DNA of 64,000 nt, taken from IMG/VR virus record IMGVR_UViG_3300024358_000009, positions 1 through 64,000 of that record. One strand, given 5' to 3'. Within the stretch, counting starts at the first letter, position 1, and the number at the start of each line of letters is the position of its first letter. A program made the translations under genes and the position numbers. Below, in pieces: positions 1 to 64,000 of the stretch. A model generated the notes under the pieces. That model made no database searches and had not been told where the DNA came from. It was given only the letters and a program-made list of their open reading frames with translations.

Positions 1-93
1 CAAGTATACAACCCATTATCAGATGTTCTAATTCATATAGATGAAGATGATGACATTGAATATGTAAATAATAATTATTTTAAAATCTGTTAA
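1..93 (+). CDS. 3' end of hypothetical protein (partial)
   Basis: Frame 1 open from window start to TAA at 91-93 (QVYNPLSD...YFKIC*). Confidence 0.5.
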   Translation, partial: QVYNPLSDVLIHIDEDDDIEYVNNNYFKIC

Positions 94-118
94 TATTTTT
101 TAGTAAACTGCGAATAAA
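90..118 (+). promoter_or_regulatory. variant of repeated bipartite promoter motif (TTAA-N17-CGAATAAA)
   Basis: Intergenic, same spacing as other copies, followed by GGAG RBS and ATG 140. Confidence 0.55.
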
Positions 119-139
119 TATATAGGACAGGAGAATACC

Positions 140-298
140 ATGACTAATGAACAAATTGAAACCCGATTGACCACTCTAGAAAAGATGATGGCTACCGCTA
201 ACCCAAAAGATTTACCAGCGTTAAATGCTAGTTATCAAAAGCTTATGGAAAAACTTGCGGATTCAGATGCCTCAGTTGCCTTCATAAAGGGAAAATAA
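140..298 (+). CDS. hypothetical protein (52 aa)
   Basis: Hand-translated MTNEQIETRL...FIKGK*; GGAG RBS at 130-133. Confidence 0.65.
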   Translation: MTNEQIETRLTTLEKMMATANPKDLPALNASYQKLMEKLADSDASVAFIKGK

Positions 299-299
299 C

Positions 300-581
300 A
301 TGAAGATTAAAGTATCAGATCGGGCGATGTATGGATATATACCTACAGAAAATCCAGATGTATTTAATAGAAAAAGCGTAGTATTTATAAAGGGCAAAGG
401 TTATTACTTCCAAGAAATTTTAGTAAAGATCATTAAACAAACATTGGACGGCATAGTATATGAAATAGAAGAATCAGCACCATATAACAATGTAATAACT
501 ATTAACTTGGAAAACCCAAGAAGGTTTAGCAAGAAAAGGTTAGGCGAACTTTTTGACATTCATGTTAAATGGATTAAATAA
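300..581 (+). CDS. hypothetical protein
   Basis: ORF abutting previous stop; no recognised motif. Confidence 0.6.
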   Translation: MKIKVSDRAMYGYIPTENPDVFNRKSVVFIKGKGYYFQEILVKIIKQTLDGIVYEIEESAPYNNVITINLENPRRFSKKRLGELFDIHVKWIK

Positions 582-593
582 GGGAGTTAATCA

Positions 594-776
594 ATGAAGG
601 AAATTAAATATACCTATGTAGTTGTAACAACTACTGTTTGTATATCTAGCTATGAAGACGATCAAGAAAATTCTATTCGTGGACTTAAACCAGATTTTGT
701 TTCTACAGTTGGTGATTGTTTGGAAGAACTTATGGAGTTTTTGATTTCTTTAGAAAAACAAGTGTGTACAAAGTAA
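594..776 (+). CDS. hypothetical protein
   Basis: GGGAG RBS upstream. Confidence 0.6.
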   Translation: MKEIKYTYVVVTTTVCISSYEDDQENSIRGLKPDFVSTVGDCLEELMEFLISLEKQVCTK

Positions 777-787
777 AGGAGTTAATA

Positions 788-979
788 ATGAATCGGCTAA
801 AAGAAAAGTTTGCATCGTCTAAAGTAAAACTTACCAAGCAAGAGACAAGAATATTATCTCTCCTGCTGTACTACTGTAATAGCCGTATAGGCGATGTTTA
901 TGAGACATTTGAGGATAAGATCAGAGAAGAAGACATAGCTGTAATAGCGAAAAAATTAGGGGCAGAAATACCAAAATAA
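788..979 (+). CDS. hypothetical protein
   Basis: In ORF 716..979; ATG 788 chosen because AGGAG lies just upstream. Confidence 0.6.
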   Translation: MNRLKEKFASSKVKLTKQETRILSLLLYYCNSRIGDVYETFEDKIREEDIAVIAKKLGAEIPK

Positions 980-994
980 CTGAAAGGAAAGATA

Positions 995-1168
995 ATGTAT
1001 GTATATGAGCTAATAGAAAAACTCAAAAAATATCCACAAGATATGTATTTGGAATTTAATGGGGCATATGTCTTTGGTTATATCAAAGATGAGGTAATAA
1101 ACATATGTTACAACCATGATGATAAAGGATGGATTTCTCCAGAAGAAATAAGCGAAAAAATAAAATAA
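995..1168 (+). CDS. hypothetical protein (57 aa)
   Basis: Hand-translated MYVYELIEKLKKYPQD...; AAGGA RBS. Confidence 0.6.
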   Translation: MYVYELIEKLKKYPQDMYLEFNGAYVFGYIKDEVINICYNHDDKGWISPEEISEKIK

Positions 1169-1178
1169 AAAAATTTTG

Positions 1179-1207
1179 TAAATAAAAAGTGGTTACTTAC
1201 GAATAAG
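1179..1207 (+). promoter_or_regulatory. repeated bipartite promoter motif TAAA-N16-ACGAATAAG
   Basis: Intergenic; followed by TATATAG, AAGGAGG RBS and ATG 1249. Confidence 0.75.
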
Positions 1208-1248
1208 TATATAGAGAAGGCAATAACACTATTCAAAGGAGGTTGGTC

Positions 1249-1620
1249 ATGGGTTTGGATAACTACTGGAAAGATCAGCATGGCAAAGAAGGATATGTAG
1301 AAGGATATTTTCGAGTTGTAGGCGGTCTTTGTTCTGGCAATGGCAATGATTCATTCCGTGGAAAAGTTTACAACGAAATAGTTCATGAACTTACAGGAGA
1401 GTCTTTATACCAAGACAAAATCTCAAGCGAGACTGTTAAGGAAATGAACGAAGCTATTCAAGAATGTGAATTTGAAAGAATGAGAAAGCTTACCTGTTGG
1501 GAAATAGAAGAAAATGAGTGGACAGACTTTAAGAGAATGTGGCAAGCACATTCAAACGCACATCATCATTTAGTTAGTTGGTGGTGTGGATGGCTTTTAA
1601 TTAATTGCTGGTTTCAATGA
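1249..1620 (+). CDS. hypothetical phage protein
   Basis: AAGGAGG RBS then ATG 1249; GLDNYW...FRGKVY...SWW pattern resembles phage hypotheticals. Confidence 0.65.
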   Translation: MGLDNYWKDQHGKEGYVEGYFRVVGGLCSGNGNDSFRGKVYNEIVHELTGESLYQDKISSETVKEMNEAIQECEFERMRKLTCWEIEENEWTDFKRMWQAHSNAHHHLVSWWCGWLLINCWFQ

Positions 1621-1647
1621 AATAAAAATAGTTTTAAAACGAATAAG
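1619..1647 (+). promoter_or_regulatory. repeated promoter motif (GAAA-N16-ACGAATAAG)
   Basis: Intergenic; followed by AAGGAGG and ATG 1667. Confidence 0.7.
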
Positions 1648-1666
1648 AATATATAAGGAGGACAAG

Positions 1667-1837
1667 ATGAAAACTGTAACAGTAAAGTTTGTAGTTAATG
1701 ATAATGACGAAGCTGGATTTTTGCTTAATGAAGTAGCAGAAAGTATTGGTAATGGTACTGGTTATCCTTTTATTTTTAGTCTTATTGAAAATAGTACCGA
1801 AGATGAGATTAAATTTTTTACAGAGGTAAACTCATGA
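1667..1837 (+). CDS. hypothetical protein (56 aa)
   Basis: Hand-translated MKTVTVKFVV...; AAGGAGG RBS. Confidence 0.65.
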   Translation: MKTVTVKFVVNDNDEAGFLLNEVAESIGNGTGYPFIFSLIENSTEDEIKFFTEVNS

Positions 1838-1992
1838 AAATAACAATGGAAGAATATACGCTATTGGCTCAAATTTTATTTTATGCCCATGATGACACAA
1901 ACAGAATGAATGAAGAACTAGGACTTAACTATACAACTGAGCAAGTAAATGATCTTGGTAAAAAACTTGGAATTCATATAAATAAAAACTAA
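1834..1992 (+). CDS. hypothetical protein (52 aa)
   Basis: ATGA overlap with previous gene; GAGG RBS. Confidence 0.6.
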   Translation: MKITMEEYTLLAQILFYAHDDTNRMNEELGLNYTTEQVNDLGKKLGIHINKN

Positions 1993-2007
1993 CTATCTAC
2001 GAATAAG
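1979..2007 (+). promoter_or_regulatory. repeated promoter motif TAAA-N16-ACGAATAAG
   Basis: Ends 5 nt before the methyltransferase ATG. Confidence 0.7.
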
Positions 2008-2012
2008 AGTAC

Positions 2013-2915
2013 ATGAGCATGAAAGTTTATGATATGTTTTCTGGGATTGGTGGCTTCTCTCTTGCATTTCAGCAAGAAGGATATGAAGTAACTGCCCAAG
2101 CTGAGATAGATAAATATCCATCTTTGGTTCTACAAAAGAACTTTCCGAACATACCAAACTATGGAGATGTTACTAAGATCAACTATGAAGAAGGTCAGTT
2201 TGATGTAATCATCGGTGGGTTTCCTTGTACAGATATATCCATAGCGAGCAAGACAAAGAAAGGCATTTATGGCGAACGATCTATCTTGTGGAAAGAATTT
2301 TTACGGGCAATCAAAGAAGTCAAGCCAAAATACTGTGTCGTTGAAAATGTCCAAATGCTCGTTAGAAGGGGGCTTAACACAATTCTCGCAGACCTTGCCG
2401 AAGTCGGGTACGATGCGTCTTACACGACCCTTGATGCCCAATTCTGCGGAACCCCACAACGAAGACGCAGAATTTATATTCTGGGAGTGCGTGACGGAAT
2501 CCCCGCAGAAGCCGATCCCTTCCACTTTGCAGAGCGTAGTACAGATGAATGTGGACGAGAAGTACAATCTGTCAAACAGAGCTTTGATTGGAATTTTAAA
2601 GCGGAACACGAAGGGCAAAAAGACTTTGCCTACTTTACTAGACAACGCTCTGATGAATTTACTGGGTGCGGAGTATCATCTACATTGATGAAAAGAGACT
2701 ATAAAGATTTTACCGATGTCATTCTAATAGATGGAAAAGTAAGAAGGGTAACGCCAACAGAAAGACTTCGCCTCATGGGCTTTCCAGATCATTGGCATTT
2801 GGATAACGCCAAAGATACAGACAAGTACAAATATTGTGGAATGGATGTTCATTCAGTTAGATATGTAGCTAGATGTTTAAAGGAATATGACCAATGTTTC
2901 AGTTTGAAAAAATAG
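2013..2915 (+). CDS. C5 DNA cytosine methyltransferase family protein (alpha-type chain)
   Basis: Motif I DMFSGIGG, motif IV GGFPC, motif VI ENV, motif VIII QRRRRIY, RVTPTERLRLMGFPD; motif X divergent (YCGMDV instead of GNxV). Confidence 0.93.
   Translation: MSMKVYDMFSGIGGFSLAFQQEGYEVTAQAEIDKYPSLVLQKNFPNIPNYGDVTKINYEEGQFDVIIGGFPCTDISIASKTKKGIYGERSILWKEFLRAIKEVKPKYCVVENVQMLVRRGLNTILADLAEVGYDASYTTLDAQFCGTPQRRRRIYILGVRDGIPAEADPFHFAERSTDECGREVQSVKQSFDWNFKAEHEGQKDFAYFTRQRSDEFTGCGVSSTLMKRDYKDFTDVILIDGKVRRVTPTERLRLMGFPDHWHLDNAKDTDKYKYCGMDVHSVRYVARCLKEYDQCFSLKK
2269..2688 (+). CDS. putative methyltransferase beta polypeptide (M.EcoHK31I beta-like), nested in +1 frame
   Basis: 139-codon ORF inside the MTase; AAAGG 5 nt before ATG; C-terminus TLQSVV...YNLSNRALIGILKR..KGKKTLPTLLDNAL fits the recalled beta-chain pattern SLSDIL..LS..AC.GILRR...GK.LP..L..AL. 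Confidence 0.65.
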   Translation: MANDLSCGKNFYGQSKKSSQNTVSLKMSKCSLEGGLTQFSQTLPKSGTMRLTRPLMPNSAEPHNEDAEFIFWECVTESPQKPIPSTLQSVVQMNVDEKYNLSNRALIGILKRNTKGKKTLPTLLDNALMNLLGAEYHLH

Positions 2916-3529
2916 CCGATCAGTTTGACGACCATTTAAAAGGCCAATTGTTTTGGCACAAAGATTTTGTCAACCACTTCTTGCCAGAGATTGCATCTGT
3001 ATACATGGAGAAAGATTCTTATGTATATGATTTTGGTGCTAGTACAGGCAATGTAGAAATTGCTTTATCAAACATGATTGAAGAAAGGTGTGTAAACTTT
3101 ACACCAATCGAAAAATGTGTTGAGATGGCAGACAGGTACAAGGGTAATCAAGAAAGACTTATTATTGGAGACTTTTTACATATACCAATTCAAGAGTATT
3201 CTTTTGCTACAAGTATTTTAGCTTTATGTTTTGTTCATCCATCTAAAAGAAAAGGCTTTATTGAAAAGATCAAATCTAAATGCAAAGTTGGTGGGGCGTT
3301 TATCATCCTAGAAAAGATGATTAATTTTGAAGGATATCTTGGTACTGCACTCAGTAGAGTAACTTGGCGAAATAAACTTGAGCAAGGAGAATCTATTAAA
3401 CAAGTTGTGAACAAAGAACTTTCCTTGAGCGGTGTTCAATATCCACTACAAGAGAGTGAACTAGAAGGATTTAGACTTGTATGGGCATATGGTAACTTCA
3501 GATCATATATTTACACAAACGGATTTTAA
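2894..3529 (+). CDS. CmoA-like class I SAM-binding protein (carboxy-SAM synthase family)
   Basis: F..IADQFDDH, VYDFGASTG, GGAFIILEK, W.YGNF align with the recalled E. coli CmoA; overlaps MTase 3' end. Confidence 0.75.
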   Translation: MFQFEKIADQFDDHLKGQLFWHKDFVNHFLPEIASVYMEKDSYVYDFGASTGNVEIALSNMIEERCVNFTPIEKCVEMADRYKGNQERLIIGDFLHIPIQEYSFATSILALCFVHPSKRKGFIEKIKSKCKVGGAFIILEKMINFEGYLGTALSRVTWRNKLEQGESIKQVVNKELSLSGVQYPLQESELEGFRLVWAYGNFRSYIYTNGF

Positions 3530-3534
3530 TTCAG

Positions 3535-3563
3535 TAAATATTTTTTAACTTTCAACGAATAAG
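3535..3563 (+). promoter_or_regulatory. repeated promoter motif TAAA-N16-ACGAATAAG
   Basis: Intergenic; followed by ATTATATAG and AAGGAG. Confidence 0.75.
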
Positions 3564-3586
3564 ATTATATAGAAAAGGAGTTAATC

Positions 3587-3775
3587 ATGCTTGAAGAATT
3601 TAAATGTGAAAATGGTCATTTTGTTATGAATGATAATGTGATGTACATGGTGTTGGACGAAAACATATCGCTTGGAGATTTGATTTGGAATAATGACGGA
3701 GATGTTTTTGAAGTTGGTGAAGATGATGATCTGGTTTATGTAAATGAATACTATTTGAAAGTAAAAAAACTTTAG
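3587..3775 (+). CDS. hypothetical protein
   Basis: AAGGAG RBS. Confidence 0.65.
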   Translation: MLEEFKCENGHFVMNDNVMYMVLDENISLGDLIWNNDGDVFEVGEDDDLVYVNEYYLKVKKL

Positions 3776-3789
3776 AAAAGGAATTAATC

Positions 3790-4194
3790 ATGAAGACTGT
3801 AAACTGCTATGACTATTGCACAACTGAAGATAAGAAGTTTATTTGCATGGCTAATGATATGCTTGAACTTCAATCAAGTATGGAGAAAGGCGATTACGAA
3901 TTTGCCTATTCTGTTTTAAGTGGTAACGGATTTGAACAATACAAATCACTTTCTAGCAAAGAAGTTGATGAACAATACGATGCAATCTCGGACTCTATAG
4001 ATTTTGAAGTAGTGATTAGCATTGCAGAAAATCTAAAAGACAATCTAATAACTCCTCTGCTATATCAAGACAGGGCTATGCAATCAATGTTTGAGGATTT
4101 GGTAAACAAACAACCATTTGTAAAATCTGAAAGGCGAATTAAAAACGCAAGGCAAGAAGTTGCTAGAAGGTTTGGCGAGTACGACAACGATTAA
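3790..4194 (+). CDS. hypothetical protein
   Basis: AAGGA RBS; acidic protein. Confidence 0.65.
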   Translation: MKTVNCYDYCTTEDKKFICMANDMLELQSSMEKGDYEFAYSVLSGNGFEQYKSLSSKEVDEQYDAISDSIDFEVVISIAENLKDNLITPLLYQDRAMQSMFEDLVNKQPFVKSERRIKNARQEVARRFGEYDND

Positions 4195-4199
4195 TACAA

Positions 4200-4272
4200 G
4201 GGCTACTAGCTTAAATAGTAAAGCTCCGAACTCATAATTCGGTGAGTGAAAGTGCAAGTCTTTCGTAGCCCA
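4200..4272 (+). tRNA. tRNA with CAU anticodon (elongator Met or Ile2)
   Basis: Acceptor GGGCTAC/GTAGCCC, D stem GCTT/AAGC, anticodon stem CCGAA/TTCGG with loop CTCATAA, T stem GAAAG/CTTTC with loop TGCAAGT, discriminator A, no encoded CCA; G1:C72 pair argues against initiator. Confidence 0.88.
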
Positions 4273-4286
4273 CTAATTTAGAGGCA

Positions 4287-4481
4287 ATGATGATTACTGT
4301 AATAGATTCTTCAAATCAGTATACTCATAACGAATTTAAAAAAGTAATTATCAATCTATCTAATGATGATGGAAAGGAAGATGTTCTTATAACTATACTT
4401 CCAGACGAATGTTCTATTACGATTGAACACTATTCTTCTGGACAGGAAGAACCATACGAAAAAAGAAAAATAAATTGGTAA
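4287..4481 (+). CDS. hypothetical protein
   Basis: GAGG RBS. Confidence 0.55.
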   Translation: MMITVIDSSNQYTHNEFKKVIINLSNDDGKEDVLITILPDECSITIEHYSSGQEEPYEKRKINW

Positions 4482-4495
4482 ACAAAACGAATAAG
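4467..4495 (+). promoter_or_regulatory. repeated promoter motif (AAAA-N16-ACGAATAAG)
   Basis: At gene junction; followed by AATATAG, AAGGAG and ATG 4526. Confidence 0.65.
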
Positions 4496-4525
4496 AATAT
4501 AGACCTGTCAAGAAAAGGAGTTGCT

Positions 4526-4747
4526 ATGGTAGATGTTTTTATTGTTCGATTGAAGAATCGTGACCATTTTACGATGATGTCGAAAATGGACAAGGCAGAC
4601 TTTTGGGATGGCATTCGTCAGTATTCTAAGAAACTAATATTTGACACTAAAGAAGAAGCATTGCGAATTAGCAAGTATCTTGCAGAAAGAACTTGGCTTG
4701 ATTGGGAAGTTTGCAGTGTTCTTGAGTCTAACTATTGGGAGCAATAA
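4526..4747 (+). CDS. hypothetical protein
   Basis: In ORF 4475..4747; ATG 4526 follows AAGGAG. Confidence 0.6.
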   Translation: MVDVFIVRLKNRDHFTMMSKMDKADFWDGIRQYSKKLIFDTKEEALRISKYLAERTWLDWEVCSVLESNYWEQ

Positions 4748-4989
4748 TGATTGACATGGGCGATGGATGGATTGTTACTTTATCAGATAAATCTTTCCTT
4801 AATGATATGGGTATTAAAGAAAGATATGACTGGTGGAATGATATAAAGAAGGTTACTCGTCTTGAGTTTACCGATAAGGCTAGGGCAGAAGAAACTTGTT
4901 CTATGCTAAATAAAAGAACTGGAATGAAGTGGAAGATTGAAAATAGTTTGTTTACTGGCTTTTATCATGAAAAGAGGCAGCGATCATGA
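4747..4989 (+). CDS. hypothetical protein
   Basis: TAATG overlap with previous stop; GGGAG RBS. Confidence 0.6.
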   Translation: MIDMGDGWIVTLSDKSFLNDMGIKERYDWWNDIKKVTRLEFTDKARAEETCSMLNKRTGMKWKIENSLFTGFYHEKRQRS

Positions 4990-5216
4990 AGATAGACCAA
5001 GCAATCAATATGCTTCAAGAAGCAAAAGCTAATGGATCAAAGAATATTATCTTTGCCTTTTGGGAAGCTAATGTCTTTGAAAGAAAGGCTGGCAAGACTT
5101 TTAAAGATAATGAAACATGGGCAAACATAGCTAACTTTATTGATGAGAATATGGATTGGGCTTATGTTCATGAAAGCTTACAGGAAATTATCAGCGAAAA
5201 CTATGTAAAGGATTAG
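4986..5216 (+). CDS. hypothetical protein
   Basis: ATGA coupling. Confidence 0.6.
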   Translation: MKIDQAINMLQEAKANGSKNIIFAFWEANVFERKAGKTFKDNETWANIANFIDENMDWAYVHESLQEIISENYVKD

Positions 5217-5218
5217 CA

Positions 5219-5428
5219 ATGAGCAAAGACGATATACTTCATTATCTAAATGCCAAGAGTGAGTATACTGCAAATGTCAATCTTCGTAATTATACAGATC
5301 AACAATGGTCTATATCATTTGATGAAGATAGTGTAACTATTAGTACGAAAGCTATAAAGAAAAAGCTTAAGTATAATTCTTTTACTAAAAAAGATTTTGA
5401 TGAAATTTTTGAAACATCAAACGAATAA
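5219..5428 (+). CDS. hypothetical protein
   Basis: Packed ORF. Confidence 0.55.
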   Translation: MSKDDILHYLNAKSEYTANVNLRNYTDQQWSISFDEDSVTISTKAIKKKLKYNSFTKKDFDEIFETSNE

Positions 5429-5429
5429 T
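5401..5429 (+). promoter_or_regulatory. variant promoter motif (TGAA-N16-ACGAATAAT)
   Basis: At gene junction before GAGGA RBS. Confidence 0.45.
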
Positions 5430-5443
5430 AAATAGAGGATGTT

Positions 5444-5707
5444 ATGACAACATTTGAAGAACAGCCAAAAACAAAGAAGCCAAGGATGAGCGAAGATAAA
5501 ATCTTAAATGAAGTTTTTATTCAAATGGGAAAACCAGATAATATTAATATTATCAAGGCAACTGCCGTTAATGTATTTGCTAATAGATATAGAGTTAATA
5601 TTTGGCAAAGCATTAACAATCCTTTTTTGCCTAAAGCTGGCAAGATTGTCGCTAGTTATTTTGTAATTGTTTACGATAGTGGAGAGGTGGTTATCAATAA
5701 TGATTGA
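5444..5707 (+). CDS. hypothetical protein
   Basis: GAGGA RBS; NVFANRYRVNIW pattern. Confidence 0.65.
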   Translation: MTTFEEQPKTKKPRMSEDKILNEVFIQMGKPDNINIIKATAVNVFANRYRVNIWQSINNPFLPKAGKIVASYFVIVYDSGEVVINND

Positions 5708-5972
5708 GTCTTACAGAATGCTTTTAAATTATTTTGCAGCAGAAAATACCCAATCAAAAAATGGCGAAGTACAAATAAACTGTAATAACTTTGATAGTGG
5801 ATTAATTATAAAAAATATTGATGATAGAAGCGTACTTATAAAAGTAAAAGATAGAACAGAACCTCAAAATATGAGAGTTCTTTTTTATCCAATCAAGTAT
5901 AATGTATTGGAGAAGGCTTTAAGTTCTTTAGAAAAGGAAATTAAAAATGGTATGGTGGGAAATCAAATCTAA
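5700..5972 (+). CDS. hypothetical protein
   Basis: In ORF 5667..5972; ATG 5700 follows GGAGAGG. Confidence 0.55.
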   Translation: MIESYRMLLNYFAAENTQSKNGEVQINCNNFDSGLIIKNIDDRSVLIKVKDRTEPQNMRVLFYPIKYNVLEKALSSLEKEIKNGMVGNQI

Positions 5973-6180
5973 TACCCTATCTTTAGCTAGATGGCTTAAA
6001 GAAGAAGGCGAATGGGATAACGCAGGAAACACAGAACTTCCAAGCGGAGAAGTTGTTGACGATGATCCAATCGCAAGACTTATTTATTATTTTGAAAAGC
6101 CTTGGAAGTATGAAAGTGAATGGAATAAATATCAAAATTTTTTAAATAAAAAATCTTTACAAACGAATAAGATTATATAG
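5947..6180 (+). CDS. hypothetical protein
   Basis: Packed ORF. Confidence 0.55.
   Translation: MVWWEIKSNTLSLARWLKEEGEWDNAGNTELPSGEVVDDDPIARLIYYFEKPWKYESEWNKYQNFLNKKSLQTNKII
6143..6171 (+). promoter_or_regulatory. repeated promoter motif TAAA-N16-ACGAATAAG
   Basis: Shares ACGAATAAGATTATATAGAAA with the 3555 copy; followed by AAGGAG. Confidence 0.75.
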
Positions 6181-6193
6181 AAAGGAGAAACAA

Positions 6194-6388
6194 ATGATTA
6201 TTCGCACTCATAAGAAATTTGAACTGTGGACAAAAGTTGGTGATAGCTTTGTGAAAGCTAACTATCTTGTTACAGATATGAACTCACAAATTGTAGGTGC
6301 TTATATCACTAAGCGAGAAGCAGAAGCACAACAAAGGATTGTCAATGATGAAATTCTTGCTAATGATCTTACCGCTCCTCGTGATTAG
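6194..6388 (+). CDS. hypothetical protein
   Basis: AAGGAG RBS. Confidence 0.65.
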   Translation: MIIRTHKKFELWTKVGDSFVKANYLVTDMNSQIVGAYITKREAEAQQRIVNDEILANDLTAPRD

Positions 6389-6503
6389 TAGTGGATGCGG
6401 AACTGTAGAGCAAACTGTATCAACAAGTATATCTCCTTATGATTCTAGGGAGATAGACAAAATAAATGTAAGTTTAAGATATACATATACATTTCCAAAA
6501 TAG
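6345..6503 (+). CDS. putative small lipoprotein
   Basis: MMKFLLMILPLLVISSGC: basic N-terminus, hydrophobic core, lipobox-like SSGC. Confidence 0.55.
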   Translation: MMKFLLMILPLLVISSGCGTVEQTVSTSISPYDSREIDKINVSLRYTYTFPK

Positions 6504-6514
6504 GAGGAATAAAA

Positions 6515-6724
6515 ATGAAGATGTACCTTGTTAAAGGTTACAAAGACAATACTCTTAGGGCTGGTTTTCTTGAAAGAGAGTGGGTTTCTAAGAGTGGCAA
6601 ACCACTTGTAACGCTAAAGATTGTAGATCACTACAAAGAACATAAAACAGTTTTTAGGACTTATCATCGTGATAAGCTGGCTGTAATGAAGGTTCTTAAT
6701 GTTGATGATGAATTGTTGGCATAA
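6515..6724 (+). CDS. hypothetical protein
   Basis: AGGAGG RBS. Confidence 0.65.
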   Translation: MKMYLVKGYKDNTLRAGFLEREWVSKSGKPLVTLKIVDHYKEHKTVFRTYHRDKLAVMKVLNVDDELLA

Positions 6725-6745
6725 CTTAGAAAGGAAGATTTTAAA

Positions 6746-7009
6746 ATGGCTACTAAAGGACAGACTTGGAAGCAAAATAGAGACATTACTCCGGAGGAAT
6801 TCGTAAAAGTATTTACCGAAAAAGACTCTGTTGAAGAAGTCGCTGAACACTTTAAAATTAGTGTTTCTTCTGTAAGAAATAGGGCTTATTCATTAAAGCG
6901 TTCTGGAGTCAATCTTAACACTAAAAAGAAGAATTCTAATTCTTTCTTTGGCACTTCTAAATTTGATGTAGATGCCCTAAATAAAATTGTGCAGAAAGCG
7001 AATAAGTAG
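6746..7009 (+). CDS. helix-turn-helix DNA-binding protein
   Basis: SVEEVAEHFKISVSSVRNRAYSLKR is an HTH pattern. Confidence 0.6.
   Translation: MATKGQTWKQNRDITPEEFVKVFTEKDSVEEVAEHFKISVSSVRNRAYSLKRSGVNLNTKKKNSNSFFGTSKFDVDALNKIVQKANK
6978..7006 (+). promoter_or_regulatory. repeated promoter motif (TAAA-N16-GCGAATAAG)
   Basis: At end of HTH gene, exact spacing. Confidence 0.6.
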
Positions 7010-7100
7010 TCATGCCACTAAAACCTACAGCTGGATTTGATTGGTTTGTCTTTTTGTCTTGTTTGCTTGGATTCATTGGTGGTTTTATAAGGAGATAATT

Positions 7101-7337
7101 ATGTACAGAAGGTTTTTTCTAACTACTGGGCTTTCACTCTTAACAGTTGGATTTGCTTTTGCAAAAAAGAAAGTTCGCAATACTGTGACTGGCTTTGGTA
7201 AAACTTTGTCAGAAGCTATGAACGACTGTTATCGTAATGCCAGACTTATTTCAACTTCATATCAAACTATTAGTCGTAGTTCTTCTGGAAGCGGTTCTTC
7301 TTGGACTTACACTATGGTAATTGAATATGAAGACTAA
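7101..7337 (+). CDS. small exported protein with Tat-like signal
   Basis: AAGGAG RBS then MYRRFFLTTGLSLLTVGFAFA (twin-arginine-like RRFFL, hydrophobic core, AFA cleavage site). Confidence 0.6.
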   Translation: MYRRFFLTTGLSLLTVGFAFAKKKVRNTVTGFGKTLSEAMNDCYRNARLISTSYQTISRSSSGSGSSWTYTMVIEYED

Positions 7338-7542
7338 GTATGAAAAATGGGTACTTCCTAGATCAGACTGGACAAGATATGTTATCCATGTTTGTTCTAG
7401 GAAGATGCCTGAACAAATCTGGGTTGAGCGTACAGGAAAAGAAATTAGATTAATGTTTGGTCAAGGCAACGCAGGAAAAAGAGGTGATTTATTAACGGAA
7501 TCCAGTCTTACGAGTATGGGATACAAAATATTAAAAAAATGA
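7321..7542 (+). CDS. hypothetical protein
   Basis: Packed ORF. Confidence 0.55.
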   Translation: MNMKTKYEKWVLPRSDWTRYVIHVCSRKMPEQIWVERTGKEIRLMFGQGNAGKRGDLLTESSLTSMGYKILKK

Positions 7543-7775
7543 AAGTTGTTGTTTTTAATGAACACAACGAAGTTTTTTCTAAAGTTGATAATACTCAGTT
7601 TTCTCCAGACTTTAAAAAAGCTTTTATTTTTAATTGCTTAAATACAGAACACGCCAATATAGTAGTCGAGAAGACTAGAGAGTTTACAGGAAGTCAGAAC
7701 TTGCGATGGAGAGCATATGAATCGCCAAAAGAAAGCCGAAAGAACAGCGATCAAAATAGCCAAAGCAATGGCTAG
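7539..7775 (+). CDS. hypothetical protein
   Basis: ATGA coupling. Confidence 0.55.
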   Translation: MKVVVFNEHNEVFSKVDNTQFSPDFKKAFIFNCLNTEHANIVVEKTREFTGSQNLRWRAYESPKESRKNSDQNSQSNG

Positions 7776-7902
7776 AGAATTGGGCGAAAAAACTAGAAAT
7801 ATAAATCTAGAACAAGCCGATGATATAAGAGAGTTGTACTCTCAAGTATATGGAAATGATAGACTTACAAGAAGATATGATTTGGTTAGTATTGTGGCTT
7901 GA
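7717..7902 (+). CDS. hypothetical protein
   Basis: GGAGAG RBS; overlaps previous ORF tail. Confidence 0.5.
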   Translation: MNRQKKAERTAIKIAKAMARELGEKTRNINLEQADDIRELYSQVYGNDRLTRRYDLVSIVA

Positions 7903-7926
7903 AATTTTTTTTGTGATTTGTACAAT
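7899..7926 (+). promoter_or_regulatory. possible sigma70-type promoter TTGAAA-N16-TACAAT
   Basis: Intergenic, upstream of AAGGAG RBS of 7956. Confidence 0.4.
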
Positions 7927-7955
7927 AATTAAAACTTTAACCGAAGGAGAATATC

Positions 7956-8384
7956 ATGGATAATCTTAAGAAGTTTTTTGGAGTAGCTCTTTTCTTTTCT
8001 TTCACTTACATTTTCTTTTCTACTGCATACATTGTTTATCAAAACTATAGATATGGATTTATGATTAGTGTTTTCAATGCTGAATCACGCATTCTGAGAG
8101 ATGAATTACAGGAACAGCGTTATAAGCCATCTTACGATGATGGATATCGTGATGCTATTATTAGAATGGGAACTCCATCAACTCCGGGTGCTTATACAGA
8201 TGGATTTATGGCAGCAGCAAAAGTCTATCAAAATTCTAGTTATGCAGAAGGATATCACAATGCTATTAAGCAATTTGGCTATCACGAAATTCCAAATGCT
8301 AACACTAAACTTCCTTTAGATGATGTAAAAACATCTAGCATTAAGACTAAAGAAGTTCCTATTAGACTAGCAGAAGAAAAATAA
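7956..8384 (+). CDS. membrane-anchored protein with YxxG(Y/F)xxA repeats
   Basis: N-terminal TM segment; SYDDGYRDA, AYTDGFMAA, SYAEGYHNA. Confidence 0.6.
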   Translation: MDNLKKFFGVALFFSFTYIFFSTAYIVYQNYRYGFMISVFNAESRILRDELQEQRYKPSYDDGYRDAIIRMGTPSTPGAYTDGFMAAAKVYQNSSYAEGYHNAIKQFGYHEIPNANTKLPLDDVKTSSIKTKEVPIRLAEEK

Positions 8385-8408
8385 TTTATGCAATCAAATT
8401 TAACACAC

Positions 8409-8446
8409 AAAACCATTATCTATAATAGATATTGGTTTTTTGTTTT
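8409..8446 (+). terminator. possible intrinsic terminator
   Basis: AAAACCATTATCTA / TAGATATTGGTTTT inverted repeat followed by T-run. Confidence 0.45.
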
Positions 8447-8459
8447 ATAGGACATAAAA

Positions 8460-9221
8460 ATGAATTTAAAGCATTTTGTAATTACTAGATTTTTAAATCA
8501 AAAAAATATGAGATTTAGAAAGTTTTTATTAGATGAAATCGTTATTGAATACAGAATGAAATTAATGACTAAGTATTTATATCCATCTTTAAATAATCAA
8601 TCAAATTTAAATTTTACACATATAATATTAATACATGAAAAATTACCTAAAAAATATATAGATCAAATTAATAAAATTGATTGCAATTTTAAAAAAATAA
8701 TTATGACTTCAGAACAGTTAAAAGATTTTATAAAAAATGAATATACTAAATGTGATTTTTTAATAACATCCAGAATAGATGATGATGATATGATATATTA
8801 TAATGCAATTGATGATATACAAAAGTCTATCAATGACAATACAATTATAAATGTATATGGTTATAAAAAAGGTTGCACAATGATAGATGGGGAAACTAAA
8901 AAATTTAAATATAAAACAAACATTAATCATGGAATGATAGCTATATTATTAACATTAATAATAAATACAAAAAAAGTAACAAATCCAATAACTATATACG
9001 ATTTAGGAAATCATACCAAAATTAAAGATCAACTGATTAAAAACCATAAGATGTTAGGAATTGATAATTTACCGGATGATTTCTGGAAACCAAATGTTAC
9101 AGTTGATCCAGCTTGGATATACATTAGACATGAAAAATCTGATAGCGGAACAAAACACAGAAGTGATAAAATAGTTAAATTTGGTAAATTTAAAACAAAT
9201 AAATTTTTTGGCTTAGAATAA
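8460..9221 (+). CDS. putative glycosyltransferase (putative rhamnosyltransferase-like, GT-A)
   Basis: HFVITRF, YPSLNNQS, ITSRIDDDD. Confidence 0.7.
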   Translation: MNLKHFVITRFLNQKNMRFRKFLLDEIVIEYRMKLMTKYLYPSLNNQSNLNFTHIILIHEKLPKKYIDQINKIDCNFKKIIMTSEQLKDFIKNEYTKCDFLITSRIDDDDMIYYNAIDDIQKSINDNTIINVYGYKKGCTMIDGETKKFKYKTNINHGMIAILLTLIINTKKVTNPITIYDLGNHTKIKDQLIKNHKMLGIDNLPDDFWKPNVTVDPAWIYIRHEKSDSGTKHRSDKIVKFGKFKTNKFFGLE

Positions 9222-9223
9222 AT

Positions 9224-9856
9224 ATGTACACAGTAATAATACCAACAATGTGGGTTAATGTTACTTTATTAGAAAAAATGATATGTATATATAATCAGTC
9301 TAACTACATCAATGAAATTATAATAATAGACAATAATCCAATCGATAAAATAAAACTTGATTTTAAAAAAGTAAAAATACTTACAAAAAATAAAAATATA
9401 TATGTTAATCCAGCATGGAATTGGGGCGTGTCTGAATCTAACAACGAAAAAATTATAATAGCCAATGATGATATTTTAATAGAAAATTTTGAAAACATAA
9501 TTATAAAAATTGATGAATTTTTAAAAGATAAAATTGTAATAGGTTTAAAAACCAAATTATTAGAAAATGAAAAGCAACAAGTCTCTATAATAAAATGCCA
9601 AAAAAGACCTTATGGATGGGGTACTTTTATGGCTATGAATAAAAAATCATATATTTATGTTCCAGAATATTTAAAAATTTGGGCTGGAGATGATATTCAG
9701 TTTAATAATAATGATCCTTATATAATTTTAGGAGCAGATATAAAAACAAAAATGTCTGAAACTGTAAAAAAATATAATCTTAGAGTTATGGCAAAAAGAG
9801 ATTCTCGTCTTTACAGAACAAAATGTAATCCAGACGGATCTCTTAAACAATTGTAA
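9224..9856 (+). CDS. glycosyltransferase family 2-like
   Basis: TVIIPT, IIIIDN, YVNPAWNWG, IANDDI. Confidence 0.75.
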   Translation: MYTVIIPTMWVNVTLLEKMICIYNQSNYINEIIIIDNNPIDKIKLDFKKVKILTKNKNIYVNPAWNWGVSESNNEKIIIANDDILIENFENIIIKIDEFLKDKIVIGLKTKLLENEKQQVSIIKCQKRPYGWGTFMAMNKKSYIYVPEYLKIWAGDDIQFNNNDPYIILGADIKTKMSETVKKYNLRVMAKRDSRLYRTKCNPDGSLKQL

Positions 9857-9899
9857 CTGCAAATCGAAAAAGTTAATGTAACAACAAAAGGAGTTAATA

Positions 9900-10292
9900 A
9901 TGAATATTAAAATTGATAATGATAACTATATCATGTTTGCAAGTGAATCTGTTAAGAGATGTTTATTGCGTAATAAGATTTCTGCTATTGATCTTTTAAC
10001 TCCATACACGAAAAAGATTTTTAGCAAAAAAGGAAATTGCAGTATTAAAAAGATAGGCGAAGAAAATATAAGCATTACAAATATATCTGTTTATGATTTT
10101 GACGAAGAAAAAATTACTAAGTGTTTTATTTTGCACAGTGTTGGTAATTATACAGAACTCAAGCCTGTTCTTGATAATAAATGGTCTGTAAAATTAGAGT
10201 GTGGACACAACGCCATTATTGATGATACTGTAGATACAATCTGTAAGGATCATAAAGTTAAATGTTTTTTGTGCGAGAAAGCAAATGCTTAA
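9900..10292 (+). CDS. hypothetical Zn-binding protein (WxxKLECGH...CxxC)
   Basis: WSVKLECGH and KCFLC; paralog of 16121..16555. Confidence 0.6.
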   Translation: MNIKIDNDNYIMFASESVKRCLLRNKISAIDLLTPYTKKIFSKKGNCSIKKIGEENISITNISVYDFDEEKITKCFILHSVGNYTELKPVLDNKWSVKLECGHNAIIDDTVDTICKDHKVKCFLCEKANA

Positions 10293-10782
10293 AAGACTTG
10301 TAGACATTGTTTTTATAATAGCTGATTTTTCAATTTGGTTTCTTGGTATTGGATGTTTATTTATACTCAAAGCCACTTATTTAAAAATATGTGACAATGA
10401 CGATTGGAAATTTACTGGAATGATAGGCGTTGGACTTTGTTCTGCTTCAACATTCTTTTCTTTACTAGGTTTATATTTAGCAGAAAAAGAAAGGATTAAG
10501 ACAAAAAAACTAAGCACTATAGATTTTTATTCAATATTTTTTAGATGGTCAGATGCTCCAACATTACAAAAATGGAATTGTGCTAGAGTTAAAGATGGTT
10601 GGGAAATATTCATATATCACAATGGAGAAAGAAAGCGTTTAATGTTTATTGATCATACAGAAGAATATGGCGAAAATTTAGCTAAGTTTATTGTTGAATG
10701 TCCTGTAGATGTAATTAGATTATTAGATTCATATCGTTCTGAATGTGAATGTGAGTATCCAGATGAAAAACAAAGAAAGTGA
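10285..10782 (+). CDS. hypothetical membrane protein
   Basis: Two N-terminal hydrophobic segments. Confidence 0.6.
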   Translation: MLKRLVDIVFIIADFSIWFLGIGCLFILKATYLKICDNDDWKFTGMIGVGLCSASTFFSLLGLYLAEKERIKTKKLSTIDFYSIFFRWSDAPTLQKWNCARVKDGWEIFIYHNGERKRLMFIDHTEEYGENLAKFIVECPVDVIRLLDSYRSECECEYPDEKQRK

Positions 10783-10936
10783 AGTAATAGCTAAACTTCT
10801 AGCTGCTTGCAAACGAGCTTTTGATTTTGTAGATGATGAGTTCAATAATAAGACTGTTGTAGAAATGAATGGATCATTCGGATTGTGGCTCGATTTAAAA
10901 CAAGCGATAGATTTTGCTGAAAAAAATAAAACATGA
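10745..10936 (+). CDS. hypothetical protein
   Basis: Packed ORF; start uncertain. Confidence 0.5.
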   Translation: MNVSIQMKNKESEVIAKLLAACKRAFDFVDDEFNNKTVVEMNGSFGLWLDLKQAIDFAEKNKT

Positions 10937-10941
10937 AAACA

Positions 10942-11003
10942 TTAGTAAAGACTTCTTTACTAGCAATAGAAGTTAGTAAAGTTTTCTTTACTAGCAATAA
11001 AAA
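10942..11003. repeat. two tandem 31-bp repeats, each with 8-bp inverted repeat TAGTAAAG-N4-CTTTACTA
   Basis: TTAGTAAAGACTTCTTTACTAGCAATAGAAG then TTAGTAAAGTTTTCTTTACTAGCAATAAAAA. Confidence 0.85.
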
Positions 11004-11008
11004 AGAAA

Positions 11009-11269
11009 TTGAAAATGACTAGAGAAGAAGTTGAACAAATCTGTAAAGAGACTGGCATAACTGTTTTATTTGCAGATGGATTTGATGATGCAATTATGGG
11101 AATTGGAAGATCATTTCAAGATTATAAAGTCGTATATAGTAGAGATAAAGTTATTGAGATATTAATGGAAGAACACGATATGGACATTACAGAAGCCGAA
11201 GAATATTATGAATATAATATAGCCGGAGCATATGTGGGCGACAGCACTCCTGTATTTATGGAGTTTTAA
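11009..11269 (+). CDS. conserved phage hypothetical protein
   Basis: LFADGFDDAIMG...VVYSRDKVIEIL...EYNIAGAYVG..TP pattern familiar from aquatic phages. Confidence 0.7.
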   Translation: MKMTREEVEQICKETGITVLFADGFDDAIMGIGRSFQDYKVVYSRDKVIEILMEEHDMDITEAEEYYEYNIAGAYVGDSTPVFMEF

Positions 11270-11482
11270 ATGAATGCCAAAGAAGCTGATTTTAAAGGAA
11301 AAACAAAACTAAATCAAATTAGAGTTGGAACGAAAGAGAATATAGGGGTTTCCGTAAGTCCAAGAAACGATAATATGTTTCTTTGGTTAAACGGAGACTT
11401 GTATTATCAAAACAATGAAGGTCGATTGTTTATTATTGATTTTATAGAAGTGCCTATTAAGAGAAAAGAGAGCGAAGAGTAG
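11270..11482 (+). CDS. hypothetical protein
   Basis: Abuts previous stop. Confidence 0.55.
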   Translation: MNAKEADFKGKTKLNQIRVGTKENIGVSVSPRNDNMFLWLNGDLYYQNNEGRLFIIDFIEVPIKRKESEE

Positions 11483-11483
11483 T

Positions 11484-11759
11484 ATGTTTCAGTGTCATAA
11501 GAAAGATGGAAATGGTTTTAGGATCGGTTTTAGAAATGGATATCAAGTATCAGTAAGATTTGGTGGACAAAATTATTGTGAAAACAGCGGTCTAGATAAA
11601 AAATTTATGGCAAGCAAAGACGCTGAAATAGCAATCGTTAACCCTAAAGGCGAACTTGTTCAACTATCGGAAAGCGATACAGTTCTTGCTAATCAATCAG
11701 CTGAAGATTTAGTGGAACTTATGTATAAATATGTCAGGATGAAAAATGCATCCAATTAA
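11484..11759 (+). CDS. hypothetical phage protein
   Basis: GFRIGFRNGYQVSVRFG.QNYC...AEIAI pattern. Confidence 0.6.
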   Translation: MFQCHKKDGNGFRIGFRNGYQVSVRFGGQNYCENSGLDKKFMASKDAEIAIVNPKGELVQLSESDTVLANQSAEDLVELMYKYVRMKNASN

Positions 11760-11991
11760 AGTTTTTATATTGGTAATGTTGGCTTTAATAGGAAGTCATT
11801 ATAAAAATTATGTTTCTCATAAAGAAACTGGCGAAAAAATAATGGCTAGACTTTACGATTTAGAACTAAGAATTTTGCCAGAAAGTTTAGAAAATGGAGT
11901 TCCAATTTATTCAGAGCGTGGATATGCAAAAATTAGAGGTATACATGATTGTCAACAAATAATATATGAGGAGTTTGAACTATGGAAATGA
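11746..11991 (+). CDS. hypothetical protein with N-terminal hydrophobic segment
   Basis: IKVFILVMLALIG. Confidence 0.55.
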   Translation: MHPIKVFILVMLALIGSHYKNYVSHKETGEKIMARLYDLELRILPESLENGVPIYSERGYAKIRGIHDCQQIIYEEFELWK

Positions 11992-12161
11992 CAGAAGACG
12001 AACTTTTGCAAATAGAAAACGACATGAAGTCTAATAATGGCTCTTGGGTTAGCAACGAAAGTGTTATTAAATTAATCAAAGAAATTAGATACTTGAAAGA
12101 AATTATCAAGGAAATAAAACCATGTCGATCAGTATGTCAGAAGAAGAACTTAGAGAAATAG
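11982..12161 (+). CDS. short Ead/Ea22-like protein (59 aa)
   Basis: Hand-translated MEMTEDELLQIEN...GSWVS...VIKLIKEIRYLKE; GAGGAG RBS; resembles the next gene. Confidence 0.55.
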   Translation: MEMTEDELLQIENDMKSNNGSWVSNESVIKLIKEIRYLKEIIKEIKPCRSVCQKKNLEK

Positions 12162-12460
12162 AAAATAGATTTTACAGAGCAACGCCTGGACCTTGGGTGT
12201 CTTCAAGCTGTGATAAGGGCGGTTCATTTATATATTCAGAAAGTCCAGAAAGGGCGTATTTTTATCACGGAGAATGGGTTGCACATATAGCTACAAGTGA
12301 AGACACAAGATTTATTGCACACGCAATAGAAGATATACCAAAACTATTGACTGAAGTAAAAAGACTTAGAAAACTCTTAGATAAAAGTATGTATAATGAA
12401 ATTATGAATGCATATTGTAAAAAATTTGGAGTAGAAGTTGACAAAGAACGAAATATTTAA
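12122..12460 (+). CDS. Ead/Ea22-like protein
   Basis: EIE...RATPGPW...TRFIAHAIEDIPKLLTEVKRLR. Confidence 0.7.
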   Translation: MSISMSEEELREIENRFYRATPGPWVSSSCDKGGSFIYSESPERAYFYHGEWVAHIATSEDTRFIAHAIEDIPKLLTEVKRLRKLLDKSMYNEIMNAYCKKFGVEVDKERNI

Positions 12461-12752
12461 AAGGCTAGAATCTTTAAATGTCTCTAAAATATATATAACA
12501 TTCTTTTGCGAAAAAGATAAAATAGATATTATAAGCAATATAGTTATTATGACAGATGGAAGATATTCTGTTGATTGGAATGATGATATTTATAAAGACA
12601 AATCTTATATAACAGAACCAATTTTTCATTATGATAAAAAAGATTGGATTAATATAGATGGTCTATTAACTTGGGATGTTGTTAATAAAAAATTAATTAT
12701 TTCTGGCGAAAAAGAAAAATGTCTAAAAGAGAAGTTCTCCGAAGAAATATAA
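12438..12752 (+). CDS. hypothetical protein
   Basis: Packed ORF; GGAG upstream. Confidence 0.55.
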   Translation: MTKNEIFKRLESLNVSKIYITFFCEKDKIDIISNIVIMTDGRYSVDWNDDIYKDKSYITEPIFHYDKKDWINIDGLLTWDVVNKKLIISGEKEKCLKEKFSEEI

Positions 12753-12881
12753 TGGCGTATTTATATACGCTATGGAAATAAACATAATTGATAATGCTAG
12801 GCCGTATATTGAATTATTTTTTTGGTTTCTTATATATAATTTGATAATCTTTACTATGAAAGAAGTTTTGAAAGATTCTGA

Positions 12882-12910
12882 TTAATTTTTTGACGATTGT
12901 GACGAATAAG
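12882..12910 (+). promoter_or_regulatory. repeated promoter motif (TTAA-N16-ACGAATAAG)
   Basis: In 180-bp intergenic gap; followed by AAGGAGG. Confidence 0.7.
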
Positions 12911-12936
12911 ATGATATACAACTCAAGGAGGTAAGT

Positions 12937-13170
12937 ATGATTAGTTTTTTCAAAAAGTTTTTTGTTAAGTCTGAAGATCAATTGAAAGTTTTAGAACTTC
13001 AAAATGAAATAAGTTCATTAAAAAGAATAGTTCAAGATTTAGAAATTGAAAATTCTGATTTTGAAATAGCAAAATTTAATCTTATTGATGAAAATAAGGA
13101 ACTAGAAAGACAGATTAGAGAACTAAATAAAAAGATAGATTCTATAAAAATTATACTGGAATATAAATGA
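12937..13170 (+). CDS. coiled-coil hypothetical protein
   Basis: AAGGAGG RBS; heptad pattern. Confidence 0.65.
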   Translation: MISFFKKFFVKSEDQLKVLELQNEISSLKRIVQDLEIENSDFEIAKFNLIDENKELERQIRELNKKIDSIKIILEYK

Positions 13171-13175
13171 TAAAA

Positions 13176-13244
13176 GGGCGGTATTGCAATTTTCATAGTT
13201 CGGTGGGATGAAGTTGCATTTTTGGCTTGTTGTCAAAACCGCCC
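13176..13244 (+). other. predicted three-way-junction RNA structure upstream of csrA-like gene
   Basis: GGGCGGT/ACCGCCC closing stem; TGCAATTTTCAT/ATGAAGTTGCA and TTTGGC/GTCAAA inner stems. Confidence 0.5.
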
Positions 13245-13263
13245 CTCTTATTTTGGAGATGAA

Positions 13264-13464
13264 ATGGAAAACGGAAATTTAGTTTTTACTAGGAATTTTG
13301 GCGAATCTTTTACTGTTTATACGCCAAATGGAAATGTAGTAATAACACTATTATCAAATAAATTTAGTACTAATCAGGTTAAAGTATCTGTTAGTGCTCC
13401 TAAAAACTTTAAGATAATGAGAAATGAGATAATTAATACCACAAGAGACAAAAGCCATGAATAG
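13264..13464 (+). CDS. csrA: carbon storage regulator CsrA/RsmA family RNA-binding protein
   Basis: LVFTRNFGESFTV...QVKVSVSAPKNFKIMRNEI matches LVLTRK.GESI.I...QVRIGI.APK...I.R.E; GGAG RBS. Confidence 0.8.
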   Translation: MENGNLVFTRNFGESFTVYTPNGNVVITLLSNKFSTNQVKVSVSAPKNFKIMRNEIINTTRDKSHE

Positions 13465-14737
13465 AAGACATTTTTTACAGCATACTACTGAGTTTGCTTC
13501 TCTTGCACTATTATCAAATCTTCATGCTCAGCAAGAAACAATAAAGAAAAAGGGCAAAAGATTAATAGTTCTTTGGATGAGCGGTGGCCCAAGTCATATG
13601 GACTTGTGGGATCTAAAGCAGGGAGAATCTACTGGTGGAGATTTTAAGCCAATCAACACTTCGGCAAACGGAGTGCAGATTAGTGAAGTTCTTCCAACGA
13701 TTGCTTCACAATTCCACAACTTGGTGGCTATTCGATCTTTGGTTACTAATGAAGGTAGCCATGAGCGTGGCACATACTTAATGAATACGGCTAAACAGCC
13801 TAATCCAGTAGTACAGTATCCAGCTATGGGTGCTGTAGTTTCTTCTTTGATTGGTTCTAAAGAGTTAGCTTTACCAAACTTTATAGGGATTGGTGGTACT
13901 GCTCAAAGAGTTGGCCCAGGTTTTCTTGGAGCTATGTACACACCATTTGTTGTGCAGAATCCTGGTGTTCCACCAGAAAACATTAAAGCACCAGCATCGC
14001 TTGGAGATGACGATGAAAGACTACGCAGAAGACAAAGATTGTTCTATGGAATAGAAGATGAATTTGCCCAAAAAGTAATGCCTCATATTAAAAAGGCTAA
14101 AGATAGAGAAAATTTAGGCAATGTGGCTGAATCTCACTCGTCTATTTATGGTAAAGCCTTTGATCTTACCATATCGCCACTTAGGACAGTATTTGAGATT
14201 AAAAACGAAAACACCGCCACTATTGAAGCTTATGGCGGTAGAATGAACCAATTTGGCATGGGATGCCTTCTTGCTAGAAAACTTGTCGAGAAGGGAGTTA
14301 GTTGTGTTCAAGTCGATCTCGGCGGATGGGATAATCATAATAATATCTTTTCTACTATTAGGAATGGTAATGGCCCTCGGCTTGATAAAGGTTTTGGAAA
14401 CTTGGTAAAAGAACTTAATGATATTGGTTTATGGAAAGATACAGTAGTTCTTTGGATGGGCGAATTTGGTCGTACTCCTAAGATTAATCAAAATGGTGGG
14501 CGTGACCATTGGGCTAGATGTTGGTCTGTTGTCGTTGGCGGTGGTGCAATTAAGGGCGGTCAAGCGTATGGATCAACAAGTAAAGATGGGTTAGATATTA
14601 AAGATAAGCCATGTACCATTGGCGATATTTACGCAACTGTTTATAAAGCTTTAGACATGGATCTTTCTGCTCAAATTAGAGATAACATCGGAAGACCTAT
14701 GAATATTGCAGAAGGAAAACCTTTAGATATTTTTTAA
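13457..14737 (+). CDS. DUF1501 domain protein with Tat signal
   Basis: MNRRHFL; LWMSGGPSHMDLWDLK; GGWDNH; GEFGRTPKIN...GRDHW. Confidence 0.9.
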   Translation: MNRRHFLQHTTEFASLALLSNLHAQQETIKKKGKRLIVLWMSGGPSHMDLWDLKQGESTGGDFKPINTSANGVQISEVLPTIASQFHNLVAIRSLVTNEGSHERGTYLMNTAKQPNPVVQYPAMGAVVSSLIGSKELALPNFIGIGGTAQRVGPGFLGAMYTPFVVQNPGVPPENIKAPASLGDDDERLRRRQRLFYGIEDEFAQKVMPHIKKAKDRENLGNVAESHSSIYGKAFDLTISPLRTVFEIKNENTATIEAYGGRMNQFGMGCLLARKLVEKGVSCVQVDLGGWDNHNNIFSTIRNGNGPRLDKGFGNLVKELNDIGLWKDTVVLWMGEFGRTPKINQNGGRDHWARCWSVVVGGGAIKGGQAYGSTSKDGLDIKDKPCTIGDIYATVYKALDMDLSAQIRDNIGRPMNIAEGKPLDIF

Positions 14738-14748
14738 AAGGAGTTTTT

Positions 14749-14910
14749 GTGCTTAAAAAATACGCAGGAAAAGTAAAATGTTTGGGATGGTGCAATAAAG
14801 AATTTATATCTCCAAACAAAGTTTATGTTCGTTTGTGTCATGAGTGTAAAGAGAAAAGCAATAATCTCAGAGCAAGAAGAAATTCTAAATATCTAGAAGT
14901 TAAAGATTGA
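14749..14910 (+). CDS. small Zn-finger protein (53 aa)
   Basis: GTG start after AAGGAG; KCLGWCNKEFISP...LCHEC; paralog of 28157..28339. Confidence 0.65.
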   Translation: MLKKYAGKVKCLGWCNKEFISPNKVYVRLCHECKEKSNNLRARRNSKYLEVKD

Positions 14911-14932
14911 TAAAATAATTTAAATTGTTATG

Positions 14933-14961
14933 TTAAGTTTTCGTCAGCGTTGACGAATAAG
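14933..14961 (+). promoter_or_regulatory. repeated promoter motif (TTAA-N16-ACGAATAAG)
   Basis: Intergenic; overlaps inverted repeat CGTCA-N4-TGACG. Confidence 0.7.
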
Positions 14962-14969
14962 TGAGTAGG

Positions 14970-15000
14970 AAGTTGGTGTGTTGCCAACTTAGTTTTTGTT
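14970..15000 (+). promoter_or_regulatory. leader hairpin with T-tract (attenuator- or terminator-like)
   Basis: AAGTTGG/CCAACTT stem then AGTTTTTGTT, between promoter motif and RBS. Confidence 0.45.
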
Positions 15001-15014
15001 GAAGGAGGATAGTT

Positions 15015-15254
15015 ATGTTGAGTTTCATTATGGCGATTGCCATTGCTACCAGTTCTGAATCTGTGGACGGAATCAGACTGCGTGGTGGTTCTTCTTGTTC
15101 TAATGGTTCATGCAGTGTTGCTGCTGCACCAGTAGCAGAGAAGAAAGTTGAAGCTCCAGCAAAGCAGGAAGCAGTAGCTACTTGCGGATCTGGAAACTGC
15201 GGAAGTGCTAAATCTCATCATAGATTTGGTATTATTCGTGGTCGATGCCGTTAA
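15015..15254 (+). CDS. small secreted Cys/Gly-rich protein
   Basis: AAGGAGG RBS; signal-like MLSFIMAIAIA; CSNGSC and CGSGNC motifs; basic C-terminus. Confidence 0.7.
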   Translation: MLSFIMAIAIATSSESVDGIRLRGGSSCSNGSCSVAAAPVAEKKVEAPAKQEAVATCGSGNCGSAKSHHRFGIIRGRCR

Positions 15255-15267
15255 TAATGCGGTATAT

Positions 15268-15302
15268 AAAGAAGGGGGGCTTTATGCTCCCCTTTTCTTT
15301 TT
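15268..15302 (+). terminator. intrinsic terminator
   Basis: AAGAAGGGGGGC / GCTCCCCTTTTCTT stem with T-run. Confidence 0.7.
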
Positions 15303-15317
15303 GAGGTTAATATCAAA

Positions 15318-15557
15318 ATGAAATTTTGTCAGTCATGTGATTGTGAACTACCAGATTATTTAGAATCAGAAATAGATCTTTGTTTTAGCTGTATGTTTAA
15401 TAACTCAAATTGTTGCGAAGTCTGTAGTGAAGTTATTAATATAAATGATATAGATAAAGCAAATTTCATGCTTGGTGATGACTGGATTGAAATGTGCGAT
15501 AAATGTGCGAAAGAATTTTATGAGAATAGGAAGACTAACGATATTAGAAGAAGTTGA
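15318..15557 (+). CDS. Cys-rich (Zn-finger) hypothetical protein
   Basis: Four CxxC pairs. Confidence 0.6.
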   Translation: MKFCQSCDCELPDYLESEIDLCFSCMFNNSNCCEVCSEVININDIDKANFMLGDDWIEMCDKCAKEFYENRKTNDIRRS

Positions 15558-15876
15558 ACCAAAAGTAATGCCTTCTGGTCAAATCTGTAAAAGAGTCAAG
15601 GTTAAATGCGATTGCGGTAAAGAAAAAATTGTTTATTTAAATAATATACATAACGGAAGAACTATTAGTTGCGGGTGTTTTAAAAAAGACTTTATAATAA
15701 AATGGAATAAGCAAGATTTAGACACAAATCTTTTAATAGAATATAAAAATGAAATAATGACATTGGCTGAATTTTGCAGAAGAACTAATTTAGATTATAG
15801 TTTTGCTAGAAATAGATATATAATGGGATGGGAGCCAGAAGATATTGTAAACAAACCAAAAAGACATAAAAAATGA
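15520..15876 (+). CDS. HNH-associated DNA-binding module protein, nuclease core apparently absent
   Basis: GRLTIL...KCDCG...G.TISCGC N-module and EYKNEIMTLAEF...RNR...GW C-module; no HNH core between them. Confidence 0.55.
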   Translation: MRIGRLTILEEVEPKVMPSGQICKRVKVKCDCGKEKIVYLNNIHNGRTISCGCFKKDFIIKWNKQDLDTNLLIEYKNEIMTLAEFCRRTNLDYSFARNRYIMGWEPEDIVNKPKRHKK

Positions 15877-16124
15877 CAACTGAGTTATTGTTTTTTAATG
15901 TTTGGCTTGAATACATAGGTGCTGATAAGAAAAAAAAGAGAAAGCTCGTTTTTAAAACAAACGATTTTAATGAAGCTGCCACAAAATTAATAACGAATGA
16001 ATATTTAAAAGAATATCTTTTTATGCCAAAATGCGTTGTAATACTTGAAGACACATTTGGTAATGATTTGAGAACAAAACCAGTTTTTAAAAATGACAAA
16101 TTCTTTTTATTACCAGAAAAATGA
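15873..16124 (+). CDS. hypothetical protein
   Basis: ATGA coupling. Confidence 0.55.
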   Translation: MTTELLFFNVWLEYIGADKKKKRKLVFKTNDFNEAATKLITNEYLKEYLFMPKCVVILEDTFGNDLRTKPVFKNDKFFLLPEK

Positions 16125-16555
16125 AAAAAGTATTTTTTACATACAATGATGAGAAATATTATATAATTGCTGGGAAAACAGCAAAAAAACAAAAAGATTT
16201 ACTTCGGTGCGGATGGAAAACACTACTCAGTGTTTTATGTAGAGAATCATTTCCAAATATAGAAAAAGTAACAGAAAAAACAAACAATAATCATATAATA
16301 ACAGTTCCAAATTTTGAAGAATTAGTTTTTTTTGTTATAAATCTAAAGATAGATGGTAAAAAAGTATTTGTAGTTACATCTAATGAAAAAGTATTATCTA
16401 TAAAAATGAAAAAATTTGGTAAATGGATTGCCAAATTAGAATGTGGTCATGTTTTTTTAATGGATAGCTCTGTAGATGATTATAGGTTTGTAAAAAGAGT
16501 ATTTTGTCCAACATGCATGGAGCAAACAGATGATTCAATTTTTGAACAACCTTAA
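16121..16555 (+). CDS. hypothetical Zn-binding protein (WxxKLECGH...CxxC)
   Basis: WIAKLECGH and FCPTC; paralog of 9900..10292. Confidence 0.6.
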   Translation: MKKVFFTYNDEKYYIIAGKTAKKQKDLLRCGWKTLLSVLCRESFPNIEKVTEKTNNNHIITVPNFEELVFFVINLKIDGKKVFVVTSNEKVLSIKMKKFGKWIAKLECGHVFLMDSSVDDYRFVKRVFCPTCMEQTDDSIFEQP

Positions 16556-17105
16556 AAAATTCTTAGAAAATAAAGATAGTTGCTGTGAGTTAAATCCAGT
16601 ATTAAATATTAACAACGAAAGAGTTGTTTTTATAACATCTAACAATTATTTAATTTCAAAGTATTTTTTTAATATAGTTAAAACTTATGCCATAGAACAA
16701 GATATGGATATACTAGAAAATTCAAAAAATTTTATGAGTATGGAAAAGTCATTAGATAATTTAATGGCACTAATAAAAGAGTCATGCAATAACAATAAAA
16801 AACATATAATTATGTTGAACAACTTTGATGTTTTTTTTGATGACGAGACTTGTTTGGGTGTTGCAAAAGAACTTATTGACTATATTAAAAATCCATCTGA
16901 TGATTTTTGTGGTATAGTTTTTTTAACGAATAGGTCAAAATCAATAGAACCATTTTTAATGGAATCTCCTTCTCATTTAAAAATCAATCAAGTTTGGTGT
17001 CTTGGTGAATATGTTTGTCGCAAAATCGAAGAAAAGAGTATGGAGAAGTTATTGGCTGAGTCAATTGATGCTGTTAATAAAACTCTTGCTTGTAAATATT
17101 TTTAA
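16530..17105 (+). CDS. hypothetical protein, possibly degenerate AAA+ fold
   Basis: IIMLNNFDVFF Walker-B-like and IVFLTN sensor-1-like; no Walker A. Confidence 0.35.
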   Translation: MIQFLNNLKKFLENKDSCCELNPVLNINNERVVFITSNNYLISKYFFNIVKTYAIEQDMDILENSKNFMSMEKSLDNLMALIKESCNNNKKHIIMLNNFDVFFDDETCLGVAKELIDYIKNPSDDFCGIVFLTNRSKSIEPFLMESPSHLKINQVWCLGEYVCRKIEEKSMEKLLAESIDAVNKTLACKYF

Positions 17106-17168
17106 GGGAATTTTTATAGGCATTACTATTTATATCCTTATAAAAACTTTTAAGTTGAGGAATTTTTT

Positions 17169-17585
17169 ATGAAGTCTGTTCGTTCTGATCTAAACAGTGA
17201 GATGTATTGTAAAAGCGGTTGCCTTATAGTTATGCCTTTGGAAAACTTTCAAGAACTTGTTGGTTACTCAGATGATGAAGATCCAGAAATTGTATCTACA
17301 ATTATTAATAATGGTGGCGATATCGTTACTATAGATGGATATGTAAATATAGAAATAAGAAAAAAATTCACATTGAATGAAGACGGAACAAATAATACCA
17401 TAGTTCAAATTGCTCCAAAAACAGAACATAAAGAATTTGTAAGAATGTTAAACAAGAATGAAAAGACTCTAGAGGAATATGCATTACAACGAAAGAAAGA
17501 GCATAATCTTTCTACTGAAGAAATGATAAGCACTTTTACTGATATTAAAAATCAATACATAGAAGAGATGAACTTAAATGATTAA
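17169..17585 (+). CDS. hypothetical protein
   Basis: GAGGA RBS. Confidence 0.65.
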   Translation: MKSVRSDLNSEMYCKSGCLIVMPLENFQELVGYSDDEDPEIVSTIINNGGDIVTIDGYVNIEIRKKFTLNEDGTNNTIVQIAPKTEHKEFVRMLNKNEKTLEEYALQRKKEHNLSTEEMISTFTDIKNQYIEEMNLND

Positions 17586-18189
17586 GACAGAAAACATAAA
17601 AGATCGAATTGAAAAAGGCAATTTATTAGCAGATCAAGTTGCAAAATATTTAAATCATAGATTTGGATATAACTTTCAAAAATGCAGCTTAGAAGAAGAT
17701 AGAAATCTAATGATAGATTATAAATGTTTAAAGCACAATAAAACCGCTCAATTTAAGTGTCGTGATAATCAATCCGATATTATATATGAATACATGAAAT
17801 TTATTCCTAGAAATGAAAGTTTTGAAACTGTTCATGGTAGAGATGTAAGAACCAAGTCAGATTTTTATGTATGTTTGTCTTCAGATAAACAAACCATAGT
17901 TGTTTCTAGTACTGAAAAAATCAAAGAAATCGCTAATAAATCTGTTAATCAAGAAATTATTAATGATGTGCAAAAAATATATAATGAAGCAAAAAAGAAA
18001 AATAACAAAAGCAAATTTTTAAAATCTAATTCAAAACATTCAGAGATATGTTTTAAAATAGACGAAGGTAGAGACACTAAAGAATATGGAAAGTTATTAA
18101 TTTTTATTCCTTATAAATCCATACCAAATGCTATAGTAATTGAATTACAAGACGGCGAAAACATCTTAGAAGAAAGCAGTTGGAAATAA
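17578..18189 (+). CDS. putative PD-(D/E)xK nuclease-fold protein
   Basis: EEDRNLMIDY...AQFKCR resembles the D...(Q/E)xK core. Confidence 0.45.
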   Translation: MIKTENIKDRIEKGNLLADQVAKYLNHRFGYNFQKCSLEEDRNLMIDYKCLKHNKTAQFKCRDNQSDIIYEYMKFIPRNESFETVHGRDVRTKSDFYVCLSSDKQTIVVSSTEKIKEIANKSVNQEIINDVQKIYNEAKKKNNKSKFLKSNSKHSEICFKIDEGRDTKEYGKLLIFIPYKSIPNAIVIELQDGENILEESSWK

Positions 18190-19430
18190 TGCCATACTTT
18201 TCTATAACAACACCAACAAACAATGGCCAGTATTTACCTAGATTGTCTAGGTCTTTAGCAGAACAAACATTTAAAGATTTTGAATGGATTGTTTTGCCAA
18301 ATGGAAATGCAAAAATAGATATGGAATCTTTGGCTGTTAAGCCAAGAATAATAAAATCTTCTAAGCCAGATTCAAAGTTAATAGGTTTATTTAAAAAAGA
18401 AGCTTCTATGGCTGGAAATTGCCATGTAGTCGTTGAAGTTGATCATGACGATGAGTTAACGCCTGATTGTTTGCAAGAACTTTATAACGCATTTAATAAA
18501 GACCAAGACATTGATTTTGCATACTCTAATTGTGCTGAAATTGATTTTAACGACAGACCATTTGTATATTCTGACTATTTTGGCTGGAGGAACAGACCAT
18601 TTAATTATAAAGGCAGAGAAATATTAGAACTAATATCATTTGAGCCTTCAGCAGCTTCTTTTTCTAAGATTTGGTTTTCTCCAAACCATGTTAGGGCATG
18701 GAAAAAATCATTTTATGAAAAGATAGGCGGTCATAATGACAAGATGGAAGTTTTAGACGACCATGAAATCCTTTGCAGAACATATATTCAAGGAAAAGTG
18801 CATTTTATAGACAAGTGTTTATATATTTATTACAGACATAAAGATAATACATGCTACGGAGAAAAGAATGCATTTATTCAGGAAGAAACGCTAAACATTC
18901 ATGATAAGTATATTTATCAACTAGCTGAAAAGTGGTGCGATTTAAACGGATTATTAAAAATAGATTTGTGTGGAGGTTTTAGCAAACCAAATGGGTATAA
19001 GTCTATCGATCTTTTAAATGGTGATATTATTCATGACCTTAATTCTCCGTGGCCTTTTAAAAATGAAGAAGTTGGTCTTATAAGAGCACATGATGCACTA
19101 GAACATCTTAAAGACCCAATTCATGTTATGAAAGAGGCTTATAGATGTTTAAAGCCACTGGGATGGTTTTTAACGCAAACTCCATCAACTGACGGAAGAG
19201 GTGCTTTTCAAGATCCAACACATATTAGTTTTTGGAACAGTAATAGCTTTTGGTATTACACTAAAGCAGAAACAGCTAAATACATTGGAACTCCAGTAAG
19301 ATTTCAATTAAATAGAATTAAAAACTTCTTTCCAAATGAATATTGCAAAACACATAATATTCTTTATGTAAAAGCCGATCTTGTTAAAGTTTCAAATGAT
19401 ATTAGAATACCAGGAGAAGTTTCTATTTAG
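18189..19430 (+). CDS. GT2 glycosyltransferase fused to class I methyltransferase domain
   Basis: FSITTPT, VEVDHDD; C-terminal IDLCGG...HDLNSPWPF...HDALEHL. Confidence 0.85.
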   Translation: MPYFSITTPTNNGQYLPRLSRSLAEQTFKDFEWIVLPNGNAKIDMESLAVKPRIIKSSKPDSKLIGLFKKEASMAGNCHVVVEVDHDDELTPDCLQELYNAFNKDQDIDFAYSNCAEIDFNDRPFVYSDYFGWRNRPFNYKGREILELISFEPSAASFSKIWFSPNHVRAWKKSFYEKIGGHNDKMEVLDDHEILCRTYIQGKVHFIDKCLYIYYRHKDNTCYGEKNAFIQEETLNIHDKYIYQLAEKWCDLNGLLKIDLCGGFSKPNGYKSIDLLNGDIIHDLNSPWPFKNEEVGLIRAHDALEHLKDPIHVMKEAYRCLKPLGWFLTQTPSTDGRGAFQDPTHISFWNSNSFWYYTKAETAKYIGTPVRFQLNRIKNFFPNEYCKTHNILYVKADLVKVSNDIRIPGEVSI

Positions 19431-19866
19431 CTATTTTTAAAAATTTCTCTTGTTGATCTTTTGGACCAGCAAACTTAATTGAGTTTGATCCAAATTTTCT
19501 TATTAATACCAACATATGTTTTGCTATGTAATTAATTACTGATCTTCCTAGTTCAGAGTCAGAAGCATTTTCCCAAACTTCTTGACCAAGCATATGGGCA
19601 AATCCTAAATCATTTTGTTTAGGTGCTGGATAAAACATTAATCCTAAATTATTTGGTCTTATGCTTTCATCGCCAGGGAGTATTCCAAGAACCCATGAGC
19701 AAGACCATTTTCTACAAATATCTGGCCTTGTATCATAAATCATACATCCTTTGTTTTGATGATGACAACTTGTATATTCTGGTTTATTTAATTCTTGAAC
19801 AATCAAAATTGTGCAACAAACATCGCATTCTCCACAGTGTCTATCTGCCAAAGGCAAGTTAATCAT
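19423..19866 (-). CDS. YkgJ-like CxxCxxCC metal-binding protein
   Basis: RHCGECDVCC, C.H...GC.IYDTRPDICRKWSC. Confidence 0.75.
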   Translation of the reverse strand: MINLPLADRHCGECDVCCTILIVQELNKPEYTSCHHQNKGCMIYDTRPDICRKWSCSWVLGILPGDESIRPNNLGLMFYPAPKQNDLGFAHMLGQEVWENASDSELGRSVINYIAKHMLVLIRKFGSNSIKFAGPKDQQEKFLKIAK

Positions 19867-19867
19867 C

Positions 19868-20383
19868 TTATTCTCCTGACCATATTTTTTCTTCTGGGCC
19901 TAATAATCTAGCTAAAGTAAATAAAAAATCGCTTAATCTATTTATGTATATAACAATGTTTTTAAGATATTGGTGAACTTCCATTAATTTAACTAAATCA
20001 ATTTCAACCCTACGACATACTGCTCTAGCAAGATGAATTTCGCAATGATTAAATGGTATAATAAAATTTTTAAGTGGCTTTAAATGTTTTGTCATCTCAT
20101 CAATTTTTTGCTCAAGTTGTTTAATGTGATCTTCTTTAATTCTTTCTTTTCCGGTAGCTATTTCAGCACCTATATCAAATAAATGTTTCTGTGTTTCAAC
20201 AATAAAATCGTAAATGTTTTGAACTTTAAGTTCTAATATATATCTTTGATTTACAAGACCTATTGAAGCATTAAGCTCATCCACGCTTCCAAGAAGTTGA
20301 ATATGTGGATCGGTTTTTGGAACACGCCCAACTTTTGGCAAAAGAGTTGTTCCATCATCTCCAGTTTTAGTATAAACCTTCAT
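19868..20383 (-). CDS. pduO: ATP:cob(I)alamin adenosyltransferase, PduO/MMAB type
   Basis: KVYTKTGDDGTT, GSVDELNASIG, LFDIGAEIA, HLARAVCRRVE, YINRLSDFLFTLAR. Confidence 0.92.
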   Translation of the reverse strand: MKVYTKTGDDGTTLLPKVGRVPKTDPHIQLLGSVDELNASIGLVNQRYILELKVQNIYDFIVETQKHLFDIGAEIATGKERIKEDHIKQLEQKIDEMTKHLKPLKNFIIPFNHCEIHLARAVCRRVEIDLVKLMEVHQYLKNIVIYINRLSDFLFTLARLLGPEEKIWSGE

Positions 20384-21023
20384 TTTTGCTCCAATCTAAG
20401 ATTTTTATCTTTGATTCCATACCTATTTTTGTAAAAGGAAATCCATGAAAGCCAAATGGTTTTTCATTATATTCTTCTGTTTTATGTTCTATTGAAAATT
20501 CAAAAGCCGTTCTTAAATCTGGAAATTTAAACTCGTTTTTTATTAATTCATCATAAGAGTGATAACATATTTCTAAATCTTCATTAAATATGATTGGTTT
20601 ATTTTGATATTTATTTGATATATGTTCCATTAATTTTTTTGACCTTAGACTAAAACCGCCATTGCCAACTTTATTTACATGATCATGATTTTTCCAAGGA
20701 GCACCAATATAATCATACTGTAAAAATTTTTCTGACCAAGAATCTGGATTAATTACAAATCCATCATATTGAATTAATAAAACATATTCTGTATTTATAT
20801 ATTTCACTAAATCACGCAAAATAAAAGCACTATATTCTTCCTTGCTATTTATTTTTTTTACTTGTATGAATTCTATTCTGTCTGTTTTTAGTTCATTTTT
20901 ATCAGATATAAATATACATCTTTTAAAATTTATACTTTGCATACTATATAACATGGCAGAAATTGCTTTTTTATGATTTAAGCAATCAACAGCACACAAA
21001 GTAATATTATTTAGTGAAATCAT
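20367..21023 (-). CDS. DUF5672-like protein (GT-A-like)
   Basis: LLIQYDGFVINP..W...FLQYDYIGAPW, VGNGGFSLRS, NED. Confidence 0.75.
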   Translation of the reverse strand: MISLNNITLCAVDCLNHKKAISAMLYSMQSINFKRCIFISDKNELKTDRIEFIQVKKINSKEEYSAFILRDLVKYINTEYVLLIQYDGFVINPDSWSEKFLQYDYIGAPWKNHDHVNKVGNGGFSLRSKKLMEHISNKYQNKPIIFNEDLEICYHSYDELIKNEFKFPDLRTAFEFSIEHKTEEYNEKPFGFHGFPFTKIGMESKIKILDWSKNEGLY

Positions 21024-21507
21024 AAAGACATATTAATCTTTTTGTATTAGAGTCAATAGCTATTTTTTCTAATATTGGTATTTCTTCAAACCATTCAAAT
21101 AAAGTTTCCTCACTTATATTATGATGACAATCATTTGGTCTATTCCACTTGTATGGAACTGATACTATGAGTTTATTAACTATTTTTTTAAGTTCATTAA
21201 ATACATTTTTTTGTCTTCCTTCAAAATGTTCAAATGCTTGTAAGCATATAGCTAAATCAAACTTATGATTGAATGTCCAAGGTGTAATTGTACAATCAAA
21301 TACATAATTTATATGTTTGTTATGTTGTTTTTCTATTCTTACGGAATTTAAACACAACGGAAAATATGAACATCCTAATTCTAAAATAGACAGTGGATTT
21401 AAATTTTTTGCAATTTCTATTACTTCTTTATAATAATTCCATCTTTTAACAAAATATTTGTCTTCTTTACATTTTTTATCATAATCTTCTTTTGTAACAA
21501 ATTTCAT
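21007..21507 (-). CDS. class I SAM-dependent methyltransferase-like
   Basis: ILELGCS, FDLAICLQAFEHF, LIVSVPY. Confidence 0.7.
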   Translation of the reverse strand: MKFVTKEDYDKKCKEDKYFVKRWNYYKEVIEIAKNLNPLSILELGCSYFPLCLNSVRIEKQHNKHINYVFDCTITPWTFNHKFDLAICLQAFEHFEGRQKNVFNELKKIVNKLIVSVPYKWNRPNDCHHNISEETLFEWFEEIPILEKIAIDSNTKRLICLYDFTK

Positions 21508-21899
21508 TTTTTAGGACTTTTTGTTTTTATTCCTAATTGCTTATATACATTTCTTGCTTTTGGATTGTCATCTATTGCTAATATAACTTTGTCCTTAATG
21601 CTTTCTGCGTGTTTCTTTTTTGATTCTAATTGTTGTTCTTTATTGTTTCCAATATTATTCATCATTAGTCTATTATATTTAATTCCTGATTTTTTTAAAA
21701 CTTTTGTTGTTTCTGATCTATCTGATTCTGGTCTTCCTGTAACTATATAAATTTTATTTGTTTTTGCTAATTCATTAACATAATCAATCATTTTTTTAAT
21801 TGGATATATACCATTACGAATAATAGTGTTATCTATATCAACAATAACTACTGTTGATTTGCTAAAGAATTTCTCAACTTGTTGGTAAAGGTTCAGCAT
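21504..21899 (-). CDS. HAD-superfamily phosphatase (PseT C-terminal-like)
   Basis: VDIDNT, IVTGR, AIDDN. Confidence 0.8.
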   Translation of the reverse strand: MLNLYQQVEKFFSKSTVVIVDIDNTIIRNGIYPIKKMIDYVNELAKTNKIYIVTGRPESDRSETTKVLKKSGIKYNRLMMNNIGNNKEQQLESKKKHAESIKDKVILAIDDNPKARNVYKQLGIKTKSPKK

Positions 21900-22095
21900 T
21901 GTATCGCCCCATTGTAATATTCTTTGTTGCAACAACATCCTTATTAGTAAATTCCCATATTAATCCATTATTAAGAATAACAGTAAATACTTTCTCTATT
22001 TCAGTGCCATATTCAGTAACTAACCAAATTCTTCCCCTACCTTTTGGAGTTTCTACTTCTAATTCTTGTCTTGGTTCATATATCACAATTGGCAT
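21874..22095 (-). CDS. conserved phage hypothetical protein
   Basis: ETPKGRG...EYGTE...IWEFTN.D.....NITMGR pattern. Confidence 0.65.
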   Translation of the reverse strand: MPIVIYEPRQELEVETPKGRGRIWLVTEYGTEIEKVFTVILNNGLIWEFTNKDVVATKNITMGRYNAEPLPTS

Positions 22096-22756
22096 TTTTA
22101 ATCTCTATCGCAGAATCTCTTCTGCATAAATCTTGATATAATTTTTTATCTTTCGACCATTCTTTGCCTGTCCACCACTCAAATCCATTCAATTCACTTT
22201 TATAAATACAGCATTCTTCGTAACCACCCATCATATAATAATAAATACACCCAGATTTTTTAGCTAAAGTAGTTTCAATTAGCGTACTAACATTTCCTAA
22301 AGAAAGTTGTGGTTTTTTATAATCCCACGCAAATTGAACTCCGACAAAAGATTTTTTAAAAAGCTTATAACAAACAAACCCTATCAATTCTGATTCATAA
22401 AAATATTGAATTGAATTTTCTAACATAAGCTCATTATCAAAAACATGTTCGCTAAGAAAACCTCTTTTTGTTTGATAACACTTTGATATTCTTTCAACAT
22501 CTTCCTTAGATGGTTTTCCTAATTGATATTCTATCTTTTTGCTTATTTTTTTTGTTTTTTTATGGCATTCTAGTTCTGACAAGTTATACCTTATTGATCT
22601 TGCTTGAAACCAATAATCGTTCCAAGGTAACCAACCATTTTCTAATAAATTATCTAAATCGTCATTAATTTCTGGGTATCCAAAAACACCACAGTGAATT
22701 AAATCTTGATTAGATATTTTTCCAAAACCATTTATATGATCAAAAAATATTTTCAT
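22076..22756 (-). CDS. arginyl/leucyl-tRNA-protein transferase-like (ATE1/Bpt family)
   Basis: LLENGW, C-terminal FAWDY....SLG....LIE...AK..G..YYYMMGGY..C.IYK...GFEW. Confidence 0.65.
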   Translation of the reverse strand: MKIFFDHINGFGKISNQDLIHCGVFGYPEINDDLDNLLENGWLPWNDYWFQARSIRYNLSELECHKKTKKISKKIEYQLGKPSKEDVERISKCYQTKRGFLSEHVFDNELMLENSIQYFYESELIGFVCYKLFKKSFVGVQFAWDYKKPQLSLGNVSTLIETTLAKKSGCIYYYMMGGYEECCIYKSELNGFEWWTGKEWSKDKKLYQDLCRRDSAIEIKNANCDI

Positions 22757-22757
22757 G

Positions 22758-22786
22758 TAAATATTTACACTTAATTAACGAATAAG
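22758..22786 (+). promoter_or_regulatory. repeated promoter motif TAAA-N16-ACGAATAAG
   Basis: Fills the divergent gap between 22756(-) and 22807(+). Confidence 0.75.
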
Positions 22787-22806
22787 TATAAAAAACAGGA
22801 GTTTAT

Positions 22807-23280
22807 ATGAATATTTTTGCATTAGATTTAAACACCAAACAAGCTGCTGAATGGCATGTAGATAAACATGTAGTCAAAATGCCATTAGAAAGTGCCCAAA
22901 TGCTTTGTACAGTTCTTAATCAACTTGGAGTTAAAACACCATATAAATCAGCTTATGCAAAACATCCATGCACTATTTGGGCAGGAGAAAGCATGGATAA
23001 TTTTATTTGGTTATGTGAACTTGGATTAGAACTTTGTAAAGAGTATACTTATCGTTATGAAAAAGAACATAAGTGTGAAGCTATTATTAAAGAGTGTTTA
23101 ACATATTCTTGTAAAGTTCCAAATAAAGGACTTACAAAATTTGCTCAAGCTATGCCAGAAGAATTAAAAAAAGACAATCCAATAGATGGTTATAGAGAAT
23201 ATTACATAAGGTGTAAATATCATATAGCATCTTGGAAAAAAAGAAATATTCCTTTTTGGTTTATAAAATATGAAACTTAA
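22807..23280 (+). CDS. pyrimidine dimer DNA glycosylase / DenV family protein
   Basis: MNIFALD...HVDKHVVKMPLESAQML, HPCTIW, YREYY. Confidence 0.85.
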   Translation: MNIFALDLNTKQAAEWHVDKHVVKMPLESAQMLCTVLNQLGVKTPYKSAYAKHPCTIWAGESMDNFIWLCELGLELCKEYTYRYEKEHKCEAIIKECLTYSCKVPNKGLTKFAQAMPEELKKDNPIDGYREYYIRCKYHIASWKKRNIPFWFIKYET

Positions 23281-23866
23281 CATCGTTACTGTTCTATGGA
23301 GAAAAAACTATATATTAGAACAGTATAAAACAATACCTAAAAAACCAGACATTAATTGGATTTTATGTAAAACAAATTTGTGGGGAAAGATACCAAATCA
23401 AATTTTATTTAATACAGAATTAAATACAATTGTTTTAGAAACTAAAATTAAAACTAAAAATAAAACAGAGCATATAACAGATTTTGTTTTAAAAATTAAC
23501 CATGGATTAAAAAATGTAGAACATGGTTTTTTTTATATTTTAGATGATGATAATTCATTTAATAATGAAATTTATAATGTATTTAATGAATATAAAAATT
23601 CTAATTATAAAATGATAATAGGAAATCAAATAAGAAATAAAAGAGGAAAAATTCTTTCGGCTCAATATCCAAAGCATGGATGTATAGATATGGGAAATGT
23701 TATTTGTTCAACAGATATTTTTAATAAAGTAGATTATTTTAATAACATAAACAAAAAAAATCGTTTATATGATTGGCAATTTTGGTTAGAATGTTTTAAT
23801 TCTATATCAAAAGATGATGTTTTGCTTTTACATAAAAATATTTTTAATTATAATGGATTAAGATAA
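23270..23866 (+). CDS. glycosyltransferase family 2-like
   Basis: FYILDDDN, IDMGN, DWQF. Confidence 0.6.
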   Translation: MKLNIVTVLWRKNYILEQYKTIPKKPDINWILCKTNLWGKIPNQILFNTELNTIVLETKIKTKNKTEHITDFVLKINHGLKNVEHGFFYILDDDNSFNNEIYNVFNEYKNSNYKMIIGNQIRNKRGKILSAQYPKHGCIDMGNVICSTDIFNKVDYFNNINKKNRLYDWQFWLECFNSISKDDVLLLHKNIFNYNGLR

Positions 23867-24516
23867 TGTCAGCTATAGGTGCTCACAAAATAACTGAAGA
23901 TTTTGAAAAAAAACTATGTGATTATACTGGTTCTCCATACGCAGTTGCTCTTGATAATATGAGCAATGCTTTATTTTTATCTCTTTATTTTGAAAAAAAT
24001 ATAAAAAAATCAATAAAAGAAGATTATATAATTATTCCATCAAGAACATATCCTTCTGTTCCTTGTGAAATAATTCATGCTGGACTTAAAGTTAAATTTG
24101 AAAATACTAATGAAAAAATGTTAAAAGGTGCTTACCAATTAAAAAATTCTAATGTTTGGGATTCGGCATTAAGATTTACAGCTGATATGTATATACCTAA
24201 TTCTTATATGTGCATATCTTTTACTGGTCCATATAAAATATTAAAATTAAGTAAGGGTGGTGCTATTTTAACAGATGATATAGAAGCTGTTAAATGGTTT
24301 AAAAGGGCTAGGTTTAGCGGAAGAAGAGAATGTTCTTATCATGAAGATAATTTTGATATGCTTGGTTGGAATTTTTATATGATGCCAGAATTAGCAGCAA
24401 GAGGATTATTACTTATGTCTGGCTTTTATAATAGTGATAATACAAAAAAACATATTGAAGATTTAGAATTGCCGTATCCAGATTTAAGCAATTTTAAAAT
24501 ATATAGCGAAAAATAA
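23866..24516 (+). CDS. DegT/DnrJ/EryC1/StrS PLP-dependent aminotransferase-like (short form)
   Basis: FEKKLC.YTG..YAVA..N.SNAL.LSL, WDSA, SFT..YKIL..SKGGAILTDD, GWNFYM. Confidence 0.8.
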   Translation: MSAIGAHKITEDFEKKLCDYTGSPYAVALDNMSNALFLSLYFEKNIKKSIKEDYIIIPSRTYPSVPCEIIHAGLKVKFENTNEKMLKGAYQLKNSNVWDSALRFTADMYIPNSYMCISFTGPYKILKLSKGGAILTDDIEAVKWFKRARFSGRRECSYHEDNFDMLGWNFYMMPELAARGLLLMSGFYNSDNTKKHIEDLELPYPDLSNFKIYSEK

Positions 24517-24517
24517 A

Positions 24518-25216
24518 ATGATACATATTTATGGTTTATGTTATAGGATATTAAAATATCCAGATGAAACTATAAAAAGACTAAGGGAAACTGCATCAGA
24601 AGACTTTCATTTAACATGTATTGAATCACGATCTTGTAACTCTGATAAATTTTTTGAATGGGGAATGGAATGTTTAAAAAATAAAAAAATTCAAAGATTT
24701 ATAACATCGAGCACAAATTCTAGAGGATATGGATTTAATTGGTCTATAAAAAATTTTCCGCCAGATAATTCTGAAGATTTTTTTATTATTACAGATTTAG
24801 ATTTGCTAGTTCCAAAAGATTTTGACTGGATAAAAGAAATAAGAGAAAAAATGAAAGAAAATGTTATATGCGGTTTTACATTAAGCAATGAAAACTATAT
24901 AAGTCCTAATTCTGGATGGCATGAAAAATATGTTAAAAAACATAAACTTTTTGGAATGTGGTTAACATCAGTTAAAACACTGTGTTTTATGGAAATATTA
25001 TCTAAAACAAGTTGTAATATACAAGATGTTATTTTAATAAAAGATATGGAAAAATATGGAAAAAGAGATATAATAGACAAAAAATTATATCATTTTGGAT
25101 GGGATTCATATAAAGATGATCCAGATTATTGGAAAGATAAAAAACCATTAGCTTGGCAACAAAAATCAGATAAAAATGATTTAGACAAAATTCCTGTATT
25201 TAAGGTTTATGAATAA
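24518..25216 (+). CDS. putative glycosyltransferase (GT-A-like)
   Basis: FIITDLDLLV DxD motif; sugar-gene context. Confidence 0.5.
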   Translation: MIHIYGLCYRILKYPDETIKRLRETASEDFHLTCIESRSCNSDKFFEWGMECLKNKKIQRFITSSTNSRGYGFNWSIKNFPPDNSEDFFIITDLDLLVPKDFDWIKEIREKMKENVICGFTLSNENYISPNSGWHEKYVKKHKLFGMWLTSVKTLCFMEILSKTSCNIQDVILIKDMEKYGKRDIIDKKLYHFGWDSYKDDPDYWKDKKPLAWQQKSDKNDLDKIPVFKVYE

Positions 25217-25818
25217 TGATTACTGAAAATTCTTTAAATATAGTAAAAAAAATAACTGAAAAAATTCCAAGTTTTCATCATCATTATCATATTCTATACG
25301 ATATTGCAAATAATATAAAAAAAGATACTATAAATTATGTTGAAATTGGTGCTTATGCTGGAGCTTCGGCAATATTAATGCTTCACAATAAAAATGTTAA
25401 AGTTATATCTATAGACATAGGAAAACCAATAGGAAAACAAAAAGTATTAAACAATATAAACATTTTTTTTAGTGAAGAAAGATTTAAATATATACAAGGA
25501 AATTCACAAAATCAAAAAACTATAGATGAATTATTGAAAATAACAAATGAAATAGATATTTTATTTATAGATGGAGATCATTCATTTGAAGGCGTAATCA
25601 AGGATTTTGAAAACTATTCAAATTTTGTATCAAAAAATGGTTTTATAGTTTTTGATGATTATAGGTGTCCTATATGCGTACAAGTAAAACCAGCAGTTGA
25701 TAAAATAGTTAAAGATTTAGACAAAAATAAATTTGAAGTGATTGGTGCAATGGAAAATATATATGGAGCACATCCTAAAAAAAATAAAGGAAATTGTTTT
25801 ATAGTTAAAAAAATATGA
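25216..25818 (+). CDS. class I SAM methyltransferase (Methyltransf_24-like)
   Basis: VEIGAYAGAS, DILFIDGDHSFEGV..DF, IVFDDY. Confidence 0.85.
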   Translation: MITENSLNIVKKITEKIPSFHHHYHILYDIANNIKKDTINYVEIGAYAGASAILMLHNKNVKVISIDIGKPIGKQKVLNNINIFFSEERFKYIQGNSQNQKTIDELLKITNEIDILFIDGDHSFEGVIKDFENYSNFVSKNGFIVFDDYRCPICVQVKPAVDKIVKDLDKNKFEVIGAMENIYGAHPKKNKGNCFIVKKI

Positions 25819-27086
25819 ATAAAATAAATATACTTATATTTCCATGCGGATCAGAAATAGGATTAGAAATTTTTGAATCTTTAAAATTTTTAAAAAACAT
25901 AAATATTATTGGTGGAAGCAGTATTGATGATCATGGAAAATTTGTTTTTAAAAATTATTATAAAAATTTTCCTTTTATAAATAAAAAAAACTTTATTCCG
26001 TTTGTAAAAAAATTTGTTAAAAATAAAAAAATAGATTTTATTTACCCTTGTATGGATTCGGTTTTATTTATATTAAAAAAATATGAAAAAAAAATTGGCT
26101 GTAAAGTATTGACATCTGATTTTAAAACAACAGAAATTTGTTTGTCAAAAGAAAAAACATATTTAAAATTAAAAAATGTAATAGATGTTCCAAAAATTTA
26201 CAAAAACATAAATGATGTTAAAAAGTATCCTGTATATTTAAAGCCAAAAATAGGATATGGATCAAGAAATCATTTTATAGCATATTCAAAAAAAGAAGCA
26301 AAAATTTTCTTAAAAAAAAGAAAAAATTATTTAATTTTAGAATTTTTAAACGGAAAAGAATATACAATAGACTGTTTTACAGATAAAAATAAAAATTTAA
26401 TTTTTGTAAACGCAAGACAAAGAGCAAGAATTTCAAATGGTATTAGCACAAATATAAAATTAATTAATAAAAAAATATTTTATAGTATAGCGAAAAAAAT
26501 AAACAAAACAATAAATTTAAATGGATCTTGGTTTTTTCAATTAAAAGAAGATTATAATAAAAAATTAAAACTTTTAGAAGTAGCACCGAGAATAGCAGGG
26601 TCTTCTGCAATATGTAGATATTTAGGAATAAATCTTTCAGAATTAACAATAATGAATGAAATTTATGACAATTTAAAAATTATAAAAAATAATTTAAAAA
26701 TAGAAACAGACAGATCTTTACAAACAAAACAAAAAGTAAATATAAAATTTAAATATGTTTACATAGATTTAGATGATACAATAATTTTAAATAATAAAAT
26801 AAATGAAAATATAATTGAATTGATATTTAATTTTATAAACAGAAACAAAAAAATAATTTTAATTTCAAGACATAAAAAAAATATAAATAAAACATTAAAA
26901 AAATTTAAAATAAATCATCTTTTTGATAAAATTATACATATTAAAAACAATGAAAAAAAAAGTAAATATATAAAAAACAAAAATTCTGTTTTTATAGATG
27001 ATTCTTTTTCAGAAAGACTGGATGTAAGTATCAATAAAAAAATAAATGTTTTTTGTGTTAATAGTTGTATGTGTTTAAAAGAATAA
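25815..27086 (+). CDS. ATP-grasp protein with C-terminal HAD-like domain
   Basis: YLKPKIGYGSR, EFLNGKEYTID, LLEVAPRIAG; C-terminal IDLDDT...FIDDSFSER. Confidence 0.85.
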   Translation: MNKINILIFPCGSEIGLEIFESLKFLKNINIIGGSSIDDHGKFVFKNYYKNFPFINKKNFIPFVKKFVKNKKIDFIYPCMDSVLFILKKYEKKIGCKVLTSDFKTTEICLSKEKTYLKLKNVIDVPKIYKNINDVKKYPVYLKPKIGYGSRNHFIAYSKKEAKIFLKKRKNYLILEFLNGKEYTIDCFTDKNKNLIFVNARQRARISNGISTNIKLINKKIFYSIAKKINKTINLNGSWFFQLKEDYNKKLKLLEVAPRIAGSSAICRYLGINLSELTIMNEIYDNLKIIKNNLKIETDRSLQTKQKVNIKFKYVYIDLDDTIILNNKINENIIELIFNFINRNKKIILISRHKKNINKTLKKFKINHLFDKIIHIKNNEKKSKYIKNKNSVFIDDSFSERLDVSINKKINVFCVNSCMCLKE

Positions 27087-27089
27087 CAT

Positions 27090-27638
27090 TTAAAAATTTT
27101 TTTTAATTCCGTAAAAATATAAATCTTTTGAATTGTAATTTGTTTCAAAACAATACTCTTTAAACATCAAATTTATATCAATTTGTTCTAAAAAATCTTT
27201 TTCTTCTAAATTTTTATAATAATCCCAATTTGCCAATGGAGAAGCTGCTTTATCATTTCTTTTTGTTCCATGTTCTGGTCTTCCTATTGTTGCACATGTA
27301 AAAAATAAAAGCCCATTAGGTTTTGTCATTCTGTACATATTAACAAATGTTTCTAACCAAAATGGATTGTGTTCAAAGCATTCACAAGAAGCTGTTGTAT
27401 CAAAAATATTGTCTAAATAATTTAACTTTTGCCCCTCACAAACTACATCAACACATTTTCCTTCTCCAACATCAACTCCAGTATAATCGCATTTTTCAAA
27501 AAAAACTCTTATTGTTCCATTTATATTTAAACTTCCTATTTCTAATACTTTTGAATGGATGAAATAATTAGGAAATTTATTTTTTATTTTTTTAACAAAG
27601 CTCATTTGTTCTGAATGAGACATAATTCTCTTTCGCAA
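27090..27638 (-). CDS. class I SAM methyltransferase
   Basis: VLEIGSLNING, YTGVD, CECFEHNP, TKPNG. Confidence 0.85.
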   Translation of the reverse strand: MRKRIMSHSEQMSFVKKIKNKFPNYFIHSKVLEIGSLNINGTIRVFFEKCDYTGVDVGEGKCVDVVCEGQKLNYLDNIFDTTASCECFEHNPFWLETFVNMYRMTKPNGLLFFTCATIGRPEHGTKRNDKAASPLANWDYYKNLEEKDFLEQIDINLMFKEYCFETNYNSKDLYFYGIKKNF

Positions 27639-27693
27639 AAATATTAGTTCATGGGGTATTTACTTTTTAGTTACTTTAATTAGGTAATGCAAC

Positions 27694-28200
27694 ATGAAAA
27701 ATAATGCAGAAACAAAAATTGCACTAAAACGCAATATAAAAGACTTAATAAGAATAGAAAGTGATTCAAATCTTATAGAAGATCCAGACTTTGGGGTTTT
27801 AAAAACAGATATTGGCTGGAAAGAAGAAGACTTTGTTGCATATGTAAGAAAAAAGAACACATCTATATACATATGTCAAATAAGTAATAGTATAATTGGA
27901 TATATAGCTTTCTCAAAAGAAAACGACATTTTAACAATAGATAAATTAGTTATTGATCCAGTTTTAAGAAAAAATGGATTTGGATCAACTTTATTGAACT
28001 TTGTTGAAAATTTAAACTTTTCAAAAATAATTGCTTATGTTAGAGAAAATGATGATGAAAGCATTTTGTTTTTTAAAAACAGAGGTTTTATTGCAAGACT
28101 ACAAAAAAATCATTATGGTTCTTCTATAGACGCTATAGTTTTTGAGAGAAATAAAAATGAAGAAAAAAAATATAAACCAACCAAAAGGAAAACTCGTTAA
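27694..28200 (+). CDS. GNAT acetyltransferase (RimI-like)
   Basis: IDKLVIDP.LRKNGFG..LL, VREND...LFFK.RGF, HY....DA. Confidence 0.8.
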   Translation: MKNNAETKIALKRNIKDLIRIESDSNLIEDPDFGVLKTDIGWKEEDFVAYVRKKNTSIYICQISNSIIGYIAFSKENDILTIDKLVIDPVLRKNGFGSTLLNFVENLNFSKIIAYVRENDDESILFFKNRGFIARLQKNHYGSSIDAIVFERNKNEEKKYKPTKRKTR

Positions 28201-28339
28201 TTGTCTTGGTTGGTGCAATAAAACATTTATTTCTCCAGACCCAACATCAATAAGGTTTTGTCCTAAGTGCAAAGACAAAAAAAGAGATATGTGTTTATCT
28301 AAATTTGAAACAAAAGAATTAAAAGTGAATTATGATTAG
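28157..28339 (+). CDS. small Zn-finger protein
   Basis: NCLGWCNKTFISP...FCPKC; paralog of 14749..14910. Confidence 0.65.
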   Translation: MKKKNINQPKGKLVNCLGWCNKTFISPDPTSIRFCPKCKDKKRDMCLSKFETKELKVNYD

Positions 28340-28637
28340 TTTTTTTAAAAATTTATTTTTTGGAGAACCAAGGTCAAATAAATGGCCAGCACTTAGAGAT
28401 AAAATAATAAAAGAAAACTGTGAATGTTTAGCCTGTGGAACAAAAAAAGAATTAACTTGTCACCATATAATACCTTTTAGCAAAAATAAAAAGTTAGAAC
28501 TTGAAGAATCTAACTTAGTAGTATTATGTAATACATGTCATTTTGTTTTTGGGCATTTGAAAAGCTGGAATTCATATAATAAAAATGTTATAAAAGACTG
28601 TAGAGAATATAGATTAAAAGTGGAGTATAGACCATGA
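28332..28637 (+). CDS. HNH endonuclease
   Basis: CLACG, TCHHIIP, NLVVLCNTCH..FGH. Confidence 0.85.
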   Translation: MISFFKNLFFGEPRSNKWPALRDKIIKENCECLACGTKKELTCHHIIPFSKNKKLELEESNLVVLCNTCHFVFGHLKSWNSYNKNVIKDCREYRLKVEYRP

Positions 28638-29002
28638 GCGACCCTGTTCCTGGAATATTTCAAAAAGCTGTAAATTTTACCAAAGCAGTTGTAAAACATG
28701 CTGCTACTGGTTTTCAGCGTGTTCCATTAAATGTATTCCATGACAGAATGAATACTTGCAATACATGTGAAAACAAAACAAACGAAGGCACATGCAAATT
28801 GTGTGGTTGTTTTTTAAACATTAAAAATACTTGGGCTTCTGAAAAATGTCCTGCCGGAAAATGGGATATATTTGTAAGTCCAACTCAGCCAGAAAATATT
28901 AATCCAAGTCAACCAAATACCATAACTTTTGATCAAGTTAGAAATAGCCCACAAAATCAACAAGGTGGTTGTGGGTGTGGCAAAAAAAATAATCCCACAT
29001 GA
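28634..29002 (+). CDS. Cys-rich hypothetical protein (DUF6171-like)
   Basis: R..TCNTC...TCKLCGCFL..K..WASEKCP..KW. Confidence 0.65.
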   Translation: MSDPVPGIFQKAVNFTKAVVKHAATGFQRVPLNVFHDRMNTCNTCENKTNEGTCKLCGCFLNIKNTWASEKCPAGKWDIFVSPTQPENINPSQPNTITFDQVRNSPQNQQGGCGCGKKNNPT

Positions 29003-29601
29003 TAGAAAAGTCATCAAATTTTAAAAATCTATTAAATATGAAATTTGGAAGATTAAAAGTTATAAAATTATCTAATAAAAAAAGTACAAATAGATCATAT
29101 ATATGGGAATGTAAATGTTCTTGCGGAAAAATTACTAATGTTATTACATATTCTTTGCTTTCAAAACGAACAAGAAGCTGTGGTTGCTTAAGAAATAAAG
29201 CTGCTCATAATAGAAATTATTTAGGTCAAATAACCGGAACAATTTGGAGCAATATTTTAAGGGGAGCCAGACAAAGAGGTATAAAGTTTTTTTTAACAAG
29301 GGAAGAAGCTTGGGAATTATTTATAAAACAGAAAAAAAGGTGTGCTTTAACAAACCAAAGACTTAGATTTAGAAGATATGTTAAAAAACAAAACGGAAAA
29401 GATATTTATTCAACTGGAACAGCTTCGTTAGATCGAATAAATAGTAAACTTCCGTATCAAAAAGACAATGTTCAATGGGTACATAAAGATATAAATTGGT
29501 TGAAAAACAAATTTTCGCAGGATAAATTCATAAATATGTGTCGATTAGTATATACTAATTCTAGGAGAAATAAAAATGCCACTAAAAGAATGTCAAAATA
29601 A
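28999..29601 (+). CDS. HNH-type homing endonuclease-like protein
   Basis: FGRL...WECKCSCG...SCGC, RCALT, SLDRINS...Y.KDNVQWV..IN..K. Confidence 0.8.
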   Translation: MIEKSSNFKNLLNMKFGRLKVIKLSNKKSTNRSYIWECKCSCGKITNVITYSLLSKRTRSCGCLRNKAAHNRNYLGQITGTIWSNILRGARQRGIKFFLTREEAWELFIKQKKRCALTNQRLRFRRYVKKQNGKDIYSTGTASLDRINSKLPYQKDNVQWVHKDINWLKNKFSQDKFINMCRLVYTNSRRNKNATKRMSK

Positions 29602-30055
29602 TGGTGTCAATGGTTGGAAATGGGGAGATCAAGGACATTGCTACACCGGTAAAGACGGTAAAAAACAAGCTATTAGACAAGGAGTGGCGATTGAAGGTCC
29701 AAAGAAATTTGCCGAAATAATGAAAACTGAATCGAATGAATGGGCTGGTAAATCTTTATATGATCAATTATCAAGCGATGAAAAATCTTTAGCCGATTCT
29801 TTGCTTGAACTGACTAAAAAAATTGGCCCTTTAGATAAATCAGAAGGAATTTGGGTTGGATATGAAAATTCAGAAAAAAATGAAAACAAAGATATTGGTG
29901 TTAAGTGTGCTAATTGTGCATTGCATGTTTCAGAAAATGTCTGTTCTATTTTAGACAACGCAATCGAGTCAGAAGGTGCTTGCAGATTTGCCGTAATTCC
30001 AGATGGATATGTATCTGCTAAAGTTAAAAAAGATATAAAGGATTTTTATTCTTAA
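29576..30055 (+). CDS. hypothetical protein with C-terminal HiPIP-like four-Cys motif
   Basis: KCANC...C...ACRF; N-terminal GWKWGDQGHCY module. Confidence 0.55.
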   Translation: MPLKECQNNGVNGWKWGDQGHCYTGKDGKKQAIRQGVAIEGPKKFAEIMKTESNEWAGKSLYDQLSSDEKSLADSLLELTKKIGPLDKSEGIWVGYENSEKNENKDIGVKCANCALHVSENVCSILDNAIESEGACRFAVIPDGYVSAKVKKDIKDFYS

Positions 30056-30546
30056 TGAAAATAGACAACACAAATAATTTAATTAGAACTCATTGCAATA
30101 AAGTGTCTCTTGATTATGGTAGAAAGATTGCAAGAAGAATGGTATCTTTTTTGCAAAATTATAATAAAAAACATAATTTAAGAGCAGCTGGATTAGCAGC
30201 TAATCAGTTAGGAATTAATGCTTCTGTTGCTGTTTTATTAATTAAATCAAAACCATTGATTTTAATTAATCCTGAAATATTAGACTTTTCAAAATCAAAA
30301 TTTGCTCATACAGAACAATGCTTGAGTTTTCCAGATGAGTCATTAACTGTACATAGACATGATTGGATTGTTATAAGATCTGACTACTCAAAAGAAGAAA
30401 TGTTTTTTGGGCAAAAACAAAATTCAGATTTAAATCAAAATAGTTTATTTGAATCAGCTTTAGTACAACATGAAATTTCACATCTATTTGGCAAAACAAT
30501 TCATGATTTTCAGTGGGAAAATTCTCCATCTCCAAAGGATTGGTAA
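30055..30546 (+). CDS. def: peptide deformylase
   Basis: GLAANQLG, EQCLS, QHEISHLFG (HExxH). Confidence 0.9.
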   Translation: MKIDNTNNLIRTHCNKVSLDYGRKIARRMVSFLQNYNKKHNLRAAGLAANQLGINASVAVLLIKSKPLILINPEILDFSKSKFAHTEQCLSFPDESLTVHRHDWIVIRSDYSKEEMFFGQKQNSDLNQNSLFESALVQHEISHLFGKTIHDFQWENSPSPKDW

Positions 30547-30722
30547 TGATTAATTTTAATGTTCAAGCAGAAGAAAACAGCGATAGTGTTTTAATTTTTA
30601 TAAATAAACACAAATTTAAATTTAATCTTTCTGATTTATATGAACTTATAACAGACTTAAATAAAGTAAAGTTTCAAATAATGAAGAAAAAACAAAACAA
30701 CGAAATAGACAACTCTCACTAA
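30546..30722 (+). CDS. hypothetical protein
   Basis: TAATG coupling. Confidence 0.55.
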   Translation: MINFNVQAEENSDSVLIFINKHKFKFNLSDLYELITDLNKVKFQIMKKKQNNEIDNSH

Positions 30723-30759
30723 ATTTTTATATAATGTCGTTATCCATAAGGAGATCGAC

Positions 30760-31038
30760 ATGAAAACGCATTACGCAAAAAGAAATGGAAAACCAGGACA
30801 AAGGTTTGAAACTTCTATAGAAAGTATTGTTTATCAAATATTTCCAGACGATTGTTTGTTAACGAAAAACGAAATACAAGAAAAAATAGCTTCGTATATA
30901 AAACAGAAGCCTTTTGAAGTTAATGGAAGAGTTGGCTCAAAAGAAATAGATTCTTGTATAGTCAATCTATGTCAAAAAGGTTATTTAAAGGAAATATTTG
31001 GAGTTAAACTAGAAAAGTTCATTAAAACTCTACCTTAA
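30760..31038 (+). CDS. hypothetical protein, possible winged helix
   Basis: AAGGAG RBS; LTKNEI...EID..I.NL...GYL. Confidence 0.55.
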   Translation: MKTHYAKRNGKPGQRFETSIESIVYQIFPDDCLLTKNEIQEKIASYIKQKPFEVNGRVGSKEIDSCIVNLCQKGYLKEIFGVKLEKFIKTLP

Positions 31039-31082
31039 AAAATAGTGTATTTAATAGCAGTAACTCTCTCAAAGGTGCTGCT

Positions 31083-31253
31083 ATGGCAATATATTATGAG
31101 ATATGGGGAATACTCCCTGATAAAAAGAAACGATCTCTCATAATGACTTATGAGGAAGATAAATGGCAACGAGCAGAGAAAAAAGCTGCCAGACTGATTG
31201 AAATGCAAATGTCTGGCGTTGTTCTCTTAGAAAAGCACTCTGGAAATGAATAA
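31083..31253 (+). CDS. hypothetical protein (56 aa)
   Basis: Hand-translated MAIYYEIWGILPDKK...; AAGGTG RBS. Confidence 0.55.
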   Translation: MAIYYEIWGILPDKKKRSLIMTYEEDKWQRAEKKAARLIEMQMSGVVLLEKHSGNE

Positions 31254-32307
31254 ATTAAATGTAGTTGCACCGATTAATCAACTTGGTTATGGAATAGTTT
31301 CAATAAATATAATTAAAGAACTAAACAAAAAATTAGATCTTTATTTATGGACTATTGGTGGAATAAATTGCAAACAAGAAGATATAAAACTTTTTAATCA
31401 TCTCGTTAAAAAAAATCAATTTTATGATCATACAATACCAAGTTTAAAAATTTGGCATCAAAATGATCTATCTATGCATCCTTCAGTTCAAAATAGATGT
31501 GCTTTTCCTATATTTGAACTTGAACCATTAACTAAACAAGAAGTCCATCATATGAATTCGATGGATAAAATTTTCCTAGCTACAGATTGGGCTGTTGACA
31601 TAGCCATTAAATCCGGTATTGATAAAGAAAAAATATACAAAACACCTTTAGGAGTTGATCAAAAAATCTTTTTTGCAAAACCAAAACAAGCTAAGGAAAA
31701 AATAACTTTCTTAAATATAGGAAAATGGGAAATAAGAAAAGGTCATGACATATTAATTAAAGCTTTTCAAAAGGCTTTTCCGTCAGATGATCAAGTTGAA
31801 TTAATAATGCATTGCGAAAACCCTTTTTTAACACCTCAAGAAAAAAATAATTGGGAATCTTATTATGCATCTGATAAAAGAGTAAAAATTAGTAATAGAT
31901 TTGAAACGCAAGAAGAATTATCTAATTTAATGAGTTATGCAGATTGTGGAGTTTTTCCTGCTAGAGCAGAAGGTTGGAATATGGAATTGGCAGAAATGCT
32001 TTCCATGGGCAAGTTTTGCATAGCAACAAATGCAACTGCTCATAAAGAATTTATAAATAAAGATATTTGCGAATTAGTCGAAGTTGGTCAGCTTGTAAGA
32101 GCATATGATAATAAATGGTTTCATGGACAAGGATATTGGCCTAACTTAGATGAAAAAACAATAAATCAAATTGCACAAAAGATGATAGTGATAAAAAACA
32201 AAATAGTGTCTGGCGAAAAAGGAAATCAAAAAGCTTCAGAGCATATGAAAAATTATACTTGGGAAAAAACAGCCGATTTAATTGTAAAGGCTATTTATGC
32301 AAATTAA
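31246..32307 (+). CDS. GT4 (GT-B) glycosyltransferase
   Basis: FLNIGKWEIRKGHD, ADCGVFPARAEGWNMELAEML. Confidence 0.88.
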   Translation: MNKLNVVAPINQLGYGIVSINIIKELNKKLDLYLWTIGGINCKQEDIKLFNHLVKKNQFYDHTIPSLKIWHQNDLSMHPSVQNRCAFPIFELEPLTKQEVHHMNSMDKIFLATDWAVDIAIKSGIDKEKIYKTPLGVDQKIFFAKPKQAKEKITFLNIGKWEIRKGHDILIKAFQKAFPSDDQVELIMHCENPFLTPQEKNNWESYYASDKRVKISNRFETQEELSNLMSYADCGVFPARAEGWNMELAEMLSMGKFCIATNATAHKEFINKDICELVEVGQLVRAYDNKWFHGQGYWPNLDEKTINQIAQKMIVIKNKIVSGEKGNQKASEHMKNYTWEKTADLIVKAIYAN

Positions 32308-32713
32308 ATCTTTGGAAGAACAGGATATTTTCAATGGTTATTCGGAATGCCTTAAAGAAATTGGTGTTTTTTTTATTTCAAGAGTAGAAGTCTTAAGATA
32401 TGTCGAAAGCCAATTAAAAACAGGTAATAAAATATTTTGTGCCATAGAAAATAAATCTGTTGTTGGAACAATAACAATTAATATTTACACTCAAAAAGAA
32501 CTTAAAAAAGGATATATAACAAATCTAGGTGTTGTTAAAAAATTTAGAGGTTATGGAATAGCATCTAATTTAATAGAACATGTTTATAATTACGCAAAAG
32601 AAAATTCATGTATTGAAATATCATTAAATTGTGAATCAGATATGATTTCTTTTTATGAAAAATTTGGATTTAATATTAGCGGTACATGCATGAGGAGAAA
32701 GATAGATGTCTGA
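32297..32713 (+). CDS. GNAT acetyltransferase
   Basis: GYITNLGVVKKFRGYGIA..LI, FYEKFGF. Confidence 0.85.
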   Translation: MQIKSLEEQDIFNGYSECLKEIGVFFISRVEVLRYVESQLKTGNKIFCAIENKSVVGTITINIYTQKELKKGYITNLGVVKKFRGYGIASNLIEHVYNYAKENSCIEISLNCESDMISFYEKFGFNISGTCMRRKIDV

Positions 32714-33038
32714 TAAATTGTCTTCAATAACATTTTTTTTAGAAAATGACGAAGTGTTTTGTAAGGTCGATTTAGAACAAACGGCTAATAACAATGAAGA
32801 CATTGATTTATCAAAAAGACTTGGAGATTTTTTAGCATTACTAAGTTTAGGCAGTCTTTCTCCGGTTATTACACATGGAATTGCTGAGTATGGAGTTTTA
32901 TCTAACAGAAAAAGACTTACGGAAATGATATTGATAATTTGGGAGCAATCATTAAAAAATCTTTCTGGAAATAAAGAAAAGAAAGAAAGACCAGTTATAA
33001 CTCCTACTGAAGCATTTTTAATAAAGGAAAAACAATGA
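32706..33038 (+). CDS. hypothetical protein
   Basis: GAGGAG RBS. Confidence 0.6.
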   Translation: MSDKLSSITFFLENDEVFCKVDLEQTANNNEDIDLSKRLGDFLALLSLGSLSPVITHGIAEYGVLSNRKRLTEMILIIWEQSLKNLSGNKEKKERPVITPTEAFLIKEKQ

Positions 33039-33859
33039 TTTCTGCTGAAATAGTAGCTGACTCTGTAAGTCCCTCAAATCAAAGAATTACAAGTTTTGTT
33101 TGTACTTTTCCAAGATTTATTTTGGCTGAATTCAATACTCATAGAATGTTATCAAGAAATGCTGCTAGTAGTCGTGCAATACCTACTAAAAAATTTATAG
33201 ATCAAGTTTTAAATAATCCTGCTATGCCTATTTATTGGGGAAAAAATCAATCTGGAATGCAATCATTCTCTGAACTTTCTCCTTCAGATATTCCTGTGGC
33301 AGAGGAAATATGGATTCAAGCAAGAAACAAAATGATTGATTGTGTAAAGGAAATGATGTCTATTGGAGTTCATAAACAAATAGTTAATAGATTATTAGAA
33401 CCTTGGTTTAATGTTACAGTAATTGTAACAGCAACTGATTATGAAAACTTTTTTAAACTTAGAATTAGCAAAAATGCCCAGCCAGAAATATTTGAATTAG
33501 CAAGTTTAATGAAAAAAGAAATGGATAAATCAATACCAAAAAAAATAGACATTGGTTGTTGGCATATACCATTTGCAGACAAACATATAAACAATGTTGC
33601 AGAAGAAGACAAGTTGTTAAAAATAGGCGTTGCAAGATGTGCTAGAGTAAGCTATTTAACTTTTGAAGGTGTAATAGATTATGAAAAAGATTATGCTCTG
33701 CATGATCAATTAAAAGCAGATGGTCATTGGAGTCCTTTTGAACATTGTGCAACTCCATGTTCTTCCGCTGACAGATCATACGGAAACTTTACTGGCTGGA
33801 AACAATATAGAAAGTTCTTTAAAGAAGAAAACGGTAAATGCGAAAAATCCAATGGTTAA
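33035..33859 (+). CDS. thyX: FAD-dependent thymidylate synthase
   Basis: RFILAEFNTHRMLSRNAASSRAIP (HRxxSxxxxSxR), HWSPFEH. Confidence 0.92.
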   Translation: MISAEIVADSVSPSNQRITSFVCTFPRFILAEFNTHRMLSRNAASSRAIPTKKFIDQVLNNPAMPIYWGKNQSGMQSFSELSPSDIPVAEEIWIQARNKMIDCVKEMMSIGVHKQIVNRLLEPWFNVTVIVTATDYENFFKLRISKNAQPEIFELASLMKKEMDKSIPKKIDIGCWHIPFADKHINNVAEEDKLLKIGVARCARVSYLTFEGVIDYEKDYALHDQLKADGHWSPFEHCATPCSSADRSYGNFTGWKQYRKFFKEENGKCEKSNG

Positions 33860-34407
33860 AGTGGGAAGATCCACTAGAACCTAAAAAAAGATTAAAAGCT
33901 GAATTCTCTGAAGAGCAAGAACAAAAAGACAGCTTTGATTATGAAGAAGACGAAAACGCAAAGCATGTGCGTTTAATATCTGGACCATATGGTCTTATAC
34001 CACTAAATGAACATGGCTTATCTAATAAACTATATAAACTATGGGTTGGTCATACAAACTTTGACATAACGCCTAAAATTGTTTCTGCTATAGAACAAAT
34101 AAATGGAGTTGAAATTTTAAGGGTTTGGACTAGATATAGATTTTGGATTGGTATAGGAAACATGTTTGATGTTGAAATAGTACAAAAACAAATAGAAGAT
34201 AAAATTTGTAATAAAAACAAAAAATCAAATTTATTAGTTATAAAAAATTTAACAGATACAATTAAAACAAAAAATAATTCTTGGGCTATTTGTTGCAATA
34301 AAAAAGGTGTGCTTGAAACTTTTATAGGTAATAGTGATCTAGATGTTAAAAAACAAATCATAAAGAAAAATTTACATATATTAAAATCTAGTTGGATTAT
34401 TGAATAA
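33838..34407 (+). CDS. hypothetical protein
   Basis: LWVGHTNFDIT...GVEIL...TRYRF.IGIG. Confidence 0.65.
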   Translation: MRKIQWLKWEDPLEPKKRLKAEFSEEQEQKDSFDYEEDENAKHVRLISGPYGLIPLNEHGLSNKLYKLWVGHTNFDITPKIVSAIEQINGVEILRVWTRYRFWIGIGNMFDVEIVQKQIEDKICNKNKKSNLLVIKNLTDTIKTKNNSWAICCNKKGVLETFIGNSDLDVKKQIIKKNLHILKSSWIIE

Positions 34408-34411
34408 TTGC

Positions 34412-34439
34412 TTGATATTGAAAATCTTTCTGATAGAAT
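34412..34439 (+). promoter_or_regulatory. possible sigma70-type promoter TTGATA-N16-TAGAAT with extended -10
   Basis: Intergenic; TGn precedes TAGAAT. Confidence 0.45.
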
Positions 34440-34465
34440 TTCTTTAGTCTTTTTAGGAGAAAGTC

Positions 34466-34726
34466 ATGTCTGACATTGCAAAAACGGTTAGTCCAGAACA
34501 AGTAGAAAAGTCTGTTCGCTTAATTGTATCTACTTTAAAGTGGGTTACTGCAATTATTCCTGGCGAAACAGATGACAAGATTGTAACTTCTTTGGTCAAA
34601 TTGACTGAAGAGCCTTGGTTTGTTTCTGCTATCACTTTCCTAATTAATAAATTTGATGGCGATACGAACAAGATTACAGCTGAAGATTTTATTCTTGCTG
34701 TAAAGAAGGCTCAAGGCCAAGCTTAA
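34466..34726 (+). CDS. hypothetical protein
   Basis: AGGAG RBS; amphipathic. Confidence 0.7.
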   Translation: MSDIAKTVSPEQVEKSVRLIVSTLKWVTAIIPGETDDKIVTSLVKLTEEPWFVSAITFLINKFDGDTNKITAEDFILAVKKAQGQA

Positions 34727-34872
34727 TGAAAAAAGCTTTGCTTAATATTCTATTTGATTTTTTAACTGTAGCTGCTTTTATGGCAGCTATAGTTGCGTTA
34801 ATGTATATATCAAATAAAATGCAACCGCATAAACATACCGATAAGTGCTTAATTGAGGAAAAATTAAAATGA
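34726..34872 (+). CDS. small single-TM protein (48 aa)
   Basis: Hand-translated MKKALLNILFDFLTVAAFMAAIVALMYII...; TAATG and ATGA couplings. Confidence 0.6.
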   Translation: MKKALLNILFDFLTVAAFMAAIVALMYISNKMQPHKHTDKCLIEEKLK

Positions 34873-35678
34873 AAATTATATATTCTTTGATTATTTTTTT
34901 AGCCTTTAGCTTAAATGTTTTTGCAGAAAAATTTGTAATCCCAGATCAAAAAATTGTTGGTGCTGAAACACCTATTCCTTTGGGTGAACTTGTAGATTTA
35001 TCTGTAAGTCCAATTAAAAGTCCACCACAGTATTTAGTAGAAACTACTTATACTTGGAAAGTATTGGATGGATATACAGAAAAAAGAGTTCGCCCATATG
35101 ATGGCGGGGTTTTCTTTGGTGCTGGTATTCAACCCAAAAAACTTAAAGCTTTTGTTGCTGTAACATATCTTTATATAGTTAAAGAACAGGATAAAATTGT
35201 TGAGTCTGCTGCAAAAACAGCATTTCTTTCAACTGATGTGTTGATTGGCACTGAGATTCCACCAGAGCCTGATCCAAATGTTCCAACACCAACTCCAAAT
35301 CCAGAACCTGATCCTACTTTTCCTGAAGGTAAGTACAACTTATCTAAATTTATTCATGAAATTACAAAAAATAAAATAAATCTTTCAAAGTCAGATAAAG
35401 CAAAACAAGCAAATGCTTTGGCCAAATCTTTTGATGGAATAGCTGCTGCTATTGCTGCTGGAACTATTGACGACCAAGAAGATATACTTAAAAAAACAGC
35501 AGAGGCTAATAGGTCTTCTATTCAAGCTGTTGGTGGTGATAAAATAAAATGGGAGCCAGTATTTACCGATATTCAAGAAAAACTTTTCGGTCTTTATAAA
35601 GATAACAAAATGGTAAGTAAGCAAGACTTTGCTATCGCTTGGCGTGAAATTGCTACCGGATTTAAATCTTTTAAATAA
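34869..35678 (+). CDS. secreted two-domain protein with Pro-rich linker
   Basis: Signal peptide MKIIYSLIIFLAFSLNVFA; PPEPDPNVPTPTPNPEPDP linker. Confidence 0.75.
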   Translation: MKIIYSLIIFLAFSLNVFAEKFVIPDQKIVGAETPIPLGELVDLSVSPIKSPPQYLVETTYTWKVLDGYTEKRVRPYDGGVFFGAGIQPKKLKAFVAVTYLYIVKEQDKIVESAAKTAFLSTDVLIGTEIPPEPDPNVPTPTPNPEPDPTFPEGKYNLSKFIHEITKNKINLSKSDKAKQANALAKSFDGIAAAIAAGTIDDQEDILKKTAEANRSSIQAVGGDKIKWEPVFTDIQEKLFGLYKDNKMVSKQDFAIAWREIATGFKSFK

Positions 35679-35689
35679 GGTGAATTAAA

Positions 35690-36640
35690 ATGTCTAGTAT
35701 TTCAGAACTTTATACAAATGGAAATGTTAATGGTTGGGCAGGAAAAGATAATCCAGAGTTTGTTAAAAATCAATTTGACTTAATCAAAGATGATGGATCG
35801 TTTAAACCATTAAAGATTTTTAGTGCAAGTCGTGACACTAAGGGCAAGAAACTTATGCTTTACGAAGTAACTCGTAAAGTACTTGGCAAAGATACAGAGA
35901 ATTATCCTCAAGAAATTGGCGATTGTGTTTCTTTTGGGGCGAAGAATGCTTGTGAATATTTGATGGCTACCGAAAAGCTTATGAAGGGTGATAGAGAAGA
36001 GTGGCAACCAGTTTTTCCGCCTTATCTTTATGGAACTGGAAGAGTGTTTATTGGAAGAGGGCAGTTAAATGGTAGCGATGGATCACTGGGAAGTTGGATG
36101 GCTGATGCTGTTATCAAGTATGGTGTTCTTCGTGCAAATTTTTCTGATGTACCGAAGTACTCAGGACGAGTAGCAAGTAAATGGGGTGACACTCCAGGCC
36201 CAGATAAAAAGTTTGTTGAAGAAGGAAAGCTTCATCCAGTAAAATCTGCTGCTCAAATTAAAAACTGGGATGATCTTCGTGATGCAATTATAAATGGATA
36301 TCCATGTACTACAGCTAGTGATATCGGTTATAGTATGGAACCATCATCTGACGGATTCCATCGCCAGACAGATAGTTGGGGTCATCAAATGTGTGTTATA
36401 GGTATTGATGATGGATACAAAAACGGTTCAGATCCTTATGCAATTATCCTCAATAGTTGGGGAGATTGTCATGGTCATCTTAAAGATTTTGATAATGGCG
36501 ATTCTCTTCCAGTTGGTGTTCTTCGTGTTCGCCGCAAGGACATGGAAAAACATATCAGACAAGAGGAAACATTTGCGTACTCAAACTTTGATGGATTCCC
36601 AGAACAGTTAATTGACAAAAAACTTTTCATGCTTATTTAA
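35690..36640 (+). CDS. papain-like (C1 family) cysteine peptidase
   Basis: QEIGDCVSFG (Gln, Cys), WGHQMCVIG (His), IILNSWG (Asn). Confidence 0.85.
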   Translation: MSSISELYTNGNVNGWAGKDNPEFVKNQFDLIKDDGSFKPLKIFSASRDTKGKKLMLYEVTRKVLGKDTENYPQEIGDCVSFGAKNACEYLMATEKLMKGDREEWQPVFPPYLYGTGRVFIGRGQLNGSDGSLGSWMADAVIKYGVLRANFSDVPKYSGRVASKWGDTPGPDKKFVEEGKLHPVKSAAQIKNWDDLRDAIINGYPCTTASDIGYSMEPSSDGFHRQTDSWGHQMCVIGIDDGYKNGSDPYAIILNSWGDCHGHLKDFDNGDSLPVGVLRVRRKDMEKHIRQEETFAYSNFDGFPEQLIDKKLFMLI

Positions 36641-36649
36641 GGAATTAAT

Positions 36650-37552
36650 ATGTCAGACAAAACAGAAGGTTTGCAATATGGTCGTCCAAAAAAAGATGAC
36701 CCAAGAAAAACACCAGCAAAGCCAGAAGATAAAAAGAAAGGTTCAAAAAAGAACCCTAAAGATTCTGCTAGTAAGCCAAATAAAAACATAAAAATGTCTT
36801 CTGACACAGAAGATAAAATTAGAAAATTAATGGAAGAACATAATAAAAAAGACCCAAAATTTAAAGCTAATATGGCACAGCTTAAAGCTGTATTTAGAAG
36901 AGGTGCTGGTGCTTTTTCTAGCAGTCATGCACCAGGAATGGATAGAACCAGATGGGGATTAAATAGAATTAAGGCTTTTCTTTATTTGCTTCGTAATGGT
37001 CGCCCATCAAATCCAAATTATAAACAAGACAATGATCTTTTGCCAGAAGGTCATCAAAGAAGTTCTAAAAAAGCAAAATCTGGGTATTTATATGAGTTGG
37101 TAGATTTTTCTGAAGTTTTACAATCAGTTAAGGAATCTTTAGATATGTATGATAATGAACAAAAAAAACATACCTCAAAAGCAAAATCTGACATTGAAAA
37201 TTATTATTCTAAATCCGCTGAATCATATGATGCTCCTCAAGCAGCAAGAAATAATGCAAGAAAAGTGTTAGAATGGAAAAGAAAATACGGAAAAGAGTGC
37301 AAGGGCATGACTCCTGTTGGTTGGGCTAGAGCTAGAGATTTAGCTGGTGGTGCTAAATTATCCGCTGATACTGTAAAAAGAATGGCTCAATTTAATCGTC
37401 ATCGTGGAAATTACGAAAAGGCTAAATCAAAACCAGAATATAAAACCAAACCTTGGACAATTCCAGCTGTAGTAGCATGGTTGGGATGGGGTGGAAATAC
37501 TGGTGTTGATTGGGCAATTCGTGTAAGCGAATCCCTTAGTAAGAAAAAATAA
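36650..37552 (+). CDS. two-domain conserved phage hypothetical protein
   Basis: LKAVFRRGAGAF...RWG..RI.AF and T.VGWARA..LA....LS..TVKRM...AW..WGG modules. Confidence 0.65.
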   Translation: MSDKTEGLQYGRPKKDDPRKTPAKPEDKKKGSKKNPKDSASKPNKNIKMSSDTEDKIRKLMEEHNKKDPKFKANMAQLKAVFRRGAGAFSSSHAPGMDRTRWGLNRIKAFLYLLRNGRPSNPNYKQDNDLLPEGHQRSSKKAKSGYLYELVDFSEVLQSVKESLDMYDNEQKKHTSKAKSDIENYYSKSAESYDAPQAARNNARKVLEWKRKYGKECKGMTPVGWARARDLAGGAKLSADTVKRMAQFNRHRGNYEKAKSKPEYKTKPWTIPAVVAWLGWGGNTGVDWAIRVSESLSKKK

Positions 37553-38214
37553 TGCATGTATATTATAGACTGAGCGATAATAGCTATAAAAAGCCAAAAA
37601 TGTGTGGTAAAGACAAGTGTTTGTCTAATTTCATGCATTTGTTTAAGAAATGTTCTAAAACTTTTTTAGCTGATAATGTTAAAGATGAAGATACATTTTC
37701 TTTGCTAAAAGATGTACCTTATCAAAATACATCTCTTGGAAATGCCGGTTCTTTTATGGCTTGTGTAGAAGACGCTATATCTAGATTTAGCGATGATAAA
37801 GTTGTTTATTTTTTAGAAGACGACTATTTGCATAATGGAAATGTAATAGAGGCATTAGAAGAAGGTTTAAGCATAGCCGAATATGCAACTTTATATGATC
37901 ATCCAGATAAATATAGTCAACTGTACGAATTCGGAGAAATAACTAAGGTTTTAAGAAAGAAGTATCATTGGAAATATACTATATCTACAACAATGACTTT
38001 TGCTACTAAAGTAGGAACTTTAAAAGATGATTATGAATGTTTTTTTAAGTGGACTAGACAGTTTCATCCTTTTGACCATCAAATATTCTTAGATATTAAT
38101 AAGAAGTCGAAAAAACTCGTAAGTTGTATCCCAGGAATGTCTATTCATACAGACTTAACAGTGTATAGTAATATAGATAAGTCGTACATAGACAACTGGG
38201 TGCATCATGTATGA
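37552..38214 (+). CDS. putative glycosyltransferase (GT-A)
   Basis: GNAGSF, VYFLEDDYLH, YDHPDKY. Confidence 0.7.
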   Translation: MHVYYRLSDNSYKKPKMCGKDKCLSNFMHLFKKCSKTFLADNVKDEDTFSLLKDVPYQNTSLGNAGSFMACVEDAISRFSDDKVVYFLEDDYLHNGNVIEALEEGLSIAEYATLYDHPDKYSQLYEFGEITKVLRKKYHWKYTISTTMTFATKVGTLKDDYECFFKWTRQFHPFDHQIFLDINKKSKKLVSCIPGMSIHTDLTVYSNIDKSYIDNWVHHV

Positions 38215-38380
38215 AGTAATACTTTCTTTTGCGATAGCACTAAGTAAAGATTCTTTCAATTTAATAGAAGACAAAAAAATTTTTATAAAACAAGAAGAAA
38301 TAAAATCAAACAGTCGTGAATGGATTTATGACAGGAACAAAAATACTTGGAAAGTATTTAGAGATAGGTGTTTTACCTGA
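38207..38380 (+). CDS. hypothetical protein (57 aa)
   Basis: Hand-translated MYEVILSFAIAL...; fills gap. Confidence 0.45.
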   Translation: MYEVILSFAIALSKDSFNLIEDKKIFIKQEEIKSNSREWIYDRNKNTWKVFRDRCFT

Positions 38381-38393
38381 AGGTAAGTGAATC

Positions 38394-38756
38394 ATGCGGT
38401 CGCATGAAAAACTAAAAGAAATTTATTTAAAATCTGATATTATAAAAAAATATGATGCCATTGGCATTATAACAATACTTACTATTATAAGTTTGACGAT
38501 ACAAGCAATAAAAATACTAAAGGCTTGTCAATCTCCAAAAGGAGTGGCATTAATTATTAAAGCTGGCGGTCCTTTAGTTCGTTTATTTGTAAGAAGAAAT
38601 ATATATAAATCAATGATAAAGTCTGGTGTTTCTGCTGAAGATGCTAAAATACTATCTGAAAACATGACAGATCTTATACAAGAATTAAGTTTAGAAGAAT
38701 TAGAAGATTTAATCACAATTGTTTTTGAAGAAAATGAAGAGATTGAAAATGAATGA
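38394..38756 (+). CDS. hypothetical membrane protein
   Basis: IGIITILTIISLTIQAI hydrophobic segment. Confidence 0.6.
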   Translation: MRSHEKLKEIYLKSDIIKKYDAIGIITILTIISLTIQAIKILKACQSPKGVALIIKAGGPLVRLFVRRNIYKSMIKSGVSAEDAKILSENMTDLIQELSLEELEDLITIVFEENEEIENE

Positions 38757-38928
38757 TTATTATATTTTTAATAGATATGCACCAGTAAATAAAGTTAGTG
38801 TTAAGTGTTCTTTTTGCAAATTATCTCATTTTATTGATAAAGAAATATTTGAAAAAAAAGAAGAAATAAATTGTGTTCATTGTAATTCTAAATTAACTTT
38901 TTTCTCTAAAGACAATTCTGTAAATTAG
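38749..38928 (+). CDS. Zn-ribbon protein
   Basis: CSFC and CVHC. Confidence 0.6.
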   Translation: MNDYYIFNRYAPVNKVSVKCSFCKLSHFIDKEIFEKKEEINCVHCNSKLTFFSKDNSVN

Positions 38929-39031
38929 TTAAGAATTTTCTGATTTCTTAATTGCCATCTTTAAAGAGATGGTGTAAAAATTCCAGTCCAAACTTATTGT
39001 CGAAAACCACATTTAAGGTGAGTGTCTTATC

Positions 39032-41320
39032 ATGTCAACAAAAGAGTTGCAAAAGTATACCGCTGTTTCTAAGTATGCAAGATGGATTGAAAAAGAACAA
39101 CGCAGAGAAACTTGGGAAGAAAGTGTTGATCGTGTTAAAAACATGATGATTGAAGCTTACCCACTTCTTGCAAAAGACATTGAAAAATATTATGGAATGA
39201 TCAAAGATCAAAAAATATTAGGTTCTCAACGAGCTTTGCAGTTTGGCGGAAAACCAATTTTTAAGCATAATGCCAGAATATACAACTGTTCAGCAAGCTA
39301 TTGTGATAGATTACGCTTTTTCCAAGAGTGTTTTTATTTGCTTTTATGCGGTTCTGGTACTGGTTTTAGCGTTCAAAAACATCATGTTGAGCTACTACCG
39401 TCTTTTTCAGAATTAAGGCTTAATAACTCAATTATTAAGCACCAAACCTATATTGTAGAAGATTCTATTGAAGGATGGGCGAACGCTCTCGGTGTCTTGT
39501 TATCATCTTATTTTGAAAAACCTGTTAAAGAATTTGATCAATTTAAAGACATTAATATTCATTTTGATTACTCAAAAATTAGAAAAAAGGGCGAACCTTT
39601 AGGTTTTGGTATAGGCAAAGCTCCTGGCCATGAACCTCTTCAAAAAGCCATTGAAAATATAAAAAACTTACTTGATAGATGCATAGCTGATAAACAATCA
39701 AAATTAAGAACTATTGACGCTTTTGATATAGTTATGCACTCGGCAGACGCTGTTATTAGTGGCGGTGTTCGTAGATCAGCCACTATTGCTCTTTTCTCTG
39801 CTGATGATGAATTGATGATTAATGCAAAAACAGGAGATTGGTTTTTTACTAATCCACAAAGAGGAAGGGCAAACATATCCGCTCTACTTCATCGTAAACA
39901 CACAAGTAAAGAAACTTTTGATAATTTATTTAAAGCAACAAAAGAGTTTGGTGAGCCAGGATTCTTTTGGGCGGATTTGTACGATGCTTTGTGTAATCCT
40001 TGTGTTGAAATTAGTTGGGTAACTAGATCTTATTATAAGAAAGATAGCGATGAACTTAAGCTTGCATTACTTGATTATGATGGTCCAATCACTACAAAAG
40101 AAAATTGCAAAGATGAAATGTCAGATAGCGATGTTGGCCTTTCAGGTTGGGGTTTTTGCAATTTGTCTACTATTAATGGCAAGACTATAACTTCAGTTGA
40201 AGATTTTTACCAAAGATGTGAAGCTGCTTCTTTTATTGGCACTCTTCAAGCCTCTTTTACAAACTTTCCATATCTAGGTAAAGTAACTGAAAATATTGCA
40301 AGAAGAGAGGCGTTGTTGGGCGTTTCTATTAATGGAATGCAGCACCACGCTGATATTTTATTAAATCCAGAAATTCAACAAAATGGTGCAAAAATAGTCA
40401 GACAGACAAATGAGAAGTACGCAAAAATATTAAATATTAATCCAGCAGCTAGAACTACATGCGTAAAACCAGAAGGTAATTCTGCTTGTTTACTTGGTTC
40501 TACTTCCGGCATTCATCCAGATCATAGTAAAAGATATTTTAGAATTGTTCAAGCAAACAAAGGCGAAGCACCTTATCAGTTTTTTAAATCTAAAAATCCA
40601 CAGGCTTGCGAAGAGTCTGTTTGGTCTGCAAACAAGACTGATGATTGCATAAGATTTTGTGTAGATAGTCAAGATGGCACAAAACTTAAGAGTCAAATAA
40701 ATGCAATTAATATGCTGGATACAGTTGTGTCTACATATAATAACTGGGTTGTTCCAGGCAAAAACGATGACCTTTGTGTTAGAAAAGAAATTAATCACAA
40801 TGTTTCAAACACAATTCATGTAGATTCTCATGAGTGGGAAAGTGTTTGCGATTATATTTTTAACAATAGGAATTATTTGGCTGGTATTTCTTTAATAGCT
40901 TCTAGTGGCGACAAAGATTACGAACAAGCTCCTTTTACAGCTGTTTATACATACGAAGAACAAGAAGAGATGTATGGCAAAGAAGCTGTTTCTGTTGCTA
41001 GAGAAATACAAGATAAGTTTTCGGATTATGGTTTTCCATCTTTATGGACTGCTTGCTCTTGTGCTTTAGGATATTTTGATCCGAAAACAGAAAGCGAAAA
41101 AAGTTATAAAAATATAATTATAAATTTTTCTAATTCTCATTTTAATGGTGATATAAAAAAGACTACATATGCTCTTAAAGATTCTTATAACATTGTTCTT
41201 TGGAATTCTTTAAAAGAAAGTTATATTAATGTAGAATATAAAGACATGTATGAAGAAAGTTCTACAATAAATGTTCAAAGCGAACTAGCTTGTGCTGGTG
41301 GTTCTTGCTTAACTCAATAG
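39032..41320 (+). CDS. nrdJ: class II adenosylcobalamin-dependent ribonucleotide reductase (RTPR type)
   Basis: GGVRRSA, NPCVEI, CNLSTI, TTCVKPEGN, GIHP, C-terminal ACAGGSC. Confidence 0.93.
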   Translation: MSTKELQKYTAVSKYARWIEKEQRRETWEESVDRVKNMMIEAYPLLAKDIEKYYGMIKDQKILGSQRALQFGGKPIFKHNARIYNCSASYCDRLRFFQECFYLLLCGSGTGFSVQKHHVELLPSFSELRLNNSIIKHQTYIVEDSIEGWANALGVLLSSYFEKPVKEFDQFKDINIHFDYSKIRKKGEPLGFGIGKAPGHEPLQKAIENIKNLLDRCIADKQSKLRTIDAFDIVMHSADAVISGGVRRSATIALFSADDELMINAKTGDWFFTNPQRGRANISALLHRKHTSKETFDNLFKATKEFGEPGFFWADLYDALCNPCVEISWVTRSYYKKDSDELKLALLDYDGPITTKENCKDEMSDSDVGLSGWGFCNLSTINGKTITSVEDFYQRCEAASFIGTLQASFTNFPYLGKVTENIARREALLGVSINGMQHHADILLNPEIQQNGAKIVRQTNEKYAKILNINPAARTTCVKPEGNSACLLGSTSGIHPDHSKRYFRIVQANKGEAPYQFFKSKNPQACEESVWSANKTDDCIRFCVDSQDGTKLKSQINAINMLDTVVSTYNNWVVPGKNDDLCVRKEINHNVSNTIHVDSHEWESVCDYIFNNRNYLAGISLIASSGDKDYEQAPFTAVYTYEEQEEMYGKEAVSVAREIQDKFSDYGFPSLWTACSCALGYFDPKTESEKSYKNIIINFSNSHFNGDIKKTTYALKDSYNIVLWNSLKESYINVEYKDMYEESSTINVQSELACAGGSCLTQ

Positions 41321-41330
41321 AAAGATAATT

Positions 41331-42353
41331 ATGGACATTAAACAATCGATTAGAAATGATCTTAGAAAATGGAAAATAGAACAAGCCCAAATAGATCCAT
41401 TTGGATATTGTAATGCAAAATGCTGGTTTTGTCCTGTTAGATATTCTCCAAATCCATCTGAAGGAAAAGTTCAGATGCCGATTGAATTATTTGAAAAAAT
41501 AATCTTGGAAATAATATCAGAAAGATCAAGGCCAGACGGAATAATCTCTCCAAAGTTTAATGGTTTATATACAGCACATTACAACGAAGTGTTGTTGTAT
41601 AAACATTTTGAGCAAATGTTAGATATTTTAAGCAGACATAATTTATACACAATGATTTTGTCAAATGGTATAAATTTAACTCCAAACAAAACAGATATAA
41701 TCAAAAAATACCAAAGAATAATTAGCGGTATATGTTTAAACATACCAGCTTTTGAGCCTGATCTATGGGAAAAAAGATCTGGTATTAATAAAGAGAAGTT
41801 TCCACAACTATTAGAGAATATAAATTACGCAAGAGAAAATTTAAAAAATATGGTTACTAACAAAGCTTTTTCTATTCAAATAAATGGTATAGATGAAACA
41901 AGTAAATTTCAAAATAATGGATGGCTTGAGATTGGGTTTGATGCACCTGATTTTAGACCAAACGAAAATGAAGAACAACTTAGATTGGCACAAAGACTTT
42001 TTCCAGAAGTAAACTCTTTTAAAGTTCCTCATTTAATTGATCGTGCCGGAAAATTACATCAGCTAGGAATTATTTCTAATAAAAAGGCTATAGACAGACA
42101 TTTAAAAAAGAAGCGTGTAGTTGGATGTTTTCATGGTGGTGAAATAGGCGGAAGACCATTTGGTTATTTGCATGTAAACGCTGCTGGAAATTTATTTTTA
42201 TGTTGTCATGATTATGATTTTGATACAGTTTTCGGAAATTTAAATGAAAATTCTATGAGAGAAATATGGTTCTCTGAAAGACATGTTGATGTAATTGAAA
42301 ATTCGTTTAATAAGTTTTGTACCAATTGTGCTTCATCAAAATGGTCGGAGTAG
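41331..42353 (+). CDS. radical SAM protein with SPASM/twitch domain
   Basis: CNAKCWFC; GC...HVNAAGNLFLCCHD...FGNL...EIW...CTNC. Confidence 0.9.
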   Translation: MDIKQSIRNDLRKWKIEQAQIDPFGYCNAKCWFCPVRYSPNPSEGKVQMPIELFEKIILEIISERSRPDGIISPKFNGLYTAHYNEVLLYKHFEQMLDILSRHNLYTMILSNGINLTPNKTDIIKKYQRIISGICLNIPAFEPDLWEKRSGINKEKFPQLLENINYARENLKNMVTNKAFSIQINGIDETSKFQNNGWLEIGFDAPDFRPNENEEQLRLAQRLFPEVNSFKVPHLIDRAGKLHQLGIISNKKAIDRHLKKKRVVGCFHGGEIGGRPFGYLHVNAAGNLFLCCHDYDFDTVFGNLNENSMREIWFSERHVDVIENSFNKFCTNCASSKWSE

Positions 42354-42356
42354 TTT

Positions 42357-42593
42357 ATGGAAAAATCATTTTCTATTGGCGATATAGTAGTTTTAAAATC
42401 TGGTGGATTGCCAATGACTGTATTAAATATACATCCTGAATCTCAAGAAGTTTTGGTTGCTTATTTTGATTTGGATGGTAATGTTATGCGTGATGGTTTT
42501 CCTCCAGAATCAATTGAATTAAGCGAAACACGATGGGATATAAATTTTTGTGTTGATGTAGATCAAGATGAAGATGAAAATGAGTGGGAATAA
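42357..42593 (+). CDS. YodC / DUF2158 family protein
   Basis: FSIGDIVVLKSGGLPMTV...FP.E.I. Confidence 0.8.
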   Translation: MEKSFSIGDIVVLKSGGLPMTVLNIHPESQEVLVAYFDLDGNVMRDGFPPESIELSETRWDINFCVDVDQDEDENEWE

Positions 42594-42595
42594 AT

Positions 42596-42976
42596 ATGCC
42601 TACATATGAATATAAATGCGATGCTTGTCAACACTCTTTTGAAATAGAACAAAGCATTCATTCAAAACATAAAAAAACATGCCCTAAATGCAAGAAGAAG
42701 AAATTATATCAAGTATTTGGAACTCCCTATGTTTATTGTTATAATGTTACTACAATAGGACAATGGGCAGAAAAAAACGCAAAAACCAAAGGAAAAGGAA
42801 AAGACCAAAAATCAATGCGAGAAAAAATCGCAGACGCTGGAATACAAAAAAAAGAAAGCGTAGGAAATAAACCTTGGTGGAGATCTGGTGAAGTTAAAGG
42901 ATTGCAAAAAATGGATAAGCCATTAGATTTAAAAAAAGTTAAAGATACAAAAAAATATATAGAGGAAGGAAAATGA
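42596..42976 (+). CDS. FmdB-family Zn-ribbon protein
   Basis: MPTYEYKCDAC.H.FE..Q......CPKC. Confidence 0.85.
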   Translation: MPTYEYKCDACQHSFEIEQSIHSKHKKTCPKCKKKKLYQVFGTPYVYCYNVTTIGQWAEKNAKTKGKGKDQKSMREKIADAGIQKKESVGNKPWWRSGEVKGLQKMDKPLDLKKVKDTKKYIEEGK

Positions 42977-43215
42977 ATAACAATCCATTTAAAATGCCAA
43001 AACCAGAAAGTGATCCAACCAAACCACATACAGCTATGATTATTGTTTATTATTCAACACATCAAAAAGATGAACAAAATAGAGTTAGTGGAATTCCTAT
43101 AGAATATCAACACAAAGAATTTTATATTAACGCAGAAGATAAGTCTATTTGTGATAGAAAAGTTGGCGAACTACTAGAAATGATTGGTGGACTATGCTCA
43201 AAAGAACCGAAATAA
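42973..43215 (+). CDS. hypothetical protein
   Basis: ATGA coupling. Confidence 0.6.
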   Translation: MNNNPFKMPKPESDPTKPHTAMIIVYYSTHQKDEQNRVSGIPIEYQHKEFYINAEDKSICDRKVGELLEMIGGLCSKEPK

Positions 43216-43523
43216 ATATTGGGTCAGAACCAGTACTAAGTGACAATGGACATGTATATTTAAGCTGCTCTTCTTGCAATAAGAAGTTAGTAGATTTATT
43301 TATTGTTAAAAAAGACGACACCTTGAATTGGAAAACAGTAGCAAAATGTTGTTACTGTGGCGATAAATCTTTTATTACAGAAGTAAGCGGTATGTTTAGA
43401 CCTTGTGGAATAATGGAAATATCAGAAAAAGATCCAGACGAATCAAAAATGATAACAGAATTAACAAATGTAAAAACAGAAAATGACATAATTGTTTTTT
43501 ATACAGTAAAGGCTAAAAAATGA
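43194..43523 (+). CDS. Zn-binding hypothetical protein
   Basis: CSSC and CCYC. Confidence 0.6.
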   Translation: MLKRTEINIGSEPVLSDNGHVYLSCSSCNKKLVDLFIVKKDDTLNWKTVAKCCYCGDKSFITEVSGMFRPCGIMEISEKDPDESKMITELTNVKTENDIIVFYTVKAKK

Positions 43524-43864
43524 ACGAAGAATATATAGATCACAAAACAAATGTTACTGGTGTTAACTTTGAAAATAAAGAAGTTAATCCACAAGATTGG
43601 TCTTGTGTTGCTAAAGTATCTACAACTGAACCAAGTAATCTAACAAGATTCTTTATTCGTGTTTGCACAGACGGACCAGATAATGGTTTGTTTTATAATC
43701 CTTTAGTGCATCCACAATCAGATTTAAAAAGATTTGATGCTTTTAAGGGCAGAAAGAGATTTGATTTCAAATCAGTTAATAAAGAATCTTACGACTTATA
43801 CCTAGACTTCTTACAAACTAAAAATCCAAGTTTGTTAAAAAACGCAGAAAGGATGAGTGTTTAA
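43520..43864 (+). CDS. hypothetical protein
   Basis: ATGA coupling. Confidence 0.65.
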   Translation: MNEEYIDHKTNVTGVNFENKEVNPQDWSCVAKVSTTEPSNLTRFFIRVCTDGPDNGLFYNPLVHPQSDLKRFDAFKGRKRFDFKSVNKESYDLYLDFLQTKNPSLLKNAERMSV

Positions 43865-44157
43865 TGGCTAAGAAAAAAAGTTTACAATTAAATGATGTGC
43901 AAAAAATTATCATAGAAAAGTGTTGTGATCAACTAACATTAGAACAACTTTCAGAAGTATTTAATTTTCATCCAGATGTTATAAAAGATTTTTATGATAA
44001 ATCGAATAAGAAGAAAAGTCTTAAATTTGATGAAAAAAATGGATCTGTTTCTATGACACAGGCACAATCTATGAATGACGATGCAATAAAGCATGAAAAT
44101 CATAGCATTTTTAATTCGCCTAAATACAAAGATTGCATTCACAGGACTGATCAATGA
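43864..44157 (+). CDS. hypothetical protein
   Basis: TAATG coupling. Confidence 0.6.
   Translation: MAKKKSLQLNDVQKIIIEKCCDQLTLEQLSEVFNFHPDVIKDFYDKSNKKKSLKFDEKNGSVSMTQAQSMNDDAIKHENHSIFNSPKYKDCIHRTDQ
43982..44010 (+). promoter_or_regulatory. intragenic copy of promoter motif TAAA-N17-CGAATAAG
   Basis: Exact spacing; upstream of recombination genes. Confidence 0.45.
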
Positions 44158-44600
44158 TAACATTTGTAGAAGATGATTACATACAGCACCAAAACATTGT
44201 AAGTGCTCAATGGATAGCTGAATTAAGCGATGGAACTACAGTTTATCAAGATGATGGACATCCAGAAAGAAGCAATCAATCATCTTGGTTAAGACTTTCA
44301 ATGTATTTAAAGCAAACTAGATTAAATATAGTTTCTTTAAAACTAAGATACAGATCAAATATAGCAGACACATTACCAAAAAATGCTGAAGGTTATTTTT
44401 TTTCTAATATGATGTACTCTGTATTTGGATCTCATAGTGGAAGCTGTTATGTAATTGGTTATAAAGATGGCAATATAATTAAAACAGAAGACTGGCTTGT
44501 GCCGAACTTGACTTTGTTAAAAACAGATCAAAGAGAACTTATATTTAATGATTTTTTAATAGTGAATAATCATGGAAGACCAATACAACAAGAGAACTGA
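44154..44600 (+). CDS. hypothetical protein
   Basis: WIAELSDG..VYQDDG...SW.RL..YL. Confidence 0.65.
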   Translation: MITFVEDDYIQHQNIVSAQWIAELSDGTTVYQDDGHPERSNQSSWLRLSMYLKQTRLNIVSLKLRYRSNIADTLPKNAEGYFFSNMMYSVFGSHSGSCYVIGYKDGNIIKTEDWLVPNLTLLKTDQRELIFNDFLIVNNHGRPIQQEN

Positions 44601-45012
44601 AAAAAGATCATTTGAATCAAGATTTGGTGGCGGTTGGATTTCTGCTGCACAATATCTAGCAGAAACAATGTGTGCGAGAAACGCAAAGTTTAACCGCACA
44701 GAATTACCACCAAGATTTTGGAATGATAAACCTTGGAAAAGTTATTATCTTTATCAGATAAAGCTTGCTAATTCTTTGTTGAAGAACTACTCTCATCAAA
44801 TAATTTTTCAGGCATTGAGAACGCCAAATGGCGTAAAAGTTATATCATTAAAATCTCCATACTTGAAAAGGGAAATACAATTCATAGAAAAGAAAAATAG
44901 CCAACAGCAAATAACCAAAACAGAAGCTTCTGAAATGGAACAGAAATCAACTTTTGTGCAAAAGAAATCTCTTAAAAGAAAGCTAGAGGAATTAGATGGC
45001 AAAGAAGAGTGA
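44572..45012 (+). CDS. hypothetical protein
   Basis: Packed ORF before recombinase. Confidence 0.65.
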   Translation: MEDQYNKRTEKRSFESRFGGGWISAAQYLAETMCARNAKFNRTELPPRFWNDKPWKSYYLYQIKLANSLLKNYSHQIIFQALRTPNGVKVISLKSPYLKREIQFIEKKNSQQQITKTEASEMEQKSTFVQKKSLKRKLEELDGKEE

Positions 45013-46048
45013 AAAAATAGATAGCAAAAGCGAAGACTATCTTGAAAGAGTAATGGCCGAAGTTAATAAGCAATATGCTGATGGAGTGGCTATTACTGCT
45101 GACAATTTATTAGATAATCCACCAGAAGTTGTTCCTGTAAGTCCTGCATTGGATTTAGGGCTACACGGAGGAATTCCAGAAGGTTCTTGGGTTACATGCA
45201 GTGGTCATCCAAAAACAGGCAAGACTCTAACCTCGTTATCTTTTGCTGCTGAATGTCAAAAACAAGGAAGGCATGTTTATTATTTAAATATTGAAGGCCG
45301 TTTAAAGTCCATGAACATTCATGGAATTGATGGTTTAGACCCAAAGAAATTAACTATATACCGTTCTGTTCCTGAGAAGATTCTTACGGCCAAAGATTAT
45401 TTAAATCTTGCCATGAAAGCCATTCAGACACATCCAAGATCATTGATTATCATTGACTCTGTAAGTTCGCTTTGTGATGAACGAGAAATGGATGAAGGTA
45501 TTGGTTATGAAAATCGTGGTTCTGGAAATAAAATGTTTGCTGGTTTTTGTAGACAGGCATCAAATTTAGTTCCGATTCAAAAAGTTATAGTCTGGTCTAT
45601 TATGCACTTGACTCAAAACCAAGGTATGTTTGGTGGATTTATAGAAAAAGGATCAAGAGCATTGCAATATCAAGCAGATGTACAATTGAGGGTGAAATAC
45701 GATAAAGCTTGGAATGTAAATCAAGAAGGCAAAGAAGTTCAAATTGGTCAGCAAGTACATTGGCTAATTGAATCTTGTGCTTTAGGATCTCCAGGCATGG
45801 AGATAGACAGTTATATTAGATATGGTGTTGGCATTGATAAAACATTTGAAATCATAAATTTAGGCATGGAACTTGGGCTTATAATCAAGTCTGGTGCTTG
45901 GATGAATATGGACTTCTTAAAAAGACATATTAAAGAAGATGAAATACCAAAAGTTCAAGGTGCTGAAAAACTTTACAAGTTGTTAAAAGAAAAGCCAGAG
46001 TGGCTATCTCTTTTGCAAAAAGAAATCAATGACATACTAAGACCATGA
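44996..46048 (+). CDS. RecA/UvsX-family recombinase
   Basis: LDLGLHGGIPEG, Walker A GHPKTGKT, Walker B IIIDSV, IRYGVGID. Confidence 0.88.
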   Translation: MAKKSEKIDSKSEDYLERVMAEVNKQYADGVAITADNLLDNPPEVVPVSPALDLGLHGGIPEGSWVTCSGHPKTGKTLTSLSFAAECQKQGRHVYYLNIEGRLKSMNIHGIDGLDPKKLTIYRSVPEKILTAKDYLNLAMKAIQTHPRSLIIIDSVSSLCDEREMDEGIGYENRGSGNKMFAGFCRQASNLVPIQKVIVWSIMHLTQNQGMFGGFIEKGSRALQYQADVQLRVKYDKAWNVNQEGKEVQIGQQVHWLIESCALGSPGMEIDSYIRYGVGIDKTFEIINLGMELGLIIKSGAWMNMDFLKRHIKEDEIPKVQGAEKLYKLLKEKPEWLSLLQKEINDILRP

Positions 46049-46446
46049 AAGTAATTGGACTAGATGGCAAAGAATATTCTTGGTCTATATGGGGAAAATC
46101 TTCTGATTCTCAGCAAAAATCTTCCTATCATTTAAAGGCAAGAGATTTGTTAAAAAAGCTTTTTCCTATAGATAGAATTTTAGAAGAAGTATATTTGCCG
46201 GGCTGTGATAGTTTATATGCCGACTTCTTTCTTCCTTTACGGAAGTTAATAGTTGAGGTTCATGGAGAACAACACTATAAATACATACCATTTTTTCATG
46301 GTAATAAATTAAACTTTGCTAAGTCTCAACTAAGAGATAGAAATAAAAAGCTTTTTTGTGAACAGAATGGAATTAAATATATAGATTTACCATACGAAGA
46401 GAGCGAAGATGAGTGGAGAAACAGAATTTTGGAACATAAACTGTAA
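46045..46446 (+). CDS. PD-(D/E)xK endonuclease (DUF559/Vsr-like)
   Basis: LYADFFLP...IVEVHGEQHY...RDRNK...C..NGI. Confidence 0.8.
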   Translation: MKVIGLDGKEYSWSIWGKSSDSQQKSSYHLKARDLLKKLFPIDRILEEVYLPGCDSLYADFFLPLRKLIVEVHGEQHYKYIPFFHGNKLNFAKSQLRDRNKKLFCEQNGIKYIDLPYEESEDEWRNRILEHKL

Positions 46447-46918
46447 TAAAGAATTTTTTGATTCTTTGTATAATCCTTTTGAAGAATCTTTGGGTTTAAA
46501 TTACACTCCAGACTCTCCAAATGAATGTATGAAATTATTAAACATACCTTTAGAAAAGTTAAGGGTTATGTCTTCTGAGCAGTGTGGCGAAGCAGCTTTG
46601 CTTTTGCACAATTTTTCTTTTAGACTTACAAAAGAAATCAGTTCTAAAAAAGCTTTATTGAATTATTATAAAGAATGTTTTTTTAAAACCATAGGCAAAT
46701 ATGTCGGTGAAATTAGATATTTATCTACAGAAGAAAGACTTGCAATAGCAGCTGATCAAGATGATTTTGCCAAGAAATTAAAATTTCAAATGGCCAAATT
46801 ACAATATATTATTGATAGAGTAGAATATCTGCCGATGAAAGTTGATAAAGTTGCAGACATGTTTAACAGTTTACAAATAGCTAGGAGAAATAGAAATGAC
46901 AATAATCGATCTTCTTAA
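46409..46918 (+). CDS. helical hypothetical protein (possible UvsY-like mediator)
   Basis: Helical pattern and position after recombinase only. Confidence 0.35.
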   Translation: MSGETEFWNINCNKEFFDSLYNPFEESLGLNYTPDSPNECMKLLNIPLEKLRVMSSEQCGEAALLLHNFSFRLTKEISSKKALLNYYKECFFKTIGKYVGEIRYLSTEERLAIAADQDDFAKKLKFQMAKLQYIIDRVEYLPMKVDKVADMFNSLQIARRNRNDNNRSS

Positions 46919-47300
46919 CAAGGCAATACAAGAACAAGACTTTATATATGTTGAACAAGCGTTATCAACATTAATCGGAACTAATGTTTCGGAAAAACCG
47001 GTAAAGAAAAAAACAGTAAAGAAAACTAAAGTTGAGTCGAATAAGAGTTCTGGAAGTGATTTTGTTAATAAATTTGTGGATGATTTAAGCATTCATCCAG
47101 AATTAATAAGCAAAACACCAAAGAAGATTAAAAAGCAGCACAGACCTGAATTTGTTCCAAATACTGTAGATGCTAGTTGCAGTAAATGTGGAGCAAAAGA
47201 AATTGTAGATAAAGATGAAATTAATTCTTTATCAAGGTTGGCCGAAGGTCAATACGCATTTACATGTGCTAAATGTCTTAAAAGGAATATATCAAGATGA
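46896..47300 (+). CDS. hypothetical protein with Zn ribbon
   Basis: CSKC and CAKC. Confidence 0.6.
   Translation: MTIIDLLNKAIQEQDFIYVEQALSTLIGTNVSEKPVKKKTVKKTKVESNKSSGSDFVNKFVDDLSIHPELISKTPKKIKKQHRPEFVPNTVDASCSKCGAKEIVDKDEINSLSRLAEGQYAFTCAKCLKRNISR
47017..47045 (+). promoter_or_regulatory. intragenic copy of promoter motif TAAA-N17-CGAATAAG
   Basis: Exact spacing; about 250 bp upstream of helicase. Confidence 0.45.
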
Positions 47301-48778
47301 TGCATGATCCAGCAGCTGAAAGGGCGGTTTTATCTTCTTATTTTCAACATGGCAAAGATGCCTATATTGAATCTTGCGATATCATTGACGATGAATGTTT
47401 TTTAATAGACTCTAATAAAATAGTTTTTAAATGCTTAAAACATTATTATCAAGATGAAAATAGCAAAATAGATATTCCAACTTTTTTATCTATAGCCAAT
47501 TCACTTGGTTATAAAGATTTTTTTGAATCTAAAGACGAAAAAAAGTATTTAAACAGTCTTACTATACTTCCTGTAGAATTAAAAAATACAAGAAAATTAG
47601 CTTCTAAATTAGCTAAGCTAAAAATAGCTAATAATCTTAAAAAAGAAATAGATATTGCAAGTACAGAATTACAAACTGTTACTGGCGATGAAACGCTTTC
47701 TTCAATACTTGGAATAGCAGAACAAAGAATATTTGAGTTTACGCTAAATCTTTCAAACTCTGAAGATTCTACGCCAAAAGTTATTGGCGATGGATTAGAT
47801 GAATATGTTGAACACTTAGAAAATAACCCAATTACACAAATAGGTATACCAAGTGGTTTTCCTATATACGATCAATGTATTGGAGGTGGGTTCAGGCCAG
47901 GAAGCGTAAATGTTATAGGTGCTAGAATGAAGACAGGAAAATCATTCTTTGGAGATGCAGTTGCCTTAAATGTTGCAGATAAAAATATTCCTGTTTTAGT
48001 TTTAGATACAGAAATGTCAAATAAAGATCATTGGCATAGAATGCTGGCTTGCCTCTCTGGAGTTAAAATAAATGATATTGAAAGTGGTAAATATTCTCAA
48101 ATAGCAGAATCTAAAAACAGAATTCATCAAGCAAAAGAAAAGCTAAAGTCTATTCCTTATTTTTACAAATCAATAGCTGGACAACCTTTTGAAGAAACAT
48201 CTTCTATTATGAGAAGGTGGATAATGCAAAAAGTTGGTTTAGATGAAAATGGATTAGCAAAACCATGTTTAGTTATTTTTGATTACATTAAACTAATGAG
48301 CGATGATTCTATATCTAAAAACATAGCTGAATATCAAGCTTTAGGATTTTTGATGACTTCTTTGCATAACTTCTGTGTAAAATATGGAGTTCCATGTTTA
48401 GCTTTTACTCAATTAAATCGTGATGGTATAAACAGAGAAGATACCGATGTAGCTTCTGGATCAGACAGAATATTATGGTTATGTAGTAATTTTTCTATAT
48501 ATAAAAGAAAATCTGAGGAAGAATTAGCCGAAGAAGAAGCTGCTGTTAATGGCAAAAGGTATAATTTAAAACTCATACCAATTGTCAGTAGGCATGGCAG
48601 TGGATTATCGCAAGGCGATTATATTAATGTTTTGGCTGAGTATGAATTTGGCAGAATTAAAGAAGGCCCAACAAGAAACAACTTCCATTCTTTGAGAAAT
48701 ACAAATACTGGATTTACTGTTTCTGAAGAGGTATTAAGAAATGAACCAATTGACTTTTTTGGATCAGACGAAGATTAA
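47297..48778 (+). CDS. dnaB: DnaB-family replicative helicase
   Basis: AERAVL, GARMKTGKS, DTEMS, IFDYI, QLNR, SGSDRI. Confidence 0.92.
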   Translation: MMHDPAAERAVLSSYFQHGKDAYIESCDIIDDECFLIDSNKIVFKCLKHYYQDENSKIDIPTFLSIANSLGYKDFFESKDEKKYLNSLTILPVELKNTRKLASKLAKLKIANNLKKEIDIASTELQTVTGDETLSSILGIAEQRIFEFTLNLSNSEDSTPKVIGDGLDEYVEHLENNPITQIGIPSGFPIYDQCIGGGFRPGSVNVIGARMKTGKSFFGDAVALNVADKNIPVLVLDTEMSNKDHWHRMLACLSGVKINDIESGKYSQIAESKNRIHQAKEKLKSIPYFYKSIAGQPFEETSSIMRRWIMQKVGLDENGLAKPCLVIFDYIKLMSDDSISKNIAEYQALGFLMTSLHNFCVKYGVPCLAFTQLNRDGINREDTDVASGSDRILWLCSNFSIYKRKSEEELAEEEAAVNGKRYNLKLIPIVSRHGSGLSQGDYINVLAEYEFGRIKEGPTRNNFHSLRNTNTGFTVSEEVLRNEPIDFFGSDED

Positions 48779-49853
48779 CTTCATATCTGAAAAGATTTTT
48801 GAAAATATTCAAGTCTTTTTAGAAATGTTTGATGTTAAATATAAGAATATTAATAATTATATTTCTGGTCCATGTCCAATACATGGCGGAGATAATCCTA
48901 CTGCATTTTGTATGTATTTAGATGGAAACACATTAAAAGGTAATTGGTGTTGTTACACACATCATTGCGAAGAAGTTTTTAAACCAACTCCATTTGGTTT
49001 TATTCGTGGTGTTTTATCTAACAGAGAAAATAATTGGACTGGCCAAGCAAAAGATATCAAATACAGTTTTGGTAAAACATATGATTTTTGCCAATCTATT
49101 TTAAAAATAAATGAATCAGATATTCCAGAGCTTAGCGATATTGAAAAAAAGAAGTTTTGTAATGACATGAAAATTTTTGAAAAGAAAAAGAAGCATTTTA
49201 AAGGCTGGAATCTTCATAATGTAATTTCAAGTATGATAATTCCATCTCCATATTTTTTAAGTCGTGGATATAAACAAGAAACATTGGAACATTTTTCAGT
49301 AGGTGTTCCTAAGAATAATGATGGCATATTTAAAGATAGATCAATTGTTCCTGTAATAGATAGAGATGGAATACATGTTGTCGGTTTTACCGGCAGATCA
49401 AACTACGAGAAATGCGATAAATGCAATCAATATCATCAGGCTTCATGCAATTCTAAAAATCCTAAATATATATATTCAAAATGGGCAAATAACAGTGGTT
49501 TTGCAAAAGAAAGGTATTTATACAACTTACATAATGCTTTGAACGCAGCTAAGTTCAATAAAACGCTTATTATATGCGAAGGGCCAGGAGATGTTTGGTC
49601 TTTGCACGAAAAAGGTATAGAAAATGCGGTTGCTATCTTTGGTATATCTTTAACGGATTCTCAACAAATTATCCTAGAAACATGTGATATAACAAAGATT
49701 ATCTTGTTGTTAGATAATGATGAAGCTGGTATAAATGCTAAACAAAAGATTAAGTCTTTGCTCAGTAGATTTTTTAATGTTACTATTCCTATTTATGAAG
49801 GCAAAGACCCTGGATCTACCACATCAGATTTAAGGAATATTTGTAATGTGTAA
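48741..49853 (+). CDS. DnaG-type DNA primase
   Basis: CPIHGGDNP...WCC.THHC Zn finger; TOPRIM CEGPGD, LDNDEAG, KDPG. Confidence 0.88.
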   Translation: MNQLTFLDQTKINFISEKIFENIQVFLEMFDVKYKNINNYISGPCPIHGGDNPTAFCMYLDGNTLKGNWCCYTHHCEEVFKPTPFGFIRGVLSNRENNWTGQAKDIKYSFGKTYDFCQSILKINESDIPELSDIEKKKFCNDMKIFEKKKKHFKGWNLHNVISSMIIPSPYFLSRGYKQETLEHFSVGVPKNNDGIFKDRSIVPVIDRDGIHVVGFTGRSNYEKCDKCNQYHQASCNSKNPKYIYSKWANNSGFAKERYLYNLHNALNAAKFNKTLIICEGPGDVWSLHEKGIENAVAIFGISLTDSQQIILETCDITKIILLLDNDEAGINAKQKIKSLLSRFFNVTIPIYEGKDPGSTTSDLRNICNV

Positions 49854-50508
49854 AATACTTGGAATAAGTGGCAAAAAAGGTGCTGGAAAAGATACTTTAG
49901 CTAATTCTTTTTATAATCATTGTAAATTTGTTTTGGGCAAAAAAGTTGAAATTATTCCTTTTGCTTCTGCTTTAAAAGAAACATGTTGTAATTTATTTAG
50001 CATAAAAAAACAAAATATCTATGGATCAGAAGAGGATAAAAACAAAAAAACTGCATATAAATGGTCTGATATGCCGGGATTTATTGCTAAAGATATGTAT
50101 TTTAAGCTAGAAAAAAGTGGAATTTATCCAGAAGAATTAAATCTCTTTACAAGAGAAGATTCCGAAATGTCAGCTAGAGAATTTTTGCAATTTTTTGGAA
50201 CAGAAGTTTGCAGAAAAATTAAAGATCAAGTTCATATACAATCTGTATTTAATAAAATAAATTCATCTAAGAAAGATTTTTTTATTATACCAGATGTTAG
50301 ATTTGAAAACGAAGTTAAATCTATTCAACAAAACGGTGGCATAGTAGTTAGATTAAAAAGAGAAATATCAGAAGATAACCATTCTTCAGAAAAAGTCTTA
50401 GATACATTCAATGAATTTGATTTAGTTATAGACAATTCAAAGTTGAGTGTAGAAAAAGAACTTGCATTGCTTAATAAATTTTTAAGCAAAAAAGGTTGGT
50501 TTAAATGA
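49846..50508 (+). CDS. deoxynucleoside monophosphate kinase
   Basis: GISGKKGAGKD, REFLQFFGTEVCR, IPDVRFENE. Confidence 0.88.
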   Translation: MCKILGISGKKGAGKDTLANSFYNHCKFVLGKKVEIIPFASALKETCCNLFSIKKQNIYGSEEDKNKKTAYKWSDMPGFIAKDMYFKLEKSGIYPEELNLFTREDSEMSAREFLQFFGTEVCRKIKDQVHIQSVFNKINSSKKDFFIIPDVRFENEVKSIQQNGGIVVRLKREISEDNHSSEKVLDTFNEFDLVIDNSKLSVEKELALLNKFLSKKGWFK

Positions 50509-51521
50509 TAATAACTTATCTTAGGTCTTCTTCAGCTGGCTCATTTGAATGGTGTCAGCATAAATACTTTTTGACTTATTGTCTTGGATTTAAAGATGAT
50601 TCAAACAAAAAAGCTGTTAAGGGTAATATAGTTCATAAAGCTTTAGAACTATTAGCCAATAAACAACTTTGTTTGCAAACTAAAACTAAAACTTTTTCTG
50701 ATGATGAATTAAGTTTAGAGTTTGACACTTTGCAAATATGTCCAGAAAAAGCAATTAAATCAGCTTTTGAATTTTACAGTTTAAAAGAATCTTCTTTTGA
50801 ATGGACCGAAAAAGATTATAAGGAATGCGATAAATGGATGTGGGATACTTTATTATTTAATGACGGAATGTTTTCCCCTCTTAAAAGAAATATAGTTGAG
50901 CCAGAAAAGTATTTTGATATAGAGGTTGATAAACCTTGGGCTAAATATGATTTTCGTTTAATGAATGGAGAAACCGTAACTGGTAATTTAAGATTAAAAG
51001 GTACGATGGATTTAATAACTAGAATAGATTCAAAAACAATAGAATATATAGATTGGAAAACCGGAGAGAGAAAAAACTGGTCAACAGGAAAAGAAAAAGG
51101 ATACGAAGATCTTTTTGACGATTTTCAACTTCGTTTATATCACTATGCATTAAGTAAAGTTTATCCAAACGAAGAAACTATTATAGTTACAATCTTTTTT
51201 GTTAAGGCTGGAGGCCCATTCACTATATGTTTTCATAAAGAAGATTTAGAGCAAACCGAAGAAATGATTAGAAAAAAGTTTGAATCTATAAAAAGATGTA
51301 AAACCCCAGTTAGAATATTAGATATGGGTAGGGATAAATGGAAATGCGATAGATTATGTAAATTTTACAAAGACGATTTTGATAATACTGGAATATCAAC
51401 TTGTCGAAAAATACACGAAGAAATCATTGAGTTAGGTCTTGAAAAAGTATATGCTAAGTATGCTGATTTTTCTGCTGTAAAACAATATGGTAGTGGTGGT
51501 GGTAAAACTAATAGGGAGTAA
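50505..51521 (+). CDS. PD-(D/E)xK Cas4/RecB-like exonuclease
   Basis: SS...FEWC, GNIVHKALE, LKGTMDLI, IDWKTG, QLRLY, C..C. Confidence 0.85.
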   Translation: MIITYLRSSSAGSFEWCQHKYFLTYCLGFKDDSNKKAVKGNIVHKALELLANKQLCLQTKTKTFSDDELSLEFDTLQICPEKAIKSAFEFYSLKESSFEWTEKDYKECDKWMWDTLLFNDGMFSPLKRNIVEPEKYFDIEVDKPWAKYDFRLMNGETVTGNLRLKGTMDLITRIDSKTIEYIDWKTGERKNWSTGKEKGYEDLFDDFQLRLYHYALSKVYPNEETIIVTIFFVKAGGPFTICFHKEDLEQTEEMIRKKFESIKRCKTPVRILDMGRDKWKCDRLCKFYKDDFDNTGISTCRKIHEEIIELGLEKVYAKYADFSAVKQYGSGGGKTNRE

Positions 51522-51523
51522 TC

Positions 51524-52273
51524 ATGAGCGAAGAAAAAATTAACAGCCTTGATAAATTATTAAGTCTTTTTTCAAAACAAGATGTAGAGATTGCATCTGA
51601 AAAAGAAACAGAAAAAAATGAAGTAGTCGTAAACGATAAGTCAATAGATAACACTCCTAGTCCAGAAATATTAGTTTTTAAAACATCTTTACTTGATTCG
51701 TTGGGTAAATTTCAAGGATTATTAAAGGGCGAAGATTGTGAACTTTATGTAAATGAAATTTTACAACCAGAAAATTTTGAATGGATTCCAAGAAATTTAG
51801 CAGAAAAAGACCCATCGTATAAACAAATCATTCCATATTGCGTAATTGTTTGTGCAAATAAAACATTTACATATTCACGCAATAAAAACGGAAATGAAAA
51901 TAGATTACATGGAAAGAAGTCTTTAGGTGTTGGCGGTCACATTGAAAAAGAAGATTCTATAAATTCAGAAAATTTTTATGAAAATGCTGTTAAAAGAGAA
52001 CTAAAAGAAGAAATTTCTTTAGATTTAGGGGCAATTAAATCGAATAAGATTATAGGCATCATTAATGATGACAGTAACGATGTAGGAAAAGTTCATTTTG
52101 GTATTGTTCACAAAATAACTGTTTCTACAACCCACTGCATAGAACAGATTGAAAATAAGTTAAGTGAAGCCGGATGGGAGTTTACTGGCTTTTTAAATAA
52201 AGGAATTGATCAATGGGAAAATTGGTCATTCTTTGTAATCTCTGAACTTTTAAGCGAATTAAAGAAAAAGTAA
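51524..52273 (+). CDS. NUDIX-family phosphoesterase
   Basis: AEKDPSYKQIIPY, RLHGKKSLGVGGHI, RELKEE, IND.....GKVHFG. Confidence 0.85.
   Translation: MSEEKINSLDKLLSLFSKQDVEIASEKETEKNEVVVNDKSIDNTPSPEILVFKTSLLDSLGKFQGLLKGEDCELYVNEILQPENFEWIPRNLAEKDPSYKQIIPYCVIVCANKTFTYSRNKNGNENRLHGKKSLGVGGHIEKEDSINSENFYENAVKRELKEEISLDLGAIKSNKIIGIINDDSNDVGKVHFGIVHKITVSTTHCIEQIENKLSEAGWEFTGFLNKGIDQWENWSFFVISELLSELKKK
52020..52048 (+). promoter_or_regulatory. intragenic near-copy of promoter motif (TAGA-N17-CGAATAAG)
   Basis: CGAATAAGATTATA shared with the 3555 and 6163 copies; upstream of dnaE-N. Confidence 0.35.
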
Positions 52274-52309
52274 AAGTTTATTTATGGAAGTTTTATTAGA
52301 AAGTATGAA

Positions 52310-54223
52310 ATGTCAAAGTGGATTCCTTTGCATGTACATTCACAATATTCTTTGCTCGATGGATTATCTTCTGCTGAAAAAATAGCAGATAGATTATCTG
52401 AACTAGAATTAAAGGCTTGTGCTTTAACAGATCATGGCACATTATCTGGTTTGATTTCTTTTTATAAGAAATTAAAATCTAAATCTATTAGTCCGATTCT
52501 TGGTTGCGAATTTTATATTTGCGAACAAGACCCAACTATTAAGAATGACGAGAATAAAAAACTCAGTCACTTATGTGTTCTTGCAAAGAAAGATGCTGGA
52601 TGGTCAAGTTTAGTCAAAGCGAGTTCGGTATCTAACTCTGTTGATAACTTTTATAGAAAACCAAGACTTGATCTAAAAACATTGTCATCAATTGCAAATG
52701 GCAATTTTATAGTTTTTTCTGGGCATCCAGGGTCTGATCTTGGAAACTGTCTATTCACAGATTTAAATGAAGCTTATAGGGCAGAGACATACGAAATAGC
52801 GAAGTCTTTAGTTCATAAAGATTGGGAAAAAAGAGCAACTGATCTTGCATATAAATATGCAGATTTATTTGGTAAAGAAAATTTTTTCTTAGAAATACAA
52901 CTTATAGATTCTGAAAATATTCCGGCAACAAAGATTATATCTAAAGCATTAAGGCATATTGCTAAAAAGCATGGTTTTAAAACTGTAGCAACTCCAGATG
53001 CTCATTATGCAAGAAAAGAAGATGCTATAGACCAAAGAGTATTATTAGCCTGTTCTATGAAGAAAACTTTAACGGAAATTAGAAACCATATAAACAACGA
53101 TGAAGACTTTGGTTTTTCTGGATTTTTTAAATCAAACAATTATCATATTCCGTCTGTAGAAGAAATTTCTGCTTTAAATCAACCAGAAGAGTTAGAAGCC
53201 ACTTTAGAAATATTTGAGAAGTGCAAAGATTACAATCTATTGCGTAATCCGATGCTTCCAAAAATTGCTGGAGAAACATCTTCTTCTGCTGAAATTAAGA
53301 GGCTTTGTAGAGAAGGTTGGAAAAAAAGATTCTCTTTCAAAAAAGAAGATTCAAGATTTAATCAATATGGTGATCGTGTTACCAAAGAGCTAGAAGTTAT
53401 AACAGGTGCTGGGTTAGAAGATTATTTTTTAATTGTTTATGATTATTGTAATTGGGCAAAACAACAAGGCTGGTTAGTTGGAAAAGGTCGTGGTTCCGGT
53501 GCTGGATGTATGGTTAGTTATTTATTAGGAATAACAGAAATTAATCCAATTGAAAACGGATTGCTTTTTGAAAGATTTTATAACTCAGGTAGAAATGCAC
53601 CAGGTCGTATATCATTGCCAGATATTGATTGTGATTTTCCAATATCGAAAAGAGAAGAAATTATAACTTATATCAAAAACAAATATGGTTCTGATAAAGT
53701 TTCTCAGATATCTGTATTTACTAGAATGCAGGGTCGTGGTGCTTTAAAAGATGTGTTAAGAATACACGCAGCTTGTTCTTTTGAAGAAAGTAATTTAATT
53801 ACTAAACACATTCCAGATGAAGCTGAAATATCAGAAGAATTACAAGAAATGCGTGATGAAGGACAAGAACCATCAATTATTAAGTGGGCTTTAGAAAATT
53901 GCCAAAAAGAACTTGAACCTTATTGCAAATTAAAAGATGATGGCAAACTTGAAGGCGAATATGCAAAGTTTTTTGCTCAAGCCATAAGAATGGAAGGCAC
54001 AAAAAGATCTCAAAGCAAACATGCTGCTGGAATAGTCATAGCTTCTCAGAATTTACAAGATATATGTCCTATGATTTATGATAAAACATCTCATGAAAGC
54101 ATAGCTGGTCTTGAAATGTCAGACTTAGAATCTATTGGACTTGTTAAGTTTGATATACTTGGAGTAGCTGTTTTGGACAAACTTATGGGAGTTCAAAAGC
54201 TTCTTGCTGGAGAAGATTTATGA
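52310..54223 (+). CDS. dnaE: DNA polymerase III alpha, N-terminal part (PHP + catalytic core)
   Basis: LHVHSQYSLLDG, LTDHG, GRGSGAG, LPDIDCDF, SKHAAGIVI, KFDILG then stop. Confidence 0.92.
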   Translation: MSKWIPLHVHSQYSLLDGLSSAEKIADRLSELELKACALTDHGTLSGLISFYKKLKSKSISPILGCEFYICEQDPTIKNDENKKLSHLCVLAKKDAGWSSLVKASSVSNSVDNFYRKPRLDLKTLSSIANGNFIVFSGHPGSDLGNCLFTDLNEAYRAETYEIAKSLVHKDWEKRATDLAYKYADLFGKENFFLEIQLIDSENIPATKIISKALRHIAKKHGFKTVATPDAHYARKEDAIDQRVLLACSMKKTLTEIRNHINNDEDFGFSGFFKSNNYHIPSVEEISALNQPEELEATLEIFEKCKDYNLLRNPMLPKIAGETSSSAEIKRLCREGWKKRFSFKKEDSRFNQYGDRVTKELEVITGAGLEDYFLIVYDYCNWAKQQGWLVGKGRGSGAGCMVSYLLGITEINPIENGLLFERFYNSGRNAPGRISLPDIDCDFPISKREEIITYIKNKYGSDKVSQISVFTRMQGRGALKDVLRIHAACSFEESNLITKHIPDEAEISEELQEMRDEGQEPSIIKWALENCQKELEPYCKLKDDGKLEGEYAKFFAQAIRMEGTKRSQSKHAAGIVIASQNLQDICPMIYDKTSHESIAGLEMSDLESIGLVKFDILGVAVLDKLMGVQKLLAGEDL

Positions 54224-54468
54224 AAAAGAAAGAAGACTTATTGGAAGAAATCAAAGCACTGGAAGAAATGCTTGAGTCAAAAGATGTAATAATAAAAGAA
54301 TCAATTAATATTATGAAAGCTTTGGTTTTCAAATTTGGCGGTAAAGTTCTGTTAAAACCTGAGTTTATTCAAGCAGCAAAAAGTAAGGATAATTATGTAG
54401 ATATAAAATATGACGAATCTGGGCGTTTGAAACTTGAAGTTAAAGAAGTAGATGAATTAAGAAAGTAG
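54220..54468 (+). CDS. hypothetical protein between dnaE halves
   Basis: ATGA coupling, GGAG RBS. Confidence 0.65.
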   Translation: MKKKEDLLEEIKALEEMLESKDVIIKESINIMKALVFKFGGKVLLKPEFIQAAKSKDNYVDIKYDESGRLKLEVKEVDELRK

Positions 54469-54475
54469 GAACATT

Positions 54476-55141
54476 GTGAATAATTCGACTATATTAGTTT
54501 TTGATTTTGAAACTGGTAGTGTCAATCCAGAAACTTGTGAAGTTATTCAAGTAGCTGCTATGGCACTGCATCCAAGAAGTCTTGCTGAGTTAGGGCAATA
54601 CACAAGTCTAATTAAGCCAAGAGACTTTTCTAAGCTTGAAAAAGAAGCTTTAGAAATTAATAAAAAGAGCATAGAAGAACTTGAAAAAGCACCAGATTTA
54701 TCTATTGTTTGGAAATCTTTTACATCTTTTATTAAAAAATATAACCCAAAACCTGGCAATACATTTTTTGCACCTATTGCTGCCGGAAAAAACATAAGAC
54801 ACTTTGACATGATTATCATTAATCGTTTAGCTAGAGAATTTGGCGATTGTGATAAATATGGAAAACAAAACTTATTTAATAAAAGAAGCGTTTTTGATTT
54901 GGATGATTTTGTTTTTTATTGGTTTGATAATTCAAATGAGTTGCGTGATCACAAGATGGACACTCTTAGAGAGTATTTTGGTATGTCTACTGAGAATGCA
55001 CATGATGCTTTAGTAGATGTTAAGCAAACAGCAACGCTATTGAAAAACTTTATACAGCTTCATAGAAAAGTAGCTGCCAAAGTTAATTTTAAAAACTCAT
55101 TAAGTGATAACATAGAAAGAACTAAGGGTTTCTCTGCTTAA
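54476..55141 (+). CDS. DEDDh 3'-5' exonuclease (DnaQ/epsilon-like)
   Basis: FDFETG (ExoI), NIRHFD (ExoII), HDALVD (ExoIII); GTG start after AGGA. Confidence 0.88.
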   Translation: MNNSTILVFDFETGSVNPETCEVIQVAAMALHPRSLAELGQYTSLIKPRDFSKLEKEALEINKKSIEELEKAPDLSIVWKSFTSFIKKYNPKPGNTFFAPIAAGKNIRHFDMIIINRLAREFGDCDKYGKQNLFNKRSVFDLDDFVFYWFDNSNELRDHKMDTLREYFGMSTENAHDALVDVKQTATLLKNFIQLHRKVAAKVNFKNSLSDNIERTKGFSA

Positions 55142-55150
55142 AGGATATTT

Positions 55151-56776
55151 ATGGAAGATTTTTATAAATTTGATTGTGGCTGTAAATGGCCAATACTTAA
55201 AAATTCTGAAAACGGCAAGATGCCAAAATTAAAAATAGATTTACAAAATCTACCAGATTGTGATTTAGCTTGGAAAATTTTTGCTAATGGTGACACAAAA
55301 GGCATTTTTCAATTAGAATCCCATCTTGGTAAACAATGGTCTAAAAAACTAAGACCCAAAAATATGGAGCATCTTTCTGCTCTTGGAGCACTTTTAAGGC
55401 CAGGTTGCCTTCGAGCATTAGACGAAGAAGGCGTTTCAATGACGGAGCATTATTGCAAAAGAGTAAATGGTTTTGAAAAAGTTCCAAGTTATCATGCGTC
55501 AGTAGATAATATCTTAAAACCTACATATGGTGCTTTAGTTTTTCAAGAACAGGCAATGCAAATTGCACAAGCTGTTGCAGGATTTAATCTGCAAGAGGCT
55601 GATGTTTTAAGAAAAGCAATTGGCAAGAAGAATACTCAAGAAATGGCCAATTGCAAAAAAATGTTTATTGATGGTGCTAAAAAAGCAGCTGTTATCTCTG
55701 ATGAACAAGCAGAGGAATTATTCGGTTGGATTCAAGCAAGCCAAAGATATTCGTTCAACAAAAGTCACAGTTCAGCGTACGGATATACAGGATATGACAC
55801 GGCTTATTTAAAAAGTCATTTTCCAGTATATTTCTTTACGAGTTGGCTTTATTACGCAAAAGACAAAGCTGATAGTTCACAAGAAGTTGCAGATCTTATA
55901 GACAATGCAAAACTTTATAACATAAATGTATATCCACCAGACATTAGGATGTTAAAGTCTAATTTTTATACTGACGGTGAATCTATATGGTTTGGCCTAT
56001 CTGATATTAAAGGTATAGGTACATCACAAATCAATAAACTTATTAACTGCTTTAACTCTCAGTCAGAAAAGATTGATAGTTGGATAAAATTTTTAATAAA
56101 TTGTTCTGATTCTATTTCTTCTACATCAGTATCTAAAATAATAGCAGTAGGCGGTTTTGATTGGACTGGTGAATACAGGCAAAAGTTAATAGCAGAATTA
56201 GAAACATGGAATCAATTAACTCAAAAAGAAAAAGAATGGATTAGAGAAAATTGCAAAGATTATAAAAATATAAAAGACTGTATACTTCTTCTTGCTAAAC
56301 CGAAAAAAGAAGGTGGTGGTTGCAGTAATAAAAATCGTGTTTCATTAGTTAACGATTTGTATAATATGTTAGAAAATCCACCAACTACTTATAATGATCC
56401 AGTCACTTGGAAAGTATGGGCAGAAAGAGAAAGTTTAGGCATAGCTCTGTCCTGTTCATTAACCGATGGTTCAGATAATCAATCTGCAAATACAACATGT
56501 AAGGAATTTTATTTTGGAAAAACTGGATTTATGGTATTGTCAGTTGAAATATTAGATGTTAAAGAAATAATTACTAAAAAAGGAAAAGATCCCGGTAGAA
56601 AAATGGCTAGATTAACAGTTTCTGATTCTAGCTGTAAAATAGATAATGCGATTATCTTTCCAGATGCTTATGAGCTATTTGTAGACAAAATTTTTGTAGG
56701 AAACACTGTTTTAATTCGTGTCGAGCGTGACAGAAAAACAGATGCTATGGTTCTCAAAGATATTAACCAACTGTAA
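55151..56776 (+). CDS. dnaE: DNA polymerase III alpha, C-terminal part (fingers, HhH, OB)
   Basis: GDTKGIFQLES, LLRPG, FQEQAM, LRKAIGKK, YSFNKSHS, PPDI, FGLSDIKGIG, OB fold MA..T..D. Confidence 0.92.
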   Translation: MEDFYKFDCGCKWPILKNSENGKMPKLKIDLQNLPDCDLAWKIFANGDTKGIFQLESHLGKQWSKKLRPKNMEHLSALGALLRPGCLRALDEEGVSMTEHYCKRVNGFEKVPSYHASVDNILKPTYGALVFQEQAMQIAQAVAGFNLQEADVLRKAIGKKNTQEMANCKKMFIDGAKKAAVISDEQAEELFGWIQASQRYSFNKSHSSAYGYTGYDTAYLKSHFPVYFFTSWLYYAKDKADSSQEVADLIDNAKLYNINVYPPDIRMLKSNFYTDGESIWFGLSDIKGIGTSQINKLINCFNSQSEKIDSWIKFLINCSDSISSTSVSKIIAVGGFDWTGEYRQKLIAELETWNQLTQKEKEWIRENCKDYKNIKDCILLLAKPKKEGGGCSNKNRVSLVNDLYNMLENPPTTYNDPVTWKVWAERESLGIALSCSLTDGSDNQSANTTCKEFYFGKTGFMVLSVEILDVKEIITKKGKDPGRKMARLTVSDSSCKIDNAIIFPDAYELFVDKIFVGNTVLIRVERDRKTDAMVLKDINQL

Positions 56777-56788
56777 GGAGTTTTTTAA

Positions 56789-57175
56789 ATGAATGAGTGT
56801 ATCTTTTTGGGTAATTTCGTTCGTGATCCAAGGCTTGTACAAACAAGTAATGGAGAAACGGTAGTTAATTTTACATTAGCTGTTAATCCTCCTTATAAGC
56901 GTGAAAAGGGAGATAAAAAGGGAACTGCATATATTGATTGTGAAGCATGGGAAAAAACAGCCGAATTAATTAATAAAAATTTTTCTAAAGGTTCAAGAAT
57001 TTTAGTACAGACATTTGCTAAGAGTGATTCTTGGAAAGATGAAACAACTGGAGCTAAAAGGAATAGAATTAAGTTTGTAGTAACAAGATTCCATTGGCCA
57101 GCACCAACAAGTCGTCAAGAACGAGAAGAAAAAGAAGAAGATGTTTTAGCAGAAACTAATTGGTATCCTGTTTAA
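56789..57175 (+). CDS. ssb: single-stranded DNA-binding protein
   Basis: LGNFVRDP, V.NFTLAVN, IDCEAWEKTAE...FSKG..ILV. Confidence 0.88.
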   Translation: MNECIFLGNFVRDPRLVQTSNGETVVNFTLAVNPPYKREKGDKKGTAYIDCEAWEKTAELINKNFSKGSRILVQTFAKSDSWKDETTGAKRNRIKFVVTRFHWPAPTSRQEREEKEEDVLAETNWYPV

Positions 57176-57176
57176 A

Positions 57177-58736
57177 ATGAAAAAACATAAATTACTCCTT
57201 GTCAATGATAGCACATCCTTATCAACAGGATATTCTGTCTATGGCAAGGAGATTTTTTATAGACTTTTAAAAACTGATCAATTTGAATTAGCAGAACTTT
57301 CTAGTTATACAGATTCTATTGATCAATCTATACCTTGGAAAATATATCCAGCTGTTCCAGCTAATTTAGCAGATGAACAATTAAAAGATTTTATATCAGA
57401 TCATGAAAATTCATTTGGAAAATATGTTTTTGAAAATGTTCTTCTTGATTTTAAGCCAGATACAGTAATATCTTTCCGTGATCCTTGGATGGATTCTTTT
57501 ATATCAAATTCTCCATTGAGATCATACTATAACTGGATATATATGCCTCCAGTAGATGGAGTTGGACAAACAAAAGAATGGATTTCTTTATATTCTTGTG
57601 CAGACTATATTTTAACATATTCAAAATGGGCCAAAAACCTGTTGTCAAGTTATCCAAATATAAATGTTAATGCTATAGCACCACCTTCAGCAGATAATTG
57701 TTTTGTTCCTTTAGAAGATAAAAAACAGTTAAAAGTTGAATTTGGCATACCAGAAAATGCATTTATTATTGGCTCTGTAATGAGAAATCAAAAAAGAAAA
57801 CTTTTCCCAGATTTGATATTCTCATTTGCTAAACTGATAAGTTTATTGCCAATAGAAGTTTCTTCAAAAACATTTTTATACTTACATACTTCATATCCAG
57901 ATCTTGGATGGGATATACCAAGATTATTAATAGAGTCTGGAGTATCTAATAAAATTTTATTTACATACACATGTGATAGTTGTGGTTGCAATTTTCCATC
58001 TGTGTGGAAAGGAAACTGCATTTACTGCATTCAATGTAGAAATCAAAGTTGTTTTACAGCAGGAACAAAAAATGGTGTTTCAAAAGAACAGATGGCAAAA
58101 ATTTATGGAATATTTGATTGTTTAGTTCAATATTCAATATGCGAAGGTTTTGGAATGCCACAAGTTGAAGCTGCTTATTGTGGAGTTCCAGTATTTTCAG
58201 TTAATTATTCTGCTATGCAAGATATGCCAGAAACAATATTAGCTACTCCAATTAATTTTTCGCTTCAGATAGAATCCGAAACTCATAGAGGAATTGCAAA
58301 TCCAGATAAAAACGATTTAATCAATAAGCTTAAGGAACTAATATTAACTCCAGAATTTATTAGAGAAAATAAAAAATACGAAATAGCTTCTTTGGCCAGA
58401 GAATCATATGACTATAATGTTTCTGCGAATACTTGGATCAATGCTATATTTTCATTAAAATCTGCTAAATCTTGGAATTCAGAACAGATTATTCTTAATG
58501 AAGAAAAATTTGATTATACAAATTTAAATGACGGCGAGTTTTTAGAAAAAGCATTTGAAAAAATTATTAAAATAAAAAACAAAAATATTTATCAAGTAAA
58601 AGGATCTTTCAAAAAAAGACTGTTTAATAAATTTGAAAAAAATAGAACTGAAACTACCAGAGAAAGCATAATTACAACTTTAAATAATATAAGAAAATCT
58701 ATAAATCATTGGGAAGAAAAGAGAGTTTCTAAATGA
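57177..58736 (+). CDS. GT4 (GT-B) glycosyltransferase with Cys-rich insertion
   Basis: STGY, RNQKRKLFPDL, EGFGMPQVEAAYCG; CDSC..CIQC insert. Confidence 0.88.
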   Translation: MKKHKLLLVNDSTSLSTGYSVYGKEIFYRLLKTDQFELAELSSYTDSIDQSIPWKIYPAVPANLADEQLKDFISDHENSFGKYVFENVLLDFKPDTVISFRDPWMDSFISNSPLRSYYNWIYMPPVDGVGQTKEWISLYSCADYILTYSKWAKNLLSSYPNINVNAIAPPSADNCFVPLEDKKQLKVEFGIPENAFIIGSVMRNQKRKLFPDLIFSFAKLISLLPIEVSSKTFLYLHTSYPDLGWDIPRLLIESGVSNKILFTYTCDSCGCNFPSVWKGNCIYCIQCRNQSCFTAGTKNGVSKEQMAKIYGIFDCLVQYSICEGFGMPQVEAAYCGVPVFSVNYSAMQDMPETILATPINFSLQIESETHRGIANPDKNDLINKLKELILTPEFIRENKKYEIASLARESYDYNVSANTWINAIFSLKSAKSWNSEQIILNEEKFDYTNLNDGEFLEKAFEKIIKIKNKNIYQVKGSFKKRLFNKFEKNRTETTRESIITTLNNIRKSINHWEEKRVSK

Positions 58737-59860
58737 ATTTACTGTATATAAGTGATTATAGATCATTTAGTGGTTATGGAAAAGCTGCAATAGAATATAT
58801 CAGAAGTTTATCGACAACTGAATTCAATGTATTTTGTCGCCCATTAATATTCAACGCAATTGATTTAACAGAAATACCAGAAGATATAAAAAAAATAGAA
58901 GATAAAGAACCAAAAAACATAGATGTTGTTATTCAACACACAATACCCGCTCATATGCAGTATGCATCAAAATATTGCAATATAGGAATGTTTGCTTGGG
59001 AAACAGATAGTTTTGTGTGTTCTGGATGGAAAGATAATTTAAATTCAATGGATTCGGTATTTGTTTTTAACAGGCAAATGGTTGATGCGTGTAAAAAAAG
59101 TGGCGTTACCAAAGAATTAAAAGTAATTCCACATGCAACAAATACAGATAAATATTTTAAAAAATATAAAATCCCTAATTTTATGTCTGAAATAAAAACA
59201 AATGACAAATTTATTTTTTATACAATAGGAGAATTTAATAAAAGAAAAAACATGGCATCTCTTTTAATGTCATATTTTTTAGAGTTTGGCAAAGACGAAA
59301 ATGTATGCTTACTAATAAAGTCTAATTGTTCTCAGGAAGAATTTTTTACTTTTTGTGATCAAATTTCAAATTCTTTAAAATGTAAATACATACCAGAAGT
59401 TATTTTAATAAATGAAAAAATATCAGAAGATGAAATATGTTCAATACACTATTATTCAGATTGTTTTGTTCAAACATCGCATGGAGAAGCATGGTCTATT
59501 CCAGCTTTTGAAGCTATGTGTTTTGGAAAAACCCCAATCGTACCGGCTTCTTCGGGGTATTTAGATTATATGGATGATAGTTGTGGTTGGTTTATACCAG
59601 TAACAGAATCGCAAGTATTTTCTATGTTTAAGGATAGTCCTGGATTATATAGAGGGGATGAAATTTGGTGGCAAGTTGATATTTCAAAAACTAGACAACT
59701 AATGAGAGAGGCTTACTCAAATGAAAAAATCAGATTACAAAAAAGCGAAAATGGTATAGAAAAGTCTTTTAGTTTTTCCCATGCCGAAATAGGCAAATTA
59801 CTCTCAGAGAATATAAAATGGGCAATCGAAAGAAAATCGTTAAGTGGAAAGACTTTGTAA
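58733..59860 (+). CDS. GT4 (GT-B) glycosyltransferase
   Basis: SGYG.AA, FAWET, FNKRKN, SHGEAWSIPAFEAM. Confidence 0.88.
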   Translation: MNLLYISDYRSFSGYGKAAIEYIRSLSTTEFNVFCRPLIFNAIDLTEIPEDIKKIEDKEPKNIDVVIQHTIPAHMQYASKYCNIGMFAWETDSFVCSGWKDNLNSMDSVFVFNRQMVDACKKSGVTKELKVIPHATNTDKYFKKYKIPNFMSEIKTNDKFIFYTIGEFNKRKNMASLLMSYFLEFGKDENVCLLIKSNCSQEEFFTFCDQISNSLKCKYIPEVILINEKISEDEICSIHYYSDCFVQTSHGEAWSIPAFEAMCFGKTPIVPASSGYLDYMDDSCGWFIPVTESQVFSMFKDSPGLYRGDEIWWQVDISKTRQLMREAYSNEKIRLQKSENGIEKSFSFSHAEIGKLLSENIKWAIERKSLSGKTL

Positions 59861-60552
59861 ATCAAGAGGAAAAAGAAAAACAAAAAGAAGAAAACTGGAA
59901 AGAAGAAAGAAACAAGGATGTTGCAAATAAAAAAAGAATAAAGCCAAAAACACCAAATCAAAGCATATTTTTTGATGCTATAAATCAATCTACTCTAACA
60001 ATTTGTACAGGGCCAGCCGGAACTGGAAAAAGTTATCTATCTTGTGGTGTTGCTATCGGTTATTTGCTGGATGGTAAAATAGATAAAATTATCGTAAGCA
60101 GACCAATAGTAGAATGCGGTGATGGACTAGGTTATTTACCTGGTGATATTGAGCAAAAAACAGATCCTTTTATGGTTCCTATATTTGATTCTTTTTCTGA
60201 CTTTATAAGTAAAGCAGAAATTAAAAAGTTAAAAGATGCTGGTGCTATAGAAGTTTGTCCATTAGAAACAATGAGAGGTAGAACTTTCCATAATTCTTTT
60301 ATAATTTTAGACGAAGCTCAAAACGCCACTAAGAAACAAGTAAAAATGTTTTTAACTAGACTTGGTTTAAATTCTAAAATGATTGTTTGTGGTGATAAAA
60401 GCCAAAGCGATTTACCTCATGCCGATGGAAATCCACTAGATTGGATTATTAAAAAACTAGAGCATCCAGAAATATCTAAAGTATATTTAACATCAGAGGA
60501 TGTTCAAAGACACGGACTTGTAAGATATATCGTAGAAAAAATTGGAGAATGA
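59818..60552 (+). CDS. phoH: PhoH family protein
   Basis: GPAGTGKSY, RP.VE.G..LGYLPG, MRGRTF, ILDEAQN, TRLG. Confidence 0.92.
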   Translation: MGNRKKIVKWKDFVNQEEKEKQKEENWKEERNKDVANKKRIKPKTPNQSIFFDAINQSTLTICTGPAGTGKSYLSCGVAIGYLLDGKIDKIIVSRPIVECGDGLGYLPGDIEQKTDPFMVPIFDSFSDFISKAEIKKLKDAGAIEVCPLETMRGRTFHNSFIILDEAQNATKKQVKMFLTRLGLNSKMIVCGDKSQSDLPHADGNPLDWIIKKLEHPEISKVYLTSEDVQRHGLVRYIVEKIGE

Positions 60553-60602
60553 TTTGATTTAGATAAGACACTTGCTACAATATTTTAATTGTAGGAGTTC
60601 TT

Positions 60603-61436
60603 ATGCCAAATCAAATTAATAGTATATTATGGAAGTTGAGAGAAAATAAGAAAACTCTCAATATTGTTACTGAATTTTATGACGAAAAAACATTATTTGA
60701 TTTATCTAAAACTAATCATAATTTTTTTATACTTCCAAAAAATAATCAAAATGGATGGAATAATTTTTTCAGAAAAAAACCAGATAATATATCAGTATTA
60801 AAGAATTACGAAGAATGTTTTTTTAGTTTATCTGAATATGCTTTTGATGTTTTTTTGTCATTTACTGGAAAATGGGATTATTTATCACTGCATTTTGGAA
60901 TACCAAAAATAAAACCTTTGAAAACAATTGGAATAGATGAAGATCTTTTTTTGCCAAATGAGATTAAGAGTGAAGTGTTTTTATATGTAAATGGTAGTTC
61001 AAAAATAAATTTAGAAGATGTAAGATATATAACAAAAGGATTAAACTTTGTTAGTTTAGATGATAATAATAGAAGAAAATTTGAAGACTTATTAAATTTG
61101 TATAAGTCATCAATGGTTTATATAAATTTTTCAAAAACAAACAAACTTTCTCAATCAATGTTAGAAGCTATGTCCTGTGCTTGTTGTCCATTAGCATTTG
61201 ATAGCGAAGAAAATAGGAAAATAATAAAACATGGAGAAAATGGGTTTTTGTTTAACAGTAAAGAAGAAGCTAGGGTTATATGCGAAAAGTTACTTGTTTC
61301 AAAAGATTTTTTGAAATCTATATGTAATAATGCAAGAAAAACAATAGTTGAAAAATTTTCATTTTCATCTTTTATAAACGAATGGAATGATCATATTAAA
61401 AATTCATTGAATTTAAAATGGTGGGAAACTATATGA
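60603..61436 (+). CDS. GT-B glycosyltransferase-like protein
   Basis: SMLEAMSCAC, IIKHGENGFL, RKTIVEKFS. Confidence 0.75.
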   Translation: MPNQINSILWKLRENKKTLNIVTEFYDEKTLFDLSKTNHNFFILPKNNQNGWNNFFRKKPDNISVLKNYEECFFSLSEYAFDVFLSFTGKWDYLSLHFGIPKIKPLKTIGIDEDLFLPNEIKSEVFLYVNGSSKINLEDVRYITKGLNFVSLDDNNRRKFEDLLNLYKSSMVYINFSKTNKLSQSMLEAMSCACCPLAFDSEENRKIIKHGENGFLFNSKEEARVICEKLLVSKDFLKSICNNARKTIVEKFSFSSFINEWNDHIKNSLNLKWWETI

Positions 61437-61912
61437 AATTAAACTTGCTTATAAATCAAAAACATTTAGCTAAAGATGGATATTTAAATATAGATCCAAC
61501 TGCTTTACCAGAAGAAGCACCTTTAATAGTTGAAGGTAATCCAACCATTTTAGAAAAACATGTTGAAGATGGAGAAGCAGAAGAAATTATAGCAATAAAT
61601 GTTATTGATTATGTAGCTCATACAAAAGTATTTGATGTTTTGAAACAGTGGGCAGGAAAACTTGGTCATAAAGGTAAATTAATTGTAGGATTTACAGATA
61701 TATTTTCTGTTTCTAGAAGATTTTATATAGGACAAATTGACAAAAAAGAAATCGCAAATATTCTATATGGAAAATGTTTAGAGGGTTGGGATGTTAAAAA
61801 AGCATGTCTATCTATAGATGATATGAAACAAAAATTTTTAGAATGTGGATTAACTATTAAAAACATTAAATTTTTAGAACATTTTATTGTTATAGAAGGA
61901 GAAAGACCTTGA
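61433..61912 (+). CDS. divergent class I methyltransferase-like protein
   Basis: GYLNID, EEIIAINVIDYV, W..KL..KGKL. Confidence 0.5.
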   Translation: MKLNLLINQKHLAKDGYLNIDPTALPEEAPLIVEGNPTILEKHVEDGEAEEIIAINVIDYVAHTKVFDVLKQWAGKLGHKGKLIVGFTDIFSVSRRFYIGQIDKKEIANILYGKCLEGWDVKKACLSIDDMKQKFLECGLTIKNIKFLEHFIVIEGERP

Positions 61913-62739
61913 GCGAAAATGACAAATTCATGGATACAGCTTGTAAATACTGTATCTTTTCAGAAAAACAAGGTAATTTACAAACAGGTTGTAAATATGG
62001 AAATTTAGAAAAATTTAAAAATGCCGGTTGTGAAATTATAGAAGCTGAAGATCAAGATGAACAGTTTTTTGTCATTAAAAATAGATTATGTATGGCTTTA
62101 AGAAGAAGTCCGTGGGGTGAATCTTTATCGGATGAAGAAAAGATAAACAAAGTTAGAAAAGATATAACTACCAGAATAACATGCATTTTGGTAGTTAAAG
62201 AAACAGAAAACAACATTGAAAACATTGTTAAAACTTTTAAATCTGCTATAGCACAAAAGATAAAGTTTCAAAATATACATTTTATTTTGGAAAAAAAATC
62301 TAGTATTAAAATTGGCTCATTAATGAATGCTATTAAACCTATTGAGTGCGATATTCAATGGTTTGTTAAACAAATGGTTCATGACGACTTTTCTTTTAAG
62401 GATGGAATAGATGAAATAGTTGAAAAAGAAAAGAGCGTATTTTCTGCTATATTCTTTTCTGGTTTTTCTATTCCAGAAGATTTTGTTCAATCTATAGATA
62501 AAAGCATTAATGATGATTTAAACAGATTTATTATGCTTAAACCATACAAAGAAAATGGGTTAGTTTTTCAAAACAAATCTTTTAAAATCTTTGGTGGAAA
62601 CAAAGACGCTATTAATGAAGAATTAAAAGTTAATTTTTCTTCGATTTTAGAAAAAGTTGATTTTATAGCAAAAGATCAAAATTTAACCAATTTGATTGGA
62701 GACATAGAATCAATATGTCATTCGATAAAACAAGCGTAG
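61909..62739 (+). CDS. hypothetical protein (Cys-rich N-terminus, possible degenerate GT-A)
   Basis: TACKYC.F...TGC; context only. Confidence 0.5.
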   Translation: MSENDKFMDTACKYCIFSEKQGNLQTGCKYGNLEKFKNAGCEIIEAEDQDEQFFVIKNRLCMALRRSPWGESLSDEEKINKVRKDITTRITCILVVKETENNIENIVKTFKSAIAQKIKFQNIHFILEKKSSIKIGSLMNAIKPIECDIQWFVKQMVHDDFSFKDGIDEIVEKEKSVFSAIFFSGFSIPEDFVQSIDKSINDDLNRFIMLKPYKENGLVFQNKSFKIFGGNKDAINEELKVNFSSILEKVDFIAKDQNLTNLIGDIESICHSIKQA

Positions 62740-63365
62740 GTATATTTGTGTGTTTGGAAGAACGATCTTTATTTATAAAAGATTTTATCAAAAGTTTGTC
62801 TCTAGCAGCAAATGATAACACTCATTTGCACATTGTAGATATAGATTCATCTTCTGATATAGATGAAAATATATTAGAGATGATTGGAGATATTCAATTT
62901 GAAGATACTAAAGAAGAATTTGTTTCATCGAAAGGTAAGCATGGAAAATTAAATATAACTTTAACAAAGATGTGCAAGCGTAAAAAAGATATAGTTAAAA
63001 ATTATTATTTTTACGAATACATGACTAACTATGATTTAATAGGATTTTTTGAATCAAATGTAGTTTTTTACCCAGAAATATTAAAAAAGGCAGCTTCTTT
63101 ATTAAATAATGACAGCTTTATTTTTGGTTCTTGTTATTTTGATAATGATGTTTTAACTAAAAGTAATTTCAGGTATACAAATTATCAAAAGTCTTTTACA
63201 GTAGACACTTGTATCAATACGAATTTTTTTATAAATAAACTAGCAGCAGAAAGTATAAAGCCAGTTGAGTTTTTTCAAAAACAAAAGAACCCAATTTCAA
63301 TAATCGGCGAAAACTTTCTTTGCTATAAATTTTATGAAAAAGGCTTTATGGTAAAAGAACAATGA
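62715..63365 (+). CDS. hypothetical protein (possible degenerate GT2 fold)
   Basis: Context and alternating beta/alpha pattern. Confidence 0.45.
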   Translation: MSFDKTSVGIFVCLEERSLFIKDFIKSLSLAANDNTHLHIVDIDSSSDIDENILEMIGDIQFEDTKEEFVSSKGKHGKLNITLTKMCKRKKDIVKNYYFYEYMTNYDLIGFFESNVVFYPEILKKAASLLNNDSFIFGSCYFDNDVLTKSNFRYTNYQKSFTVDTCINTNFFINKLAAESIKPVEFFQKQKNPISIIGENFLCYKFYEKGFMVKEQ

Positions 63366-64000
63366 GTATATGCGTTATAATACCAGCTGCCGGTATAGGC
63401 AAGCGTATGAAATCTCATGGTCCAAAAGCCAATATTCAAATAGATAAAAATAATACTGTAATAGATAGAATATTTTCTATTGTTAAAAGAAATTTTGAAA
63501 AAACAGAAAACATTGTTGTTGTTGGTTTTCAAAAAGAAAAATTAAATTTTAAAAATCAATCTGCAAAAATAGTATTTAATGAAAATTTTGAAAATACTAA
63601 TGTATCTAAATCAATTAATTTGGGAATATCTAATTCAAAAAGCAAAGATTGTTTGATTATATATGGCGATATAGTGTTCGATAAAAATATATTTAAAAAC
63701 TTTGATTCATCAACAAGTTGTATTTGGGTTGAAAAAAGCGAAAAAAGAAGTTCTGAGGTTGGAATAAATTTTGAAAATGGTATTGTTGAACACTTTAGTT
63801 ATGGAGTTTATCCAAAGTGGGCACACATAGTTTTTCTAAAAGAAAAAGACAAAGACATTTTTTTAAACATATCTAATAATGAAAAGACAAACAAATGGTT
63901 TGGTTTTGAGATTTTAAATAAGATGATAGATATGGGAGTTAAGTTTTCAATAAAAACAATAGAAGAAGTTGTTGAAATAGATACATATTTAGATATAAAC
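63362..64000 (+). CDS. nucleotidyltransferase (NTP_transferase / LicC-like), partial
   Basis: Hand-translated VIIPAAGIGKRMKSHGPKA, IIYGDIVF, EIDT..D; runs off window end. Confidence 0.85.
   Translation, partial: MSICVIIPAAGIGKRMKSHGPKANIQIDKNNTVIDRIFSIVKRNFEKTENIVVVGFQKEKLNFKNQSAKIVFNENFENTNVSKSINLGISNSKSKDCLIIYGDIVFDKNIFKNFDSSTSCIWVEKSEKRSSEVGINFENGIVEHFSYGVYPKWAHIVFLKEKDKDIFLNISNNEKTNKWFGFEILNKMIDMGVKFSIKTIEEVVEIDTYLDIN

Follow-up and report, generated by a model that had tools for sequence, protein, structure and literature searches.

In the Escherichia coli DNA polymerase III core, alpha-epsilon-theta, the DEDDh exonuclease epsilon is a separate subunit found with the small theta, and alpha is a single polypeptide with dnaQ unlinked to its gene; the PolC of Gram-positive bacteria is a single chain whose PHP domain contains an inserted DEDDh exonuclease. 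Polymerases divided between genes have also been described. The dnaE-n and dnaE-c genes of cyanobacteria are, in the account given by PMC2677866, rejoined by a naturally split DnaE intein, and the fractured genes of Dassa et al. (2009, PMC2677866), which include three DnaE loci, combine a split intein with a free-standing gene for a GIY-YIG or Vsr-like endonuclease. Among phages, the B-family gp43 is split in some T4-like Aeromonas phages (Petrov and Karam, as cited in PMC2677866), the DNAP-N and DNAP-C of PhiKZ form a stable 1:1 complex solved by cryo-EM (PMC13648687), and T4-like jumbo phages encode a minimal split Pol III alpha (Iyer et al. 2021, PMC7824862). The cultured Rossellomorea phage phiT1 (PV767480.1) has a DnaE cut 22 residues past KFDLLG, in the region gp20 / gp19 / gp18, and a literature search found no paper discussing this split.

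The window analysed here is the whole 64,000-nucleotide stretch taken from positions 1 to 64,000 of the IMG/VR virus record IMGVR_UViG_3300024358_000009. Its ORF list contains four closely spaced genes on the + strand at 52310-56776, in which a dnaE gene is divided into an N-half and a C-half by a small ORF and an exonuclease gene, and we consider it likely from their sequences that this uncultured tailed river phage has a C-family replicase of separate, non-covalently assembled chains, with the exonuclease most likely its bound proofreading subunit. Split phage polymerases are already known, phiT1 having the same break, and this locus is a variant of them. The cyanobacterial DnaE belongs to the same enzyme family and is likewise encoded by two genes that are both required for one catalytic subunit, but it relies on intein parts and ligation, has its genes at distant loci, and is cut inside the fingers, beside FNKSH, whereas the phage enzyme has no intein, is cut between palm and fingers, and is encoded in a single operon with the exonuclease gene between the halves. 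The fractured genes of Dassa et al. share the order of gene part, small intervening gene or genes, and gene part, and come from phage-like aquatic metagenome DNA; by contrast, the break studied here contains no intein halves and no homing endonuclease, as the small ORF belongs to no family and the other gene, the constant occupant of the break, is a DEDDh exonuclease. The split B-family polymerases of phages also have two genes, no intein, and a non-covalent complex, either shown or inferred, but they are of another family, are cut at other points, and, with the exonuclease domain forming part of their N-terminal piece, carry no gene for proofreading in the break. The jumbo-phage Pol III alpha similarly distributes a C-family catalytic module over two stand-alone proteins without an intein, although this is a stripped module, lacking PHP and other domains, encoded by distant genes beside a B-family replicase; the only polymerase found here is a full-length DnaE with PHP, HhH and OB, cut once. 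The phiT1 DnaE is likewise cut in this loop and free of an intein, and a small ORF again overlaps the stop codon of its N-half, yet the protein is only about 31% identical, no exonuclease lies in the break, and DnaE is undivided in Finn and GBK1, the phages nearest to phiT1; comparison of these sequences suggests that the phiT1 split was probably an independent event. The E. coli core and PolC resemble the phage locus in having a C-family polymerase that works with a DEDDh proofreader, but only in the phage does the exonuclease gene lie between palm and fingers genes, with the alpha chain divided.

Table. Features of the divided dnaE locus and its surroundings, in positions of the window
Feature	Position	Strand	Basis
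Upstream replication block	47297..52273	+	DnaB-like helicase, DnaG-type primase, dNMP kinase, PD-(D/E)XK nuclease, 249-aa ORF
dnaE N-half, 637 aa: PHP, palm, thumb	52310..54223	+	Pfam PF02811, PF07733
ATGA: N-half stop overlapping ORF82 start	54220..54223	+	sequence reading
ORF82, 82 aa, function not assigned by any family	54220..54468	+	no Pfam match
DEDDh 3'-5' exonuclease, 221 aa, GTG start	54476..55141	+	PF00929 (RNase_T), E 3e-16
AAGGA ribosome-binding site, 5 nt before C-half ATG	55141..55145	+	sequence reading
dnaE C-half, 541 aa: fingers, HhH, OB	55151..56776	+	PF17657, PF14579
C-half codons K204 and S205, empty intein insertion site	55760..55765	+	comparison with sister copy
SSB (single-strand DNA-binding protein)	56789..57175	+	conserved neighbour downstream of C-half

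Both halves retain the features of a working polymerase. The N-half matches the PHP (E 1.5e-34) and DNA_pol3_alpha (E 1e-73) families; its PHP region aligns with the Thermus PHP domain, all nine metal-ligand positions are conserved (H8, H10, H42, E67, H139, D230 and H232 without variation, and D17 and H87 with almost none), and the catalytic aspartates of the palm (D438 and D440 in PDIDCD, and D615 in KFDILG) are invariant in 20 of 20 diverse relatives. The C-half matches DNA_pol3_finger (E 8.6e-41) from profile position 18, and HHH_6 (E 4.4e-9), and has an OB-like end: the fingers motifs FQLES, LRKAxGKK and FNKSH are followed by HhH and an OB fold, with R154/K155/G158/K160 and F202/H206/Y210 invariant. 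Its structural model (pLDDT 88.6) places OB strands at 461-540, and no C-terminal tau-binding domain was seen in this half. The N-half aligns with residues 6-629 of Thermus DnaE and 240-563 of the E. coli protein, and the C-half with residues 641-1110 and 577-901, respectively. The former ends in a helix (residues ~620-637), and the latter begins with a beta-hairpin bearing a conserved CGC motif (residues 9-11). Judged from these alignments, the cut falls in a surface loop right after the helix following the third catalytic aspartate, at approximately 564-576 of E. coli alpha or 630-640 of Thermus alpha. DnaE is not encoded as one polypeptide, as a stop codon (54221-54223) and then two genes precede the fingers domain.

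The four ORFs are as originally predicted, including the 82-aa ORF and the DEDDh exonuclease in the gap, with some adjustment at the edges of the break: the N-half stops 19 rather than 16 residues past KFDILG, and the C-half does have its own AAGGA ribosome-binding site, but a restart "shortly before" TxGIFQLES was a generous description of a start 48 residues ahead of TKGIFQLES. As read from the sequence, ORF82 and the exonuclease are separated by 7 nt, and the exonuclease and the C-half by 9 nt. No terminator-like sites were found on the + strand between 47000 and 60000, and the ATGA overlap is a layout that would permit translational coupling. In the upstream replication block, the 249-aa ORF had no family match.

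The break is widely shared. With 90% clustering, each of the best 120 matches has a length of 629-692 aa and contains only PHP and palm; with 50% clustering, 139 of the best 150 representatives stop at this same position and six run on into fingers; and about 70 IMG/VR loci, at 50-58% identity, preserve the order of N-half, exonuclease, C-half and SSB. The contents of the gap vary in these relatives, encompassing UDG, dehydrogenases, and sugar-modification or metabolic genes, and the halves can be up to about 10 kb apart with unrelated cargo between them. Hence the halves are autonomous genes, and the break, by this comparison, behaves as ordinary intergenic space. Judging from its distribution, the split itself is ancient and has become fixed throughout a very large clade of aquatic phages.

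The same contig, which is a chimera-like concatenation of two strains, holds a second copy of the locus that is about 80% identical and keeps the break. Between the copies (dS about 1), dN/dS is 0.08 for the N-half, 0.06 for the exonuclease and 0.05-0.08 for the C-half, so both halves are under strong purifying selection, while ORF82, with a dN/dS of 0.32, evolves four to five times faster than its neighbours. The sister C-half carries a genuine split intein (IntN 96 aa, IntC 38 aa) at K204|S205, which is the only place where a DUF559/Vsr-like endonuclease ORF occurs, and this second break is exactly a fracture of the type described by Dassa et al. The sister copy's split intein and Vsr-like endonuclease constitute an internal positive control.

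The two halves were also folded together, as N(1-637) and C(1-355). Among 80 solved complexes, 58 attain the mark used for such predictions, as do 2 of 110 mismatched pairs; this pair scored an ipSAE of 0.85, against 0.00 for the best control, with at least 91% of contacts in common between runs and a partner pLDDT of at least 85, although the score may reflect recall of solved single-chain DnaE structures. In the model, the alpha-N helix 620-637 and the palm segment GRGSGAG/FERFYN (389-428) contact alpha-C finger helices 132-154 and 203-238, and with this packing the active site would be formed by both chains.

It might instead be supposed that the halves are rejoined after synthesis, through an unrecognised or degenerate split intein, or RNA trans- or cis-splicing, as in the case of cyanobacterial DnaE. 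The lineage is rich in inteins, given that of the sister C-half and those at positions ~65 and ~395 of relatives' N-halves, and metagenomes have yielded fractured DnaE genes that carry split inteins (PMC2677866). However, neither half matched a Hint or intein Pfam family at E<=0.01. The N-half tail of 19 aa, and a C-half extension of ~26 aa without HN and a Cys/Ser/Thr +1 nucleophile, leave no room for the ~90 + 35 residues needed; the extension is absent from short-type relatives, whose C-halves begin with a canonical-length junction, and the total surplus of ~20 residues at the junction, relative to E. coli or unsplit relatives, is far below the size of even a split intein. Furthermore, a split intein at the break would have been detected, since the sister copy's, 600 bp downstream, was easily recognised. 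An intron is excluded for lack of space by the ATGA overlap and the short spacers: the gap is coding throughout, leaving no structured non-coding RNA, and no Rfam intron family was found at the break, with nothing better than E 0.25, for an irrelevant miRNA model. RNA-library contigs are colinear through all three junctions, without joints or any spliced form; these libraries contain late structural genes at similar depth, and therefore the contigs may partly reflect DNA, and can neither prove transcription nor exclude a rare spliced form. Rejoining is thus largely refuted, and very improbable. A still more drastic reading, which has next to no likelihood, is that a recent disruption, or an assembly or sequencing artefact, has made the polymerase appear divided, or left it a pseudogene in a phage dependent on the host replicase. 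The chimera-like contig would be compatible with this, as would the failure to find either a phage clamp or a clamp loader, but unitigs from the DNA run cross the break with 0 differences, independent assemblies and runs agree on it exactly, and its conservation over hundreds of diverged lineages, with invariant catalytic residues and the low dN/dS of both halves, refutes it. The original prediction's statements that there are no intein ends, and no non-coding space for an intron, are upheld by these results, as is the position of the breakpoint, which is conserved in relatives; the break is genuine rather than an assembly artefact, being kept by the sister copy, and the model of the two halves together passed its controls, though its score may reflect solved single-chain structures. 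The non-covalent two-chain DnaE without an intein that it proposed is strongly supported by the comparison of break site, purifying selection, invariant motifs, RNA-library contigs and model controls.

Within such a two-chain polymerase, the roles of the intervening proteins differ in plausibility. The exonuclease is probably a proofreading subunit, judging by its sequence: its Exo I, II and III motifs (D10/E12, D111 and H176/D181) are invariant in 27 of 27 relatives, its best solved structural match is a PolC-type exonuclease domain, with DnaQ matching too, and its constraint equals that of the polymerase. No locus with sufficient sequence lacks it, and it abuts or overlaps the C-half start in most, with 0.7-9 kb between the two in seven loci. 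This constant presence, and a conserved C-terminal tail, K-[VI]-x-F-x-x-x-[FL], resembling a docking peptide, make a subunit role plausible, as the original prediction had suggested for both intervening proteins. The role is less certain because a PHP domain with all its metal ligands could itself proofread. Hence the exonuclease and other gap genes might be mere operon neighbours of a real two-chain polymerase, with the exonuclease serving repair or recombination; the gap does admit unrelated cargo and a small ORF that is not conserved, and one relative with an unsplit dnaE encodes the orthologous exonuclease (37% identity) not inside that gene but two genes upstream of it. Set against the exonuclease's constancy, tail, constraint and proofreader-like structure, this seems rather unlikely. 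For ORF82, conversely, the suggestion of a subunit fares poorly. Its sequence distribution makes it unlikely to be a core subunit, with homologues confined to the nearest subclades and unrelated small ORFs in others, such that the slot is filled by at least three unrelated families, is empty in some relatives, and holds yet another unrelated ORF, of 49 aa, in phiT1. A dedicated small subunit, which would either clasp the two halves together or partner the exonuclease as theta does, would be consistent with most relatives having a small ORF (57-97 aa) in this slot, generally one that overlaps the stop codon of the N-half, and with ORF82 itself being under some constraint and having a confident model (long helix, short helix and beta-hairpin; pLDDT 80), but this model has no fold match, nor the protein a family match, and the idea is improbable.

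The assembly favoured by these data would comprise an alpha-N chain, with PHP, palm, thumb and all three catalytic aspartates, an alpha-C chain, with the dNTP-binding motifs of the fingers, HhH and OB, and a DnaQ/PolC-type DEDDh exonuclease bound as proofreading subunit. Overlapping or near-abutting stop and start codons in a terminator-free operon would let their synthesis be coupled, and the slot left by the split has since acquired varied small ORFs and cargo genes. A bolder version, which can be held only tentatively, is that this is an obligate multi-chain C-family replicase of a so far undescribed kind: alpha-N, alpha-C and the proofreader would form a stoichiometric core, in which the CGC hairpin, together with a third Cys conserved at residue 37, might act as a metal-dependent clasp in place of the lost peptide bond. 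Its origin might then lie in tandem duplication of exo-dnaE and complementary truncation, without an essential gene ever being interrupted by an insertion. The ancestral state would be that of unsplit relatives that encode the exonuclease just upstream of dnaE, and this route would yield N-half, exonuclease and C-half with a functional enzyme at each step. As to the separate, non-covalently assembled chains themselves, their meaning extends beyond one river phage: the main replicase most likely assembles from separate chains in a very large group of aquatic phages.

The split originally described is confirmed. The four genes of this region are co-directional and fill it from end to end (window 52310-56776). 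As read from the sequence, the TGA of the N-half overlaps the ATG of ORF82 as ATGA, the remaining spacers are 7 nt and 9 nt, and an AAGGA ribosome-binding site lies five bases ahead of the C-half ATG, as originally predicted. The distances to the conserved motifs needed correction: the N-half stops 19 residues past KFDILG, rather than 16, and although the C-half does restart ahead of the TxGIFQLES motif, TKGIFQLES is found 48 residues after the start rather than shortly beyond it. In alignments to solved structures, the N-half reaches residue 629 of Thermus DnaE and 563 of E. coli alpha, and the C-half begins at 641 and 577 respectively. These end points put the cut at the boundary between palm and fingers: the third catalytic Asp is followed by a helix, and the cut falls in the loop beyond it.

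Features of the split dnaE locus and of the loci compared with it (window coordinates unless a locus or contig is named)
Feature	Position	Size	Content
N-half	52310-54223, + strand	637 aa	Pfam PHP and Pol III alpha palm ('NTPase') matched over full length, then stop
ORF82	54220-54468, + strand	82 aa	Between the halves; no Pfam family
Exonuclease	54476-55141, + strand	221 aa	Between the halves; Pfam RNase_T/DEDDh
C-half	55151-56776, + strand	541 aa	Pol III alpha finger domain from profile position 18, then HHH_6 and an OB-like end
C-half residues 1-37	55151-55260		Cysteine hairpin and C37
Empty intein site	55762/55763		Window strain
Copy B intein site	L001:6207-9157		Split intein and endonuclease ORF
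ORF directly 5' of N-half	51524-52273	249 aa	No Pfam match
Family-4 uracil-DNA glycosylase in break	L053:6284-6835; L078:10148-10729; L082:2500-3072		Three lineages
Glutamate dehydrogenase in break	L063:8652-9860
Metabolic block in break	L033:10578-16119	6 kb	Aldehyde dehydrogenase, class-III aminotransferase, saccharopine-dehydrogenase-like gene
Sugar-modification cluster in break	L064:11555-17660	8.8 kb	One contig; halves ~10 kb apart
C-half of the L064 contig	G001:C1:12519-14106		Two adjacent frames: residues 20-341 and 342-539
phiT1 dnaE	L094:2986-6268	573 + 469 aa	Two CDSs
WH1 dnaE	L093:3926-8124		Three 'DnaE' CDSs
Giant ORFs	contig 79663-91593; 99586-107529; 113553-120305, - strand	3,976; 2,647; 2,250 aa	Outside the window

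An assembly artefact or a pseudogene could produce such a break, but both are ruled out by the unitigs, the sister copy of the locus (copy B), the dN/dS ratios, the breadth of conservation and the invariant residues. Unitigs from a DNA run showed 0 differences from the region, and copy B retains all four genes along with the break. The two copies differ by a dS of ~1, and purifying selection is strong on the N-half (dN/dS 0.08), the exonuclease (0.06) and the C-half (0.05-0.08), with ORF82 at 0.32. The 120 best matches in a word-index search, from many aquatic data sets, were all proteins of 629-692 aa comprising PHP and palm only. An exhaustive HMMER search returned 25,247 matches at E<=0.001, and 139 of the best 150 representatives after 50% clustering, many of them bearing inteins within the N-half, terminated no more than a few residues away from where the N-half in the window does, confirming that the breakpoint is conserved in relatives; six of these 150, and only these, ran on into the fingers domain. 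The order N-half, exonuclease, C-half and SSB recurs, at 50-58% identity, in ~70 IMG/VR loci with enough downstream sequence. In the alignments, the catalytic Asp and PHP ligands of the N-half, the dNTP-binding motifs of the C-half and the DEDDh residues of the exonuclease are all invariant.

The halves might instead be rejoined by splicing or by recoding. An intein or intron at the break is rejected, in agreement with the original prediction: neither half matched a Hint/intein family in Pfam, no Rfam family matched at the break, and the junction is too short. Compared with E. coli or the unsplit relatives, this junction has ~20 extra residues; in a 'short-type' subclade it is of canonical length. 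RNA-library contigs from two runs (54068-55431 and 54069-55506) span the break colinearly with the DNA, with no splice joints; late structural genes are at similar depth in the same libraries, which may therefore hold carried-over DNA, such that this colinearity argues only weakly against splicing. Read-through of the N-half stop codon would reach a TAA in the same frame ~20 codons past the TGA, and all three stop codons are used as terminators by neighbouring genes, hence recoding is not indicated. Copy B serves as an internal positive control for the detection of inteins, as its C-half breaks off after K204, where a 96-aa N-intein (first residue Cys) is followed by a free-standing 309-aa DUF559/Vsr-like endonuclease ORF and a 38-aa C-intein with a terminal Asn, then Ser at +1. 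The arrangement matches exactly what Dassa et al. (PMC2677866) called a 'fractured gene'. An intein in this lineage is thus readily recognised, and none is present at the palm/fingers break. This mobile element is missing from the window strain, and its presence is hence polymorphic between the two strains. Full inteins, some with LAGLIDADG domains, also lie inside the N-halves of many relatives (proteins P0123, P0126, P0129, P0131, P0157 and others), with hot spots at ~residue 65 (in PHP, before CEFY) and ~residue 395 (GRGSGAG).

The exonuclease is the only constant occupant of the break across relatives. Downstream of the N-half, a small ORF that in most cases overlaps the N-half stop is drawn from at least three unrelated families; homologues of ORF82 are confined to the nearest subclades, and two loci are without a small ORF. 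Two helices, one long and one short, and a hairpin make up the ORF82 model (pLDDT 80). ORF82 gave no functional match in Pfam or a language-model protein atlas, and no informative fold when the AlphaFold model was compared with the PDB by Foldseek, in which the best structural likeness was weak and AbrB-like (TM 0.34). Varied extra genes also occupy the break in other loci, which is thus an ordinary intergenic slot between two autonomous genes. The exonuclease adjoins or overlaps the C-half start in most loci, with 0.7-9 kb between them in seven; its C-terminal tail, K-[VI]-x-F-x-x-x-[FL], is conserved, and its closest solved relatives are the PolC-type exonuclease domain and DnaQ. Hence the suggestion that the intervening proteins are polymerase subunits is plausible for the exonuclease, given its constancy in the break and conserved tail, but unlikely for ORF82, as the small ORF is not conserved. 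Elsewhere among the relatives, the N-half of P0192 does not stop at the break point but continues there into a circularly permuted YpsA/SLOG domain (PF12694), and the frame change between the HhH and OB parts of the L064 C-half is either a further split or a frameshift.

The lack of any detected intein or intron, the conservation of the break, and purifying selection on both halves make it likely that this DnaE acts as the non-covalent two-chain polymerase originally proposed. A complex fold of N(1-637) with C(1-355), using alignments made by the authors, gave an ipSAE of 0.85, a mark reached by 58 of 80 solved complexes and two of 110 mismatched pairs; the best of three controls scored 0.00. 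The runs agreed in at least 91% of contacts, with partner pLDDT of at least 85. In the confident interface of the model, residues 389-428 and the terminal helix (620-637) of the N-half meet residues 16-32, 132-154 and 203-238 of the C-half. This pass may reflect memory of solved single-chain DnaE structures, and the fold suggests that the cut is compatible with the canonical DnaE fold, rather than proving binding. Modelled alone (pLDDT 88.6), the C-half begins with a beta-hairpin of 17 residues with a CGC motif in its turn. The hairpin, F-x-C-G-C-x-[FW]-P, and a third cysteine, C37, are conserved in long-type C-halves and missing from short-type C-halves and unsplit relatives; they are a possible metal site, for which a fourth ligand was not found.

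Textbooks describe DnaE, the catalytic subunit of bacterial replicases, as a single chain, and its natural split in cyanobacteria, as with fractured genes, is repaired by protein splicing. Phage polymerases split without an intein are known: T4-like gp43, as cited in PMC2677866; the PhiKZ DNAP-N/C, which forms a stable 1:1 complex (PMC13648687); and the minimal Pol III alpha module of T4-like jumbo phages, split between distant genes (PMC7824862). Literature searches turned up no account of an intein-free break at the palm/fingers boundary of a full-length DnaE in which the proofreader is encoded inside the break and the form is fixed across a large clade. In Rossellomorea phage phiT1 (PV767480.1), which has been cultured, DnaE is annotated as a pair of CDSs and is interrupted within the same loop; the break there contains an unrelated 49-aa ORF, and no intein, but unlike the window it has no exonuclease. 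The nearest relatives of phiT1, Finn and GBK1, have intact DnaE, which points to a permissive loop that has been hit more than once. Bacillus phage vB_BceM_WH1 is rejected as the same phenomenon, as its CDSs are separated by non-coding gaps of ~700 and ~400 nt at other sites, the first at the PDxD active-site motif; these gaps are probably introns, and so a different kind of interruption.

Unsplit DnaE relatives of 1,102-1,151 aa occur in phages with the same gene order, one of which encodes the orthologous exonuclease (37% identical, same tail) two genes upstream of the intact dnaE. With Finn, GBK1 and phiT1 as the root of a FastTree phylogeny built from the N-half region, the six unsplit relatives nested deep among the split forms, suggesting re-fusion. 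However, a topology that groups every split form together survived an IQ-TREE AU test (p 0.49, delta lnL 1.9), and re-fusion is therefore not claimed; there may have been a single ancient split. We hypothesise a tandem duplication of the exo-dnaE unit, followed by complementary truncations, by which the enzyme would never have been inactivated. The 249-aa ORF directly 5' of the N-half diverges fast (63% amino acid identity between the two strains, dN/dS 0.31), and its slot is taken by other genes in the unsplit relatives.

The window makes up the opening 64 kb of a virus contig in IMG/VR (206 kb, 31.7% G+C) that occurs in riverine metagenome runs, and its source is a tailed phage. The contig encodes a large terminase, portal, collagen-like tail fibres, ribonucleotide reductase and UvsX-like recombinase, along with a DnaB-like helicase, DnaG-type primase, dNMP kinase, PD-(D/E)XK nuclease and SSB. 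Despite its own DnaE, helicase, primase and SSB, no homologue of the beta-clamp (PF00712) or clamp-loader (PF13177) was found in the whole contig. No cultured close relative emerged from tblastn against GenBank phages, a set from which very near records may be missing, with best identities of <=25% for terminase and <=33% for the DnaE halves. Bases 149,318-206,326 duplicate bases 1-58,947 at ~80% identity, and the same two copies are present in a second IMG/VR contig, 3300024509_000007; the assembler probably concatenated two co-occurring strains, so the true genome is probably ~149 kb, and copy B is a ready-made sister genome for comparison. The structural half of the genome contains three giant ORFs, of which the 2,250-aa ORF includes internally repeated DNA at ~117.0-118.8 kb.

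Intein-free split phage polymerases and intein-split DnaE were both known; in the present case a full-length DnaE is cut at palm/fingers with no repair. This cut is fixed across a very large and diverse group of aquatic phages, and is nearly universal among the best 150 representatives (50% clustering). Both halves receive the plain label 'DNA polymerase III subunit alpha' from annotation pipelines, and the architecture is readily missed as a result. The permissive loop was probably hit independently in the cultured phiT1, a possible model phage for bench work on the idea. An intein-free break and an intein-plus-endonuclease break of one gene, in one population, provide material on how essential genes fracture. 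The active site of a C-family polymerase can apparently be assembled from two chains, offering a natural design for split or regulated polymerases.
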